DNA from: a virus
Lineage: Duplodnaviria; Heunggongvirae; Uroviricota; Caudoviricetes
DNA length: 64,000 nt
IMG/VR virus record: IMGVR_UViG_3300013307_000018
Span: 16,312 to 80,311 of that record
Reading direction: 5' to 3' (one strand)
The first letter of the stretch is position 1. Every line of letters begins with the position of its first letter. Positions 1 through 64,000 of this stretch are shown here, in pieces. The notes beneath the pieces were generated by a model that was not told where the DNA came from, did no database searches, and saw only the letters and a program-made list of their open reading frames with translations. The position numbers were made by a program, and so were the translations under genes.

Positions 1-236
1 TTCCCCAAATCGAGTTCATCCGGGATTTCAGCCAGTGTCTCACGTAGGTCGTGTTTGGCATACCGCTCACGTCCCCGGGATTCCGAGCTACCCAGTTGCA
101 CCGCCAGTTCCACTGTGATGTCCTGCGGGGTGTTCTTTTTATCGGTGATACGAAATGCCGTGGCGGGCAGGTGGTAGATTAATCCCAATACCCCGAACAG
201 CACGGCTTCTTCGGTATCCCCTTTTACTTTGTCCAT
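1..236 (-). CDS. hypothetical protein, N-terminal part (gene runs past window start)
   Basis: ATG at 234-236 (minus) preceded by GGAGGA SD; frame open to position 1. Confidence 0.4.
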   Translation of the reverse strand, partial: MDKVKGDTEEAVLFGVLGLIYHLPATAFRITDKKNTPQDITVELAVQLGSSESRGRERYAKHDLRETLAEIPDELDLG

Positions 237-258
237 TGTGGTCCTCCGGTGATGCAGG

Positions 259-603
259 TTATTTGGGTTTGTCGTAGGTGTACTCCGGGTGCTCCGCAAT
301 CCACTCTACGGCGCGGGTCATGGCGTGGTTGACATCGTTGTCAATGATGCGAATCGTAGCGTGGTCGACAGTGGGTTCTCGCCAGCTGCACTTACTCGGT
401 TTCAGGTAGTAGCGGTTGAACTCCAATACCACTACAGGCTGCGTACCGTCCGCTATGAGCGGTTCTACCGCAACATTGATATCAGCGCTACCCCACATGT
501 CAGCACGGCGTATAACGCTTTCCAGGCCCATTGTGCTAGACGTCCCCCACGTACTGACTTTGATGTCGAAGTCAGGCTGGATGGTAAGCAAGGTGGCGGT
601 CAT
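259..603 (-). CDS. hypothetical protein (114 aa)
   Basis: ORF track; ATGA start/stop overlap with upstream gene at 600-603. Confidence 0.5.
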   Translation of the reverse strand: MTATLLTIQPDFDIKVSTWGTSSTMGLESVIRRADMWGSADINVAVEPLIADGTQPVVVLEFNRYYLKPSKCSWREPTVDHATIRIIDNDVNHAMTRAVEWIAEHPEYTYDKPK

Positions 604-1013
604 TTACGCTTACCTTTCTTACGTTTACCCGGACCGTGCGACAACGCCACATCTGGACTCGGTGCTTTACGCAAATGCATACCGGGTCTACGCCAGCCAA
701 ACCGACAATTGCCGTCAGGGTCACTGCTGTATTCAGCCTGCTCGTCGTTAGCGGTGGTGAGGAAAGCGGGTTCATCAATGTAGTTCGTGTAAGCGAACTC
801 GACCTGCGTACGCAGTTCATGCGGTCGGCGGTCATCTAACCAATCCGGCAACCCCTGCCATTTGCTTTTGATATCGGCAATAGACAGGTCAGCATGAAAC
901 ACGGTGGCAGTGGCGTGGTCGATGGCGAAGAACTCGGTGACATCCACGGGTACTGGCGGAATAAACTTTTCCTGGCTGCGAATATCAGTCAACGTTTTCA
1001 GTAGGATTTTCAT
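600..1013 (-). CDS. hypothetical protein (~137 aa)
   Basis: Internal ATG at 1013 with AGGAGG SD chosen over 1097 ORF start; overlaps tdk end by 29 nt. Confidence 0.5.
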   Translation of the reverse strand: MKILLKTLTDIRSQEKFIPPVPVDVTEFFAIDHATATVFHADLSIADIKSKWQGLPDWLDDRRPHELRTQVEFAYTNYIDEPAFLTTANDEQAEYSSDPDGNCRFGWRRPGMHLRKAPSPDVALSHGPGKRKKGKRK

Positions 1014-1626
1014 TCTTGGCCTCCTGCACAAGTTGGTTGATGTGATTACGTAGGGCAGCAGAATGACAGCGGCGGCACACCGCTTCATAACGGTCATTAC
1101 CGCCCACTACAACCTGATCACCTAAGAACACTGGATTACCTTCATCATCCAGACGCAAGACATGCGTAGAGCGACGACCACAGCTGCAAATCCCCCGGAC
1201 CTCGGTGATTTCCTCAGCGTGGGCCAACAACCCAGCACTGCCCGGAAACAACTTACCCTGGAAGTCGGTGCGCAACCCGTAACACAATACCGGCAAGTTG
1301 TAGAAGTCAACCAACTCACACAACTGTGCGACTTGTTGTTCCGTCAGGAACTGGGCTTCATCAACCAACACCACATCCACGGGATATGTTGAATCGACAT
1401 ACTGCCCTACGACATCTATCAGGTTCTCATCAGGAGAGAACAAAATAGCCGGCATGGATATCCCGATACGGGAAGCGACCGTGGCGTCGGCGCCTTCACG
1501 CGTATCGATGCGGGGCTTCAGGATAAGTGGGTGCATCCGGCGTTCCTGATAGTTGAACGCGGTTTGCAAGAGCACGGTTGTCTTGCCGGAATTCATGCTT
1601 GCGTATCTAAAGAAAAGCTTAGCCAT
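985..1626 (-). CDS. tdk: thymidine kinase
   Basis: MAKLFFRYASMNSGKT P-loop, LCYGLRTDF, C-terminal CxxC...CxxC zinc motif; near-collinear with E. coli Tdk; start at internal ATG 1626. Confidence 0.9.
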   Translation of the reverse strand: MAKLFFRYASMNSGKTTVLLQTAFNYQERRMHPLILKPRIDTREGADATVASRIGISMPAILFSPDENLIDVVGQYVDSTYPVDVVLVDEAQFLTEQQVAQLCELVDFYNLPVLCYGLRTDFQGKLFPGSAGLLAHAEEITEVRGICSCGRRSTHVLRLDDEGNPVFLGDQVVVGGNDRYEAVCRRCHSAALRNHINQLVQEAKNENPTENVD

Positions 1627-1768
1627 GAGGTTGTTTCTCTTTTGCGAGTTCCTGACGGACATGCTCACGGCATTCAGCCAATGGGCGACCGGTTTCTTTG
1701 TGCATGCTTTTGGCTTGCATTTCAATAAACTGGTCAACGATGCTGTTTTCGTTATGCTTACGCGACAT
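1619..1768 (-). CDS. small ORF (49 aa, MSRKHNENSIVDQFIEMQAKSMHKETGRPLAECREHVRQELAKEKQPHG)
   Basis: Not in ORF track (<60 aa); AGGAGA SD 6 nt upstream; TAA overlaps tdk ATG (ATGGCTAA). Confidence 0.3.
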   Translation of the reverse strand: MSRKHNENSIVDQFIEMQAKSMHKETGRPLAECREHVRQELAKEKQPHG

Positions 1769-2075
1769 CGGGATTCTCCTGTTGTAAGTCAACGCCAGTG
1801 ATTTCTACTAACATGGCACACATCCGGGTTTGTACCCGGGCCATGTTCTGGATGGTCTGGCTTTGTAGGGTCACGACCTCAGCCATGCGGGTCAGGTTGG
1901 TCGCGGTACCATTGATGAGATCAAGCATTTCCTCATGCAGCTCAATCAATAACATCTCAACTTCACTGGCACCACTGGCCTCGACGCGGGCACGCAGTCG
2001 GTCGAACGTGGCCTCGATGGCCGCAGCAGACTGGGTGAGTTGGATTTGTTCATCGTGCAGTTTATCGGAGGACAT
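1758..2075 (-). CDS. hypothetical protein (105 aa)
   Basis: Start moved to ATG 2075 (MSSDKLHDEQ) with GGAGTGG SD; ORF track 1758..2123. Confidence 0.45.
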   Translation of the reverse strand: MSSDKLHDEQIQLTQSAAAIEATFDRLRARVEASGASEVEMLLIELHEEMLDLINGTATNLTRMAEVVTLQSQTIQNMARVQTRMCAMLVEITGVDLQQENPDVA

Positions 2076-2430
2076 GTTTAAACCACTCCACAATTCGGTG
2101 TAAAGGACTACGCTGGAGAGCACTGCGACCTAGCCATTGGCGCAGCAGGGGGTTGTCATCACCACCTGGCATCTGGGTCAGGGTTACCATGCCTTTGTCT
2201 GTCAGCAGTAACACGAACATGGGATTGCCCGTTTGTCCAACGTCTTCTAATTGCCATCCTTGCTTTGCCACACATTCCCGGAACAACACCGCATCTGTTT
2301 CATAATCGGTGTTGAGTTGACGATAGAGACTCACTCCGAGCGTAGCAGCAGGGAGATGCTCACGGGTATCACGGGGTGTGGTGATGGTTTCCAAACGTTC
2401 TTTCAATACGGCTAACGATTCAATCATCAT
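2062..2430 (-). CDS. hypothetical protein (122 aa)
   Basis: ORF track; AGGAGA SD 7 nt upstream of ATGATG. Confidence 0.5.
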   Translation of the reverse strand: MMIESLAVLKERLETITTPRDTREHLPAATLGVSLYRQLNTDYETDAVLFRECVAKQGWQLEDVGQTGNPMFVLLLTDKGMVTLTQMPGGDDNPLLRQWLGRSALQRSPLHRIVEWFKHVLR

Positions 2431-2507
2431 GGGATATCTCCTGTACGACTCCCATGATTCATGGTCACCGTAAAAAATGAGAGCCAGGGCGGACCCTGGC
2501 CGTAGAA

Positions 2508-3527
2508 TTACTCGTCGTCTTTTGCCGGTAATTCACGCAGCATATTTGTCAGAGTGGGGTACAACGTCGAGTGGTTACCGAAAGCACCCGCCTGACCGTT
2601 TCGCATTAACTTATCTGCCATTGCTTTAGCACGCTCTGGCGTCATCGGTTTGGTGGGTGCCGGTTCTTTAGGCCAGCGGTGATTGTTCAGGATGACCTTT
2701 GCTTCGGCCAGCAATTGCTCAAATTCCGCTTCGGTGAGTTCGCGGTTGCAGTTCGGACTGCGAGTAAAGCGACCATACCACTGGACCGCAAAGTCACGCC
2801 AGACAAAGTTCCAGGTGTCCGTGTAATCGCTGGAATGGCGGTTATAGGTACGCAGAACCATATCCGGGTGATAAAGATTGCACTCGGTCGACTCACTGGT
2901 GAACAGAATGTCCTCGGCGTGTGGGGAGTGTTCTTTAACCATTGTGCGGATAGCCAGTAACGCAGCATAAGCCCGTGGACTGTCTTCTTCGCTAAAGCCC
3001 ATACGACAATTCACAATCGGTGGATAAATGCCTTCAACTACCTCCAGTGACGGGAGGTTCCCATCGTCGAGCTCCCAGGTCATTGACAATGCATCAAAGA
3101 GTACTGCGAGTTTCTCTGCGTCGGTACGCATGCCCTGGGTTTGACTGGCAGCGTAGCTACGGTCATTGAGGTGCAATACGACCGGGACCGTGTCTTTGAA
3201 TGACACACCCACGGCAGCATAGTTGTCGTCGCTCATTTCATAGACCAGAGTTACGTGTCCTGGAATACCAAACTGCATGCGGAAACACATGACTGCCATC
3301 CCACCGAATGCGTCAGGGAACAACTGCTCACCGTATTTGTCAACCAGTTCTTCACCGGCCATAATCATCCAGCTGTACAGTCCTTGCTCACCTCGGGCAA
3401 AGTTATCCAGGATTTCACTGGCTGGTTCACTGCCGGCACCTTCAAGTTTAGCCAGCGAAGGGAACAACACCCGGGCTGACGAATCATCCAGGAACTTCAG
3501 CGATTCAGTAAGTTTTGTACCCATCAT
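2508..3527 (-). CDS. hypothetical protein (339 aa)
   Basis: Long ORF, ATGA overlap with downstream gene at 3524-3527. Confidence 0.55.
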   Translation of the reverse strand: MMGTKLTESLKFLDDSSARVLFPSLAKLEGAGSEPASEILDNFARGEQGLYSWMIMAGEELVDKYGEQLFPDAFGGMAVMCFRMQFGIPGHVTLVYEMSDDNYAAVGVSFKDTVPVVLHLNDRSYAASQTQGMRTDAEKLAVLFDALSMTWELDDGNLPSLEVVEGIYPPIVNCRMGFSEEDSPRAYAALLAIRTMVKEHSPHAEDILFTSESTECNLYHPDMVLRTYNRHSSDYTDTWNFVWRDFAVQWYGRFTRSPNCNRELTEAEFEQLLAEAKVILNNHRWPKEPAPTKPMTPERAKAMADKLMRNGQAGAFGNHSTLYPTLTNMLRELPAKDDE

Positions 3528-3922
3528 AATGCACGCTCCAGTTGTTCTTTAGCGAAATCCAACATGCCACGGTGCATGTCTTCACAGAGTTGACGAAACG
3601 GTTCCATCACCGGTTTATGGTGTTCGAACACATACTTCAGCAGTTCAGAGGCCATCACCACGTTGGTGGCACCTTGCTGCTGGATTAACGACCCCCGGTA
3701 TTTCCGGGTCAGACCGGCATTGGTGAAGATGTGCGAACTGACCACGGGTCCGGTGACCACTAACGCCCCTTCCAGTGGACGGACATTACGTGAGTACACA
3801 GAGGCTTCACTGAACGCCAGTACCGCAATGATTTTATCTTTCACAGGCAGTTCACGTTCGAATTGCTTACGGGTCTTTTCGGTCAGTTCCAGGGCCACGA
3901 TATTAAAGGTATTCATTTTCAT
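3524..3922 (-). CDS. hypothetical protein (132 aa)
   Basis: ORF track; starts just downstream of terminator at 3931-3956. Confidence 0.55.
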   Translation of the reverse strand: MKMNTFNIVALELTEKTRKQFERELPVKDKIIAVLAFSEASVYSRNVRPLEGALVVTGPVVSSHIFTNAGLTRKYRGSLIQQQGATNVVMASELLKYVFEHHKPVMEPFRQLCEDMHRGMLDFAKEQLERAL

Positions 3923-3930
3923 ACTCCGGT

Positions 3931-3956
3931 AATAAATGGGAGACCGAAGTCCCCCT
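3931..3956 (-). terminator. intrinsic terminator, UUCG tetraloop
   Basis: plus aataaa-TGGGAGAC-cgaa-GTCCCC. Confidence 0.55.
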
Positions 3957-3967
3957 GTTGAATCGCA

Positions 3968-4624
3968 TTAAAGCGGCAAATAGCGGACGTTGTCCACAAA
4001 GTCGATGTAGCGTTGACTGGAGCGGATTGACGCATACAACCACAGCCCTTCTACGTCCTGGACATACAACGTCATGGGCTGGTTTTCCAGTCGGGCATCA
4101 TTGCGACCGCGTGAGTAACTGCCAACCAGCATCATGTCTTGATAACGCACAACCCGGCGCTGTTGTTGTGCAAACACCGTGACCATCCCGACATTAGCAA
4201 CCGGTTTGTTTTCCACCGACATCTGTTGTGACTGGTTGGTAAGTTTTTTATTGAGGTTTTTAAGCTTCTCTACCATCAGTTGATGATGAACCCTGATAGC
4301 ATGGGCGTAGCCTGCTACCGATATGGTGACGTGGTCATCCGCCATTCCCAACCAGACTATCTTACTGTTGATGTTCTCTGAGATAGAGTTCACGCCATCC
4401 CCGGCATCCATGTGGCGGGTAATTTCAATGGGCAGTTCAACCGGCAAGTCGATATGGTACTGCGCAGCATAGCCGAGCAACAACACGTCCAGGATTTTTG
4501 CCCCTTGCTTTTGATTGACTCGCAACGCCATCTCGAGTTCAGACTCGCTGTCTGACGCTGAGAACGTCAGGTAGTAGTTCATTGGGGTGATGCTGATGTT
4601 TTCACTGCTGATAACGTTTAACAT
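3968..4624 (-). CDS. hypothetical protein (~218 aa)
   Basis: Internal ATG (MLNVISSEN) with GGAG SD; ORF track 3968..4705. Confidence 0.5.
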   Translation of the reverse strand: MLNVISSENISITPMNYYLTFSASDSESELEMALRVNQKQGAKILDVLLLGYAAQYHIDLPVELPIEITRHMDAGDGVNSISENINSKIVWLGMADDHVTISVAGYAHAIRVHHQLMVEKLKNLNKKLTNQSQQMSVENKPVANVGMVTVFAQQQRRVVRYQDMMLVGSYSRGRNDARLENQPMTLYVQDVEGLWLYASIRSSQRYIDFVDNVRYLPL

Positions 4625-4673
4625 GGTGTTACTCCGTCGGGTCAACGCAATGTGCCCGTTGGTAAAGGTCGGT

Positions 4674-4832
4674 TCAGTACCGACCGAGAAGCGCGATGCT
4701 GACATACATCAACACCACCGAAAGTATAGAGAACACGAGATATATACGCTTACCGGACTTCCCTGCCAGAAAGGCAAAGACAGCGATAAGCACCCAGGAC
4801 ACAATCCACATCACTGACCAGAACGCAGCCAT
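4674..4832 (-). CDS. small membrane protein (52 aa, MAAFWSVMWIVSWVLIAVF...)
   Basis: Hydrophobic helix; internal ATG of ORF 4674..4883; TAATG coupling to upstream micro-gene. Confidence 0.4.
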   Translation of the reverse strand: MAAFWSVMWIVSWVLIAVFAFLAGKSGKRIYLVFSILSVVLMYVSIALLGRY

Positions 4833-5002
4833 TAATGATGCACTAACGAAACAGCGAACGACACAAAGGCCAACACCACACACAGCGTTGCACCTCGGTC
4901 CATCCAGACTTTGCGATACTTACGTCGTGCCCACAGCAGACTAAAGCACAACCCACCAAACACAAAGGTGGCGACCAAATTCCAGAAAGCAAAAACCGTC
5001 AT
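4832..5002 (-). CDS. small membrane protein (56 aa, MTVFAFWNLVATFVFGGLCF...)
   Basis: Not in ORF track (<60 aa); GAGGA SD; N-terminus paralogous to 4674..4832. Confidence 0.35.
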   Translation of the reverse strand: MTVFAFWNLVATFVFGGLCFSLLWARRKYRKVWMDRGATLCVVLAFVSFAVSLVHH

Positions 5003-5004
5003 GA

Positions 5005-5262
5005 CTATTCCTCAAAGGACGTTGGAACCACACACGTTTCAAAACCTTTGGCCGTACGAATCTCAAGGGTCGATGCATCGTACACGTATTTGCAGCCGGT
5101 GGTGGTGTCGGTATAGATGAACAATGGGGTGTTGTCCACACTGGTTTTGCTGTAACGCGTTGACGATGCATGTGATTCGAGTTGGGTTAATCCCAACAGA
5201 GCCACTACCATCCACACAGCAAATCCCATCCCTAACCCCACAGCAAGCTTTTGGTATTTCAT
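5005..5262 (-). CDS. small secreted/membrane-anchored protein (85 aa)
   Basis: N-terminal hydrophobic signal-like segment; motif TDTTTGCKYVYDAS shared with 26389..26616. Confidence 0.5.
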   Translation of the reverse strand: MKYQKLAVGLGMGFAVWMVVALLGLTQLESHASSTRYSKTSVDNTPLFIYTDTTTGCKYVYDASTLEIRTAKGFETCVVPTSFEE

Positions 5263-5864
5263 TACAGTACCTTTAAGGTGTGCGGCAATGTAATACGAAT
5301 CAGTTGGCGTTTAACCGGACGCTGGACCGGAAGGGACTCGTGGATACAGGTCGAGTTGGCTAAATACACCCGGTTGTGTAACATCGGTACCACTTGCAGC
5401 TGAGCGAGTTGGTCACGCAAGTGCTCACAATCCCCACCTTCACCCGGCGTGCCTTCAACCGCCCCTTTCCAGGCCACGGAGGCGGCTTCACTGGCCGCAA
5501 CCAACATGCCGCCGATGTTATCGCCGTTGGTAACCCACCTCGGCAAGGTATCGGCGTGCAGGGCTGGGGTGTTGACCCAGTCTTTATTAAAGCGGGCAGC
5601 CGCAGGTTCAATCCAGTTTCCGTCGATGTGCGCGCCGCCACGGCGTTGGGTCTGGCCGGGTTGCAGGTGTTGTTCATCGATAGTAACAAAGAAGCGCTCG
5701 GTACCGCGAATATCCACGGCGGCCATCATGGTGCGGATGACGTCGGTGTAATCGCCTAAGCCTTGCTTGTCGAGGGTGACTAACGACATACCTGCCATAT
5801 AGCACTGGCGGGCTTTGAATTTAGGGAACTCAACATGACTGACGTGTTGTATTGCACTACGCAT
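5262..5864 (-). CDS. hypothetical protein (200 aa); possible HxD...H metal-site enzyme
   Basis: ORF track; HIDGNW and downstream His residues; TAATG overlap with 5005..5262. Confidence 0.5.
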   Translation of the reverse strand: MRSAIQHVSHVEFPKFKARQCYMAGMSLVTLDKQGLGDYTDVIRTMMAAVDIRGTERFFVTIDEQHLQPGQTQRRGGAHIDGNWIEPAAARFNKDWVNTPALHADTLPRWVTNGDNIGGMLVAASEAASVAWKGAVEGTPGEGGDCEHLRDQLAQLQVVPMLHNRVYLANSTCIHESLPVQRPVKRQLIRITLPHTLKVL

Positions 5865-5993
5865 TGTTTTACTCCAGAAGAGAATTGCCTACTTACAAAT
5901 GTTTGGTACGATCTGTTGCTTTTTACATTGCCTGAAAAATTAACAAGTCTAATGTGACCATTAACATGATATATTTGTACAAATTTTTTATAT

Positions 5994-6023
5994 GACGAAA
6001 AAATAAAGGAGGGAAACCCCTCC
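5994..6023 (-). terminator. intrinsic terminator
   Basis: plus aaaaaataaa-GGAGGG-aaac-CCCTCC. Confidence 0.55.
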
Positions 6024-6051
6024 TTCTATGGTGTTTGTTGCTGTGACAACT

Positions 6052-6150
6052 TAAAGAGAAAACAGTCTCGCACCGCTCATTACCATCAGGGCAATGATAC
6101 CGATGTTAAACAGCAGCAGTAACCGCAAATCTTTTTTAATATTACGCATG
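6052..6150 (-). CDS. micro-ORF, 32-aa membrane peptide (MRNIKKDLRLLLLFNIGIIALMVMSGARLFSL)
   Basis: GAGGT SD; bracketed by two terminators; TTGTCA-16-TACTAT promoter-like upstream. Confidence 0.3.
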
Positions 6151-6210
6151 GTTACCTCGGGGTGTAGGGTAGCGTTGGTCAAATAGTAACCAACACATAA
6201 TTGATGACAA

Positions 6211-6240
6211 AAAAATAAGGGGCACAGCGTCCCCTTATTA
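6211..6240 (-). terminator. intrinsic terminator
   Basis: plus aaaaaa-TAAGGGG-cacagcgt-CCCCTTA. Confidence 0.45.
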
Positions 6241-6287
6241 ATTGTTACTCTGTGACTAATCGTACCGTGTAAAAACTGATTGGGTGG

Positions 6288-6542
6288 TTACGACCAGTTC
6301 GCATACTTCGCGCCACAGAAGAACATGAGCATGAACAATACCAGGATGGTATAGTCTTGACGCATGGAGGTCCGATTGATGATGCGGTTCACCGTATGGA
6401 GTACCGTCACAGAAAGAAAGGTCAGACACAGATAACCAAAGACGTCCCGGTCAGCGATGTTCTCAGTCACTTTGGCAAACAGACCCATGACACAGGCTGC
6501 CAACGCAACCATTATTCCATCTTTAAGTAAAAACGTTTTCAT
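6288..6542 (-). CDS. small membrane protein (84 aa)
   Basis: Two predicted TM helices; ATG 6542 with GGAG SD. Confidence 0.45.
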   Translation of the reverse strand: MKTFLLKDGIMVALAACVMGLFAKVTENIADRDVFGYLCLTFLSVTVLHTVNRIINRTSMRQDYTILVLFMLMFFCGAKYANWS

Positions 6543-6572
6543 TACTTTACTCCAATTCAATTTGAGACCCGA

Positions 6573-7193
6573 TTAGCTCAGGGTGACAATAACCAACTGC
6601 TCTTGCTCGTGACACACCACACCCAGCGTCCAACCTGCATCGTACAACCAGAAAGGATTGGCATTCTCGAAACGGGAATGGACGATATTCTCAATGACGT
6701 TGTTGAAGTATTCGGTCGCACTGCCGGTACGGTGAGCAGAACTGAAGTCAGACCGGACCGTGCGAGCAAAGCGCCGCAACCAAAGATTTTCGTTTGGTGT
6801 CTGTTGCGGTCTTGCTGAATCCGAGTCCTGCGGTTCAGAGCGGAGGGCGGGCTTTAACCGCTCCAGCACAAACGCGAACTTACGCCCATCAAACATCGTG
6901 CTGACTTGCATACCGAGTGCCGAAAACGCAACGTAGTCAATGGCTCGTCCGAACGTGTCAAACACAGGGGCGTTTTGTTCGACGGATGCATTGCTGACCC
7001 ACGCTGATACTTCTTCGGCGTTGCGAGGATTGGCAATGAACGTCACTCGCTCTTTGAGGTAGTTATCAATGACCGCAAGACGAGCAAAGTCCTTGAACTC
7101 GGGCGTGGACTCATGGGCAATGCGGTTCAGCAGATGGTTCTTGGCATTGTCAGACGTATCACGTTGTTGTTCGCCACAGTTTGGGTTACGCAT
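6573..7193 (-). CDS. hypothetical protein (206 aa)
   Basis: ORF track. Confidence 0.5.
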   Translation of the reverse strand: MRNPNCGEQQRDTSDNAKNHLLNRIAHESTPEFKDFARLAVIDNYLKERVTFIANPRNAEEVSAWVSNASVEQNAPVFDTFGRAIDYVAFSALGMQVSTMFDGRKFAFVLERLKPALRSEPQDSDSARPQQTPNENLWLRRFARTVRSDFSSAHRTGSATEYFNNVIENIVHSRFENANPFWLYDAGWTLGVVCHEQEQLVIVTLS

Positions 7194-7230
7194 TAAGTAC
7201 TCCAGTTAAAATAAAGGATTGGGGACAAAA

Positions 7231-7256
7231 AAAGAAGAGGGACCAAAGTCCCTCCA
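7231..7256 (-). terminator. intrinsic terminator
   Basis: plus aaaaaaagaa-GAGGGAC-caaa-GTCCCTC. Confidence 0.55.
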
Positions 7257-7268
7257 GGTGAATAGCAG

Positions 7269-8147
7269 TTAGTCCTGGTTTTCCTCAGAAGAGGAGAACT
7301 TGTAAAACGGAATCACGTTGCCCACTGGGCGATGTTCTTGCCGACGTTGTTTATGTACCAGGAAAGCAGGGGCTTTGCCTTTGTGGATGCGCTGCAGGAC
7401 AAACGACGTGTCCTCGTCAAACACGATGGCATACGGATCAGCGTCGACAGGCAGGATGTTGCGACCCCGAAAGGCGTAGACATCATTCCCTACAACATGT
7501 TGATAACCAAATGACTGCTCGATATAAGCTCGGGCATTCATGGCATCTTTGCCGTAATCCGCACCCGTCATCAGGTGTTCGAGGTTTTCACCCAATGCTT
7601 TGATGCCGACCGTGCCACGCTGGTTGACGCGCGGCACCATAAAGCGTATTTCAGCGTCTGTGATATCGTAGCAGTCATGGCTCAATGTACCCACGACTTT
7701 GCGCAGGTGTCTTGGAATGACGTAGTGTTGTTCGCGGAGGTCTGCGTCGTCAGAGGCATGCATGGGTACGCACCCGCCTAACCAATACCCGAGACTGTTG
7801 CAATCCCGCATTAACTCCGACCACTCCTGACGGGCACGTTTCGGGTCTTTGCCGTGCACGTACGCGCGATGCTCGGGGGATTGCCAGAAGGCCGTGATAA
7901 AGGCGGCCCGTAAAAAGTCAACCAGTGGAGACGCATGTTGGTTGTGGGTGACATGCAGTGCCGAGGTCATCAGTACCTGGTCATCTTTGGCCAGTACTGC
8001 GAGGTGACGAGGATTCATTCGGTCACATGACAGTACCAACAGGTCATGACCCAGGGGTCCTTTGGTCTGGAAAACAGCGGTCTTTTTGTTTTCGTCGGTT
8101 AACAGGGTATCGGTGATGATGTTTACAAAAGGCAGTGCAGTTTTCAT
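7269..8147 (-). CDS. hypothetical protein (292 aa)
   Basis: ORF track; followed by terminator 7231-7256. Confidence 0.55.
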   Translation of the reverse strand: MKTALPFVNIITDTLLTDENKKTAVFQTKGPLGHDLLVLSCDRMNPRHLAVLAKDDQVLMTSALHVTHNQHASPLVDFLRAAFITAFWQSPEHRAYVHGKDPKRARQEWSELMRDCNSLGYWLGGCVPMHASDDADLREQHYVIPRHLRKVVGTLSHDCYDITDAEIRFMVPRVNQRGTVGIKALGENLEHLMTGADYGKDAMNARAYIEQSFGYQHVVGNDVYAFRGRNILPVDADPYAIVFDEDTSFVLQRIHKGKAPAFLVHKQRRQEHRPVGNVIPFYKFSSSEENQD

Positions 8148-8208
8148 GGGTTTATACTCTCTATAGTCAGATGGAGTGGCGACGTTCGTCTATTCGCCGA
8201 GTGGGTAA

Positions 8209-8493
8209 TCAGAGGCCGTAGATGGCCATGAGGCTTACTTGGGTAACAAACACGATACTGGCATAGACAGTACCGCCTAAGAACACCGCGATTGCTGTGC
8301 TAGGCACCGGAATGTCACGATTATCACATTCGAACTTCAATACAGCGGTTAACACCCCGCCCAGTATTGCCGCGATGCCCGCTTCGCTAGCAGTGAACAC
8401 AATCTGATTAAACAGCAGACTGTAGGCAACCAATGCGAGCAACACATAAATCAAATTACCCGGCTTGCGTTTAGATTGAGGGGTGCTTTCCAT
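8209..8493 (-). CDS. small membrane protein (94 aa)
   Basis: Internal ATG (MESTPQSKRK) with GGAG SD; two hydrophobic helices. Confidence 0.45.
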   Translation of the reverse strand: MESTPQSKRKPGNLIYVLLALVAYSLLFNQIVFTASEAGIAAILGGVLTAVLKFECDNRDIPVPSTAIAVFLGGTVYASIVFVTQVSLMAIYGL

Positions 8494-8520
8494 TATACTA
8501 CTCCGATGGTTATTTATAAA

Positions 8521-8551
8521 AAAAAAAGAAGAGAGACCAAAGTCTCTCTCC
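8521..8551 (-). terminator. intrinsic terminator
   Basis: plus aaaaaaagaa-GAGAGAC-caaa-GTCTCTC. Confidence 0.55.
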
Positions 8552-8560
8552 CAGTAGGTG

Positions 8561-17650: not shown

Positions 17651-17713
17651 ACTGTTTTTCCTTTTGTTCCTGTTATTGTTGGGTGTAGCGAAAGCTACAT
17701 ACTATCTACTGCT

Positions 17714-18220
17714 TTAGACCAGATACGTCATCCGGCCGACAAACGGCGGGGCAGTCGGGTCGACAATGACCATTTTGGTCATGCGGATATAACCATCAAC
17801 CGCCATGGCAGCACCCTCAGCCCGTTGGTACGTAAACACGGGATGGACAATCGGTTGACCGTCTACGTCCAGTATGGCCCACCACGATTCATTTACCCGT
17901 TTGGTCCTGGGGAACCGACGCGGTCGGATGGTGTACTGTCCCACGCGCTGCAAGTGGTAAGTCTTGCCGTCGTGACACCACTCCACAGGTTCCCCTTCTA
18001 TTTTCCACGCCATCTCACTGGGTCCAAATAAAACCGACATCACATCCAGACAATGGGTTTTGTGTGGACGTATCCGCAGATAAAACCGCCCTGTGGTGTA
18101 CTGAATCAACCGGGCATCCAAGTCCAGTCCCAAACCAACGTTGCTGTAGTCTCGTGGGAAAACCTGCTTACCCAGCATCATCAACCACTTCCCGTTTTTA
18201 TACGCTATGACAAAGTGCAT
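17714..18220 (-). CDS. hypothetical protein (168 aa)
   Basis: AAGGAAA SD; 16-nt overlap with upstream gene. Confidence 0.55.
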   Translation of the reverse strand: MHFVIAYKNGKWLMMLGKQVFPRDYSNVGLGLDLDARLIQYTTGRFYLRIRPHKTHCLDVMSVLFGPSEMAWKIEGEPVEWCHDGKTYHLQRVGQYTIRPRRFPRTKRVNESWWAILDVDGQPIVHPVFTYQRAEGAAMAVDGYIRMTKMVIVDPTAPPFVGRMTYLV

Positions 18221-18732
18221 ACAGTTTCCTTAAAGGGAGCGAACCATTCAGCGCATAGCACCCACGGTGCTTCGTTATCAACCCGGTTCATGACTGGGTG
18301 ACCTTGGTGTAATGTGGTCCAGGCATAACAGTCTACCTGGGTTTTGTCGTGTTCTTCTGTACTGTGGTAGTCCTCAGCGAATCCCGCAATCAGCAAGTCC
18401 CCTTCTTTGTTGACTATCCATGGATGCAGATACGCCAGTAAGAAGTGATACACGTCCAGCTGTGCTTTAGAGTTCGCACAGAACCGCAGTTCGTAGCCCT
18501 CCACGTTTTGGTCTTTGAGTTCTGCGCACGGGGTGAGCTCAGGGACGGTACTGCGTCGGTAGTCCGAAAACACAGACGTTGAATACGGGTGGAGGAAGAA
18601 CACGTCATCTTCTTCGATAGGGGGGTGGTAGTTCAGCCCCATCGTGATGAGGTTGTGCAATGCCTGCAATACGGTGGGGTTGGTGTTTTTGGCCAATTTA
18701 ATACGACCGCAATACGTGTTGTAGTGTCCCAT
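18205..18732 (-). CDS. hypothetical protein (175 aa)
   Basis: AAAGGA SD. Confidence 0.55.
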   Translation of the reverse strand: MGHYNTYCGRIKLAKNTNPTVLQALHNLITMGLNYHPPIEEDDVFFLHPYSTSVFSDYRRSTVPELTPCAELKDQNVEGYELRFCANSKAQLDVYHFLLAYLHPWIVNKEGDLLIAGFAEDYHSTEEHDKTQVDCYAWTTLHQGHPVMNRVDNEAPWVLCAEWFAPFKETVCTLS

Positions 18733-18743
18733 GGAAGGTCCTT

Positions 18744-19481
18744 TTAACGAACAACGCTGAATGAGGGAGGGGTATTTCGGTCCAACCGAATAATGCCGTT
18801 CTCACCCACAAGTTGAGTGTGTTGATTTTCGGCGTACATTATCCCAGCAACAATGGATGGGCGGCCTGACGCACCGGTAATGCATTTCTCAGACACGTCT
18901 GAGGTCAAGCAATACAAATAACATTGCGATAAATGGGTGGTCACCAGATGTTGGATTTGTTGCAACGCCCAGTTGTCGGTATCTGCCCAAGCGGATACCG
19001 TAGCGCCCGATGTCTGTGTTGTAACCAGTAACTCGTCATCTTCCAGATAGACCAGTGGATACAGTGTTGTAATGGCATCGGTGACCATCTGTAAAATGAT
19101 TTTTCGATTACTGTATTCATACGCACTGATGAGCATGTATTTGTAGCTGTCGCCCTGTTCCTTGAGGTCACCAAACTGTTCAATCAACGTTGCTTCAGGA
19201 ATACCCCGCCCCAATGACAGGAAATAGTTAATCCGCCAGTCACGGGTGGGGATACCTGTCAGGTGCCAATTACACAACACCCCCAACAGTTGTTTACGGT
19301 CGTCATCCCAATTGTAATGCGCACCGGCTAGAACATCGGTGTTCTGCTGGAGGTGGCCCGCCGTTTCGTCATTGAGCAATGTCGCACAGGCTTCCATGTT
19401 CAACAGGTAGGTGTACGCCATAACTTCGTCGTACGTCACGGTTTCCAGAAAACCCAATACAGGATCTTTAAATTCGGTCAT
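18744..19481 (-). CDS. hypothetical protein (245 aa)
   Basis: AGGAG SD; ATGA overlap with 19478..19975. Confidence 0.55.
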   Translation of the reverse strand: MTEFKDPVLGFLETVTYDEVMAYTYLLNMEACATLLNDETAGHLQQNTDVLAGAHYNWDDDRKQLLGVLCNWHLTGIPTRDWRINYFLSLGRGIPEATLIEQFGDLKEQGDSYKYMLISAYEYSNRKIILQMVTDAITTLYPLVYLEDDELLVTTQTSGATVSAWADTDNWALQQIQHLVTTHLSQCYLYCLTSDVSEKCITGASGRPSIVAGIMYAENQHTQLVGENGIIRLDRNTPPSFSVVR

Positions 19482-19975
19482 TGTCGTACTCCTGTACTGT
19501 TAAGAGAAAGAAAACGGGTGGTGGCGTGATACGCCGTAGCAAACGGGGTGGTGACCAACATCGACAATACAGTCCGTGCTTCATCGACCGAGGGGAATTG
19601 CGCGTAGAGCTCTCGTGCATCCAGGTAGTCAATCAGGTCTCTTTTTGGCCATTGGGTCAGGTCATCCAGGTCCAGACTACCTGCAGGCCATCCGGCGTCG
19701 TAGAACCGGTCTTCGTACTCCAGGAATACGTGAGTCGGTGACCCTACAACGCTCACGCGTGTCAGACCCATTTCCACTAAACGGGCATGAACCACCAACG
19801 CATAGACATGACACAACCCGTTGTTGATAAAGGTATCCACGGGCGTCGGTTCGCCATTGTCCATAACAGGACGGTCACCGTAGCTGTAGCCAAACGCATA
19901 CCGTGACAACCCGTCGATATGGTGAGCCAACACGCCATTCAGCTCCGTAATGGTTGCGGTGATAATAGAGTGCAT
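19478..19975 (-). CDS. hypothetical protein (165 aa)
   Basis: ORF track; preceded by conserved 17-bp motif and a 300-bp regulatory region. Confidence 0.55.
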   Translation of the reverse strand: MHSIITATITELNGVLAHHIDGLSRYAFGYSYGDRPVMDNGEPTPVDTFINNGLCHVYALVVHARLVEMGLTRVSVVGSPTHVFLEYEDRFYDAGWPAGSLDLDDLTQWPKRDLIDYLDARELYAQFPSVDEARTVLSMLVTTPFATAYHATTRFLSLNSTGVRQ

Positions 19976-20004
19976 TGTAATAATCCGGTAGGTTATAGGT
20001 TCAT

Positions 20005-20020
20005 CCCAGTAATATAGGTT
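20005..20020 (-). promoter_or_regulatory. conserved 17-bp motif, copy 1 (minus strand AAACCTATATTACTGG)
   Basis: about 30 nt upstream of ATG of 19478..19975; contains TATATTA -10-like core. Confidence 0.4.
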
Positions 20021-20272
20021 TGAGCTGTTTTTATTTAACGAAAAAAATAAAGAAAAATCACTCCCTCAATAAAGGGGATTATGCCCTGTAGCATAATCCC
20101 TATTCACTGTATACAGGTGTTATATAGCTATCTCTCTATATATACCGTAATATCTGCCGTAGGCAGGAGAAGGTCAACGGCGGTTGCATCCAAACTATAT
20201 AGGTATCCCGTGTATTTTCTTACAGACGTATTTCTGTAAGTGATTGATGTCCTTATCAATTTGTTTTATTTC

Positions 20273-20656
20273 TTAGTGACGGTTAGAATTCGCAATGAGT
20301 TCCACACCGTATTCAGTGGCTTTCTCACGGCAGTCTTCAATGAGTTCGTCCACGATAGACGAATCACTGGAGTGCAGGTAACAGCGTTTGAGGTTCGGGT
20401 ACTTACGCCCCAGACGATACATCACCATCAGGAACAACTCACCACCGGTGTGGTCAGGTCCCTCCAGATAATGGTCGAAGTGGATTTCTTCCAGACTGGC
20501 TTCGTGTTGCTTGAGCAGTCGATTAGCTTCACGCCAGGTTTTTGTCCACGTCATCTTACTGCCCCGGTCCTCGCCTAAATAGCGTACCGGGTCACGTAGG
20601 TCATCGATGTACAAATGGGTAATGGGTGTTACGGGAACGAGCGTTTCGTCAGTCAT
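20273..20656 (-). CDS. hypothetical protein (127 aa)
   Basis: AGGAAA SD. Confidence 0.55.
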   Translation of the reverse strand: MTDETLVPVTPITHLYIDDLRDPVRYLGEDRGSKMTWTKTWREANRLLKQHEASLEEIHFDHYLEGPDHTGGELFLMVMYRLGRKYPNLKRCYLHSSDSSIVDELIEDCREKATEYGVELIANSNRH

Positions 20657-20818
20657 GGTGTTTCCTGTTTATCACGGTAATAGAATTTCAACACGTAGGC
20701 ATCGCGCGATGCCTTAACGGTGGCGTTTCAGTACGGCCTTACGGCGTGTCTGTACGATAATTGACCAATGTTAATATTTACGGCATAGCAGGCAGGGTTT
20801 CCCCTGCCCACTATCTGC

Positions 20819-21595
20819 TTATGCGTAAGCCTGCAGCGCACGCGCACAAATCACCGAACGTACGCAGTCACCTTTCAGGAAGCGCACCACGGAAACGATT
20901 TCATCATCTTCAAAGCGGTCCAGCGCATCGCGCAGACCCGACATCGACGCCGACGGTAAATCGATTTGCTCAACGTCACCGTTGACGATAACCGTGCAGT
21001 TCTCACCCAAACGCGTCAGGAACATTTTCATCTGTTTCGCTGTGGCGTTCTGGGCTTCATCCAGGATGACAACCGCGTTCTCAAAGGTACGCCCACGCAT
21101 ATAGGCGAACGGAGCAATCTCCACCTTGCCAATTTCAGGGCGCAGGCAGTATTGCAGGAAACTGTGACCCAGACGCTTTTGCAGCACGTCATACACCGGT
21201 CGGAAATACGGGGCGAACTTCTCACTGATGTCACCCGGTAAGAAACCCAGGTCTTCATCGGCTTGCAGTACCGGACGGGTAACGATGATGCGTTCCACTT
21301 CTTTGTCCAACAACCGTTTAGCAGCCCATGCTGTGGCCAGGTAGGTTTTACCGCATCCCGCTTCACCGGTCGCAAAAATCAACGACTTGGTTTGGAGCGC
21401 ATTGAGGTAAGCTGCCTGATTTTCCGTACGGGCTTCCAGCGGGGATTCATCCCGGCGGGTGTTCGCACGTGGCATGTTCATCTCGTCGATGGCGTCATTC
21501 TTGTTATTGAATTTAGCACCGAGCTCTACAACGTTGTTATCAGCATGGTTCCGGCGAGATTCACGACGGGATGCTTTAGCTTTCTGTCGACCCAT
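20819..21595 (-). CDS. phoH: PhoH-like ATPase
   Basis: Walker A ATGEAGCGKTYLA; ILDEAQN; PhoH-family layout; ATG 21595 with AAGGTG SD. Confidence 0.85.
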   Translation of the reverse strand: MGRQKAKASRRESRRNHADNNVVELGAKFNNKNDAIDEMNMPRANTRRDESPLEARTENQAAYLNALQTKSLIFATGEAGCGKTYLATAWAAKRLLDKEVERIIVTRPVLQADEDLGFLPGDISEKFAPYFRPVYDVLQKRLGHSFLQYCLRPEIGKVEIAPFAYMRGRTFENAVVILDEAQNATAKQMKMFLTRLGENCTVIVNGDVEQIDLPSASMSGLRDALDRFEDDEIVSVVRFLKGDCVRSVICARALQAYA

Positions 21596-21843
21596 AATAA
21601 ACACCTTAGGTAAAGGGTGGTGAAGGATGGTTTAAACGCGCTACACTGCCAGGGTCCTTGGTTGGGTGGTTGAGTCATATCATCAACCATCTATATGAAT
21701 CCGTTCAGCGAGATGGGTCTCTAACATAGAGTGGAATGAAATATGTATTTTCTTACACGGTTAGTCCATCGTTTGTAGATACCTCGTAGTGCTGTGTGTA
21801 GTCTTAACCTGGTGGCTTCCAGGTCATTTTGTCGGTCTTTTTG

Positions 21844-21869
21844 GGAGGGGAAACCCTCCCATTTATTTC
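21844..21869 (+). terminator. plus-strand-oriented hairpin plus T tract
   Basis: GGGAGGG-gaaa-CCCTCCC-ATTTATTT on plus. Confidence 0.35.
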
Positions 21870-21870
21870 G

Positions 21871-22260
21871 TCATTGTGGTAAAGCCGGAGGCGTCAAAGG
21901 CGTAATCGGAGGACCACCTTTTCTGTAGTCCAGTGACACTACCCCACCACCCAGGCGGTTTTCCATCACTACCGTGTAGCCGTTGTTAGACACCACGGTC
22001 ACCGCAATGACATCGGCTCGCGAATCCCGTGACGCCAGAACAATTTCTGCCCACTCGGAATCGGTGAAATCCCCCAGGGGTGCGTACACACGTTGTCGCA
22101 TAGAAGTTGGCGCATTGGGTCCCAGACGATGCCACAGATAGGTGTGTCCGGGACGCATGTCAGCAAAGCGATTGATGATGCTGAACGGGTACTCGCCGGA
22201 GTCCGTCACCACCTTCGCAGGGGCCTGACGACTGCTACTGTCTAATGGATGACGTAACAT
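21871..22260 (-). CDS. hypothetical protein (129 aa), paralog of 22265..22666
   Basis: Internal ATG with GAGGGGGAA SD; shared motif [DS]SEWAEIV / DASWYEIV. Confidence 0.5.
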   Translation of the reverse strand: MLRHPLDSSSRQAPAKVVTDSGEYPFSIINRFADMRPGHTYLWHRLGPNAPTSMRQRVYAPLGDFTDSEWAEIVLASRDSRADVIAVTVVSNNGYTVVMENRLGGGVVSLDYRKGGPPITPLTPPALPQ

Positions 22261-22264
22261 GGTA

Positions 22265-22666
22265 TTATTCCCCCTCAACCTGGCTGACCACCAAATACCC
22301 CGCAAGGTTGTCGTAGTCGAACTGCAGGTATTTACCCTGGTTCAGTCGACTCCCCACAACCATGCACCCACCGGTGGCAGATAACACGTTTTCCCGTACC
22401 TTTACTGCCCACACGTTATCCCCGTTGGCCTTTGTGGTCGCCACGATTTCATACCAGCTCGCATCGCTTAAATCCAATGGGGTTTCATAGAACGTGTAAC
22501 CAACCTGGTCAGGGTTTTGGTCCAGTTCAGTTACCTGCATCAGATAGGTTTTGTGGGCTGCTAATGTGCGCAGGTCAGGCACCGTATAAAAGGAATAGAT
22601 TCGTTCGTCACAGACCACGGCCATGTCTGACCCGATGACTCCCGGGTACCCGTTTGTTTCACTCAT
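22265..22666 (-). CDS. hypothetical protein (133 aa), paralog of 21871..22260
   Basis: Internal ATG (MSETNGYPG). Confidence 0.5.
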   Translation of the reverse strand: MSETNGYPGVIGSDMAVVCDERIYSFYTVPDLRTLAAHKTYLMQVTELDQNPDQVGYTFYETPLDLSDASWYEIVATTKANGDNVWAVKVRENVLSATGGCMVVGSRLNQGKYLQFDYDNLAGYLVVSQVEGE

Positions 22667-23424
22667 AAGAAATTCTCCACAACGTCCCACAGTTCACGTT
22701 TATCTTCGGCCAGCTGTAGCGTGCTGTCATCCCAGATGACCCAGTTAAACTCGTCGGCCCGACGCACCCGGATTTCATCGTTACTGAGGTTCACCAGGTA
22801 TTCAAACTGGTTGGTTTCAATGTACGCCCAAATCGGGTCATTGGTGTCAGTGAGCCCCCATTCATCGGTGCGTTTGAAATACCCGGTACAGTCGAAGTTA
22901 CGGGCTGCTCGTTCGTGACCGGCTACCGCCATGTCTAACCATCTGACGTAGTCCGGTTTGCCGTTGAAGCCCCCACGCGTCGCCGATGGCATGTAGCCTT
23001 TATTGATACGACGTCTGAGCTCACCTAACAGCTCCTCACGGGTTACTCGCTGACGACTGACATAATCCCCACCGAACACGCTTTTGTTCACCACAGCGTC
23101 TTTAGGGCCGGGTACCAGGGCCTGGCGATGCATTGCCGATGTATCGATATCCACTGTAGGGTACTGCATGTGGTACATGACATCGTCCTCGGCACTGAGG
23201 ATTAATGCGCCTCCACGTGTCAGACTCGGGAAGGCCATTTTGGGAGAAATATCGGGACGGTAGTGTTCACACACCAAATGAACACTTGAGGTTTCAGACA
23301 ACCCATACCGAGGGTCGTCAATATCGCAATTTGTGTCGTACTGCGGAATCACTACCGGGGTGATGGGGTCTACACCTTGTTGCAGCAATGACTCCATGAG
23401 AGCATGCATTTCTTTGATGTTCAT
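22663..23424 (-). CDS. hypothetical protein (253 aa)
   Basis: Internal ATG (MNIKEMHALM); ORF-track N-extension runs through a terminator hairpin and is discarded. Confidence 0.5.
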   Translation of the reverse strand: MNIKEMHALMESLLQQGVDPITPVVIPQYDTNCDIDDPRYGLSETSSVHLVCEHYRPDISPKMAFPSLTRGGALILSAEDDVMYHMQYPTVDIDTSAMHRQALVPGPKDAVVNKSVFGGDYVSRQRVTREELLGELRRRINKGYMPSATRGGFNGKPDYVRWLDMAVAGHERAARNFDCTGYFKRTDEWGLTDTNDPIWAYIETNQFEYLVNLSNDEIRVRRADEFNWVIWDDSTLQLAEDKRELWDVVENFL

Positions 23425-23440
23425 TGTGGTCTTCCGAATA

Positions 23441-23467
23441 AAAAAATAAGGGAGGCGGAAGCCTCCC
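23441..23467 (-). terminator. intrinsic terminator
   Basis: plus aaaaaaataa-GGGAGGC-ggaa-GCCTCCC. Confidence 0.6.
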
Positions 23468-23479
23468 GTTATGTCGTGG

Positions 23480-23725
23480 TTATTCACCACCCGTAAAACG
23501 CAGTTTGCGACGGGTTTCGCTAAACGGCACACCAAATACCTGACGGGCGTTAGCACACATCCAGCAGCCACAACCCGCAGGGGTCGTAGCAACCTTACCA
23601 ACCACACGCTTATCAGTCTGGGGTTGATGGTCACGGTAGTAGTAGGCTGCCTGGCCGTAGCGAGACACACGTTGTTTTTTCACACTGCGTTTATAACGGC
23701 GATAGGCACGAGTACGTTGTTGCAT
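23480..23725 (-). CDS. small basic Cys-containing protein (81 aa)
   Basis: Arg/Lys-rich; CGCWMC motif. Confidence 0.45.
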   Translation of the reverse strand: MQQRTRAYRRYKRSVKKQRVSRYGQAAYYYRDHQPQTDKRVVGKVATTPAGCGCWMCANARQVFGVPFSETRRKLRFTGGE

Positions 23726-23807
23726 TGTTTCGATTCCGAGGATGTGGGGTCTGCGGTATACAGACCCTCAAGGGGCATCTCGGAATGGATGTAATAACGA
23801 TGCATGA

Positions 23808-23981
23808 TTATTTATCCTTAAAGAAAGGTTGGTTAGGGTGCGAATACCAGGCGTACCACTGTCCTTCCTTATACGCTACTACCCGACCAAACCGGTCTAC
23901 GTCACCATCGACCTCACACCCTACCCCGTGTCGGTCTACTGGTGGTTGAGTGAGTTTGACCGCGTTATCAGGAATTGACAT
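23808..23981 (-). CDS. small ORF (57 aa)
   Basis: Internal ATG with GGGGGTG SD; avoids overlap with 23968..24354. Confidence 0.3.
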   Translation of the reverse strand: MSIPDNAVKLTQPPVDRHGVGCEVDGDVDRFGRVVAYKEGQWYAWYSHPNQPFFKDK

Positions 23982-24354
23982 TACACACCCCCGTTCTTGC
24001 CGCTCCATAAGCCTGCACACCATCTGTGTACCACCACCCGTCCCTTTCCACTACGTTGTGACGACAAGTCGTCCTGAAGTGTTTGGTGCGCTTGAACGTC
24101 ATGTCCCGACGTACGTTCTCCGGCAGACGAAAGGCCTGGTTCTTGACTTGCGAGTCATGTGACTCACCCGCCCGGAAACGCAGTACGTGCGTGTCGGCGT
24201 CGTACTCCAGTTCCACGTAATCAGGCTTACCGAGCAGGGCATATAACCCACCGCCAAAATAGCCGCCAACATCAATGTTCACGGAAACGAAAGGAATGGG
24301 TGGATGTTTGTCTTTGTCTTTTAAAAGCGGGTCCGTGATTGCAACAAAAGCCAT
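23968..24354 (-). CDS. hypothetical protein (128 aa)
   Basis: TGGAG SD. Confidence 0.5.
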   Translation of the reverse strand: MAFVAITDPLLKDKDKHPPIPFVSVNIDVGGYFGGGLYALLGKPDYVELEYDADTHVLRFRAGESHDSQVKNQAFRLPENVRRDMTFKRTKHFRTTCRHNVVERDGWWYTDGVQAYGAARTGVCNVNS

Positions 24355-24439
24355 TGTGTACTCCAGTCGAATAACAAATTACTGCGAGGGGATTCAACGT
24401 AGTAATATACGTTTTTATTTTGTTGCGTTGGTTGAATGG

Positions 24440-24769
24440 TCAGGTGATGGTCTTTTTCATGACAGGACTGAAGTCAACATGCCCGGTAACAATCAGACGC
24501 TCGCCGTCTTCGTCAATGTCGTAACCTTGCAGTGTTCCGGCGGAGTTCAGGACATCCACCGTGTTGATGCGATTAAGCTGTCCAGTGAGGTCACCATTCA
24601 TTGCGTTGATGGCAGCGGTGTTGATTTCACCGACCGGTTTACCGACCTGCTTATCCATGAACCGACGTAAGTCTTCTTTGGTCATTTTGTAAACACGGCC
24701 ATCAACCGTACTGGCACCGTTAAATTCAGCCAGTCGGACAGTGAAATACATACCTTCTTTACTACTCAT
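24440..24769 (-). CDS. hypothetical protein (109 aa)
   Basis: ORF track. Confidence 0.5.
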   Translation of the reverse strand: MSSKEGMYFTVRLAEFNGASTVDGRVYKMTKEDLRRFMDKQVGKPVGEINTAAINAMNGDLTGQLNRINTVDVLNSAGTLQGYDIDEDGERLIVTGHVDFSPVMKKTIT

Positions 24770-25023
24770 GGTATTAACACCCCTGTTTCATGGTCTATAC
24801 AACCAATCACCCCGAAGCCTCGCACAAACACCCAACACGTATGCCAATCAACCCGAGGGTCATACGGACACACATTGAAGTGTACCATCCGAGGGGTAAT
24901 CTTTACCTGCCCCAGTATTGCCAGGCTGTTGATGTGTTCACATAACGCTGCGACGGTAGGTTCGAGTTCCACGACGGTCGCCATGGATTCCGCCAGTTCA
25001 CCCCGATGTTCACGAAAACGCAT
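24766..25023 (-). CDS. hypothetical protein (85 aa)
   Basis: ATGA overlap with 24440..24769. Confidence 0.45.
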   Translation of the reverse strand: MRFREHRGELAESMATVVELEPTVAALCEHINSLAILGQVKITPRMVHFNVCPYDPRVDWHTCWVFVRGFGVIGCIDHETGVLIP

Positions 25024-25034
25024 GGTGTTACCTT

Positions 25035-25418
25035 TTAATGTTTGGTGGGTTCGCTGTCTTTACCTGCCGCAATGACCGGTTCCAGATAAGACGGAATACG
25101 GTCGTACTGTACCAGACGGATAGCCAACTCCACCGCTTCCAGTTCACGGTTAACCATCACTGCGATGGTCGATACCGGAATCCCGATGTCACGCATCGCT
25201 TCCATACGGTACCGTTGACACCACTCGATTTCGTTTTCAATCCTGGTACGACGACGTTCAATCCAATCGGCCTCATCTACTGATGGGCGACCGCGTTTCT
25301 TTTTCTGCGTCCCCATTGCAATGAGTTCCTGGTGCAGACCTGCAATGATGCGTTCAAACAACCCCACCGCTTTGGCTTGTGTCCGAATGAATGGGTTATC
25401 TGTTTCAATTGCTGACAT
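25035..25418 (-). CDS. hypothetical protein (127 aa)
   Basis: Internal ATG (MSAIETDNPF) with AGGAGG SD. Confidence 0.5.
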   Translation of the reverse strand: MSAIETDNPFIRTQAKAVGLFERIIAGLHQELIAMGTQKKKRGRPSVDEADWIERRRTRIENEIEWCQRYRMEAMRDIGIPVSTIAVMVNRELEAVELAIRLVQYDRIPSYLEPVIAAGKDSEPTKH

Positions 25419-25426
25419 GTTACCTC

Positions 25427-26392
25427 CTAATACTGGGAGCGATACCACCCAATGGCTTTATCACTGATACGCTGCTGCAGGTCTTTATAGACCAGGCGGT
25501 TAGCTGCCAGGGTATCAGATTCTTCTTTTACGATGTCAGCATGTAACCATTTCAGGAACGCCGACATGTTGGCCTTTTCAATGTTACCGGTTTCACGTAC
25601 CGCTTGTAACATGCGGTTCTCGGTACACGCATAGCTAACAAAGGCTTGTGCGCCAGCGACTTGTTCCGGGTCTACTGTGGCCAGTTCACGGATCTTGGCA
25701 GCCGAATGCTTTTTGCCTTTGACCTTGAACACCAGATGACGGTCTTTGTTGGCTTTACACCACCACACAACACCTTCACCTTTAGATGATGACCCACCCA
25801 TGTATTTCGCAATCGGACAATCTGCTTCCACCTCAGTGGTGGTGCGGGCTAAGTCGTTCTGCGCCAGTTCTGGCATGTCGGTATTGATGGTCACGGTGTA
25901 CTGTCCCATGTTACGCACATCAAACATGCGTATTGCGGGTTCTTCAATGCGGAAATCATCATCATTGATGAACTGCATTTTCCAGTTACCGTTTTCGTTC
26001 AGGCGGGAATAGCCTACCCGGAACACGAGCAAGAATTTCTCCATCCCCTCGCACGATGACCCTTTTGTGATGTTCCCACCCATCCATTCCCCGCAGATTT
26101 CAAACGGGTAATCAATAGGGTATTCGAGCTTGAGGATTTTGGCCCAGGTCAGCAGTGCATCACGATGGGTCTGTACCCAGTCGTAGAAGCCGTAACCGTC
26201 TTTGAGCGCAGTTGTCCACTGGTGTTCTTTGCCGTGTGCTACGACATCCTCAGGTCCCAGGAACACCACTCGGGCATTGCTGCCGTGCCCCTTTGGAAAG
26301 CCGACCACCTCGACTTCACCGTAGTAGCCAAGTTTACGGTATTCCTTAATCACTTCACGGTACTGCTTGATGCTGGGGAATTTCATGTTCAT
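25427..26392 (-). CDS. RNA ligase, Rnl2-like nucleotidyltransferase
   Basis: Motif I FPKGHGSN (cf. T4 Rnl2 KIHGTN); GEWMGGNI; motif V HLVFKVKGKKH. Confidence 0.7.
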   Translation of the reverse strand: MNMKFPSIKQYREVIKEYRKLGYYGEVEVVGFPKGHGSNARVVFLGPEDVVAHGKEHQWTTALKDGYGFYDWVQTHRDALLTWAKILKLEYPIDYPFEICGEWMGGNITKGSSCEGMEKFLLVFRVGYSRLNENGNWKMQFINDDDFRIEEPAIRMFDVRNMGQYTVTINTDMPELAQNDLARTTTEVEADCPIAKYMGGSSSKGEGVVWWCKANKDRHLVFKVKGKKHSAAKIRELATVDPEQVAGAQAFVSYACTENRMLQAVRETGNIEKANMSAFLKWLHADIVKEESDTLAANRLVYKDLQQRISDKAIGWYRSQY

Positions 26393-26616
26393 TTGCGTGC
26401 CTCGGGTAAATTAGTGCAAGTGCCCTCTACTAAGGTAAAGGCCGTAGGACCGGCGGCGTAAAGATACTCACAACCCGTTTTGGTGTCTTTGAGGATGTAT
26501 GCGTTTGTACCTTCAACGTCATACTGTACGAAACGCCCTTTCTCAGGGTAGTCTTGACTAACGGCAGCCAGACTCGGGAACGCAACGCACAATAAAACCA
26601 ATAATAATGTTTTCAT
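26389..26616 (-). CDS. small secreted protein (75 aa)
   Basis: Signal peptide MKTLLLVLLCVAFPSLAAVS; DTKTGCEYLYAAG motif shared with 5005..5262; ATGA overlap with the ligase gene. Confidence 0.5.
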   Translation of the reverse strand: MKTLLLVLLCVAFPSLAAVSQDYPEKGRFVQYDVEGTNAYILKDTKTGCEYLYAAGPTAFTLVEGTCTNLPEARK

Positions 26617-26894
26617 TAATAATTTCCATCACTGAGAATAATGACACTCGGTCGTGATACGTCAACTAACACGATGTCTTCCAATGGTACGGTTTGTGGG
26701 ATACCTATTTCAGCCAATCGGGCTTCCAACATGACCTTTGCTGCCTCTGGGGTTGCTGCTACCACTACGGCTGCAGTATTGGTAGGCTCGATGCCTGAGA
26801 AGGAATTGCTGCTGTACACATTGAGTGCACCTGACAGTGCATCGCGGTTAGTAATCGCGACCAGCATTGCTTTATCGTAGTTACTTGGTTCCAT
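26616..26894 (-). CDS. hypothetical protein (92 aa)
   Basis: GAGGGAGA SD; TAATG coupling. Confidence 0.45.
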   Translation of the reverse strand: MEPSNYDKAMLVAITNRDALSGALNVYSSNSFSGIEPTNTAAVVVAATPEAAKVMLEARLAEIGIPQTVPLEDIVLVDVSRPSVIILSDGNY

Positions 26895-26957
26895 CGTCTC
26901 CCTCTCTGAGTTTACTGGTTTCGCATACTGTCTGCGTTCCAGACAGTGATGAAATTT

Positions 26958-27407
26958 TTAGTAATTATTCATTAACATTTCATGGGTATCAAAAATTTCA
27001 TCATAAAAGGCGATATTTTTTAAAAATGTTATTGCTGCTTCTCGATCCTTAAAACGCATAATTTTATCCCCATCATCACATCCTACAAATATAACGAGAA
27101 ATTTGTTCTCATTGAAGTTTTTGATGTAGTCATCGCGATAAATCTCATGGCGCAATTTCTGTTCTTCTCTTGCTTTTTTATCTAATGACTCCTGCATAAA
27201 GAACTGTTCTTCATTACTTCGCCATTCATCATTGACATTGTGCTGAAAACACGGTACTACTCGATTATACTCGCGTTCGGGATGGAGGTTTTCACATGAG
27301 TAATATGAAATAGCACCAAAGTGCTCATCAAGTACTGGAAGATATCCTAATAATTCAGAATTAGAAAAATGTAAATCCCATACCGTAGTAGCTTTATCAT
27401 GTATCAT
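26958..27407 (-). CDS. hypothetical protein (149 aa) in AT-rich island
   Basis: Local GC about 25-30% versus about 50% around it. Confidence 0.5.
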   Translation of the reverse strand: MIHDKATTVWDLHFSNSELLGYLPVLDEHFGAISYYSCENLHPEREYNRVVPCFQHNVNDEWRSNEEQFFMQESLDKKAREEQKLRHEIYRDDYIKNFNENKFLVIFVGCDDGDKIMRFKDREAAITFLKNIAFYDEIFDTHEMLMNNY

Positions 27408-27555
27408 TTTTTATTCTCTTTCGTGCAGGGTCAGTTCATCGCAGACACAGAGGCTTACTTTACGCAAAGAACAATCACACCATCCATGATTTTGAAATAC
27501 GTGAGTTGATGCACGTATACCTCCTTTAACTACACCATGTCTGGCGTATGTAAGA

Positions 27556-27582
27556 AAATAAAAAAGGAGGCCGAAGCCTCCT
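27556..27582 (-). terminator. intrinsic terminator, UUCG tetraloop
   Basis: plus aaataaaaa-AGGAGGC-cgaa-GCCTCCT. Confidence 0.6.
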
Positions 27583-27589
27583 TGCGCAG

Positions 27590-27961
27590 TTATTTGCTCA
27601 CAGCATCAGCTGGGGCAGCATCAAGGGCCGTAATCACATCCAGGCTATCCATCGCTTGCCGTGCTTCATCACACAGGGCTTCCATCTGTTTGATTACCAA
27701 CTGCATCGTCTGGTAACGGGCAATACGCACCCGGTTATCCGGCGTATCCAGCAACAGTGACCAACCATAACGGGTGGAGAAACGTCCTTCCAACCCAGAC
27801 AAGTCGAAGTCCCAGTCCCCGTGTTCGGTCAGCACCACGTTCGTGGCCGTATGGGCATAGTTTTCTACCGGGATATGTTCACCCGACTTTGAAAAAGCAA
27901 GATGCATGTTGTAGATGAACGATTTGCCTTCGAGTGAAGACGGGGTGTGTTGTTCTGACAT
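27590..27961 (-). CDS. hypothetical protein (123 aa)
   Basis: GGAAGG SD. Confidence 0.5.
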   Translation of the reverse strand: MSEQHTPSSLEGKSFIYNMHLAFSKSGEHIPVENYAHTATNVVLTEHGDWDFDLSGLEGRFSTRYGWSLLLDTPDNRVRIARYQTMQLVIKQMEALCDEARQAMDSLDVITALDAAPADAVSK

Positions 27962-27982
27962 GGGTTGTGACCTTCCGATAGA

Positions 27983-28660
27983 TTAGTTAGTGTAAAGCTG
28001 TGCGCAGCTGACGTGAGCCAACAAACACTGTGGGAGATACATGTGCTGTATCCCTTTTGCAAGGGACGTGTACAGTCGGTCTTGCATCACATACTGGGCG
28101 TTACGCTGAAGGAATGCCATACCGCGCACGTTCACTTTAGGTCCTACTTCTGCTTCGAGTCCCTGATAAACATCCACGTCAAAGAACACGGTTGCATACA
28201 GCTGGTCAGCATCCCGAAGTGAGTATTGCCAAGCGTCAAGGTTTTCTGGCATGGGGTGGGCAAAGTCGTATTCTGTTGCCTCCACTGCTTTTCGAATACG
28301 TACATCAGCATCCGCCGCATTCACTACAGGTAATGCAAAGAACCCTTCTTCTTCAGCCTGGGCCAACGAGTGGGCAATATTCACGGCATCCGGTTGTTGG
28401 TTGATATACCGGAAGTCATGAATGAACGCCGCCAACACCGTTATACGTTCACCGCCAGTGAGGTAATAGCCCAGGAACGCCACTCCAATCAAATGGCGGG
28501 TGTTGTGGTATGTTTCTGGACCCATGTGTGGTGGGGTGTTGTGTTCAATCAACCACTCCAGCACCGACCGGTATTCGTCGCAGAACACGTGAAAATAGTG
28601 CAGCATGTCTGGGTCGCGTTCCAGCGGCTTTAAGAGGGAAGCTAAAATGTTATCAAGCAT
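27983..28660 (-). CDS. HD-domain phosphohydrolase-like protein (225 aa)
   Basis: YHNTRH ... AAFIHDF His/His-Asp arrangement. Confidence 0.55.
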   Translation of the reverse strand: MLDNILASLLKPLERDPDMLHYFHVFCDEYRSVLEWLIEHNTPPHMGPETYHNTRHLIGVAFLGYYLTGGERITVLAAFIHDFRYINQQPDAVNIAHSLAQAEEEGFFALPVVNAADADVRIRKAVEATEYDFAHPMPENLDAWQYSLRDADQLYATVFFDVDVYQGLEAEVGPKVNVRGMAFLQRNAQYVMQDRLYTSLAKGIQHMYLPQCLLAHVSCAQLYTN

Positions 28661-28684
28661 TGTGTTGATTCCTGTAGTGTACAG

Positions 28685-29533
28685 TCACACCGTGAAAGGA
28701 TACTTGATAGGCTCCAATGCCACGTAGTTGTCAATACGGACATCATCACCTGTCATGGTTTCAATATCAGCCAGGGTTTGAATACGTGGGTCAATCCAAA
28801 GTGTTGCGTTGGACTCCAACGGTTCACGAGCCATCTGAGTGCGGAAGGCATCCATCTGATTCTCATACACGTGACAATTCACGAGTTTATGAAATACCTT
28901 ACCCGGTTTGTGTCCGGTGATACGTGCCATGAGCGCCAAGAAGAAATAGCACTGTACCATGTTGGCGACCAGACCCAGACCGTAATCGATACTGCGTTGA
29001 AATGAATTCAGGTACAGTACGCCGTCGAGTAAAGAAAAGTGATGGGTGTGCATGCACGGACGCAGACAACCTTCACCGAACTCACCTGGGTTCCAGAACG
29101 TGATGATTTCACCACGGTCATCAATACCCTTACTCAAGTTGTCAATGACTTTCTTAAGTTGGTCGAAGTGCTCACCTTTGGCATTAATCCAGTCACGTCC
29201 TTGTACGCCATACACCCGCCCCATGTCATCTTCCCCTTTACGGTTCGGATTGTTGAGCCAGGCTTTATTTTCATTGGCGTTGGCGTTCCATGTATTAGAA
29301 CCAATTGCACGGAAGTCTGCAGCGCTGGACAAGCCTTGCATGTACCCAATGAACTCTGACAGACCACCTTTATACGGTACACGACGCGTAGTCACGACTG
29401 GGAGTTCACCCGCACCCACGTCGTAGACCAAGTCATGGTTAATCACGGTCAGACAGCGCACGCCTGTACGTGGATTCGTGACCCACGTACCTTCATCACG
29501 GATACGCTTACCCAAATCTAAATATTGTTTCAT
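28685..29533 (-). CDS. thyA: thymidylate synthase family protein (ThyA / dUMP hydroxymethylase-like)
   Basis: [34 protein letters not shown] catalytic Cys, [20 protein letters not shown]; collinear with E. coli ThyA; start at internal ATG 29533. Confidence 0.8.
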
Positions 29534-29537
29534 GCTA

Positions 29538-30179
29538 TTATTTCTCGTTCGTTGATAGGGAGTCTGTTGTTCCCATTTCTTGTGTTTCACGGGCCAGCAG
29601 AATCATGGCTTCTTCCTGCTCGTACCGTTTGGCATTGATTGTGATATCATTGAGCGTCATGCCGAGGGCGTTACGGTTACGTTCGAGTAGCTCTGCTGCT
29701 TGTTGTTGTAGGTCTGCGTCCCCTCTGGTCAACACTTTCAATGACAACCATTTCTCGACGAGGTAAATACGGGCAAACCCGGGTGCAAAGGCCACGATAG
29801 TGGTAGAGTTCGCGATGAGGTCAGCGAGCTTGATGGTCTGGGCCTCAGCCGGCGCTTGTGCGGTGTGGAGGCGGTCGAGGGTACGACGCACCACACGCGG
29901 ACCGTCGTTCGGTTTAGACACATCAGTTAACCAGTCCACTAAATCCGCAACCGTATTGCCAAACAAATCCCGGATAGTGTCGAGCTTGATGGGGGTGTCT
30001 TCCACGACGTCGTGCAGCCAAGCTGCCGCAATCATCTCGGGTGTCCCACCGTGGGCCGCCACAATGTGTGCGACCTCTTCAGGATGTGTCCAGTAGGGTT
30101 CACCCGTGTAGTTACGTTTTTGTTCGCAGGCCTCGTGTGCTGCGATAGCAAAGGCTTTTGCCCGTTCGATGATGTTCAT
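29538..30179 (-). CDS. small alarmone hydrolase (Mesh1/SpoT-type HD (p)ppGpp hydrolase domain)
   Basis: [27 protein letters not shown] and [11 protein letters not shown], the canonical RelA/SpoT hydrolase HD signatures. Confidence 0.75.
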
Positions 30180-30628
30180 TATGCAACCCCTTTGAGTTCT
30201 TTTGATTTGGTGTGGCGTGTACCCTGGCGGGTTATTTCATATTCGCCATGCTTTGCCTGGTAACGCAACGGATGCTTGACGATTTCCCACTGGGAGTCAT
30301 CGGTAGGGTGTTGTCCCAATAATGCCATGGCACGCGGGATGTGATACTCCACGATGTTCAGGGTGTATTCTCGCTCACCGCTGCGCACTACGGATGCAAG
30401 GTACAAATGCCGCCCTGGGGGTTGATACAGTGCAAGCAAGGCGTCATAGTCCAGGCACTCCAGGTTATCCCCTTTCAGCACCGGATACAGGCCATAGTCA
30501 TCAATGGGATGCGGCGTTCCAAATTCGAGTTCATCCATCAATAACTGTGCCACAATCCGAGCACGGTAGCGTTGAGGAATCTCAAACAGAATGGGTTTAC
30601 TGAATGTGAGTAATGTTTCTACAGACAT
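30179..30628 (-). CDS. hypothetical protein (149 aa)
   Basis: TAATG coupling to hydrolase gene. Confidence 0.5.
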   Translation of the reverse strand: MSVETLLTFSKPILFEIPQRYRARIVAQLLMDELEFGTPHPIDDYGLYPVLKGDNLECLDYDALLALYQPPGRHLYLASVVRSGEREYTLNIVEYHIPRAMALLGQHPTDDSQWEIVKHPLRYQAKHGEYEITRQGTRHTKSKELKGVA

Positions 30629-30642
30629 GGTGAATTTTCCTT

Positions 30643-31107
30643 TTACCCTAAAGTAATAAAATCAGGTACGGTAGATAAATCCATAATCAGTCCACGAGAG
30701 GTCATATGCGTAAAAACATCTTCTATGTACTGAATTTCGTCAGGTGTTTTATCACGTAGCTTCCACCGTTTAAACTGGGGTTCGAATGAGGTCTTGTGAA
30801 GAGTTGGAAAAGCCTCAGTATAAATACGCCTGGAATTTATTTCGTCTCGCACTGTGTCATACCCTTTTACCATGTCAGCATCACAGGGTATAAACCCGGT
30901 ATTCTGCCATTGTTTATCTTTAAAGGGCACTGCTTGGTCAGTATTCAGGGCGATGACCCGGGAAATATACTGAGCCATGCTTTCTTTCGAATAGCCGAGA
31001 AAGATACCGACCAAAATATTTTCATAGAAGCGAACATGCAGTCTTAATTTATCCAAGCGATGTAAGACATCGCCAGCCGCATTAAGATTAGGTTTATTAT
31101 TTCCCAT
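30643..31107 (-). CDS. hypothetical protein (154 aa), reduced-GC island
   Basis: Local GC about 38-40%. Confidence 0.5.
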   Translation of the reverse strand: MGNNKPNLNAAGDVLHRLDKLRLHVRFYENILVGIFLGYSKESMAQYISRVIALNTDQAVPFKDKQWQNTGFIPCDADMVKGYDTVRDEINSRRIYTEAFPTLHKTSFEPQFKRWKLRDKTPDEIQYIEDVFTHMTSRGLIMDLSTVPDFITLG

Positions 31108-31108
31108 T

Positions 31109-31366
31109 TTACACCTTGTAATAGTCCCGCAGCAGTATCCCTATCGCATCGGCATGCAACCAATGGGTTGGGTAGAGATAGTCGTTGAACTGTGCGTAGA
31201 GTTTATCACACCGAAGTATCAGTCGTTTCTTTTCCGCGATACGGGCATCACCTAAAGGCGGTCGGGTAAAGCCGACATCCCCAAACGCAATATCCCACCG
31301 GTCTTCCAGGCGGTCGAGCAGATACTGAAACTCCGGACTTATTTGGTCATGTTTTGCAGTCGCCAT
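31109..31366 (-). CDS. hypothetical protein (~85 aa)
   Basis: Internal ATG (MATAKHDQ); ORF track start at 31417 is a GTG. Confidence 0.4.
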   Translation of the reverse strand: MATAKHDQISPEFQYLLDRLEDRWDIAFGDVGFTRPPLGDARIAEKKRLILRCDKLYAQFNDYLYPTHWLHADAIGILLRDYYKV

Positions 31367-31519
31367 CTGATATATCGCCTCTGTAATTTTAATCCCAGAC
31401 GACGAATGTACAACCACAACAACAGTGCGTCAATGTGCCACATACGCCACCTCCTATGGAAACACACCATAGGACGACAGCATAACTGGGAGTCCGAAGA
31501 CTCCCAGGGCACAGGTCTT

Positions 31520-32479
31520 TTATTTTGCAGGCGACGCGTTCGGGAACAACGTGTTCGTTGGAATGAACGGTACTGCACCACCCGGTATCATGGTGGTTGG
31601 TAGCACGCCTTTCCATTGCTTCGCAAACAAATACTGGATGTAGTTCGGTGAACTGGATAACGCTTCCTGTACGGCGCGGGTTGCAGCGGCTTCAGCTTCA
31701 CCTTGCTTCATGGTTGCGTAAGCGGCAGCATCTGCAGCGGTACGTTGAGCGTATGCCTCAGCGTCTGCCTTGTTGCGTTGGATATCGTTGTTCACCATCT
31801 CTTTCTGTTTGGTGAACCCCCGCTGTTTGATTTCAACTTCCTCTTTCTGCGTGGCTTCAATTTTCTCTTCATAAGAACTTTCAAATGCCACGTCTTTTAA
31901 GTTAACCCCTTCCAGCACCAACATCGACCCGAGTTCCTTCGACAGATGTTGCATGATGTCAGCACTCACCGCTGTACGCTTTTGAATCAACAACGGTGCT
32001 GTAAAGAGACCAAACACGTCTTTTACCGCCGAGGGGATTTTCTGTGTGGCGAGCTGGGCAACCATGTTATCCGAGGTCCGGTATTGCTTGTAGACTTGCT
32101 CAACCGAGGCTGGGTTAATGTGGTAGTTAATCGAGATATCGATGGTGACCGTTTGTAAATCACTGGAGTATGACGACAGTTTCCCAGTAGGGTTGTAGGC
32201 AAACGAGCGCAGTGAGATATAGTGAACATCATCGATATAAGGCCATTTCAGACTTAAGCCCGGTTCTGCTGTTCCGACGACTTTACCATTGCGGGTAATG
32301 ACGCCACGCTCACCTTCATCCACGGTGTACACAGCTTTGAACAAAGCAACAATAACCACCAGGGTCAGCAACAACAACGCACCCAACCCAAAGATACGTT
32401 TAACAAGCTTGACAGCATTTTCACGTTCAGTGGCAGCTTCGCCTGTTACGTTAATGCCATTACCACGAAAATCATTCAT
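31520..32479 (-). CDS. SPFH/band-7 (prohibitin/HflC-like) membrane protein
   Basis: N-terminal TM helix then TVDEGERGVITRNGKV...GLSLKWPYIDDV SPFH core; C-terminal Ala/Glu-rich coiled coil. Confidence 0.7.
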   Translation of the reverse strand: MNDFRGNGINVTGEAATERENAVKLVKRIFGLGALLLLTLVVIVALFKAVYTVDEGERGVITRNGKVVGTAEPGLSLKWPYIDDVHYISLRSFAYNPTGKLSSYSSDLQTVTIDISINYHINPASVEQVYKQYRTSDNMVAQLATQKIPSAVKDVFGLFTAPLLIQKRTAVSADIMQHLSKELGSMLVLEGVNLKDVAFESSYEEKIEATQKEEVEIKQRGFTKQKEMVNNDIQRNKADAEAYAQRTAADAAAYATMKQGEAEAAATRAVQEALSSSPNYIQYLFAKQWKGVLPTTMIPGGAVPFIPTNTLFPNASPAK

Positions 32480-32540
32480 TTATTGTCTTTTTCCTATAAG
32501 TGTTAGGGGGTTACCAAAACATGGGTCAACAAAATAAAAA

Positions 32541-32566
32541 AATAAAGGAGACCCACAGGCCTCCTT
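32541..32566 (-). terminator. intrinsic terminator
   Basis: plus aaaataaaaaaataa-AGGAGACC-caca-GGCCTCCT. Confidence 0.5.
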
Positions 32567-32577
32567 TTAACCTACGA

Positions 32578-33702
32578 TTACTGATTGAAGCCAAACGTAC
32601 GGTTTTTACGTACTTCAACATCATCATCGTTAATACTTAACGCATCCGCTAGAGGAACGCCGTTGGTAAAGCCTGCCATGTCTACTGGTGGTAAGTCCAT
32701 GGCGTCACGCAGTGCCGTGGCTTCTTCCACCGTGAGGTTACGGAATTCCAGTACCTGGAACAACCGCCCGCGACGCAGCAGCGCGGAATCAATCTTGGCG
32801 GTGGTACTGAGGTTGGTTGAAATAAAGAACTTGGTATCGGTGGCAGCAACCCCGCTGGTCGCGTTCAACAACGTAGACATTTCCTTATTGCCGTTGTCAC
32901 GTTTTTCCAACATCATGTCCGAGTCTTCCGTGAGCATCACTGACCCACTAGGCAAGTCACGGACCCGTTCCATGAAACTACGGTGCCCTATGGTGGTAAC
33001 ACTGTCCGCCATAAAGGTATCGGGTTCACCCGACACACCACGTGCTAACATCACGTTGCGCAAGAACGACGATTTGCCGGTACCTGGCCCACCAATAAGA
33101 ATCGTGACGTTGTTAGCCGATGCTTTGAACGCGTCCCAGAATTCTTCTGGGGTTTGTTTTAGATACGGATACGCCAGCGCAAAATGTTTGAGTGGGACAA
33201 ACGGTGGTGGAACAATGGTTTTGTCACGCAGTGTATCGCGCTCATCCACATAGAAGCGTTGGAAGCTCTCAGGGATAGGACCCTCCCGTTCCTGCAGGCA
33301 CGCTTTCAGGGCTTCAATTAATGGCTCATAGCCGAACCATCGCATGGCAACGTAGTTAGGTGCCGCGCGCTGGTACGCCCCGATTGCCATGATTTCTGAG
33401 TCAGTCACCACAAGGTAATGATGTTGCAGTTTGATGAGTTTCAGGTCCCAGGTCGGGAAAATACCGTTGCGATATTCGTCCACGAGTTCCGGCATGTATG
33501 TTTCGGGCTTTGTCTGGTATTTCAACCAATGACTGTGTGTGTACTGGGCAGAGTCCACACCACGCTCCATGAAAAATAATCGGGCCGCATCGCGCAAGAT
33601 GAGATCGGGATTGCTTTGTTTGGCGAGGGATTGATAGATTTCACTCAAACGGGCGAGTTTGGCGTTTAAAGGGCGGGCAGTGGTCGGTAATTCAAATTGC
33701 AT
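32578..33702 (-). CDS. AAA+ ATPase (374 aa), paralog of 8561..9988
   Basis: Walker A IGGPGTGKSS; ALLRRGRLF; shared C-terminal FGF end. Confidence 0.8.
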   Translation of the reverse strand: MQFELPTTARPLNAKLARLSEIYQSLAKQSNPDLILRDAARLFFMERGVDSAQYTHSHWLKYQTKPETYMPELVDEYRNGIFPTWDLKLIKLQHHYLVVTDSEIMAIGAYQRAAPNYVAMRWFGYEPLIEALKACLQEREGPIPESFQRFYVDERDTLRDKTIVPPPFVPLKHFALAYPYLKQTPEEFWDAFKASANNVTILIGGPGTGKSSFLRNVMLARGVSGEPDTFMADSVTTIGHRSFMERVRDLPSGSVMLTEDSDMMLEKRDNGNKEMSTLLNATSGVAATDTKFFISTNLSTTAKIDSALLRRGRLFQVLEFRNLTVEEATALRDAMDLPPVDMAGFTNGVPLADALSINDDDVEVRKNRTFGFNQ

Positions 33703-33726
33703 TAGTTACTCCAGTAGTAATGATTA

Positions 33727-34068
33727 TCAGGACTGAACAGTACGGCCGCGTTTTACCACCGGCAACGGTTCAGTAATCGGTTTGATGGATTCAATTTGAC
33801 GCCAGGTAAAGGCGTCCATTTGCAACAGATGGCGGTCCAGGGCATGTTGCAGGTTCAGCCAGAACTCCGGTGTCGTACCGAAGTAGTTACCTAACCGCAC
33901 GGCCACTTCATAGGTCACCCGACCTTTGCCACGTAACAGGGGACTGATACTGCCTTCAGGTAAACCGGTAGCCTCAGCCAAGGCACGGTTACTGATATTC
34001 AATGGCTTCATGTACTCTTCGCGGAGTATTTCACCGGGGGTTGCAGGACGGCGGGATACCGTGTTCAT
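33727..34068 (-). CDS. HigA/VapI-type antitoxin-like XRE-family HTH protein
   Basis: PGEILREEYMKPLNIS...LA...GKGRVT...A.RLGNYFGTTPEFWLNLQ matches HigA antidote family (cf. Rts1 HigA HPGEMIARDL...GSTPEFWLRLQ). Confidence 0.75.
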   Translation of the reverse strand: MNTVSRRPATPGEILREEYMKPLNISNRALAEATGLPEGSISPLLRGKGRVTYEVAVRLGNYFGTTPEFWLNLQHALDRHLLQMDAFTWRQIESIKPITEPLPVVKRGRTVQS

Positions 34069-34108
34069 TTACTTCTCCAAATCAATGGTGGTGAGTGGCC
34101 CAAAGAAC

Positions 34109-34600
34109 TTAACCAAACCTGAGACGACGGCAAGGCTCATAGTGACTTCCCCATTCAAATACTAAACGAGTGACGTACTTTTTGTACGGCTTTACGGGCT
34201 CTGCGATAACCCGAGGCATTGTCCAACCCAACGACCGAGGAAAGCGTTGGTTGAGCAAGTTATGGGCAATCACCGTGAGTTGCGCGTTGATTTCAGAATA
34301 CGAGTGCGGTGTGTCACAAACACCCCTGACTTGGCTGCGCGGATATACAGCGGTGGGGATAACCTCATACCGCAGTAAGAATCGCTTTGCATCTTCATCG
34401 TAGCGCGTTTTAAACTGAATCTTACCTAACCCATCGTAGATGCCTACACGGTCTTCAATCTCAAAGCGCCCGTTACCCTGATTCACAAACAGAATCTGGT
34501 CCATGTGTCGGGTGATTTCCAGTCGCATCTTTTCCCAATCAGTGGCGAGGGTACACGCAATGTCTCGGACAAAGTTGTCCCCAAGCGGTAAGGTAGCCAT
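34109..34600 (-). CDS. hypothetical protein (163 aa), immediately upstream of HigA-like gene
   Basis: AGAGGAAA SD; no RelE/HigB similarity noticed. Confidence 0.55.
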   Translation of the reverse strand: MATLPLGDNFVRDIACTLATDWEKMRLEITRHMDQILFVNQGNGRFEIEDRVGIYDGLGKIQFKTRYDEDAKRFLLRYEVIPTAVYPRSQVRGVCDTPHSYSEINAQLTVIAHNLLNQRFPRSLGWTMPRVIAEPVKPYKKYVTRLVFEWGSHYEPCRRLRFG

Positions 34601-34620
34601 GAGACTTTCCTCTTTAACAA

Positions 34621-34646
34621 ATAAAAAAGGGAGCCGAAGCTCCCTG
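34621..34646 (-). terminator. intrinsic terminator, UUCG tetraloop
   Basis: plus aaataaaaaa-GGGAGC-cgaa-GCTCCC. Confidence 0.65.
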
Positions 34647-34654
34647 GGTATGAA

Positions 34655-35050
34655 TCAGCTTGCCTCAAAATGACGGACCGGCCTTTTCAGGTGAGTGATG
34701 AGATAACGCTTCGCCTGACGGTAATGACGACAGGTCGCCTCGCCTTCCAGGTAGTAGTTACCTTGTGGCAGGATTTGACCGAGCTGCGCCATGGGGATGG
34801 AGAACGTAATCCAATCCGGTGTGCGGTCCGCTGGAACGATTTGAGCCACTTCAACGAAGGCGCACTGCACACCCTCTTTGTTAGCGACCATCATCTTACC
34901 CAACGTCAAATCCCCGAAGTCCGGTGCACCTGCTGCAATGATTGCCCGACGCATCAGTTCCGTCACGCTTGGGAGTTTGGATGGCAACACCGACAAAATC
35001 TGCCCGGTGTAGTCCACAAACCCTTTAAGCTCTTTTTCTTTCTTTGCCAT
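34655..35050 (-). CDS. hypothetical protein (131 aa)
   Basis: ORF track. Confidence 0.5.
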   Translation of the reverse strand: MAKKEKELKGFVDYTGQILSVLPSKLPSVTELMRRAIIAAGAPDFGDLTLGKMMVANKEGVQCAFVEVAQIVPADRTPDWITFSIPMAQLGQILPQGNYYLEGEATCRHYRQAKRYLITHLKRPVRHFEAS

Positions 35051-35064
35051 GATTGTTTGATCCG

Positions 35065-35562
35065 TTAATAAGGGAGGTCGAGCCAGTCGTCGTCTTCTGG
35101 CTCTGCGTCATCATCGACTTCATCGATACCGTCATCAAACACCGAGAGTTCAGACAACAAATCTTCTTCGTTGTCTTCAAACTCACCAAACACCAATACC
35201 GCAAGGTTCATGATGAACTGGGCAGTCGGGTCCAACATATCGGCCTGCAGTGTTGTCTCATCGACTTCACGTTGTGCAATACGTTGCAGTTCGAGTATTT
35301 GGGTGTGAAGGTCACTGATGGTGCCTTCCTCAGCCGACTGGTGGTGAACCGCGTAGTCATAGGCGAATTCACTGAAGTGTTCGAAGTCGTTGCCCGATAC
35401 GTGTGTTAAGTCCAAACCCATTGCGTCAACCGCTTCACTGAGTGACTCCAGTAAGGCTTCCAGGGCTTCTGGGTCGAACTGCTTACCTTGACGGGTATAC
35501 AGGTCGTACAGGTGTTCCTGGGCTGCTGACAGATGACGCATCACTTCCGTTTTGTTGTACAT
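35065..35562 (-). CDS. highly acidic protein (165 aa) with SSB-Ct-like tail
   Basis: Asp/Glu-rich throughout; C-terminus DDGIDEVDDDAEPEDDDWLDLPY. Confidence 0.55.
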   Translation of the reverse strand: MYNKTEVMRHLSAAQEHLYDLYTRQGKQFDPEALEALLESLSEAVDAMGLDLTHVSGNDFEHFSEFAYDYAVHHQSAEEGTISDLHTQILELQRIAQREVDETTLQADMLDPTAQFIMNLAVLVFGEFEDNEEDLLSELSVFDDGIDEVDDDAEPEDDDWLDLPY

Positions 35563-35570
35563 GGGTTTCT

Positions 35571-35783
35571 TTACTCCGGTTTGTTTTTGACGAATTTCTG
35601 CAGGTTCCCTGCAACCAGGGATTCTACGCTGATGGTGGCATTACTTTCTGTGGTCTCAGGGACGTTGAGTTCACGAAAGCGACGTTCGAACGAATGGCGA
35701 GCCGGGTAGGTCTCTTCGTTCAAGTTCGGGTCTTTCTGAGCAGCCATTAATAGACGCTCTTGAAAGGTGAGTTTACGGGTCAT
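35571..35783 (-). CDS. hypothetical protein (70 aa)
   Basis: CGGAGTA SD. Confidence 0.4.
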   Translation of the reverse strand: MTRKLTFQERLLMAAQKDPNLNEETYPARHSFERRFRELNVPETTESNATISVESLVAGNLQKFVKNKPE

Positions 35784-35798
35784 GTTGTGGTACTCCGG

Positions 35799-36716
35799 TT
35801 AGGCGTTATGGTAGCCAATGCCATGGAAATCAGACGAGTCACGAATGACACGCATAATTTCATAGGCTTCAAATTCAGTTTCTTTTTGACCGCCGAGGTT
35901 AACATACTTTACCGCCCGCGCTAACAACTCACCCGGTGACAAAATAGCAACATGTTCACATCGGTACAGTTGACGGCCTTGATAATGCATGTAGTGGTCA
36001 ATACGTAAGCAATCTTTATTGTCCGCAGTATAAACGTATTTCCCCACAACGCCAAAACCGTAATCGTAGCTGACGCTATGGGTTTCATACATCGCTTTCA
36101 TACTGTGGTACATCCGCATTATCCCTGGCGATTCACTCGACGTGGGTACCTCCGCCAGTGTGTTTTCCTCAGGCAATAACACCAAATCAAACCCAAGCAA
36201 AGACAGTTCGATTTCAAACCCTTCACAACTGTGCTCAGCCATCGCAAAATCACGATACGGCAGTGCGAGGTTGGTGAACACGTAATGCTGTTCAGGCCCC
36301 ATGTATGGAGTGGTCAGCTTAACATGCGGGATAAGTTCGTACCACACCCCGTCCTCTTTTTCCAAATCACCCACAAACACCGGGTGCATGACGGTTAACG
36401 GGACAGTGACGAGTGACTGCGAGGCGTCTATGCGATACGGGCCGTGTAAACGGATATCCGTTGAACCCAGTCCTAGACGACGGGGTTTCTTTGCGTTCTC
36501 GCCTTCATTGAAATTGAGGAAGAAACCTTCGGGCCGTGCCGACCCATAGAACGACTGCGAGGCTTCTGTGTTGTAAGCCAGCAACGCACGCAGTCTTTCA
36601 GGGTGGACCCCGATTAAACTCGCCATGTGGTCGATATCGGCAGTCAGCATGTATTTGACTTCCTGGTCTTTCGGTTGGTCAGTGGGACTTAAACGTTTAA
36701 TCAACATTGAAAACAT
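35799..36716 (-). CDS. hypothetical protein (~305 aa)
   Basis: ORF track; start ambiguous among several in-frame ATGs (36716, 36707, 36650). Confidence 0.5.
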   Translation of the reverse strand: MFSMLIKRLSPTDQPKDQEVKYMLTADIDHMASLIGVHPERLRALLAYNTEASQSFYGSARPEGFFLNFNEGENAKKPRRLGLGSTDIRLHGPYRIDASQSLVTVPLTVMHPVFVGDLEKEDGVWYELIPHVKLTTPYMGPEQHYVFTNLALPYRDFAMAEHSCEGFEIELSLLGFDLVLLPEENTLAEVPTSSESPGIMRMYHSMKAMYETHSVSYDYGFGVVGKYVYTADNKDCLRIDHYMHYQGRQLYRCEHVAILSPGELLARAVKYVNLGGQKETEFEAYEIMRVIRDSSDFHGIGYHNA

Positions 36717-36850
36717 CCTCGTAAACACGACACTTGACAGCCTGCACGTTATTGTGCGGTGTGTGGGTGTTACGTGTTGGGTGCAGTAAAGGCGACATAC
36801 CTTTACAGATAATTAAAACCTGCGGTAAAAAGTAACTGTATTACTCACAG

Positions 36851-36866
36851 CAGTAATATAGGTTTG
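36851..36866 (-). promoter_or_regulatory. conserved 17-bp motif, copy 2
   Basis: plus cagtaatataggtttg; about 140 nt upstream of 35799..36716. Confidence 0.35.
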
Positions 36867-36874
36867 TAAAACGC

Positions 36875-37177
36875 TTATTCCCGACTTTCATCCAGACGGG
36901 GACCAATGAGGACGTACACACAGCCCAGCATTACCACCAACCCAAACCAGAACATCGCCTGGATAAACAACAACTCACCGTAGGACGTCAGTTCCGGGGA
37001 TTGCAACAACCCCATGGGAATACCCACCACTAAGGCGGCCAGTGCGGCCACCAGACGTAAACGAAACGCGCCAAGGGTAGGTAAAGCGAGTACGACTAAT
37101 ACCAATGTCGCGATAACCACGATTAGGGTCAGCGACACACTGTGAGACAACCAACAATTAGACAAGGGAGGAAACAT
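36875..37177 (-). CDS. membrane protein (100 aa)
   Basis: Internal ATG with AGGAG SD; three hydrophobic helices; divergent from plus-strand gene. Confidence 0.45.
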   Translation of the reverse strand: MFPPLSNCWLSHSVSLTLIVVIATLVLVVLALPTLGAFRLRLVAALAALVVGIPMGLLQSPELTSYGELLFIQAMFWFGLVVMLGCVYVLIGPRLDESRE

Positions 37178-37224
37178 GGTAGGGCTCCTAATCGTATGCC
37201 ATTTTCGGCAAGGGGACAGATAAA

Positions 37225-37644
37225 ATGACTGAGTTTGATTTTCCTGACATGCCAACCAAATACCTCGTGAAGCTGGACCAGTTCCAGTTCACCGAGTTCT
37301 ACACAACACCCGAAGTCACGATTCCAGAAGGGTTCATCACAGACGGTGCCAGTGTGCCACGTTGGCTGCAGGGGTTGTACCCATCGTATTACAAATACTT
37401 TCCAGCGGCCGCCGTACACGATTACATGTATGGGTCCGGACTCTACGACCGCGCGGTTTGCGATGCGTTGTTCCGGGATAACATGCGTCATCGTTTGGGG
37501 TTGAGCTGGCGGTATTGGTGGGTGATGTGGGCAGGTGTCCGGTTGGGTGGGGCGTCTCGCTTCACACAACGTAAGGCAGAAGGGAACCCGGTGGTAGCGG
37601 TTACGGACACCCCGATTACTGACACGGAACTGTCGACAAAATAA
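37225..37644 (+). CDS. DUF1353-family protein (139 aa)
   Basis: FITDGASVPRW motif typical of DUF1353; only plus-strand gene; followed by bidirectional terminator. Confidence 0.6.
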   Translation: MTEFDFPDMPTKYLVKLDQFQFTEFYTTPEVTIPEGFITDGASVPRWLQGLYPSYYKYFPAAAVHDYMYGSGLYDRAVCDALFRDNMRHRLGLSWRYWWVMWAGVRLGGASRFTQRKAEGNPVVAVTDTPITDTELSTK

Positions 37645-37650
37645 CAAAAA

Positions 37651-37680
37651 AATAAAGGGAGCACAGGCTCCCTTTTATGC
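37651..37680. terminator. bidirectional intrinsic terminator
   Basis: aaaaaaataaa-GGGAGC-acag-GCTCCC-ttttatg: U tracts on both strands, between convergent genes. Confidence 0.6.
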
Positions 37681-37682
37681 CG

Positions 37683-38129
37683 TTATTCGCGAGCAAAGTC
37701 CCCGTCAGCCAAAGGCAGGCTGACTTCACTGATGAGCAGTGCGGGTTGTGGGTTCATGCTGATGATAGCCGTGTGGGTTGAGATAGGGACTTCAAACGGC
37801 CCCATGTCCGTGGACCCCAGTAACTTAAAGCTGCCGATATCGTCGGTTGCAATAATCCCCTGGAACAAAAAGCCATGAGGGTGGTTCAGCAAGAGACGTG
37901 GGTCAAACGCTAACCCACAGATAGGACTTTCTGAACGGATGATGATGTTCACCAGTTTGCCATCTGCGCCGCCCCGGTTAACCGCGAAACGAATCGAGCG
38001 GCACGTCAGGTCCGGGTCGCTGCCTGAGACGTGCATGTATTCACCGCGCAGCTGTACCAGTGCCTCGACGTTCTGATTGCAACGGTACTGGGCGCCACGC
38101 AGGGCATTTAAAACGGTATTCACTTTCAT
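37683..38129 (-). CDS. hypothetical protein (148 aa)
   Basis: Internal ATG (MKVNTVLNALRG) with GGAG SD. Confidence 0.5.
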   Translation of the reverse strand: MKVNTVLNALRGAQYRCNQNVEALVQLRGEYMHVSGSDPDLTCRSIRFAVNRGGADGKLVNIIIRSESPICGLAFDPRLLLNHPHGFLFQGIIATDDIGSFKLLGSTDMGPFEVPISTHTAIISMNPQPALLISEVSLPLADGDFARE

Positions 38130-38140
38130 TATAAACTCCG

Positions 38141-38166
38141 GCATAAAAGGGGAGCTTTCGCTCCCC
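38141..38166 (-). terminator. intrinsic terminator, GAAA loop
   Basis: plus gcataaaa-GGGGAGC-tttc-GCTCCCC. Confidence 0.55.
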
Positions 38167-38172
38167 GGGGTT

Positions 38173-38667
38173 TTACAGCAACGGTTGCTGCATGGATGGG
38201 TTATAACCCGGTTCGGTGGGTAAGACATTTTTATCGTCACCCCAAATCAACTGCATACACTGGACACCGGTACCGTAACGTGACACCGCACCCAGGATGT
38301 AGTTTTCCTGCACGTGGGTTAAATCACTGACCTTACGCAAGGCAATACGCAAGCCGTTCCCGTCTTTGAGTTTCAGCGGTCCGCTGTACACGCCCTCATT
38401 AAACGCTTCTTTGTTCTTAAAGACCTGTTCTGCGATGATGATGATTAGCGGACCCATGGGTGAGTCCGACAGCCCGGTCACCAGAATCTCCGGCAAACCA
38501 ATCTTTGCCAAACCCACGGTGTAGCTGAACGGTGGTGTGCTGACGCTGCCAGTAACGACGACCACTGTCCAACCGAGGCGGTCTATCTGGTCGTCCTGCT
38601 TTTGCCGGAATACCGCGTTGCGAATGTCCAATTCTTCTTGCGTCATGCCGTTTGGAAGAGTCATCAT
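38173..38667 (-). CDS. hypothetical protein (164 aa)
   Basis: ATGA overlap with upstream gene. Confidence 0.5.
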   Translation of the reverse strand: MMTLPNGMTQEELDIRNAVFRQKQDDQIDRLGWTVVVVTGSVSTPPFSYTVGLAKIGLPEILVTGLSDSPMGPLIIIIAEQVFKNKEAFNEGVYSGPLKLKDGNGLRIALRKVSDLTHVQENYILGAVSRYGTGVQCMQLIWGDDKNVLPTEPGYNPSMQQPLL

Positions 38668-40082
38668 TTCCCCTCTATTGCATTGTTGAGTTTTTCAATG
38701 GCGATGCCCATCGCAGCCACCGCGTCGATTTGCAGACTTAAGGCATCCTGCACGTTCTGGTACTCCGCGATTACCGCATCACGCAGTGGGCGCAGTTCTT
38801 CACGCAAGCTGGCGTTGTCTTCCTCACGTTCCACGTCACTGGCCAGTTTTTCCAACAGCGCAATTTGTGCCCGAATGGCTTCTGATTTTGGTGTAGTGGT
38901 CACTGGGGCCACCACCACTGGAGCAACCGGCTCTTTAACCAATACGGGTTCAGGTACAACGGGTGGGGTGGATTTAACCGTTTGTTTGCTCAATGCGTCC
39001 ATAAAGGCGGATGCCATGGTGCTTGGGGTTTCATCGGTACTGTGCGCAATGGTTGATTTATTATCCTCTGCCTCTTTATACAAATGAATCCACAACACAC
39101 CGTTGGTGTTGTTCGGTACGCGATACGTCCGGACTTTGTCGGCTTTCACCAAGGCCTGGATGCAGTCACGACGGTCGTTATCATTGAGGTCATGGTACTC
39201 CGGTACCGCACGATGCAGGTCATACATCGGCATTTCACCATCCTGGTCTTCAATAGCGTCTATGACTAACTGACCGATTTCTGCGAAAGTGAGTTGGGGT
39301 TTTGCGCTGTCCTGCTGAGGTTCCGGTTGTCCTGCTGGCACTGTGGGTTCCAGCATTGGTGTCACGGGGTCGAGGGTTAACTGTGGCGCGCTGTGGTCCA
39401 GACGTTGTGCCGAAGCCGGTAGGGTATACTGGAACGTTGGGTGATAGAAACGTCCACCGCGACGACCGTCACCGTCCCCTACTACTACTTCCAGAATGCC
39501 TTCAAAGCGGGTGAGATAACTCAACACGACCTGACGGTTCGCCCCACGCAGTACGTGATAAGACATGACTTGTTGGTTGATGTCTGTGCGGGTTGCGCCC
39601 TGGGGATTGGTAACCAGGAAGCCCACGATTTCATCCGCTGCTTTGTGCAGATACGGAGGCAGGTTGGCATCACGCAATGTCTGGACATCCACGGGTTCAG
39701 TAACAGCGGCAGTTTCAGGTTTCATGGTTGGCTCTTCTTTTACGGTTTCAGGTTTCTGCAACGCCGGACGGCCTGCAGTTGCAACAAACACCACACTCTC
39801 CTCTTTGACCACCGGAGCAACGGGCACCGAGGTCACTTCACCTGTGTGCATTTTGTGGCGCAACAGAGGTGCATCTGCTGCATCTCTACGGGTGGTAGGG
39901 ATGACAGTAATGCGGTCACGGGTTTTGATGTAGCTGAGGAGGGTGACCAGTTCCTTACGGCGTAAACGCTTTAAAGAAGCCAACTTTGATTGTAACACGT
40001 CGTAGGTTAATCCGCCTGGTGCCATTTCTAACGCCCGGGTGATATCGTCATACGCCGCATACATGTTTTCAGGTAATTTCAT
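38664..40082 (-). CDS. large protein with three winged-helix-like repeats, Pro-rich linkers and C-terminal coiled coil (472 aa)
   Basis: Repeated modules YDVLQSKLASLKRLRRKELVTLLSY / INQQVMSYHVLRGANRQVVLSYL / MYDLHRAVPEYHDLNDNDRRDCIQAL. Confidence 0.55.
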   Translation of the reverse strand: MKLPENMYAAYDDITRALEMAPGGLTYDVLQSKLASLKRLRRKELVTLLSYIKTRDRITVIPTTRRDAADAPLLRHKMHTGEVTSVPVAPVVKEESVVFVATAGRPALQKPETVKEEPTMKPETAAVTEPVDVQTLRDANLPPYLHKAADEIVGFLVTNPQGATRTDINQQVMSYHVLRGANRQVVLSYLTRFEGILEVVVGDGDGRRGGRFYHPTFQYTLPASAQRLDHSAPQLTLDPVTPMLEPTVPAGQPEPQQDSAKPQLTFAEIGQLVIDAIEDQDGEMPMYDLHRAVPEYHDLNDNDRRDCIQALVKADKVRTYRVPNNTNGVLWIHLYKEAEDNKSTIAHSTDETPSTMASAFMDALSKQTVKSTPPVVPEPVLVKEPVAPVVVAPVTTTPKSEAIRAQIALLEKLASDVEREEDNASLREELRPLRDAVIAEYQNVQDALSLQIDAVAAMGIAIEKLNNAIEGK

Positions 40083-40110
40083 GGTTATAATACTCCAATG
40101 TAACTTAAGA

Positions 40111-40136
40111 AATAAAAAGGGAGCCGAAGCTCCCTT
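40111..40136 (-). terminator. intrinsic terminator, UUCG tetraloop
   Basis: plus gaaataaaaa-GGGAGC-cgaa-GCTCCC, same hairpin as 34629-34646. Confidence 0.65.
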
Positions 40137-40154
40137 GAGTGGTCAAACAGTCAA

Positions 40155-41786
40155 TCAGTTCCAGCGCACGATGTCAAACAACACCGCGCCGGTCGGCAGT
40201 TCACACAACACACGCACCACAGGGTTTGGTGAGTCAAAGCCTTTTGTCAGTATGATGCCGGCAAATTCATCTTCGCTACGTTCAGCGTGCATGGTGTTGG
40301 ACAGGTTCTCCAACGCGTTGCGAATAGGGTACAGGTCGCGGATGAGAATCTGTGGGAACAAGCCCAATGTTGGCTCAGCCACTTCACGTGCCCCTTCCAG
40401 CACCAACATCTGACCCACTGGCAGGTTCGGCAGAGATTTCCCGTTCCAGCTACACGGCATATCAACCACGCCCGTAATTTTCACGTAGTCCTGACCCTGC
40501 AGACCCCACTGTGCCGCCGTTGATCCCTTGTTGTAGATGTACCAACTTACGGTGTTACGATGCTCAACGTCATCCCACAGCAGAATCGGTGGGGCATCCG
40601 GGTTCACGGCAGCCAGCATGCGGCCGTAGTTATGGGTACCACGGGGAATTTGCAACTGCACGGATTTGGCTTGTGGCAGAATGGTGCTCACGAACTCATC
40701 CCAACCCATACGCTTGCCTGCGATAGGGGTGTTGGGTTTCTCTTTGATTTGCTTACGTAGCACATCGAAGATACCGCCCGGTGCATTGGCTTCAACGGTG
40801 GTTTCCGGATGTTGCCACACCCATTCCTGCACATCACTTAAGGTCGCAGCACGACGTTTCAGTGACTCTGCCACACCCAGCTTTTCAATCAGCTTTTCCG
40901 CTGCGTTCAGGTGCCCTTCAGAGGCTTCTGATTTCGGACGCTGATAGTTATCGCCCCGGGTCATAACCAAATAGTTACTACGTGCCGTGTCACGCTGGCG
41001 GTCGGTCGTACAGGACTTCAGCTGCTCCAGATACGTACCCAGTGCAGTGTTAGCCAATCGTGCAGCACCCACCGGTAAGCTCTGTGACAAGCCCCACACC
41101 ATATTGTTACGTGCTACCCCTTTTACGGTCTTCAGGCGCTCCAGGGCCGTTTTAAAGGCTTGCAGGATACCGAGACCGTTACGTGATGCCAGTTCATCGT
41201 CGTAGGTGAACTGGTGAATCAACCAGTCCAGCGTCGCCATGTCTGTTTCATGAATCGCCCGCCCAAACAACTGGTGGTTGGTACGTGCGTCACCCATCTT
41301 GGCTTCAGCAGAATGCACACCCGTCAGGATGAACTCGCTGGCCTCAAGGTGGAAGTGTTCAAACGAGCCTTTTTCCGGGTTACCGTTTTCCGGTGTTCCC
41401 ATCAACTTTTCAGTTGTGTAGAAACGGTCAGCAATACGACCCGATTCTGCACGGGCTTTCAGCGCAGCGACGGTGGCTTCATAACCGGCTGGGGCATTTT
41501 CCGTGTCCCATACCGCCGAGACGATGGTGCCTTCCTCGGTGAAATACACCAGGTCAGCGTAGTGCTTAAAGAACGCCCGACAGGTAAAGCAGTTGTGGGA
41601 CTGACGGTCTGCATCACTGAAGGTGTTCAGATACGTCGCATTGGCGCTTTGGTCAGTATTCGCTGGGGTCACACGAAAGAGAATGCCTTTGGTTTTGTTA
41701 CGGTCAAAGGTTTCTTTAACATGCGCAACCAACGCATGGTAATCGAGATCAGACGGCACGGCAGCCATCAGGGTTACATCAGTCAT
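40155..41786 (-). CDS. hypothetical protein (543 aa)
   Basis: AAAGGAAC SD; no family recognised. Confidence 0.55.
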   Translation of the reverse strand: MTDVTLMAAVPSDLDYHALVAHVKETFDRNKTKGILFRVTPANTDQSANATYLNTFSDADRQSHNCFTCRAFFKHYADLVYFTEEGTIVSAVWDTENAPAGYEATVAALKARAESGRIADRFYTTEKLMGTPENGNPEKGSFEHFHLEASEFILTGVHSAEAKMGDARTNHQLFGRAIHETDMATLDWLIHQFTYDDELASRNGLGILQAFKTALERLKTVKGVARNNMVWGLSQSLPVGAARLANTALGTYLEQLKSCTTDRQRDTARSNYLVMTRGDNYQRPKSEASEGHLNAAEKLIEKLGVAESLKRRAATLSDVQEWVWQHPETTVEANAPGGIFDVLRKQIKEKPNTPIAGKRMGWDEFVSTILPQAKSVQLQIPRGTHNYGRMLAAVNPDAPPILLWDDVEHRNTVSWYIYNKGSTAAQWGLQGQDYVKITGVVDMPCSWNGKSLPNLPVGQMLVLEGAREVAEPTLGLFPQILIRDLYPIRNALENLSNTMHAERSEDEFAGIILTKGFDSPNPVVRVLCELPTGAVLFDIVRWN

Positions 41787-42357
41787 TGCGTGTTCCTTTT
41801 CGTAATTGCGCGAGTAGTGTTGACACTACGTCTTGTTTTAATGGGGGTCTGTCTTGCGGAGACAATTCACAGCTTACCGAGTGTTTGCATTCAACTTCCA
41901 TGGCGTGCTCTGTCCCGGTAACCGCTGCGAGGCCATTTTCCTGCACGATACTGCAATACGTACGAATCACTAATCGGTTTGGGTGCCAGAAACGGGCATA
42001 GCGAACAGTGATACCGTCAACCTCAATGTCTTCACACAGTGAGGGTGTCGGTTTAATCTGGAGGGTGGACAACGTGGCCCAGTACGCCTGAATGACTTCG
42101 AGCACATGGTGACGTTCTTCGGCACTGCGAATGTTCGTGTCATCACACCAGTAAAAAACATTATCAAACGCGAGCTGGACGATATTTTTGAAACCGTCAC
42201 GCGGTCGCGTTAATACCGCATCAACAACACGTTTGCCATTGATACGCATATCCACGTGGGTTTGTTTAGCGTCAACCCGATACAGGTCTAGCGACATTCC
42301 TTCGTACTGCACGTGTTTAATCAACGTCTGCGACGACGTTGCTACAGACATGACCAT
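41779..42357 (-). CDS. hypothetical protein (192 aa)
   Basis: Internal ATG with AAGGATA SD; ORF track start at 42405 is TTG. Confidence 0.5.
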   Translation of the reverse strand: MVMSVATSSQTLIKHVQYEGMSLDLYRVDAKQTHVDMRINGKRVVDAVLTRPRDGFKNIVQLAFDNVFYWCDDTNIRSAEERHHVLEVIQAYWATLSTLQIKPTPSLCEDIEVDGITVRYARFWHPNRLVIRTYCSIVQENGLAAVTGTEHAMEVECKHSVSCELSPQDRPPLKQDVVSTLLAQLRKGTRND

Positions 42358-42450
42358 TTGATTATCCTTAGAAGAGAGGTAGGGAGTGCTTATTCTCACA
42401 CTCAAGTCATGCTGGTAATATGCGTCTAAAAAAAATTAATATCGACTTTT

Positions 42451-42477
42451 GAGAAAAGGTGAGCCGAAGCCCACCTT
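42451..42477 (-). terminator. intrinsic terminator, UUCG tetraloop
   Basis: plus gagaaaa-GGTGAGC-cgaa-GCCCACC. Confidence 0.5.
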
Positions 42478-42484
42478 GGTGTTA

Positions 42485-43078
42485 TTACGACCCGAAATAC
42501 TCCAGCACTTTGCCGAAGTCATAATCGAGTTCAGCCAGATAATCACCGGCACGTGCCTGCAATTTCCAGGTCTGCAGTTCTGGACTGTTCACCACATGAA
42601 CGTGGTCCAGGTCAACAGACAGCAGACGCTGCACCATCATTACAAACGGCGTATAGATGAAGCTTAGGTGATCGCTACCGCGCAGCACTGATGTCAATGA
42701 TTCGATGATTTGCTTATCCGCAATCGGCGCATCTTCTGCTGTATCCAGGTTCTGTTCTGGTAAGGTCTGTCCAGGCTGGAGTTTCGTAAAGCGCACATGG
42801 CCGTATTCCAGCGGCTCAGCGACACCCGTGTCATCGGTCTGCACCAACAAATCCAGGCCAAAACTGCTGAAGTCACGGGTTTCGTGGATGATGTCGCAAT
42901 ACGTGCTGATGCCCTCGACTTCCACCGGACGTTGACGGATATCCACCACCCGTTGATTACGGGCCAGCTCACGCAGGGATTCGAAAATCAGCGCCAGCTC
43001 AATACGATCGTCTTTGCGGGCCAGGTCTTCCTGCTGGTCCCAGTGTGCCAGACGTTCACTGATGGTCATTTGCTTCAT
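42485..43078 (-). CDS. hypothetical protein (197 aa)
   Basis: ORF track. Confidence 0.5.
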   Translation of the reverse strand: MKQMTISERLAHWDQQEDLARKDDRIELALIFESLRELARNQRVVDIRQRPVEVEGISTYCDIIHETRDFSSFGLDLLVQTDDTGVAEPLEYGHVRFTKLQPGQTLPEQNLDTAEDAPIADKQIIESLTSVLRGSDHLSFIYTPFVMMVQRLLSVDLDHVHVVNSPELQTWKLQARAGDYLAELDYDFGKVLEYFGS

Positions 43079-43093
43079 GGTAACACAATCCTT

Positions 43094-43780
43094 TTATCGA
43101 GCCGTACGCGATGGGTAAGCATACTGGCGAGGGAGGGGTGGTAAAATACGCTGCCAGATTTCAGACACGTAACGTACCTGGAAACGGCAGTCATCCAGCG
43201 CTTTGTGTGGGGAACCCAGTGACGCCATCTCGGTCTTCGGGTCAATACCAAACTGACGACCCAGTTCCACAATGGTACGTACGTCCAGGGATTTCCAGAA
43301 CACCAGTGGGCTTTTGCGCTTCAATGAGTGACAGGCTTCTTCAATGATACCCGGGTCAAAGTTCGCCCCGTTCGCCCAGTGTTTGATACCCTGACGGGGA
43401 GAGGCCTGATGGCGTTGAATGAACTCACCCAATGCCGCCAGGGCTTCAGGCAGGGCCATCACGCCGTTATCACCGACATTGCCCACCATTTGCAGTTGTG
43501 CTTCAGTGACCTGCTTCAACCACCATTTGATGGTTTCTGGGTCCAATACCCCGCCTGCTTCCACCGACGTGGTGATATCAATTTTGGTGTAGAACTCATC
43601 GATGATGTTCCCGGTATCGGGTTCAAAGATGGCTGCACCAATCGCACCGAGTGGTGCGTTAGTACGGGTACCCATGCACTCAACATCAATCATGACGTGA
43701 CGTTCAGGGGGTTGAGACTGCGCCATATGGCCTTGATGACCATCCAGCGACAAGCCGGTTTGGGGTAACGAATTATCCAT
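43094..43780 (-). CDS. DEDDh 3'-5' exonuclease (DnaQ/RNase T-like)
   Basis: Exo I VMIDVECMGT, Exo II HWANGANFDPGII, Exo III HKALDD. Confidence 0.7.
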   Translation of the reverse strand: MDNSLPQTGLSLDGHQGHMAQSQPPERHVMIDVECMGTRTNAPLGAIGAAIFEPDTGNIIDEFYTKIDITTSVEAGGVLDPETIKWWLKQVTEAQLQMVGNVGDNGVMALPEALAALGEFIQRHQASPRQGIKHWANGANFDPGIIEEACHSLKRKSPLVFWKSLDVRTIVELGRQFGIDPKTEMASLGSPHKALDDCRFQVRYVSEIWQRILPPLPRQYAYPSRTAR

Positions 43781-43832
43781 TAATAAATCCTCGGTTGCTT
43801 ACCCATGATTGTTTGCAGGTGTAAGAAATGAC

Positions 43833-44537
43833 TCATTCCTTGAGTCCCAGCCACATTTTGACCAGTTCATGTTGGGTTGCTACTTCCATACACCGTGTCG
43901 CATCAAGCTTCACCCGCGTACCATCTTCGAATGTTTCCCCACCTTGCAGTCGACGGAATTCGCGCTCTGCAGTGTTTTGGTTCACGATTAAATCCACCCG
44001 AGGGAAGTTTTCCTGACCGCCCGACAACAAATTCAGTATCGCCTGAGTTGCTTTCAGGCTGCCCGTTACTGGGTCAGGCCGATCACCCAACATTGGGAAA
44101 CACGCACCCCAGACACATTCAAAGATTCTTGAGGTTACACGTCCCGCTAAATCACCAGAGGTAGCAACGCTGGGTTTGCGTGGGTCTTCTTCATCGGGGT
44201 AGGTGCGATAATCTTCACTGAGGTTTCCTTCACGTAACAGTGACTCACAGTGGGTTGCTGCATAACACGCAATGTCAGAGTCCATCTGCATTGCGTACAT
44301 TGCCAGCGAAGACCATTCTAGCACGTCATCCTTATACAACCCGATAAGGAAGTCACTGCGGAATGCCAGTTCAATGGTAATAGAAACATGGCCCTCTTGA
44401 GTTTTGCGAAAAAATAACCAAGTATGGAAAACATCCTTGTTATCCACATCGCTTGGTTTTCGGGTACGGAGCGTACGAATATATCCGGTAGTTTCGATAA
44501 CCACCGGGATTTCCGTTTTACCAAGGTAGTCAAGCAT
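43833..44537 (-). CDS. hypothetical protein (234 aa)
   Basis: ORF track. Confidence 0.5.
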   Translation of the reverse strand: MLDYLGKTEIPVVIETTGYIRTLRTRKPSDVDNKDVFHTWLFFRKTQEGHVSITIELAFRSDFLIGLYKDDVLEWSSLAMYAMQMDSDIACYAATHCESLLREGNLSEDYRTYPDEEDPRKPSVATSGDLAGRVTSRIFECVWGACFPMLGDRPDPVTGSLKATQAILNLLSGGQENFPRVDLIVNQNTAEREFRRLQGGETFEDGTRVKLDATRCMEVATQHELVKMWLGLKE

Positions 44538-44554
44538 GCGTTAACCGCCTTTTA

Positions 44555-44953
44555 TCAGAATGGCAGGTCATCAACGTCATCAACCAGCAACGGCAATGAC
44601 TCCTCATCATCCAATACTTCCGCCTCAGCGGCTTCGGTAGCCATTTCCTGACGCATGCTGGTATAGCGCGTGTGCAGGTCATAGGCGGGGTTCATGTTGG
44701 TACCCGGGGCAATGTAGGGTTCGCCCTGCTCTTTGCTTAACCGCACCGTCTCATCGGACGTTTGGGCCAACAACTGCATAGCAGGGACTTCACGTTTGCC
44801 ATCGAGTGCCGCGAGCACAGAGAAAGCCACCCCGTGACATTTCTCAGCCACGTCCAAATCCGGGTCTTGCGCGTATTCTTCCGCAATGTTTACAGCGGTA
44901 GCAACCAGCAAGTCTCGAGCTTCTAACTCGGTGAGTGTACGTACATCAGTCAT
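44555..44953 (-). CDS. acidic protein (132 aa) with SSB-Ct-like tail
   Basis: C-terminus EAEVLDDEESLPLLVDDVDDLPF. Confidence 0.5.
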   Translation of the reverse strand: MTDVRTLTELEARDLLVATAVNIAEEYAQDPDLDVAEKCHGVAFSVLAALDGKREVPAMQLLAQTSDETVRLSKEQGEPYIAPGTNMNPAYDLHTRYTSMRQEMATEAAEAEVLDDEESLPLLVDDVDDLPF

Positions 44954-45096
44954 GATAAACCTCGTGTGTTATAGTAGCGTGCTGTTGGTTGGGTGGAGTC
45001 TGAAACCCCACTCCCTGGTTTTTGTAGTAAAATAAAAAATCAATCAATCCGCATGTTACTCAAATGCTTACTTTCACATGTTTTTTATTACTTCGG

Positions 45097-45121
45097 CATA
45101 AACGGGGAGTTTTCACTCCCC
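45097..45121 (-). terminator. intrinsic terminator, GAAA loop
   Basis: plus gcataaac-GGGGAGT-tttc-ACTCCCC. Confidence 0.55.
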
Positions 45122-45130
45122 GGGGGTCAC

Positions 45131-45550
45131 TTATGGGTTTTCAGGTGTATCTGATTCCGGTTCTGGCTGTTCGATAGGGTTATCGAGCAGGGGTTGTGCA
45201 AACGCGTTGATGCGGTCGCGGACTTGTTCCAGTGTCCAGTCGGCGTACTGCTCACCAAACACCGCCGGCATCGGGTTCATGGCGATAGACTGGCAAATCC
45301 CTGCAAACACGTTATCCCAGTCATCCGGGATGTGCTGCATCAGGATACCACAGACCGAGGCTTCGTCATCCGGGTCACGGGTAAACAACGACACTACGTA
45401 CACGGCATCTTCGATAACGGACTCATCCGTAATTGAAGCATCCAGCGTGTGTTCGTAATGCAGGAACAGCACAGGGTGTTGTTCGACTTTTGCATTCCCT
45501 ACCGCTACGTTGACGGTCCAGGTTTCCTGACGTTTCACTTCCTGACTCAT
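45131..45550 (-). CDS. hypothetical protein (139 aa)
   Basis: AAGAGGATG SD; ATGA overlap. Confidence 0.5.
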   Translation of the reverse strand: MSQEVKRQETWTVNVAVGNAKVEQHPVLFLHYEHTLDASITDESVIEDAVYVVSLFTRDPDDEASVCGILMQHIPDDWDNVFAGICQSIAMNPMPAVFGEQYADWTLEQVRDRINAFAQPLLDNPIEQPEPESDTPENP

Positions 45551-45891
45551 GCTACATCCTCTTTCAGTTGGTGGATGACATACGTAAGAAGCGCAATCGG
45601 GCGCGCAGTGATATACTCACTGGCGATGGCATGCGCTACCGTCTCAAAAGCACGAGGAGCGAGTCGGTTGTCCAGTGTAACCACTTCATTACGGTACCAC
45701 TGCCGTTCCAGACAATCGTCAGCATCGGCAACCACGCCTTCACTGGATGCCTTACGCAGGGTGTCAACGGCATCGTCGAGACTTGCCATGACTGCCTGGC
45801 GTTCAACGCCACTGAGTGGGGATTGCAGACGGTGAGAGGCGTCTAAAACAGTGGTGATAACTGCTAACCGTACAGTTTCAAATGCGGGCAT
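45547..45891 (-). CDS. hypothetical protein (114 aa)
   Basis: AGGAGC SD. Confidence 0.5.
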   Translation of the reverse strand: MPAFETVRLAVITTVLDASHRLQSPLSGVERQAVMASLDDAVDTLRKASSEGVVADADDCLERQWYRNEVVTLDNRLAPRAFETVAHAIASEYITARPIALLTYVIHQLKEDVA

Positions 45892-45926
45892 TTCGGTGCT
45901 CCTACGTGTGATAGGTATAGCATTCG

Positions 45927-46124
45927 TCAGGGCGGTGTTTCCTTCAACGGCCGGGTATTACCGCCCACCATTGCAAAGTACTCCTGCGCCACTTTACGAC
46001 AACGTGCCGCCGGGATACCGGTGCGTTTTTCAATACTGCCCAGCGCCATGCCCTGGTCCCAGAGTTTAGCGACCAGGGGTTCATGGGACTTGATGTAGCG
46101 GTTGACTTTATAAAAGGTTGACAT
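45927..46124 (-). CDS. small HTH-like protein (65 aa)
   Basis: ALGSIEKRTGIPAARCRKVAQEY helix-turn-helix-like segment; ATG at 46124. Confidence 0.4.
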   Translation of the reverse strand: MSTFYKVNRYIKSHEPLVAKLWDQGMALGSIEKRTGIPAARCRKVAQEYFAMVGGNTRPLKETPP

Positions 46125-46129
46125 CAGTA

Positions 46130-46969
46130 TCACCCGCGTTGTTGTGCTTTATGAAAGCTGTCTTTAAAGATTTGAATGGCGTCAGCCGCGTTCTTTGCCG
46201 CACAACTGAAATTACAGCTTTGGCGGGCCTCATTGAAGTTGTACCCGCCCCATTCCCAGTCACCGCAATCCCAATCATTTTCGCCTTTTCCTGGCATCAT
46301 GATGGTCTGGTCACATTCCACTTCCCAACGCACCTGCTTTCTCGGGAACCACCGTGAGTAATGCCAGGTTCCCACTTTACGGTACACACGGATTCGAACT
46401 GGCTGATGGAACGGCACGACCGGATGGCGGTCGCTGCGATGGGTCACCCGTAACGTGGTGTCTTTTTCTGCAACGAGTTTGGCGTTGCTCCAGACGACCT
46501 CAGTGCATTTCCCTTTGAAGACCTCCCACCAGTCCTTTACTAAATGAAAGCCTTTACGGGTCGTGCTGTCCATGGTGTCACGGTCGCCCCAGTACACGGC
46601 CAGATAATCCCGGGTCAGGCTAAGGCTGTAGGTGACGTCGGTACCGTTATCGACCAGGGTCGGGTGTCGGCGTTTAAACCAGTCCCAGTCACACATCACA
46701 GTTACCGAGAAACCAAACAACCACGGCAGAATAAACCAGAAATGGTATTCGCCCTCATTACCATCCAGCCCGTAGTGGATATCAAACCGGTCAGCGGCTT
46801 TCCACCAGAACACCCGTGACATCACAGCCCGTACCTTCATGGGCTTGGGTTTGACTGCGGCAATAGCGTCAGCCATAGGCACACCCTCTGCAACTTTGCG
46901 GTGTATCGTTTCTTCCTGCTCGCGGTTGTTCCGCCAGTACCAGGATTTGGTGTATTGGTCGTTGCTCAT
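46130..46969 (-). CDS. hypothetical Trp-rich protein (279 aa)
   Basis: TGGAG SD. Confidence 0.55.
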   Translation of the reverse strand: MSNDQYTKSWYWRNNREQEETIHRKVAEGVPMADAIAAVKPKPMKVRAVMSRVFWWKAADRFDIHYGLDGNEGEYHFWFILPWLFGFSVTVMCDWDWFKRRHPTLVDNGTDVTYSLSLTRDYLAVYWGDRDTMDSTTRKGFHLVKDWWEVFKGKCTEVVWSNAKLVAEKDTTLRVTHRSDRHPVVPFHQPVRIRVYRKVGTWHYSRWFPRKQVRWEVECDQTIMMPGKGENDWDCGDWEWGGYNFNEARQSCNFSCAAKNAADAIQIFKDSFHKAQQRG

Positions 46970-47172
46970 TATAAAACTCCATTTCGATAGGCCTCGAGGA
47001 ACACAAAGAAGTAGATCACCGAAGCAATAACACTGATGAATATCAAGAGAACGGTTCCGATAGAAAGAATGTCATCGGAGTCGTTGTTACGGTATTGCCA
47101 AATCGCATAGCCTGAAGTGATTACCAGCAATACAATCGCTGCACCAAAACAGTAGAGAATGGGATGTGACAT
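46969..47172 (-). CDS. small membrane protein (67 aa)
   Basis: Two hydrophobic helices; GAGGTGA SD. Confidence 0.4.
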   Translation of the reverse strand: MSHPILYCFGAAIVLLVITSGYAIWQYRNNDSDDILSIGTVLLIFISVIASVIYFFVFLEAYRNGVL

Positions 47173-47180
47173 GATTCACC

Positions 47181-47408
47181 TCATGGGGTGCCGAAGGGGT
47201 TCTCTATTTTGCGTTGGGGTTGGGTTGGTGCCCGAAGCTTACCCCGTTTTTGTGATGCGGCTTTCCGTCGTTCTTTCCGGTTCCGTCCGTCGACACGATA
47301 GTCATACACATCACTGTTACACTGCGTCGTGGAGACAGAGAACCCATCTTCATCGCAGGCCGTGCTGATTTCAGGTTGTGGGTAGGTAAGTTTAGGCAAC
47401 GTTTTCAT
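47181..47408 (-). CDS. small basic protein (75 aa)
   Basis: ORF track; Arg/Lys-rich. Confidence 0.35.
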   Translation of the reverse strand: MKTLPKLTYPQPEISTACDEDGFSVSTTQCNSDVYDYRVDGRNRKERRKAASQKRGKLRAPTQPQRKIENPFGTP

Positions 47409-47742
47409 GACTTAACACCCCGTGTATGGCAACAGCATCCGCATCCGTTAACCCAATCAGTGCCCGACACGTACCGTCATCGTACACCAACACGTAATCA
47501 CCGGGTGCCAACGTGTAGTCGACGTTCTCGTAGTGCAACCCGAACATGTAGTAGTCACGTGCAGTACTGCCATCAACCTTCAGATGACGAACCCAGCTCC
47601 CGTAGCGGTTCTGGAGTTGGGTGGGGTCGCCTGAAATCACCGTAAACGGTTTTTCCTGCGCTAAATCTGATTCCACTCCCTGATTAGAGATTTCGACCTG
47701 GTTCAAACGAATGACACCAATCAGTGGGTTTTCTTTAGGCAT
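47392..47742 (-). CDS. hypothetical protein (116 aa)
   Basis: Internal ATG (MPKENPLIG) with AAGGAG SD; ORF-track ATG at 47781 lies inside the terminator hairpin. Confidence 0.45.
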   Translation of the reverse strand: MPKENPLIGVIRLNQVEISNQGVESDLAQEKPFTVISGDPTQLQNRYGSWVRHLKVDGSTARDYYMFGLHYENVDYTLAPGDYVLVYDDGTCRALIGLTDADAVAIHGVLSHENVA

Positions 47743-47750
47743 TTGACACT

Positions 47751-47780
47751 CCTTAATAAATGGGAGACCGAAGTCTCCCA
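47751..47780 (-). terminator. intrinsic terminator, UUCG tetraloop
   Basis: plus ccttaataaa-TGGGAGAC-cgaa-GTCTCCCA. Confidence 0.6.
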
Positions 47781-47786
47781 TAACAG

Positions 47787-49160
47787 TTAGTCTTTCTTCG
47801 GGTTGTTAAAGACGGACTTTACGTGACGGGACACCGCGTGGTCAATGTCGTTGGCTTCCTGCTCAGACAATGGCTCATCAGAGTGACCTTTCACCGGACT
47901 ATCTGCAACAACATCAGGGGTGGCACAGTCCTCGGGAATACTGACCCGGGAGCCGCTGCGGTTGCGTGGATGTGCCAAGCCCAATGCGCGTCGTTTCTGG
48001 TAGAGATAGTCTTCCTGGTCACCGTAAACTGGATAGCCTTCATCAAAGAACATGGGTTTGATTTCAGCACCATATTCGGCAAACACCAATACATACCGAC
48101 CAATGTGTTCCCATCCCTCATAACGACCCAAAGGCTCACAGGCATGTGCAAAGCGCAGTTGATACTCTTTGTGATCCCGGTCAATAAAGAACGGTGCATC
48201 CATCGAGTCATTGGTTCCCACCATGTAATCCACGTCACTGGGGATCAATTCCAACATCCGTAGCAGAGGTGCGGCATAATGCGGATGGATAAACACTGCC
48301 TTATAACGGTCACGGCCATCACCTTCAGACTGAGGTTCTGTCCAATCCAGTGCAAAGTGTTCGCCGTGTTCGTATAGCCAACGCAGCTTTTCTTTCACGT
48401 CACCCAGTAATTCCCAATCGGTGTACTTCACATAACACAACAGATTGCGCAACATCACCGTGAGTTTTTCAACGTCATCGTAATTTACGAACATGACGTC
48501 AGTGCGTACTTTGTTGGTCACCGGGTCAATACCGCGATTATTGCGCCTGTGCATCCAACGCAACCACACATCTGGGTCAATACCTTCCGGGAATTCATCT
48601 ACCCAGGAGTCGTTGGTAAAGTAGCGTACTTGGGTCTGGTTCTTAGGTAGGTTCACGTCATAGGGGAACGTCACCGGTCGTGAACTCAATTCCCTGGTGC
48701 GCGATACCTGGTGCCAACCCGTAAAAGATTTTGAAGGGTATGCAAACAACACCCGCTCGATGTGCCAGGCCTGCGCATTGCTACCTTCTTTAAAGATGGT
48801 CATGCAACGACGGTTCTGGAACATCGGGCTGCCGGTAGGGCCAGACTGGTCTATCCACTCATCGTCTTCACCGGTTAATGGCGACAACGGCTCAAAGCGG
48901 ATGACTTTGTGAACAGTCATCAATACGTCCACGTTGGTTTCGGGGTCTGAATCCTGCAGTACCGCTTTAAGGTCGTCGGGCATGCCTTCCTGACCCTTTT
49001 TACCTAACCATCGCTTGAGCATTCGACTGTAAATGTCAATTGAGGCACCACTGTGACCGTGACCATCAATCACATCCAGGACTTTTAACACAAGGTCCTG
49101 GACGGGTGCGGTCACCTGGGCCAGTTCCATTTCCTGTTTCGCAAAACTTTGATAAGACAT
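47787..49160 (-). CDS. hypothetical protein (457 aa)
   Basis: ATG 49160 (MSYQSF); ORF-track start at 49172 is GTG. Confidence 0.55.
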   Translation of the reverse strand: MSYQSFAKQEMELAQVTAPVQDLVLKVLDVIDGHGHSGASIDIYSRMLKRWLGKKGQEGMPDDLKAVLQDSDPETNVDVLMTVHKVIRFEPLSPLTGEDDEWIDQSGPTGSPMFQNRRCMTIFKEGSNAQAWHIERVLFAYPSKSFTGWHQVSRTRELSSRPVTFPYDVNLPKNQTQVRYFTNDSWVDEFPEGIDPDVWLRWMHRRNNRGIDPVTNKVRTDVMFVNYDDVEKLTVMLRNLLCYVKYTDWELLGDVKEKLRWLYEHGEHFALDWTEPQSEGDGRDRYKAVFIHPHYAAPLLRMLELIPSDVDYMVGTNDSMDAPFFIDRDHKEYQLRFAHACEPLGRYEGWEHIGRYVLVFAEYGAEIKPMFFDEGYPVYGDQEDYLYQKRRALGLAHPRNRSGSRVSIPEDCATPDVVADSPVKGHSDEPLSEQEANDIDHAVSRHVKSVFNNPKKD

Positions 49161-49257
49161 ATACAACCTCACTTGTTAGACTTTTAGTAGATGGTTTTGG
49201 TTTTACTGCGTTCGTGGGTCATGGCCCCGAGTTTCTTTTTCTGTTGGGTCAAGCGAC

Positions 49258-49521
49258 TTACTGATAAACTTTAATGCTGCCGTCGTCGTAATAGGTCAGG
49301 CGGTCACCGGGCTTCATCTGAATACTTTCAAACTCGCTCTCAGCCGCACTGTCATAACGCTCACGCAACCGCTCACGGATGTGGTCCCAGTGTTGTTCGA
49401 CCAGGTCTTGTGTGCCGATTTGAATATCAAACAGACGGTGGATGAATGCATGTCCCGGTGCGACTTTAGGCATCGGAAGCCAAATAAGTTTTAAAATAGG
49501 AGTACGGGTTGAATTAGCCAT
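49258..49521 (-). CDS. hypothetical protein (87 aa)
   Basis: AAGGATC SD. Confidence 0.45.
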   Translation of the reverse strand: MANSTRTPILKLIWLPMPKVAPGHAFIHRLFDIQIGTQDLVEQHWDHIRERLRERYDSAAESEFESIQMKPGDRLTYYDDGSIKVYQ

Positions 49522-49532
49522 AGTGTTGATCC

Positions 49533-50276
49533 TTAATCAAACGAGTCAGGGCATCCAATGGGGGTCTCATGCTCATTAAGCAGTACCGAACCACCATACA
49601 CACCCCCTTTCCAGCCACTGCGGTCATGCCCAATGCCGGTGTTGTATTCCAGACGTACGTAGCGTTCCGTACGTTCCCACGGCAACCATTTAAACCAGGC
49701 CCGACGAAATACCCGTTTAGTCATGGTCATGGTGGCAACAGCGGTCTGGACCTCATCGTGTTTGGTGACGTAGGTAAATGAATTCACCCATACACGGTGG
49801 TACGTTTTGGGAATCGGCTGGTCTGTGATTTCCGCCCACTGCACCGGAGTGTCGGTTGAGAACTGGACATACTGGTAATCAGCATGACGACGCCAGGTAA
49901 ACGGAAACGCAATGCTTTTAGAACGGCAGCGCATCGTGACACAATCACCCGCCTTAGGTGGATGGTTACCCAAATACAGTACCAGGTCTCCGTCCATGAC
50001 ATTCCAACCCCATGACGGCGCGCCCTCTTCTTCAAAGAAGCGCATCTCTTTCTTTTTCTTGCGCGTGGCTACCCACAATGCCAGCTTGGCAAAACGAATC
50101 ATCAACGTCCCGTTGGCATTCGCTTTGTAATACGCACACCAGTCATTACGCTTCCCACCCATCGTGAGTTCGTAACGTCGACCCAACCAGTTCCCGCGAA
50201 TTATGCGGTTCTGGTAATCATCATCCTTGTAAGATGATTCTACCCCAAACCACTTTCGCATCGTTGCTGCGAACAT
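49533..50276 (-). CDS. hypothetical protein (247 aa)
   Basis: Internal ATG (MFAATMRKWFG) with AAGGGGGA SD; ORF-track start is TTG. Confidence 0.5.
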   Translation of the reverse strand: MFAATMRKWFGVESSYKDDDYQNRIIRGNWLGRRYELTMGGKRNDWCAYYKANANGTLMIRFAKLALWVATRKKKKEMRFFEEEGAPSWGWNVMDGDLVLYLGNHPPKAGDCVTMRCRSKSIAFPFTWRRHADYQYVQFSTDTPVQWAEITDQPIPKTYHRVWVNSFTYVTKHDEVQTAVATMTMTKRVFRRAWFKWLPWERTERYVRLEYNTGIGHDRSGWKGGVYGGSVLLNEHETPIGCPDSFD

Positions 50277-50289
50277 AGTCAAATCCCCC

Positions 50290-50589
50290 TTAGTTATTGA
50301 TAACACCATGTCGGGCAAAAATCGCCACCACGCTATCGTCGAAATACATGCGTAGGCGATTTACCTCCAGGGGCCAGACTCCAGGGTTCGTGAGGTCTGC
50401 GTCATCGTGGTTATAGATAAAAGTCACTGTGGTACGTGTTGCGGATACGGTGGTAATTGACACCGTGGTCATGTTGCACTTACCTAACTCATCGCCCTGG
50501 TGGTTTTTCAGTATCGCCCCACCGAGTGTGGCCAGTAATGCTTGTTCCAGTGTCAGTCGTTCACTGGGAGTCAAATTCAGAATCTGCAT
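50290..50589 (-). CDS. hypothetical protein (99 aa)
   Basis: Internal ATG (MQILNLTPSERL) with GGAGGG SD. Confidence 0.4.
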   Translation of the reverse strand: MQILNLTPSERLTLEQALLATLGGAILKNHQGDELGKCNMTTVSITTVSATRTTVTFIYNHDDADLTNPGVWPLEVNRLRMYFDDSVVAIFARHGVINN

Positions 50590-50645
50590 ACACCCTCCGT
50601 TATAGTTCATAGGTTTTATACAGTCTGTATTTTTTACCTTTGACA

Positions 50646-50673
50646 AAATAAAAAGGAGGACCGAAGTCCTCCT
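50646..50673 (-). terminator. intrinsic terminator, UUCG tetraloop
   Basis: plus aaataaaa-AGGAGGAC-cgaa-GTCCTCCT. Confidence 0.6.
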
Positions 50674-50687
50674 GGATTAGTTGTGGT

Positions 50688-50864
50688 CTACCATTTACTC
50701 GACCCGGGCTTTTTGTGTTTCTTACCCTGGTATTTGCCCTGCTTTTTATCCGCTGCAATAAACTCCTTTGCAACGTCCTGGTCGATGTCATGTTCTTTTG
50801 CAAACTGCTTGTCATGTGCCGCAGCTGCAAACAGGTTATGCTGGGATTTAGATTTGCTCGGCAT
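50688..50864 (-). CDS. small Lys-rich protein (58 aa)
   Basis: Internal ATG (MPSKSKSQHNL) with AGGAGAG SD. Confidence 0.35.
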   Translation of the reverse strand: MPSKSKSQHNLFAAAAHDKQFAKEHDIDQDVAKEFIAADKKQGKYQGKKHKKPGSSKW

Positions 50865-51183
50865 CCGGACTCTCCTGGGCCGCACGTGCAATGGTCAGAA
50901 TCTCCAACAGCCCCATTTGTTTCGTTCCGTTGAGTTCGCGAGTGACCGGTTGACTGGTTTTCTCATCAACACCCAACACCACCACCGCTTTAAACACGGT
51001 GAAGAACGTAGCACTGCGCAGCACCCCTAAATGAATCGGGTAGTGACCTTTGCTCTCGATAACAAGTTCATAGGTCTCTTCCGCGTCATGGTAGTGAGCG
51101 GTAAAGGCGGCATCTGGAATGACGCTACGAATACCGGGGATACTGCGATGCAGCCACTCGTTGAACAAATCGCCTTCAGGCAT
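50848..51183 (-). CDS. hypothetical protein (111 aa)
   Basis: AAGGAGA SD. Confidence 0.45.
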   Translation of the reverse strand: MPEGDLFNEWLHRSIPGIRSVIPDAAFTAHYHDAEETYELVIESKGHYPIHLGVLRSATFFTVFKAVVVLGVDEKTSQPVTRELNGTKQMGLLEILTIARAAQESPDAEQI

Positions 51184-51228
51184 GGGAGTCTCCTTGGGTT
51201 ACGTCGTCGGACAACGACATAGCATGCC

Positions 51229-51549
51229 CTACGGAAGCGTCACACCCTTGGCGGTGGAGGTCGGGTAGAATACGTCCTTCTCCCGCGTCCAGAACGCGCT
51301 GCAGAGTTCATGGTCGGGATAGTATCGACACGCCTTATAAACCGTGTCACCCTGCCTTACAGGCGCTTTAATCGGGTCATACTTCCAGACGTCCTCATCG
51401 ACCTTGATAACCGCACGGCACACGGTATCCAGACACTTCGGTTCATTGACCACCACGCCTTTCACCGAATAGACCTGCGGGTTCTTTACCGGTTGGTCAG
51501 CACACGCACTAACAGACAACACCACGAGCAACGCTAACAGCTTTTTCAT
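51229..51549 (-). CDS. putative lipoprotein (106 aa)
   Basis: MKKLLALLVVLSVSAC lipobox-like signal; ATGA overlap. Confidence 0.5.
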   Translation of the reverse strand: MKKLLALLVVLSVSACADQPVKNPQVYSVKGVVVNEPKCLDTVCRAVIKVDEDVWKYDPIKAPVRQGDTVYKACRYYPDHELCSAFWTREKDVFYPTSTAKGVTLP

Positions 51550-52523
51550 GACGGCTCCCAATTTAACATGTTTTGTTCAGTAATCACCAATACATCCATT
51601 CCCTCTAATGCCGTGATGAGTTCAGGGTCCGTTAAGCCCCCAACCACCACAGGCTCGGTACGGGACACCGGGTGTGACAACACGGTGTACCCAATCGATT
51701 CCAGTAACCCTTTAATCACCGCCACGTCGTGTGAAAACTCACCTTTCATCACCACGTACTTTTTCTTGACTGGTTGCAGCGCCACGAATTCCTGATAGAG
51801 TGTGTCAAACTCTGGTTCGAAGTCATCCGGGAACACCGCATCGAGATTGGTTTCACCAAACGACTGGAAGTTATCCTGCACGTAACGCAAGTCGTCCTGG
51901 GTGGTTTGTGCCCCCACGATAGCATGTTTCGCCCACGTATCGGCTTTGAGTGACGCTCCCAGGTAGTTTGACAGAAACCGTTTTAGCATGTCGCTGTCGT
52001 GTTCGACGAAATGCCCCCAGAGCTGCACAGGTTTACCCAACAGGAAGTTCTCTGGGATGTTCGCCCACCACAGATAAAAATCCAGTTGCCAGCGGTGTTT
52101 GTCTCCGACATCCACCACTTTCTGTTTACCGGGTTCTTTACCGTAGACATAGTAGTGTCGCAGGTCGAGCTGGTCATAGCCCACCAGGCGACGCAGAGCA
52201 TCAGACATGTCCGGATGTTGTGCCAGGCGCCAGTACAAGCCCTGTTTGAACTCCCGCTCAAAGTGGTCGTTGTAGACGACCTCAAACGTTTTGCCTTGTT
52301 GTTTCGCCTCGAAGCCCGATAACCCCCGCAGGACGTTATGTTGTTTACCGGTTTTCAACCAGTACCAATACCCCTCCAGGCACGCAAACTTACCGAACTC
52401 CGGGTGCAACATAGACCGGGCTGAAAGATTAGACAAATCCTTACCGAGTCCTGTTTTGGCCTGCGTCCAAATATTGATATGCGTGATGCCGTCGTCTGCG
52501 GGGTTAATCTGTTGTTCCGTCAT
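51546..52523 (-). CDS. hypothetical protein (325 aa)
   Basis: Preceded by conserved 17-bp motif. Confidence 0.55.
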   Translation of the reverse strand: MTEQQINPADDGITHINIWTQAKTGLGKDLSNLSARSMLHPEFGKFACLEGYWYWLKTGKQHNVLRGLSGFEAKQQGKTFEVVYNDHFEREFKQGLYWRLAQHPDMSDALRRLVGYDQLDLRHYYVYGKEPGKQKVVDVGDKHRWQLDFYLWWANIPENFLLGKPVQLWGHFVEHDSDMLKRFLSNYLGASLKADTWAKHAIVGAQTTQDDLRYVQDNFQSFGETNLDAVFPDDFEPEFDTLYQEFVALQPVKKKYVVMKGEFSHDVAVIKGLLESIGYTVLSHPVSRTEPVVVGGLTDPELITALEGMDVLVITEQNMLNWEPS

Positions 52524-52557
52524 TTTAATCCGCCAGTTTAATTACTTATTGTCATAC

Positions 52558-52574
52558 CAGTAATATAGGTCTGT
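52558..52574 (-). promoter_or_regulatory. conserved 17-bp motif, copy 3
   Basis: plus ccagtaatataggtctg; directly after terminator 52589-52614 and about 35 nt upstream of ATG of 51546..52523. Confidence 0.4.
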
Positions 52575-52588
52575 GTGATTTTTATTTA

Positions 52589-52614
52589 CTGACGGAAAAA
52601 ATAAGGGAGCCCGA
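52589..52614 (-). terminator. intrinsic terminator, UUCG tetraloop
   Basis: plus aaaaaataa-GGGAGCC-cgaa-GGCTCCC. Confidence 0.65.
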
Positions 52615-52633
52615 AGGCTCCCTGAGTATGCCG

Positions 52634-54580
52634 TTATTTCGGAGCAGGTTCTTTATACTCGGTCAGCGCCAGGGTATAAAGCTTGCCTTCGATTTTCACG
52701 ATAAGGTCTTTGTTCTTCTCAGTGGTTTTGGACTTCAGCAACAGATAGCCTTCGTCTGAACCACCCACACCTGCTTTCTGACCCATCGACCAGTTCTCTT
52801 TCGAGTGCGCTGATTTCTCTAACCCGTCGATATCTTTCTGGGTTTTAGTGGACAAGTCAGGCAGCCAGTACAGCGAGATACCCGCTTCGAAGTGGGTCTT
52901 GCCCGTGAAGGTCACCATCGGGATAACGTTGTACGTGTAGGGTTTAAGCTGCACGTAAATCGTGACGATGTTGTTGCCATCCGGTACATAGACCACGTCC
53001 AGTAACGGAGATGACCCACACGGCTGATGACTACACTGAACACCGGCTTTGGTGAGGTGTGCACGAATCAGCGTGTTACCGCCACCCTGACGCACGTCAT
53101 CCAGCTTATCGAGTTTGTCACCCACCGTCAGGTTGTTACCACAACCCACCATGTTGATGTCAATCGAGTCACCGGTTTCAGGTGAGAAAAACTTCCCTAA
53201 ACAGAACCACTGGCTGTCAGCCGAGTTGTTGTTCAGTTTGTTACGTGACGCGTACGCCATGGCATCCAGTGAACCGCCCACAAACACGCCGTGGTTCTGG
53301 ATGTCAATGCGACCTGCTTCCCAGATATTCAACCAACGGGTGATAGCCGGGTCATCATCGTAGTTGATACCGGAACCAGACTGCAGGTTACGTTGCATCT
53401 CAATCAGGCGAGAATACGCCGCATTGAGTTTGCTACCTTTACAGTCTTCAATCGACAGCGCACTGATAACCCACTGACCGTTGGAGATATCGCCTGGGTT
53501 GTCACAATGCTCAATCCAGCCGTTAGAGATCAATGACTGGGTAGCACGTGGCAGATTCAGCACCTTCCCGCCCGTACAGTACTGTACGTTGAAGTTGGTG
53601 AGTTCAATGGCCGTGGAGTGGTTCCAGCCACCTTTGTCTGAATCTGACCAGGTTGCTTTGAGGATATCACCGGTACATTTCGAGGCATACCACTGGGAGA
53701 TTTTGGTATCCAGGGTATCGACCATTGCCATACAGGTCCCGCCCACACGTTCCCACTTCACGCAGTTAACCCGGACGAACTGGCCCTGGATTTCAACGTT
53801 ACGGTAGAAGCCTTTCTTGTTCGGGATTTTACCCCCTTTGCCATCGTCTACCAACAGCGTGTCACCACGGCCGTTAAAGATGATGTTAGAGATTTCTGTT
53901 TTACGTGCTTTCACATCTAACAGAAATTCATCTTTATCATCAGATAACAACGTGGTTGCCGGGAAGTAACCAAAGTTGACCTGGGCGCCTGACACACGGA
54001 ACAGATTGACTGAGGTCGGACGGGAGAACCGGGACAGATAGAAACGACCTGCCGGGTACTGTACCCCGAGCTCTGGCAGGTTCTTCTGCGTCCAGTTGTA
54101 CATGGCTGTAAACGCGGTCAGGGTATCGGTCTTACCGTCTGGCAGCGCACCGAAGTGCGTGACATCCAGTTTGTTGAGGTCTTCGCATACACGAGACCAA
54201 TACCAGTTCTGGCCGCTGGATGCAACCACACCGCCATCATCGGCGGCTTTACTGCCGACTGTTGCAACGAACTCACCACCACCGTAACGCGTGCCAGAGT
54301 TCCACCCACGTAATGACACACGCACACCGTTGGCCGAAGGCTTCAGTTTACGCAGTTCATCAAAAGATTGAACCTGACCAAGCAGATTCAGAGAGTCCGG
54401 TGCTGCCAGTGTGGTTGGGGAGAGACCACCCGCCTGTTGCATCTGCGCTAATAGCGATGCAACCGGGAGCATTACAGGCTGACCTTCCTGCATACAAAGG
54501 ATGGTACCTTTTCCGTCAGCCATTGCCTTAAGCTGTTGCATTAAGTCAGCTGCTGATGCAGTGGTATTTGTTTCTGCCAT
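52634..54580 (-). CDS. pectate-lyase-fold (beta-helix) depolymerase/tailspike-like protein (648 aa)
   Basis: LDVTHFGALPDGKTDTLTAFTAM (Pectate_lyase_3-type FGA.GDG.TD motif); Gly/Asn/Trp-rich repeats. Confidence 0.6.
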   Translation of the reverse strand: MAETNTTASAADLMQQLKAMADGKGTILCMQEGQPVMLPVASLLAQMQQAGGLSPTTLAAPDSLNLLGQVQSFDELRKLKPSANGVRVSLRGWNSGTRYGGGEFVATVGSKAADDGGVVASSGQNWYWSRVCEDLNKLDVTHFGALPDGKTDTLTAFTAMYNWTQKNLPELGVQYPAGRFYLSRFSRPTSVNLFRVSGAQVNFGYFPATTLLSDDKDEFLLDVKARKTEISNIIFNGRGDTLLVDDGKGGKIPNKKGFYRNVEIQGQFVRVNCVKWERVGGTCMAMVDTLDTKISQWYASKCTGDILKATWSDSDKGGWNHSTAIELTNFNVQYCTGGKVLNLPRATQSLISNGWIEHCDNPGDISNGQWVISALSIEDCKGSKLNAAYSRLIEMQRNLQSGSGINYDDDPAITRWLNIWEAGRIDIQNHGVFVGGSLDAMAYASRNKLNNNSADSQWFCLGKFFSPETGDSIDINMVGCGNNLTVGDKLDKLDDVRQGGGNTLIRAHLTKAGVQCSHQPCGSSPLLDVVYVPDGNNIVTIYVQLKPYTYNVIPMVTFTGKTHFEAGISLYWLPDLSTKTQKDIDGLEKSAHSKENWSMGQKAGVGGSDEGYLLLKSKTTEKNKDLIVKIEGKLYTLALTEYKEPAPK

Positions 54581-54688
54581 TTTGTCGTGCTCCTAATAAC
54601 CGAGTAAGAGTCGTAAGAACCCGCCTCAACGTAGTACCAATCTAAAATATAGCGTCTACGCGGCGTTTTCCCATATATAAGTCACGAA

Positions 54689-54732
54689 AAAATAAAGCAG
54701 CATAAATCCCTCCCAAGCCGAAGCCTGGGAGG
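54689..54732 (-). terminator. intrinsic terminator, long stem, UUCG tetraloop
   Basis: plus aaaaaataaagcagcataaat-CCCTCCCAAGC-cgaa-GCCTGGGAGGG. Confidence 0.55.
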
Positions 54733-54737
54733 GAGGA

Positions 54738-55064
54738 TTAGCGACGACGGGTCCATTGCTCAATGACTTCACCAGGTATGGTGAATATAGGTACGCCTGA
54801 CGTGTTCTCTATTGCGACTTTGAATTTGTCAAGACGGGTACTGCCTAACCGACTGTGAGGCAAATGCATCAACATATCGGTGGTTACTGGCAGGCAATCG
54901 TTCTCTGCCTTCCCTTCGTCATATAACGCCCGGAAGACGGTCTCGAACAATTCCAGACCTCCGGTCCCAGGATAGTCCGGAACCCAATCAGTGGGTTTGG
55001 AGTTCAACATATCAGCCATGATTTTAATCACACGAATATGCGCATTGATTTTTTCTTGTCTCAT
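54738..55064 (-). CDS. hypothetical protein (108 aa)
   Basis: ATGA overlap. Confidence 0.45.
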   Translation of the reverse strand: MRQEKINAHIRVIKIMADMLNSKPTDWVPDYPGTGGLELFETVFRALYDEGKAENDCLPVTTDMLMHLPHSRLGSTRLDKFKVAIENTSGVPIFTIPGEVIEQWTRRR

Positions 55065-55588
55065 GCGGCAACTGGCCCTAATAAGAGACGGTACTCTTTC
55101 TGTTCACTGTTACTGAGTACACGTACGTGAGTGAAGCGACGACCCAACAACGTCCCGTAGAGCGAAGGATAATCTTCATCCGCCTGAAAGCGTGGAGGTT
55201 CCACTTTCGGGGCATTCTCATCCATGACCGGGGGTTTGTAGTTCGGGTCTTTCGGTAAAAATGCAGTAACCAAATCTTTGCTGGTTTCGAAGTGGGCTTC
55301 CATGAAACTCACACCGTTAACCGTAATCTCACGTCCGGTGAACACATAACGGTTCACCATACGGGTTGCAATCATACGCAGCTCACCAAAGTCTTCGGTG
55401 AGGATATGGGCTTTGCGCATCACGGTCTGCTTTTCAATCATCTCAGGAGGAATGCCCTGTAGATTGATAATCAGGCTGTCGTTGTTGCGCAGGTTCACCA
55501 CGGCAATAGGCAGGTTGATATCGAATCCATCTAACTTTAACGTGACGACTTTACCACGAAAATGCAGTTTCTTTTGAGGGAGTTTCAT
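55061..55588 (-). CDS. hypothetical protein (175 aa)
   Basis: ORF track. Confidence 0.5.
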   Translation of the reverse strand: MKLPQKKLHFRGKVVTLKLDGFDINLPIAVVNLRNNDSLIINLQGIPPEMIEKQTVMRKAHILTEDFGELRMIATRMVNRYVFTGREITVNGVSFMEAHFETSKDLVTAFLPKDPNYKPPVMDENAPKVEPPRFQADEDYPSLYGTLLGRRFTHVRVLSNSEQKEYRLLLGPVAA

Positions 55589-55641
55589 ATTGCGTTACAC
55601 CGGTAGAACGGGAGGGGAGGTTTCCCACCCTCCCAGGAGAG

Positions 55642-56079
55642 TTAGTCTTTTGCGAGGCCCACTGCCGCCTCGTTGATATTACGCAACAATGCTTCACGAT
55701 TGATGAACTGGGAGTGGAGTTCACCGTCACAGATATGCGTGCCTGATGGGATAATGACCTTGACGTCGTTATGCATAAACGCCGCGTCCTGACGACTGAT
55801 CACATCAAAAGAAGGCACCCCAATGCTACCGCCATCCAAGTGATTGAACACCGAGAAAATAGCGCCCGAGATACGTTCACGTGGGGTCTTCTGAGGTAAT
55901 CGATCCCAGTAATCCACGATGCCGTCAACACTGTCCAGGAAATGTGCCCGAAGCAAGTTTTGTGCCTGGGTTTCGTCCGTGATGCGAACGGCGTTAGGGT
56001 CATCGCTGTTGTGTTGTTCCAGGAATTGCTCAATCCGTGCCATGCGTTCGGCTTCATCGATAATGTCAGTCATTGTCAT
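55642..56079 (-). CDS. paralog family A member 1 (145 aa)
   Basis: Shared motif YW..P..TP.ER.SG..FS...LDG....P.FD.IS with next three genes. Confidence 0.5.
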   Translation of the reverse strand: MTMTDIIDEAERMARIEQFLEQHNSDDPNAVRITDETQAQNLLRAHFLDSVDGIVDYWDRLPQKTPRERISGAIFSVFNHLDGGSIGVPSFDVISRQDAAFMHNDVKVIIPSGTHICDGELHSQFINREALLRNINEAAVGLAKD

Positions 56080-56512
56080 CTACCTGTTGTTCCGCCGCTT
56101 CCATACGCAGGGTCTGGATATGCGTGTATTCATTCCGCAGGTTCCGGGTATGAGAAATCACGGTCCCTTCTTCTACGCACACGTTACCAATATCCGTATT
56201 GGCCGCACTGATGATATCAAAAGCAGGCAGGTCACAGTTGGTACCATCCAAGGTGGACAGAATCGAGAACACCACGCCGCTGGTGCGTTCGTACGGTGTG
56301 AGGTCAGGTTGGTTAGCCCAATACCGCGCCATGTCGTCACAGTGCCCCAGGAACTCGCCACGCAGCAATGCTTCACCCCGTTGTTGGTCACGGGCTTGTT
56401 CATCAGCCAGGGAGGCTTTTTCAGCAAGACTGTCTGCGACCAGTTTATCCATCAGCTCAGGTGACGGATGCTGTTGCTCAGGATAATCTTTACGTTCGGT
56501 TGAATCAGTCAT
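56066..56512 (-). CDS. paralog family A member 2 (148 aa)
   Basis: MARYWANQPDLTPYERTSGVVFSILSTLDG. Confidence 0.5.
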   Translation of the reverse strand: MTDSTERKDYPEQQHPSPELMDKLVADSLAEKASLADEQARDQQRGEALLRGEFLGHCDDMARYWANQPDLTPYERTSGVVFSILSTLDGTNCDLPAFDIISAANTDIGNVCVEEGTVISHTRNLRNEYTHIQTLRMEAAEQQVDDND

Positions 56513-57008
56513 CTTCTTTTACCTGTAGGTTAGCAGCGGTTTCACGTAAGGCCTGATAATCCCGCCGAATATGGGTCATTTCAAACTCGGCTTTGTAATC
56601 GACCGGGAGCGTTTGTATCTTGCCATCGCGCCAGACATCACACATCACGCTATCGTGCCCTAAAGCACTTACCGCCAATACCGGCATCTTGCGTGCTCCG
56701 TCGAACAAATCCAGTACTTCAGCCACCGCGTTGTGAATGGTCTCTGCCGTCATTGGACGTCGACTCCATTCGTCTGCGATTTCTACGGCTTTACGTAGCA
56801 GCGTATCCCGGACTTCTTCCCCGTAGGCCGGTAAGGGTTCGTCGTCTTCAACTTCAGGCGGAGGTGTGAACTTGGCTTTCGGTGGGGGTTTGATAGTGGG
56901 TTTAGGCGGTACCCGCACCGACGGTTTGTTGGGCTGTACCGCTTGCACAACACTGCGGTCGCTTTCGATACGCAACGACTCAGTGACAGAATAGAGACGT
57001 TTAGTCAT
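56505..57008 (-). CDS. paralog family A member 3 (~167 aa, Pro/Lys-rich N-terminal region)
   Basis: Internal ATG with AGAGGAAG SD; ADEWSRRPMTAETIHNAVAEVLDLFDG. Confidence 0.45.
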   Translation of the reverse strand: MTKRLYSVTESLRIESDRSVVQAVQPNKPSVRVPPKPTIKPPPKAKFTPPPEVEDDEPLPAYGEEVRDTLLRKAVEIADEWSRRPMTAETIHNAVAEVLDLFDGARKMPVLAVSALGHDSVMCDVWRDGKIQTLPVDYKAEFEMTHIRRDYQALRETAANLQVKEDD

Positions 57009-57525
57009 CGTCTTCCTCTGTGACTTGGTAGTTGGCAACCGCGTACCGTAACCGTTCAAAGTGATACGATTCACCGCCATGGAAGTAATTGGTGCGGTCA
57101 GTGATACCTTTGACGATTTTCCCATCCCGGAAGATAGCGATATCATTATCGCCATGTTTAGGGGCTAATACCGTTGCCCCCGGGAACCCTGAAACCTGTC
57201 CATCCAGGATGGCTAATACGCCAGCAATTGCCCCTTCCGCCCGCTGCATGTCAGTGATGTCGGGCTTAGTGCCCCATTCATCCGCAACATGGCTGCACTG
57301 TGCAGCAAAGGCAATACTGAACTCGGAGTCTTCAACATCCGCCGGGACCGCTTCATCCAACGGGCCGTTATTCTGTTTGGCGTCGAGGAACGCTTTGAGG
57401 ATAGTTCCGTAGGTATAGTAAGTTTGGGTCATGGTTTTACACTCACGAGATTGATTAAAACTGGCTAACTTAGCGATCAGCTCATCATCGGGATAGAAAT
57501 CATCAAGCGGATGTTCGGTGGTCAT
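57001..57525 (-). CDS. paralog family A member 4 (174 aa)
   Basis: ADEWGTKPDITDMQRAEGAIAGVLAILDG; TGGAGG SD. Confidence 0.5.
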   Translation of the reverse strand: MTTEHPLDDFYPDDELIAKLASFNQSRECKTMTQTYYTYGTILKAFLDAKQNNGPLDEAVPADVEDSEFSIAFAAQCSHVADEWGTKPDITDMQRAEGAIAGVLAILDGQVSGFPGATVLAPKHGDNDIAIFRDGKIVKGITDRTNYFHGGESYHFERLRYAVANYQVTEEDDD

Positions 57526-58100
57526 GCAACCTCCAGAATGCCCCGTATGGTGGTCAGGATACAGTTAGTACGATTGCCCTGAATGTGCTGATTCCAGGGG
57601 CGGTCATACAACCAGATGTGGTCCGGCAATGCATGAGATTGGTCGAAACGAGGACGGTCATCAAATAGGAGGTAGTTTCCTGCTCCGTAGATGTTGTCCA
57701 GATAAGTCACTTTATCCGGGATGACGTTATAGTCCAGTACGTGAATTTCATCAATGTACTGTGTCATACCGTGTTCGGTTAACATAGCCAGGGTGTGATT
57801 GTAGCCTTCTGCGTGGTACCCGCGATGTGTGCATATTGGAAAACGCGCACCCATGGCATGCAATGTTGGAATGGCTTTGAACAGTTCTAACGTTCCTGGG
57901 AAGGGAATAGCCGTACGCATGAATTTTGCTTCACCAATCACAACCGGGTGGTGTCCGTTGGTGTTCGACGGGTCCAGATAGGTATCTGCTGGGCATTCAA
58001 AGCCGTGGTCATCCAGGATGATTTTACAGATAGCCCCTTCGGTATCGACTAAACTGTCATCCACATCCAAAATAAAATACTTAATTGGTAAGTCTTGCAT
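57522..58100 (-). CDS. HAD-like hydrolase, possible 5'(3')-deoxyribonucleotidase
   Basis: N-terminal FILDVDDSLVDT (DxDx[TV] motif I). Confidence 0.45.
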   Translation of the reverse strand: MQDLPIKYFILDVDDSLVDTEGAICKIILDDHGFECPADTYLDPSNTNGHHPVVIGEAKFMRTAIPFPGTLELFKAIPTLHAMGARFPICTHRGYHAEGYNHTLAMLTEHGMTQYIDEIHVLDYNVIPDKVTYLDNIYGAGNYLLFDDRPRFDQSHALPDHIWLYDRPWNQHIQGNRTNCILTTIRGILEVA

Positions 58101-58594
58101 CACACACCCTGTTGGTTGAGGTTATCCAGGTAGTCTCCGTAAGCATTGTCCAGTGCGACGTGCGCACGCGATGCTTCGGATTCACGGTCAAATGACACAT
58201 TGATAGGCAAGCCCGTAGAGCGCAGGATAATCGGGAACCCGTATTTGTTATCATTGAGTTCCATGACTGCACCCACGTACAACACTTCGTGCAAATCGAT
58301 GAGGGCATGGTTATCGCCCTTTTCAATGCGATGATGTTGGTGGCGCTTCGTACTGGTGGAGGTAGCCATGTTGTTGTACTCCTGCCAGGCAGTGATAAGG
58401 TGTTCGCGGTGAACTTCAATGTCGTGTTTACCACCGGATTCAACGAGTCGTTCATTACCTGAGACCGTTACGTTGAAATACCGACGACTGTGACGGGTAC
58501 TGGGATGAATAACCCCGACGAATTGCAAAGCCGCCAGATTGATTACCGTACCGTGCCCGTTATCCTGGTTGTCGATTTGATAAATCGGGTTCAC
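58100..58594 (-). CDS. hypothetical protein (164 aa)
   Basis: GTG start coupled (GTGA) to upstream stop. Confidence 0.45.
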   Translation of the reverse strand: MNPIYQIDNQDNGHGTVINLAALQFVGVIHPSTRHSRRYFNVTVSGNERLVESGGKHDIEVHREHLITAWQEYNNMATSTSTKRHQHHRIEKGDNHALIDLHEVLYVGAVMELNDNKYGFPIILRSTGLPINVSFDRESEASRAHVALDNAYGDYLDNLNQQGV

Positions 58595-58965
58595 GGTTGA
58601 ATGTCCGAAAGGGTTGCGTTCGGAGTGTTAAATTCAGCCTGCGAGGCCTCCATGGAGGCCTGCATCTCCGCCAACGACATCGGTGACTCACCGTTAACCA
58701 ATTGCTCCCAGGCATTGATGAGTTCGTTACGTCCGGCAATCGCCAGTTCTACAGAGGCGAACGACACCGAGACTTTATTCAGGTGCGGACGGTTGTAGCC
58801 CAGTACGATACTGGCTTCTTTACCGATGTACGACGGATGCACCGCACTGATTTCCACTAAGTCATTGACCACGACGGTGTGGGTGATTTCCGCCTCATTC
58901 TGGCAGGTCTCATACGAGCGGGCGTCAAACTTGCGTACTGTCAGGTTCAGTAATCGTGTTTTCAT
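58591..58965 (-). CDS. hypothetical protein (~124 aa)
   Basis: Internal ATG (MKTRLLNLTV). Confidence 0.4.
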   Translation of the reverse strand: MKTRLLNLTVRKFDARSYETCQNEAEITHTVVVNDLVEISAVHPSYIGKEASIVLGYNRPHLNKVSVSFASVELAIAGRNELINAWEQLVNGESPMSLAEMQASMEASQAEFNTPNATLSDIQP

Positions 58966-59233
58966 TTTTCTTTTTCTCCGGGAAATACTTTTCAATAATA
59001 AACGCTATCGCCACCAGTGGGTCACGATGTTTAACGATGTCTCGGGCAATCCGTTTGCCTACGACGGTCGTCATGCGCTTACGTCGCATTTCTACACACC
59101 GACGGATAGACGATTCTCCGGTATATCCGCCCGTGTTGATATGTAAGTGTACAGTTTGCACTAAATCCCGGACTTCATCCAGGATTTGTGCTTCGAGTTT
59201 GTAGTCAACCTGCGGGTTCGGTATCAACTTCAT
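58925..59233 (-). CDS. hypothetical protein (102 aa)
   Basis: ORF track. Confidence 0.4.
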   Translation of the reverse strand: MKLIPNPQVDYKLEAQILDEVRDLVQTVHLHINTGGYTGESSIRRCVEMRRKRMTTVVGKRIARDIVKHRDPLVAIAFIIEKYFPEKKKNENTITEPDSTQV

Positions 59234-59732
59234 CGAGATTGTGTCCAGGTGGTAATTGTAACGCTAACGCTTCTTCCAACGTTAACGCCCCTTCAGGTAA
59301 ATCAAATACCCATTCCCCATCGGCGTCCTGCACCATGGAGGCAAAGCGCCGAAACTGTTTTGGAATAAACGCAACGCCATCTCCCGCCGGAATCACATCC
59401 GGGAAATCCTCTTCCCCGAACAGATAGACACAGTGCTCCACGATGTCTTGTTGGGTCGTGATACTGGCCATATATTCAGACGGGTGTTCTTTGGCGTGCA
59501 GTAGACAGATTTCAGCAACCTCATCATCACGGATACTGGAGATTTGGTCATTGCCCCAATAAATGGCATTGGGTCGGCATTTGCGATGTACCGTACCATC
59601 CTTCAATCGGATGTCGTAGTACTCTTTATAGCGCTGTCCGTTATACGGTACCCATATGCCAGGATAGGCAGGGTGATGGTTAAAACTGTCCATCCAGACC
59701 CACGGCACCAACGGTTCAATCTCAGTTTGCAT
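59205..59732 (-). CDS. hypothetical protein (~175 aa)
   Basis: Internal ATG (MQTEIEPLVPW) with AGGATAACC SD. Confidence 0.45.
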   Translation of the reverse strand: MQTEIEPLVPWVWMDSFNHHPAYPGIWVPYNGQRYKEYYDIRLKDGTVHRKCRPNAIYWGNDQISSIRDDEVAEICLLHAKEHPSEYMASITTQQDIVEHCVYLFGEEDFPDVIPAGDGVAFIPKQFRRFASMVQDADGEWVFDLPEGALTLEEALALQLPPGHNLDEVDTEPAG

Positions 59733-59779
59733 TGAGGTTATCCTAAATTCCAATCACAATAGATTCACCCGGTACGTAA

Positions 59780-60436
59780 TTAACTATCGTCACGTCCCAC
59801 AGTAAACCGTTTCAACACTTCGATACTCCCATCAGGGTGTCTACGCACCAACATCCCTGCTGTTTCGTCAAACCCGCAACCCACATCAATGCCGAGCGTG
59901 ATAACCTGACCATCCGCAAAGCTCATCATTGGCTGTGATGTCGATTTCCCCAACGCATCGTACATCACCGGTGGCAGTATTAACTTGTCTACCGGTTGTG
60001 CTTTGTATGCCTTTAGGGTCTCAGCCAACTTTTCCATGAAGGGACTAGTTTGTTCCTCGGTTTTCCAGGACGTTGGGTTAGACCCCACAAACAGGCGGTC
60101 GAAGGCATCGTCTGCGGCAACCGGAGTACTGATAGCAATGGTGCGGGACTTGGTCGCAGGTAACTTGGATTGTTGTTCCAAATACCCCCAAAGGTCTTTT
60201 GCCCAGGACTGCGTGTGAGGAGCAAACATGGGCAACGGCGAAATATTGGAAAACCCCTCACGCATGTGGGCCAGGGCTTGATGCACCGGCAGCACCGTTT
60301 TGATGTCACGGTGCATGTTCTCCCGCATACGCTGCATGAGTTCCGCAAACGTGGGTTTGGGTGTCCAGGGCTTAGACGGCACAAACCCAGTCTGGCGGCG
60401 TTTGGTGTTGAGGCGTTTGCGAATGCTGGTCATCAT
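59780..60436 (-). CDS. hypothetical protein (218 aa)
   Basis: ATGATG at 60431-60436 with GGAGAG SD. Confidence 0.5.
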   Translation of the reverse strand: MMTSIRKRLNTKRRQTGFVPSKPWTPKPTFAELMQRMRENMHRDIKTVLPVHQALAHMREGFSNISPLPMFAPHTQSWAKDLWGYLEQQSKLPATKSRTIAISTPVAADDAFDRLFVGSNPTSWKTEEQTSPFMEKLAETLKAYKAQPVDKLILPPVMYDALGKSTSQPMMSFADGQVITLGIDVGCGFDETAGMLVRRHPDGSIEVLKRFTVGRDDS

Positions 60437-60674
60437 AACTCTCCATAAGGCGAACACAGTGTTCACGGTGTTTAGGACCGGCAATAACGATGCACGCTTT
60501 GTGGCGTGCTCGCTGCGCGTCCGTGAAGATAGCCATTCCGTGTTTGTGTTCAAATCGATAATGTTGCTGGAACCCACAGCCGGTGGCGGTCACCACAAAA
60601 GTTTCTACGTGAAAGACCTTGATGTTTCGAATGTGGCGTTTACGTTGCTTACGAATCGCGACCATTGGCATCAC
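60372..60674 (-). CDS. possible small His/Cys-rich protein (100 aa)
   Basis: ORF track; 65-nt overlap with downstream gene lowers confidence. Confidence 0.3.
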   Translation of the reverse strand: MMPMVAIRKQRKRHIRNIKVFHVETFVVTATGCGFQQHYRFEHKHGMAIFTDAQRARHKACIVIAGPKHREHCVRLMESYDDQHSQTPQHQTPPDWVCAV

Positions 60675-60909
60675 CTTCGGTGTTGTAAACGTGACCTAAC
60701 AGCTGTGCGCGCTGTTCGAGCGCTTCTTTAGTCAGGGCGATATTCTCAGGCTGACTGGTAGGGGAATAGGTCTTAGTGCTTTTATTAAACCCCTGACTGT
60801 CGTGCTTGAATTCACCTTTATTGGCCAACTTCACCGGGGTATTCGAACGGGGGTGGTTGTGTTCGGTACGGCGTTGTTGTTTACGTTTACGTTGTTTAGC
60901 AGTAGCCAT
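60649..60909 (-). CDS. small basic protein (86 aa)
   Basis: Internal ATG (MATAKQRKRKQQRR). Confidence 0.35.
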   Translation of the reverse strand: MATAKQRKRKQQRRTEHNHPRSNTPVKLANKGEFKHDSQGFNKSTKTYSPTSQPENIALTKEALEQRAQLLGHVYNTEGDANGRDS

Positions 60910-60989
60910 GATGATAATTCCTTGGGTTATGGGATTCCGGGACATACAGGAACTGCTCACCGTAGCGAACAGTTCCACGAGGGTGCGAC

Positions 60990-61397
60990 TTACTCTCTGG
61001 TTTTGGCAGTATACTGTTCCAGATTGGATTTGAGGACGCTGAACAGACTGTCTGGGGTCATTTCATCGTGACCGATACTAGAGACGAACTCATCGTCTTC
61101 AGTAGCGAGCTCAACGCTCATCGTTCGGTGACTCACATTCACGCTGTAATGAAAACCTTCCATGGTCGCCAGCTCATGGGTCTCATTCAACAAAGCAGCG
61201 GCTTCCAGCGTAAACGGACCTGCACCCGTGGCACCAGGCGAACTGAGTAAGTCATAGAACGCATCGGTCAGACGTTCATCAGAACCTTCACCCAATACAT
61301 CGAACGTAGCAGGACCAATGGTCTCGATGGTTTGGTTAATCAGGCGGGTTGCCAGTGCATAGCACGCAGTACCGCGACGTGGGTCATTGACATCCAT
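60990..61397 (-). CDS. paralog family B member 1 (135 aa)
   Basis: Internal ATG (MDVNDPRRG) with AGGAGAAA SD; motifs GPFTLEAAALLNETHELA ... DSLFSVL. Confidence 0.5.
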   Translation of the reverse strand: MDVNDPRRGTACYALATRLINQTIETIGPATFDVLGEGSDERLTDAFYDLLSSPGATGAGPFTLEAAALLNETHELATMEGFHYSVNVSHRTMSVELATEDDEFVSSIGHDEMTPDSLFSVLKSNLEQYTAKTRE

Positions 61398-61468
61398 TAT
61401 TTTTCTCCTGCTTGTTACTGATGCTGTCACGCAGTTCGTTAAACAACGCATCACTGGTGATGGCAATG

Positions 61469-61954
61469 TTATTTGGGGGACTTTGTGTTGAATAAAGCCA
61501 GGTTGGTAGCCAACGCACTAAACAGGCTGTCGGAAGTGACTTCCTCCAATGGGATGGAAGTCACTACTTTGTCAATATCGTTGTTGACGCGTGTTTCCAG
61601 AATACCGTTGTCAAGACTCACACAGTAGTCGAGTTTATCAAGTTCAGCTACCCGGTGGGTTTTGTTTAGCTCTAACGCCACGTTAATATCAAACGGGCCT
61701 GGACCGGAGGCCTTCAGGATGATCTCAGTGAGTTCATCCACGAGTTCGTTGCGGGCCTCGCCTTCTTCTACCTGCTCACCGATGTTAAAGCGGATGTTCA
61801 TGTCAGCACAAACCGCCAATGCTGCATGGCGAGCTGCCGACATCGGGACGTCACGACGGGTGTAATCACCCTCGTCACCTACCGGGGTTTCATCGAACCC
61901 GTATCCGCCTTCTGTTGACGCCAGCAGGTGGTCTGCCTGTGTGAGGGTTAGCAT
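61469..61954 (-). CDS. paralog family B member 2 (161 aa)
   Basis: RRDVPMSAARHAALAVCADMN ... GPFDINVALELNKTHRVAE ... DSLFSAL. Confidence 0.5.
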   Translation of the reverse strand: MLTLTQADHLLASTEGGYGFDETPVGDEGDYTRRDVPMSAARHAALAVCADMNIRFNIGEQVEEGEARNELVDELTEIILKASGPGPFDINVALELNKTHRVAELDKLDYCVSLDNGILETRVNNDIDKVVTSIPLEEVTSDSLFSALATNLALFNTKSPK

Positions 61955-62346
61955 GGTGATACTCCAAGCGGGACAGTACCCGCGTAATCGGTGGGATTGT
62001 AGATGGCCTTGGCAAGAATGGCTTCATTCACCAAGGTGGATAACTGCGCAATCAGGTATGATGGCTTGTTGAGTAACACCGCCTCGACACGGGGTTCAAG
62101 GATGTAACGGCGGGTTGAACCGTCGGTACGCACTGAACAAATGCGTTCGATGCCCAGATACACTGATGCTACATCGTCGTGGGGTTGGTCGGGTACCACA
62201 ACACTCAACGCCAGACCACTGCCATTGAATTTCAGGGCGAGTCTGGGACGCCGTTGATCGTTACCGTGAAACAACACAGCTGACCCAAATCCGTAAGAGA
62301 AAGCCAGTTCACCTTTTGGGATTGGTGCTGAAGGAGCATCGGCCAT
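61948..62346 (-). CDS. hypothetical protein (132 aa), embedded in paralog array
   Basis: GGAGGTG SD; TAATG coupling; no family-B motifs. Confidence 0.45.
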   Translation of the reverse strand: MADAPSAPIPKGELAFSYGFGSAVLFHGNDQRRPRLALKFNGSGLALSVVVPDQPHDDVASVYLGIERICSVRTDGSTRRYILEPRVEAVLLNKPSYLIAQLSTLVNEAILAKAIYNPTDYAGTVPLGVSPC

Positions 62347-62732
62347 TATTCACCTCCACACAGGGCTTTACGCGTACCCATCACCACTGCAAACAAGCTG
62401 TCCGATTTGGTTTCAGTTTGTTCCAGTGCTGAATTGATGGTCTGGATGGCAAACTCATTGCGGTTTGGCATGTATGACAGGCTGTAACCGACACCGTCTT
62501 CGGCCGCCCGTTCGTGCAGGCGGTTGAGTTGATGTAGCGTATCCAGGGTATAGGGGCCAGTGTCAGGCCACGCATCCGGTAGCTTACCGGCGATGGCATC
62601 AATCTCTTCATCCGTAATAGGTGCAGTTAGTCGGTCTTCGATACACACCAGGACGTGTCGCACTGCAGAGCGGGAGACGTGGTACTCGTATTCGAGTTCT
62701 TCCCCGAATACGGATAAGTCTTCATTTGCCAT
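62346..62732 (-). CDS. paralog family B member 3 (~128 aa)
   Basis: Internal ATG with AAGGAGCC SD; GPYTLDTLHQLNRLHERAAEDG ... DSLFAVV. Confidence 0.5.
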   Translation of the reverse strand: MANEDLSVFGEELEYEYHVSRSAVRHVLVCIEDRLTAPITDEEIDAIAGKLPDAWPDTGPYTLDTLHQLNRLHERAAEDGVGYSLSYMPNRNEFAIQTINSALEQTETKSDSLFAVVMGTRKALCGGE

Positions 62733-63108
62733 CAGTAGGCTCCTTGACAAGTTGTTTACGGGCCGCGCGGATAGCTTCGAACAAGCTGTCGCCGGTTACG
62801 TGTTCTAACCCACCAACAGCTGGTTCAGCCGCAACAGCGAATCGCTTCCTATCAGAGTCATACCCCACTTCCCAATCGCGACCTTCTGCATGCAGTTGGT
62901 TGAGTTGGAACGCGACGTCCGGGGTAACCGGACCTTCACCCATGTGCTGGTTGAGTACTGCATTCGCACCATCAATGACATCTTCCATGCGGTTAGCACT
63001 GAGGTAGTCGGTTGGTGCTTTATCAAACAACTCAGAAAACTGATGGGTGAATAAAGTGAGCATGTCATTGACAATCATGTCCTGACGGGTTGGGGTGTTG
63101 TCACTCAT
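62722..63108 (-). CDS. paralog family B member 4 (128 aa)
   Basis: GPVTPDVAFQLNQLHAEGRDWEVGY ... DSLFEAI. Confidence 0.5.
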   Translation of the reverse strand: MSDNTPTRQDMIVNDMLTLFTHQFSELFDKAPTDYLSANRMEDVIDGANAVLNQHMGEGPVTPDVAFQLNQLHAEGRDWEVGYDSDRKRFAVAAEPAVGGLEHVTGDSLFEAIRAARKQLVKEPTDGK

Positions 63109-63605
63109 TCCGATTTCCCCATATTGGTACGCACACCCATGATAGCCGCATACAGCGAATCCTCACTCTGATGCGTTGTCGCAGTGCCTTCTACACCTGA
63201 ATCAAATTGCAGGTAAGTGAACTGGCGAGTTGCGGTGTTGTGGCCAACTTGCCAACTCTTACCCTCGGCGTGTGCGGTGTTCAACTCACGAGCCACATCC
63301 ACGGTCACCGGGCCGTCACCCAGGTCAAATGCGGTACCGATAATGTCAGTGGCTTCATCCACGATTTCCATGATGACTTCGTGGTCGATGTTGAGTTCGT
63401 GCAGGTCTAACCCTTTACGGTCAGCCAGCGCCCCAAACACGGCAAGTGCGGCATGACGTGCCGATGTTAACGGAATACGACGCGGGCCGTCTTCCCCTAA
63501 ATCCACCCGGGGGATGTAATCAATTTGATACCCGTCCAGAACACGGTCCAGGTGGGCCTGGGCTTCTTCTGGCGTTAGCGTTGGTTTGTATTCTTCATCA
63601 CTCAT
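63105..63605 (-). CDS. paralog family B member 5 (166 aa)
   Basis: PRRIPLTSARHAALAVFGALAD ... GPVTVDVARELNTAHAEGKSWQVGH ... DSLYAAI; AAGGATG SD. Confidence 0.5.
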   Translation of the reverse strand: MSDEEYKPTLTPEEAQAHLDRVLDGYQIDYIPRVDLGEDGPRRIPLTSARHAALAVFGALADRKGLDLHELNIDHEVIMEIVDEATDIIGTAFDLGDGPVTVDVARELNTAHAEGKSWQVGHNTATRQFTYLQFDSGVEGTATTHQSEDSLYAAIMGVRTNMGKSE

Positions 63606-63614
63606 GAGACATCC

Positions 63615-63980
63615 TTATTTTTTCTGATAGGTGTACAGGGCGTCGTTGATGGGGTTACGAATCATCAACACTATCTGGTCTAACCGCTCTTTAGGTAAGC
63701 CGGCCAGTGCTGCACTGATTTCAGGTACCTCCTTTAACGTGTCGATGACATCGCGGGCGGTTAACCCGGCACGCGTATTCAACAACTGGCTATCAGGTAT
63801 TACGGGGATTCTGGTCTGTTCATACGTGGCGTCGCTGACCTGGCGATTGAACGGCACAAAGAACACGCCAGCAATCATTTTCTCTTTCCAGTCCTCGAAC
63901 AGCTCCAGACGCATTGACCGCTTGGTAATGCGGGCATCCAAATACTCTTTACGAAACGCCATGGCGACATGCCGTGCCAT
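63615..63980 (-). CDS. hypothetical protein (121 aa)
   Basis: ORF track; start near window end, may extend. Confidence 0.4.
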   Translation of the reverse strand: MARHVAMAFRKEYLDARITKRSMRLELFEDWKEKMIAGVFFVPFNRQVSDATYEQTRIPVIPDSQLLNTRAGLTARDVIDTLKEVPEISAALAGLPKERLDQIVLMIRNPINDALYTYQKK

Positions 63981-64000
63981 GCGGTAACGGCGCAGGTTCA

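Follow-up and report, generated by a model that had tools for sequence, protein, structure and literature searches.

We identified, in the genome of an uncultivated giant phage, a gene whose 113-aa product is shown by profile and alignment evidence to be a complete helix-turn-helix (HTH) protein of the HigA/GraA/YbaQ family, captured from a bacterial higBA-type module and kept without a toxin. Neutralisation of host toxin-antitoxin toxins by this lone phage antitoxin, a role already suggested in a preliminary description of the same DNA, is the leading hypothesis on sequence grounds. The most likely function of the protein, in our tentative view, is to serve on its own as a decoy antitoxin directed at HigB-type mRNases of the host.

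The analysed stretch of DNA, referred to here as the window, covers 64 kb of a 263-kb metagenome contig from an uncultivated giant (jumbo) phage, the phage origin being backed by tail-fibre/depolymerase PHROGs and by homologues of phiKZ-type ATPases. No match was obtained when the locus was compared by megablast with 50,697 phage records, and the phage is therefore without a close cultured relative; its marker proteins share only about 30 % identity with those of known jumbo phages. The three open reading frames reported previously were confirmed, all on the minus strand, and two hairpins were added to them:

34109..34600, minus strand: gene of a 163-aa protein, lineage-specific; opening the operon in which HigA comes last
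33727..34068, minus strand: gene of the HigA-family HTH protein (113 aa), without a cognate toxin
32578..33702, minus strand: gene of a jumbo-phage AAA+ ATPase (374 aa), conserved independently and abutting HigA here
34628..34645, minus strand: terminator-like hairpin with a T-run, closing the upstream unit just before the 163-aa gene
32544..32567, minus strand: terminator-like hairpin with a T-run, directly past the ATPase stop codon, ending the 163-aa/HigA/ATPase block

The gap between the 163-aa gene and HigA measures 40 nt and that between HigA and the ATPase gene 24 nt, the latter as previously noted, and a GGAG-type ribosome-binding site is present at both junctions. With a terminator-like hairpin on either side of the three-gene block and none inside it, co-transcription of the three genes is plausible in the window phage. 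The position of the hairpin at 34628..34645 is conserved in two related contigs (L009 and L012), and its sequence is found again at 37656 and 40118. A second stand-alone antitoxin-type gene, encoding a small-alarmone-hydrolase-like HD protein, is located 3.5 kb downstream (PMC7229694).

The HigA/VapI signature noticed earlier in the 113-aa product was borne out by a profile search: TIGR02607 (antidote_HigA) matches residues 6-78 with 88.3 bits, against a curated cutoff of 47.7 (E = 2.1e-25). The protein also matches PF01381 (HTH_3; 30.7 bits, cutoff 23) and PHROG 1381, annotated as "plasmid antitoxin with HTH domain". Its solved relatives are YbaQ (5.7e-17), GraA (8e-17), Coxiella burnetii VapI (1.7e-14), PaHigA (2.7e-14), and Proteus vulgaris HigA (2.3e-9). 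Both signature motifs of the family, the N-terminal PGE(I/V)L..E(F/Y) and the C-terminal TTP.FW(L/M)NLQ, are found, and an alignment with bacterial and phage members and with YbaQ shows no variation at residues G12, I14, E18, P22, T65, F69, W70, N72, L73, Q74, and D78. A generic XRE protein, considered as an identity for this product, was ruled out, the protein being a genuine HigA/VapI-family member. The phage protein carries a 30-residue C-terminal extension that is conserved within the phage clade only.

No HigB-like toxin better than E = 0.03 was detected by profile or phmmer search among the six-frame open reading frames of the 64-kb window and related loci, in agreement with the earlier remark that a RelE/HigB-like toxin is missing. 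This search (hmmsearch and phmmer with --max, reading frames of at least 30 aa) used a three-sequence profile and single PF05015 toxins drawn from the loci around the closest HigA homologues in bacteria, and its scope within the 263-kb genome was the window, the other ~200 kb lying outside it. Toxin families in Pfam gave no match among the 10 locus proteins scanned, and PADLOC gave nothing meaningful for the eight scanned. Immediately upstream of HigA, in the canonical HigB position, is the 163-aa protein, which matches no family. For the bacterial homologues (44-46 % identity), a PF05015 HigB toxin is encoded immediately upstream in five of the six checked; one homologue (P0068) is solo. Among phages, HigA homologues were found in 174 records, including many jumbo phages and ICP1, while the one HigB probe used matched only five records. 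Orphan HigA genes are common in large phages and have been annotated there before.

Few genes of the locus are conserved as well as HigA, whose identity across the clade is 64-78 %, compared to 55-57 % for the ATPase and 28-34 % for the 163-aa protein. Contig L011 is a near-identical twin of the window (96-99 % identical). In L009, L012, and L014, two genes, encoding proteins of 140 and 295 aa, lie between the homologue of the 163-aa gene and HigA; direct adjacency of the 163-aa gene and HigA was seen only in the window and L011. Judging by gene order, this adjacency is a lineage-specific deletion: the 163-aa gene abuts HigA because the two intervening genes were lost in the window lineage. 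More generally, the content of this slot between two conserved genes differs among the relatives. As estimated from a dN/dS of 0.18 between the window and L011, a lineage without the two upstream genes, HigA is under purifying selection after their loss. The HigA homologues of phages AH04, Miami, PCH45, and FBKp24 are found in genomic contexts unrelated to one another, and the window HigA falls into a tight clade of its own, all of whose members come from uncultivated contigs. HigA is thus shown to work independently of its present neighbours. The proximity of HigA to an SPFH gene, common to the window and Klebsiella phage Miami, was examined as possible synteny and rejected, the two SPFH proteins being unrelated by BLASTP.

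The 163-aa protein, called an ORFan in the preliminary description, has indeed no match in Pfam, NCBIfam, PHROG, or PADLOC; it does have homologues, 26-34 % identical, in three to four related uncultivated jumbo-phage lineages, so that the term applies only approximately, and a search of 1.84 billion proteins found no more than five representatives. Neither Pfam nor PHROGs gave a match for the 140-aa and 295-aa families, and PDB profile searches with all three proteins found nothing. An AF2 model of the 163-aa protein built from the five-row alignment reached a pLDDT of 80.5 (48.8, and unusable, from the single sequence); it had no significant structural neighbour and matched no known toxin fold. 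By its model, the protein does not look like a recognisable toxin. The earlier proposal that it might be a new toxin partner of HigA is further weakened by the two genes that intervene in L009, L012, and L014 and by its much faster evolution (28-34 % identity versus 64-78 % for HigA).

A broader form of this proposal is that of a previously undescribed phage-borne module, a lineage-specific operon of the 163-aa gene, the 140-aa membrane protein gene, the 295-aa gene, and HigA. HigA would have been recruited to a non-RelE partner as antitoxin or regulator and would control or neutralise effectors of new fold, the 163-aa protein being the minimal effector, or toxin, left in this phage and the 140-aa and 295-aa proteins being optional components. 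The 163-aa family and HigA do occur within one terminator-flanked operon in all four lineages sampled, the 295-aa gene of the relatives occupies, 12 nt upstream of HigA, the position canonical for a toxin, and the three families are all tiny, unannotated, and lineage-specific. However, all genomes that show the co-occurrence are related and broadly syntenic, and it is therefore not independent evidence of linkage. Given also that HigA persists under purifying selection without the 140-aa and 295-aa genes, that the 163-aa protein is far less conserved, and that the HigA homologues of other jumbo phages have entirely different neighbours, we consider such a module improbable.

On the other side of HigA, the 374-aa protein matches PF00004 (AAA; 28.2 bits, cutoff 21.2, residues 201-321), with Walker A (GGPGTGKS) and Walker B (MLTEDSD) motifs visible in the translation, and belongs to PHROG 14322 (E = 1.8e-68). 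It is about 31 % identical to the ATPases of Phabio and phiKZ-like phages, and no HigA-like gene is annotated beside the ATPase in the two phages checked (Phabio and PS119XW). A paralogue is encoded at 8561-9988 of the window. Gene order and profile matches indicate that the ATPase is an independent conserved jumbo-phage gene that happens to abut HigA. The two proteins could still form a functional pair in which, for example, the ATPase would remodel or stabilise the antitoxin in the manner of a TAC chaperone; the terminator-free 24-nt junction inside a terminator-bounded block would fit, as would the best solved relative of the ATPase, the protein translocase/chaperone BCS1. We hold this pairing to be highly improbable, as the two genes are separated by an intrinsic terminator in L009 and L014 and by an inserted 288-aa gene in L013, no ATPase is present at this position in L012, PHROG 14322 is conserved in phiKZ-like phages and Phabio, with no annotated HigA-like neighbour at the two loci inspected, and the window encodes a paralogue. 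Moreover, the HigA C-terminus shows no TAC-like chaperone-addiction extension common to the relatives beyond about residue 108. Of the co-expression that had been read from the 24-nt gap, co-transcription thus stands as plausible in this phage; functional coupling does not follow, the tight junction being specific to the window lineage and the ATPase being conserved without an annotated HigA-like neighbour in the two phages checked.

Turning to HigA itself, its dimer would most likely serve as a decoy antitoxin during infection. Its acidic and hydrophobic face, made up of the PGEILREEY and TTPEFWLNLQ motifs, would bind ribosome-dependent mRNases of the host HigB/GraT type (PF05015) when the host antitoxin is degraded or titrated, and translation of phage mRNA would go on. 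This is the face by which GraA holds GraT, with 13 GraA residues in contact with the toxin (PMC6393540). At these positions, the window protein is identical in eight of 13 cases and conservative in four, and nine of the positions do not vary among the five proteins of the clade that were compared. The contact residues, which are a family signature as well, are also largely kept by YbaQ, an E. coli regulator without a toxin, and their conservation therefore does not discriminate between a decoy and a regulator. The HTH face of the phage protein is conserved too, so DNA binding has probably been retained as in canonical HigA. Indeed, the recognition helix and Arg46 match the toxin face in conservation, which speaks against a decoy in that it fits a DNA-binding role equally well. 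A further argument against the decoy is the usual specificity of a type II antitoxin for the cognate toxin.

Nearly as likely as the decoy is a YbaQ-like stand-alone regulator of the HigA family, binding as an HTH dimer to a palindromic operator on phage or host DNA and having no role towards a toxin. The HTH is intact, with the recognition helix LLRGKGRVTY invariant in the clade and the DNA-backbone contact Arg46 retained. The best full-length PDB match is E. coli YbaQ, also of 113 aa, whose gene in K-12 is toxin-less and annotated as a DNA-binding transcriptional regulator; the bacterial homologue P0068 is likewise solo. In a neighbour-joining tree of 95 HigA homologues, which has no support values, rests on only 100 columns, and is suggestive only, YbaQ and other jumbo-phage HigAs are close to the phage clade. 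HigA of Pseudomonas aeruginosa regulates genes beyond its own operon (PMC6987408), the solitary HigA2 and HigA3 of Mycobacterium tuberculosis are described as regulators, and a fixed DNA target would fit the high sequence conservation of the phage HigA. However, no operator-like palindrome was found in the 40-nt and 54-nt upstream spacers, the one inverted repeat upstream being the terminator hairpin, and a de novo search of the 64 kb for recurrent intergenic palindromes returned terminator hairpins only. A search for the GraA/PaHigA operator TTAACGTTAA that tolerated one mismatch found no site, a result to be read with the caveat that the operator of this clade may differ. In addition, the surface acidic residues E13 and E18 of the toxin face are invariant or conservative in the clade, for which a pure regulator offers no obvious reason, and a gene that turns up in virulent phages and changes its genomic context from one to the next looks more like an accessory or counter-defence gene.

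For the decoy reading, there is precedent in toxin-less antitoxin homologues that serve lytic phages in counter-defence, namely AdfN (PMC11825919) and the chimallivirus AdfM (PMC13309987), and in TAC modules it is the HigB toxin that brings about abortive infection (PMC11980606). The gene of the small-alarmone-hydrolase-like HD protein, the second stand-alone antitoxin-type gene of the window, adds to the plausibility. Our literature search returned no functional study of a phage orphan HigA and no report of one as a counter-defence protein. If the decoy reading is true, toxin-less HigA proteins would be the first demonstrated case of phage counter-defence by type II (binding-type) antitoxins and would extend the enzymatic, DarG-like cases of AdfN and AdfM; they would also suggest how large phages could shield cytoplasmic mRNA from ribosome-dependent RNase toxins. 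The window locus adds one more uncultivated example, together with a comparative dataset on the independence of HigA from its neighbours. Culturable phages with a homologue, such as PCH45, Miami, and AH04, offer a better test of the general question.

Among characterised proteins, GraA of Pseudomonas putida and PaHigA (PDB 6F8S, 6F8H, 6JPI, 7CSV) are antitoxins of PF05015 HigB-type toxins and share TIGR02607 with the phage HigA. These fully folded five-helix HTH proteins align with it without gaps over residues 6-81, and their Arg46 contact to the DNA backbone is kept. Unlike GraA and PaHigA, the phage protein has no upstream toxin gene and no nearby operator of the TTAACGTTAA type, comes from a jumbo phage of virulent type, and bears the 30-residue C-terminal extension. 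YbaQ (PDB 2EBY) has the same length, aligns over residues 2-102, gives the best PDB E-value (5.7e-17), and is also without an adjacent toxin, but is only about 34 % identical to the phage HigA, compared to 44-46 % for the toxin-linked bacterial HigAs. YbaQ has moreover lost Arg46 (Asn), which the phage protein keeps, and its chromosomal, housekeeping context differs from that of the phage gene.

The phage orphans of PHROG 1381 (Erwinia AH04 gp233, Klebsiella Miami gp155, FBKp24 gp216, and those of Serratia PCH45, Yersinia phiR1-37, and Vibrio ICP1) resemble the window HigA as toxin-less HTH genes of large lytic phages, with 32-49 % identity; the genomic context is unrelated in each, and the window protein forms a separate clade. 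Finally, AdfN (DarG1-like NADAR, T-even phages) and AdfM (DarG2-like macrodomain, chimalliviruses) embody the same concept of an antitoxin homologue carried by a lytic phage without its toxin (PMC11825919, PMC13309987). Both are enzymatic type IV antitoxins, experimentally proven to reverse DNA ADP-ribosylation, whereas HigA is a type II antitoxin and would have to bind its toxin stoichiometrically. In common with AdfN and AdfM, it is a homologue of a bacterial antitoxin, with no toxin found in the window, in a phage genome of lytic type.

Every gene of this region is encoded on the minus strand, and the order of transcription is:

34655-35050, minus strand, 131-aa ORF (first)
34645-34628, minus strand, terminator-like hairpin with T-run, between the 131-aa and 163-aa genes
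34109-34600, minus strand, 163-aa ORF (second)
33727-34068, minus strand, 113-aa ORF, HigA (third)
32578-33702, minus strand, 374-aa ORF, AAA+ ATPase (fourth)
32567-32544, minus strand, terminator-like hairpin with T-run, directly 3' of the 374-aa gene
31520-32479, minus strand, 319-aa SPFH/band-7 protein (fifth)

The 163-aa and 113-aa genes are separated by 40 nt and the 113-aa and 374-aa genes by 24 nt, and each gap has a GGAG-type ribosome-binding site. Since hairpins were found at both ends and none between them, the 163-aa, 113-aa and 374-aa genes form one terminator-flanked block in this phage. The hairpin AGGGAGC-TTCG-GCTCCCT is identical at 34628-34645, 37656-37673 and 40118-40135 of the window, always intergenic; GGGAG...CTCCC hairpins occupy several more intergenic sites, and it is found at equivalent positions in relatives. 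It appears to be an intrinsic terminator reused by this phage. The window belongs to a 263,081-bp metagenome contig (ENA ERZ27252479) whose products include tail-fibre, depolymerase and adhesin proteins and an ATPase occurring mainly in phiKZ-like jumbo phages. Megablast of the locus matched no close cultured relative, and marker proteins of the contig are ~30 % identical to known phages.

By every sequence criterion, the 113-aa product is a bona fide member of the HigA/VapI family, as the preliminary description had proposed from its signature. It scores 88.3 bits against TIGR02607 'antidote_HigA' (curated cutoff 47.7), also matches PF01381 and PHROG 1381 'plasmid antitoxin with HTH domain' (E = 6e-23), and carries the full set of family signature residues (PGEILxEE..., TTPEFWLNLQ..D); with the C-terminal TTPEFWLNLQ motif present, it is more than a generic XRE protein. 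Among solved structures its best matches are E. coli YbaQ (of equal length; residues 2-102 align), P. putida GraA, C. burnetii VapI, and the HigA proteins of P. aeruginosa and P. vulgaris. Bacterial homologues reach 44-46 % identity. Five of the six checked (P0007, P0011, P0027, P0028 and P0073), each encoded directly downstream of a PF05015 HigB-like toxin gene, are real antitoxins by context, while the bacterial P0068 and YbaQ in K-12 are solo.

To look for a toxin, we ran a profile of three cognate HigB toxins from bacterial HigA neighbourhoods, and each toxin singly, without any heuristic filtering against all six-frame ORFs of 30 aa or longer. No HigB-like toxin better than E = 0.03 was found in the 64-kb window, the related phage loci or the surroundings of HigA in four cultured jumbo phages, and the scanned locus proteins gave no toxin-family match in Pfam, NCBIfam, PHROGs or PADLOC. 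The earlier statement that no RelE/HigB-like toxin is found thus stands for the window. Because the defining adjacent toxin was sought within these 64 kb of the 263,081-bp contig and not found, the locus does not qualify as a HigBA toxin-antitoxin module.

The 163-aa protein had been described as an ORFan and a possible new toxin partner. A word-index search returned no protein other than the query, and exhaustive phmmer against 1.84 billion representatives gave a family of five members; it is therefore not a strict ORFan, although it indeed matches nothing in the family libraries (Pfam, NCBIfam, PHROGs, PADLOC) or PDB sequences. The ORF is a genuine gene that evolves under purifying selection, with a dN/dS of ~0.15 estimated from very few substitutions. 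The AlphaFold2 model from the five-sequence alignment was confident (pLDDT 80.5, pTM 0.75; pLDDT ~90 in the core, residues 18-150), with a predicted topology of helix, three strands, helix and two strands. It resembled no known toxin fold: Foldseek returned nothing from the PDB at E <= 0.001, and the top TM-score against BFVD was 0.42 or lower. The protein bears no mark of a toxin and diverges far faster than HigA.

The closest HigA relatives, from uncultivated jumbo-phage contigs, are 96 % (P0002), 78 % (P0003), 68 % (P0004) and 64 % (P0005) identical, and BLASTP and tblastn comparison of their loci revealed synteny across the region except in its middle, where the content varies. The order in loci L009/L008/L010, L012 and L014 is terminator, 163-aa homologue (28-34 % identity), 140-aa protein, 295-aa protein and HigA, the 295-aa gene stopping 12 nt short of HigA. 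The 140-aa and 295-aa genes were mapped directly upstream of HigA:

L009:4678-5988, 140-aa and 295-aa genes
L012:1160-2449, 140-aa and 295-aa genes
L013:143-1450, 140-aa and 295-aa genes

Both are missing next to HigA in the near-identical twin L011 and anywhere in the window. Because the sister lineage (L009) and more distant lineages both carry them, parsimony indicates loss in the window lineage; on these comparisons the 163-aa gene abuts HigA as the result of a deletion, and the two are no conserved pair. The 163-aa protein is not supported as a toxin substitute, since it shows neither conserved linkage (it is not adjacent to HigA in L009, L012 and L014) nor a toxin-like fold. The 140-aa protein has an N-terminal hydrophobic segment, probably transmembrane. 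Neither it nor the 295-aa protein has a family, PHROG or PDB match, and the two genes form only two clusters among 5.8 billion proteins. It is unlikely that HigA has been recruited to non-RelE partners, with the 163-aa/140-aa/295-aa/HigA operon representing a new module.

The stretch bounded by the conserved 131-aa and 85-aa genes is a hot spot for changes in gene content. A small ORF between HigA and the terminator in the 78 %-identical relative (L009:6360-6480), missing in the window, encodes a peptide of 39 aa that is hydrophobic and basic, VTGQILLALTLGAIVGFSLYRLGVRRRDRRLFEKSRRRK. Next after the ATPase comes the gene of the SPFH/band-7 membrane protein in the window and an unrelated 301-aa (L009:7675-8580) or 284-aa (L012:2833-3687) gene in relatives; Klebsiella phage Miami also has an SPFH gene close to HigA, which showed no homology to that of the window by BLASTP. 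Upstream of the HigA operon by a few genes, L008/L009:104-1114 encodes a 336-aa protein with a weak PF26125 AcrVA2-like match, a position filled by a different gene in the window.

Co-expression of HigA and the ATPase had been proposed from the 24-nt gap. Co-transcription may well hold within the terminator-flanked block of this phage, but the gap is no sign of a functional unit, as the junction differs across relatives: an intrinsic terminator separates the genes in L009 and L014, a 288-aa gene is inserted in L013, and the ATPase is missing from this position in L012. The ATPase belongs to PHROG 14322 (E = 1.8e-68), conserved in Phabio and phiKZ-like phages, and no HigA-like gene is annotated beside it in the two such loci inspected. 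A paralogue was mapped within the window, ~30-33 % identical to the L009 and L013 ATPase homologues over their C-terminal half:

8561-9988, minus strand, 475-aa ATPase paralogue (PHROG 35110, E = 1.7e-99)

HigA is among the best-conserved genes of the locus. It keeps 64-78 % identity among relatives, where the ATPase keeps 55-57 %, the 165-aa and 131-aa genes 39-55 % and the 163-aa gene 28-34 %. In the lineage without the 140-aa and 295-aa genes it is still under purifying selection, with a dN/dS of 0.18; HigA therefore has an autonomous function that is selected for. In the GraT-GraA structure, the toxin sits on a negatively charged surface opposite the HTH, contacting R7, E13, E18, D64, T66 and N72 together with I9, I14, F19, M23, L63, F69 and L73 (PMC6393540). 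The window HigA is identical at 8 of these 13 positions and conservative at 4, only D64 being changed (to G), and 9/13 do not vary among the five clade proteins compared. Nor do the recognition helix (LLRGKGRVTY) and Arg46, which contacts the DNA backbone. Both the putative toxin-binding and DNA-binding faces are conserved. The twin protein (L011:1071-1412) differs at 4 amino acids, two of them (E13D, I14V) in the PGEIL motif, part of the toxin-binding face in GraA, a count too small to interpret.

Where phages carry HigA genes, these are as a rule toxin-less: the window HigA has matches in 174 phage records, including AH04, Miami, FBKp24, PCH45 and ICP1 (with unrelated genomic contexts in each of the first four), while the single PF05015 toxin probe used matched 5 phage records only. 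Orphan HigA in jumbo phages is known as annotation (PHROG 1381; 'HigA family addiction module antidote protein' in FBKp24; 'plasmid maintenance system antidote protein' in phiR1-37), and the window protein is another example; our literature search found no functional study of one.

We rank first, tentatively, a decoy-antitoxin role, in which phage HigA would bind host HigB/GraT-type ribosome-dependent mRNases via the conserved face. The residues of this face cannot tell a decoy from a regulator, because they double as the family signature and toxin-less YbaQ largely retains them; a solo YbaQ-like regulator is a possibility almost as likely. Against the regulator, no operator-like palindrome was found, the recurrent intergenic palindromes of the window being terminator hairpins only, nor does the window contain the GraA/PaHigA operator; this is a weak negative, as the clade's own operator may differ. 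The two roles do not exclude each other, for canonical HigA both binds toxin and regulates through DNA binding.

A second gene near HigA bears on the decoy role:

29538-30179, minus strand, stand-alone RelA/SpoT-type HD hydrolase (PF13328 HD_4), 3.5 kb downstream of HigA

Its product, 68-70 % identical in related phages, has Rel/SpoT hydrolase domains and MESH1 (E = 5e-10) as PDB relatives and looks like a small alarmone hydrolase (SAH). As SAHs serve as the type IV antitoxins to toxSAS toxins (PMC7229694), it would be a second toxin-less 'antitoxin-type' gene near HigA, which weakly supports an anti-TA flavour of the region. The decoy role is consistent with abortive infection by the HigB toxins of TAC modules (PMC11980606), and would have proven parallels in two orphan DarG-like counter-defences, AdfN (PMC11825919) and AdfM (PMC13309987).
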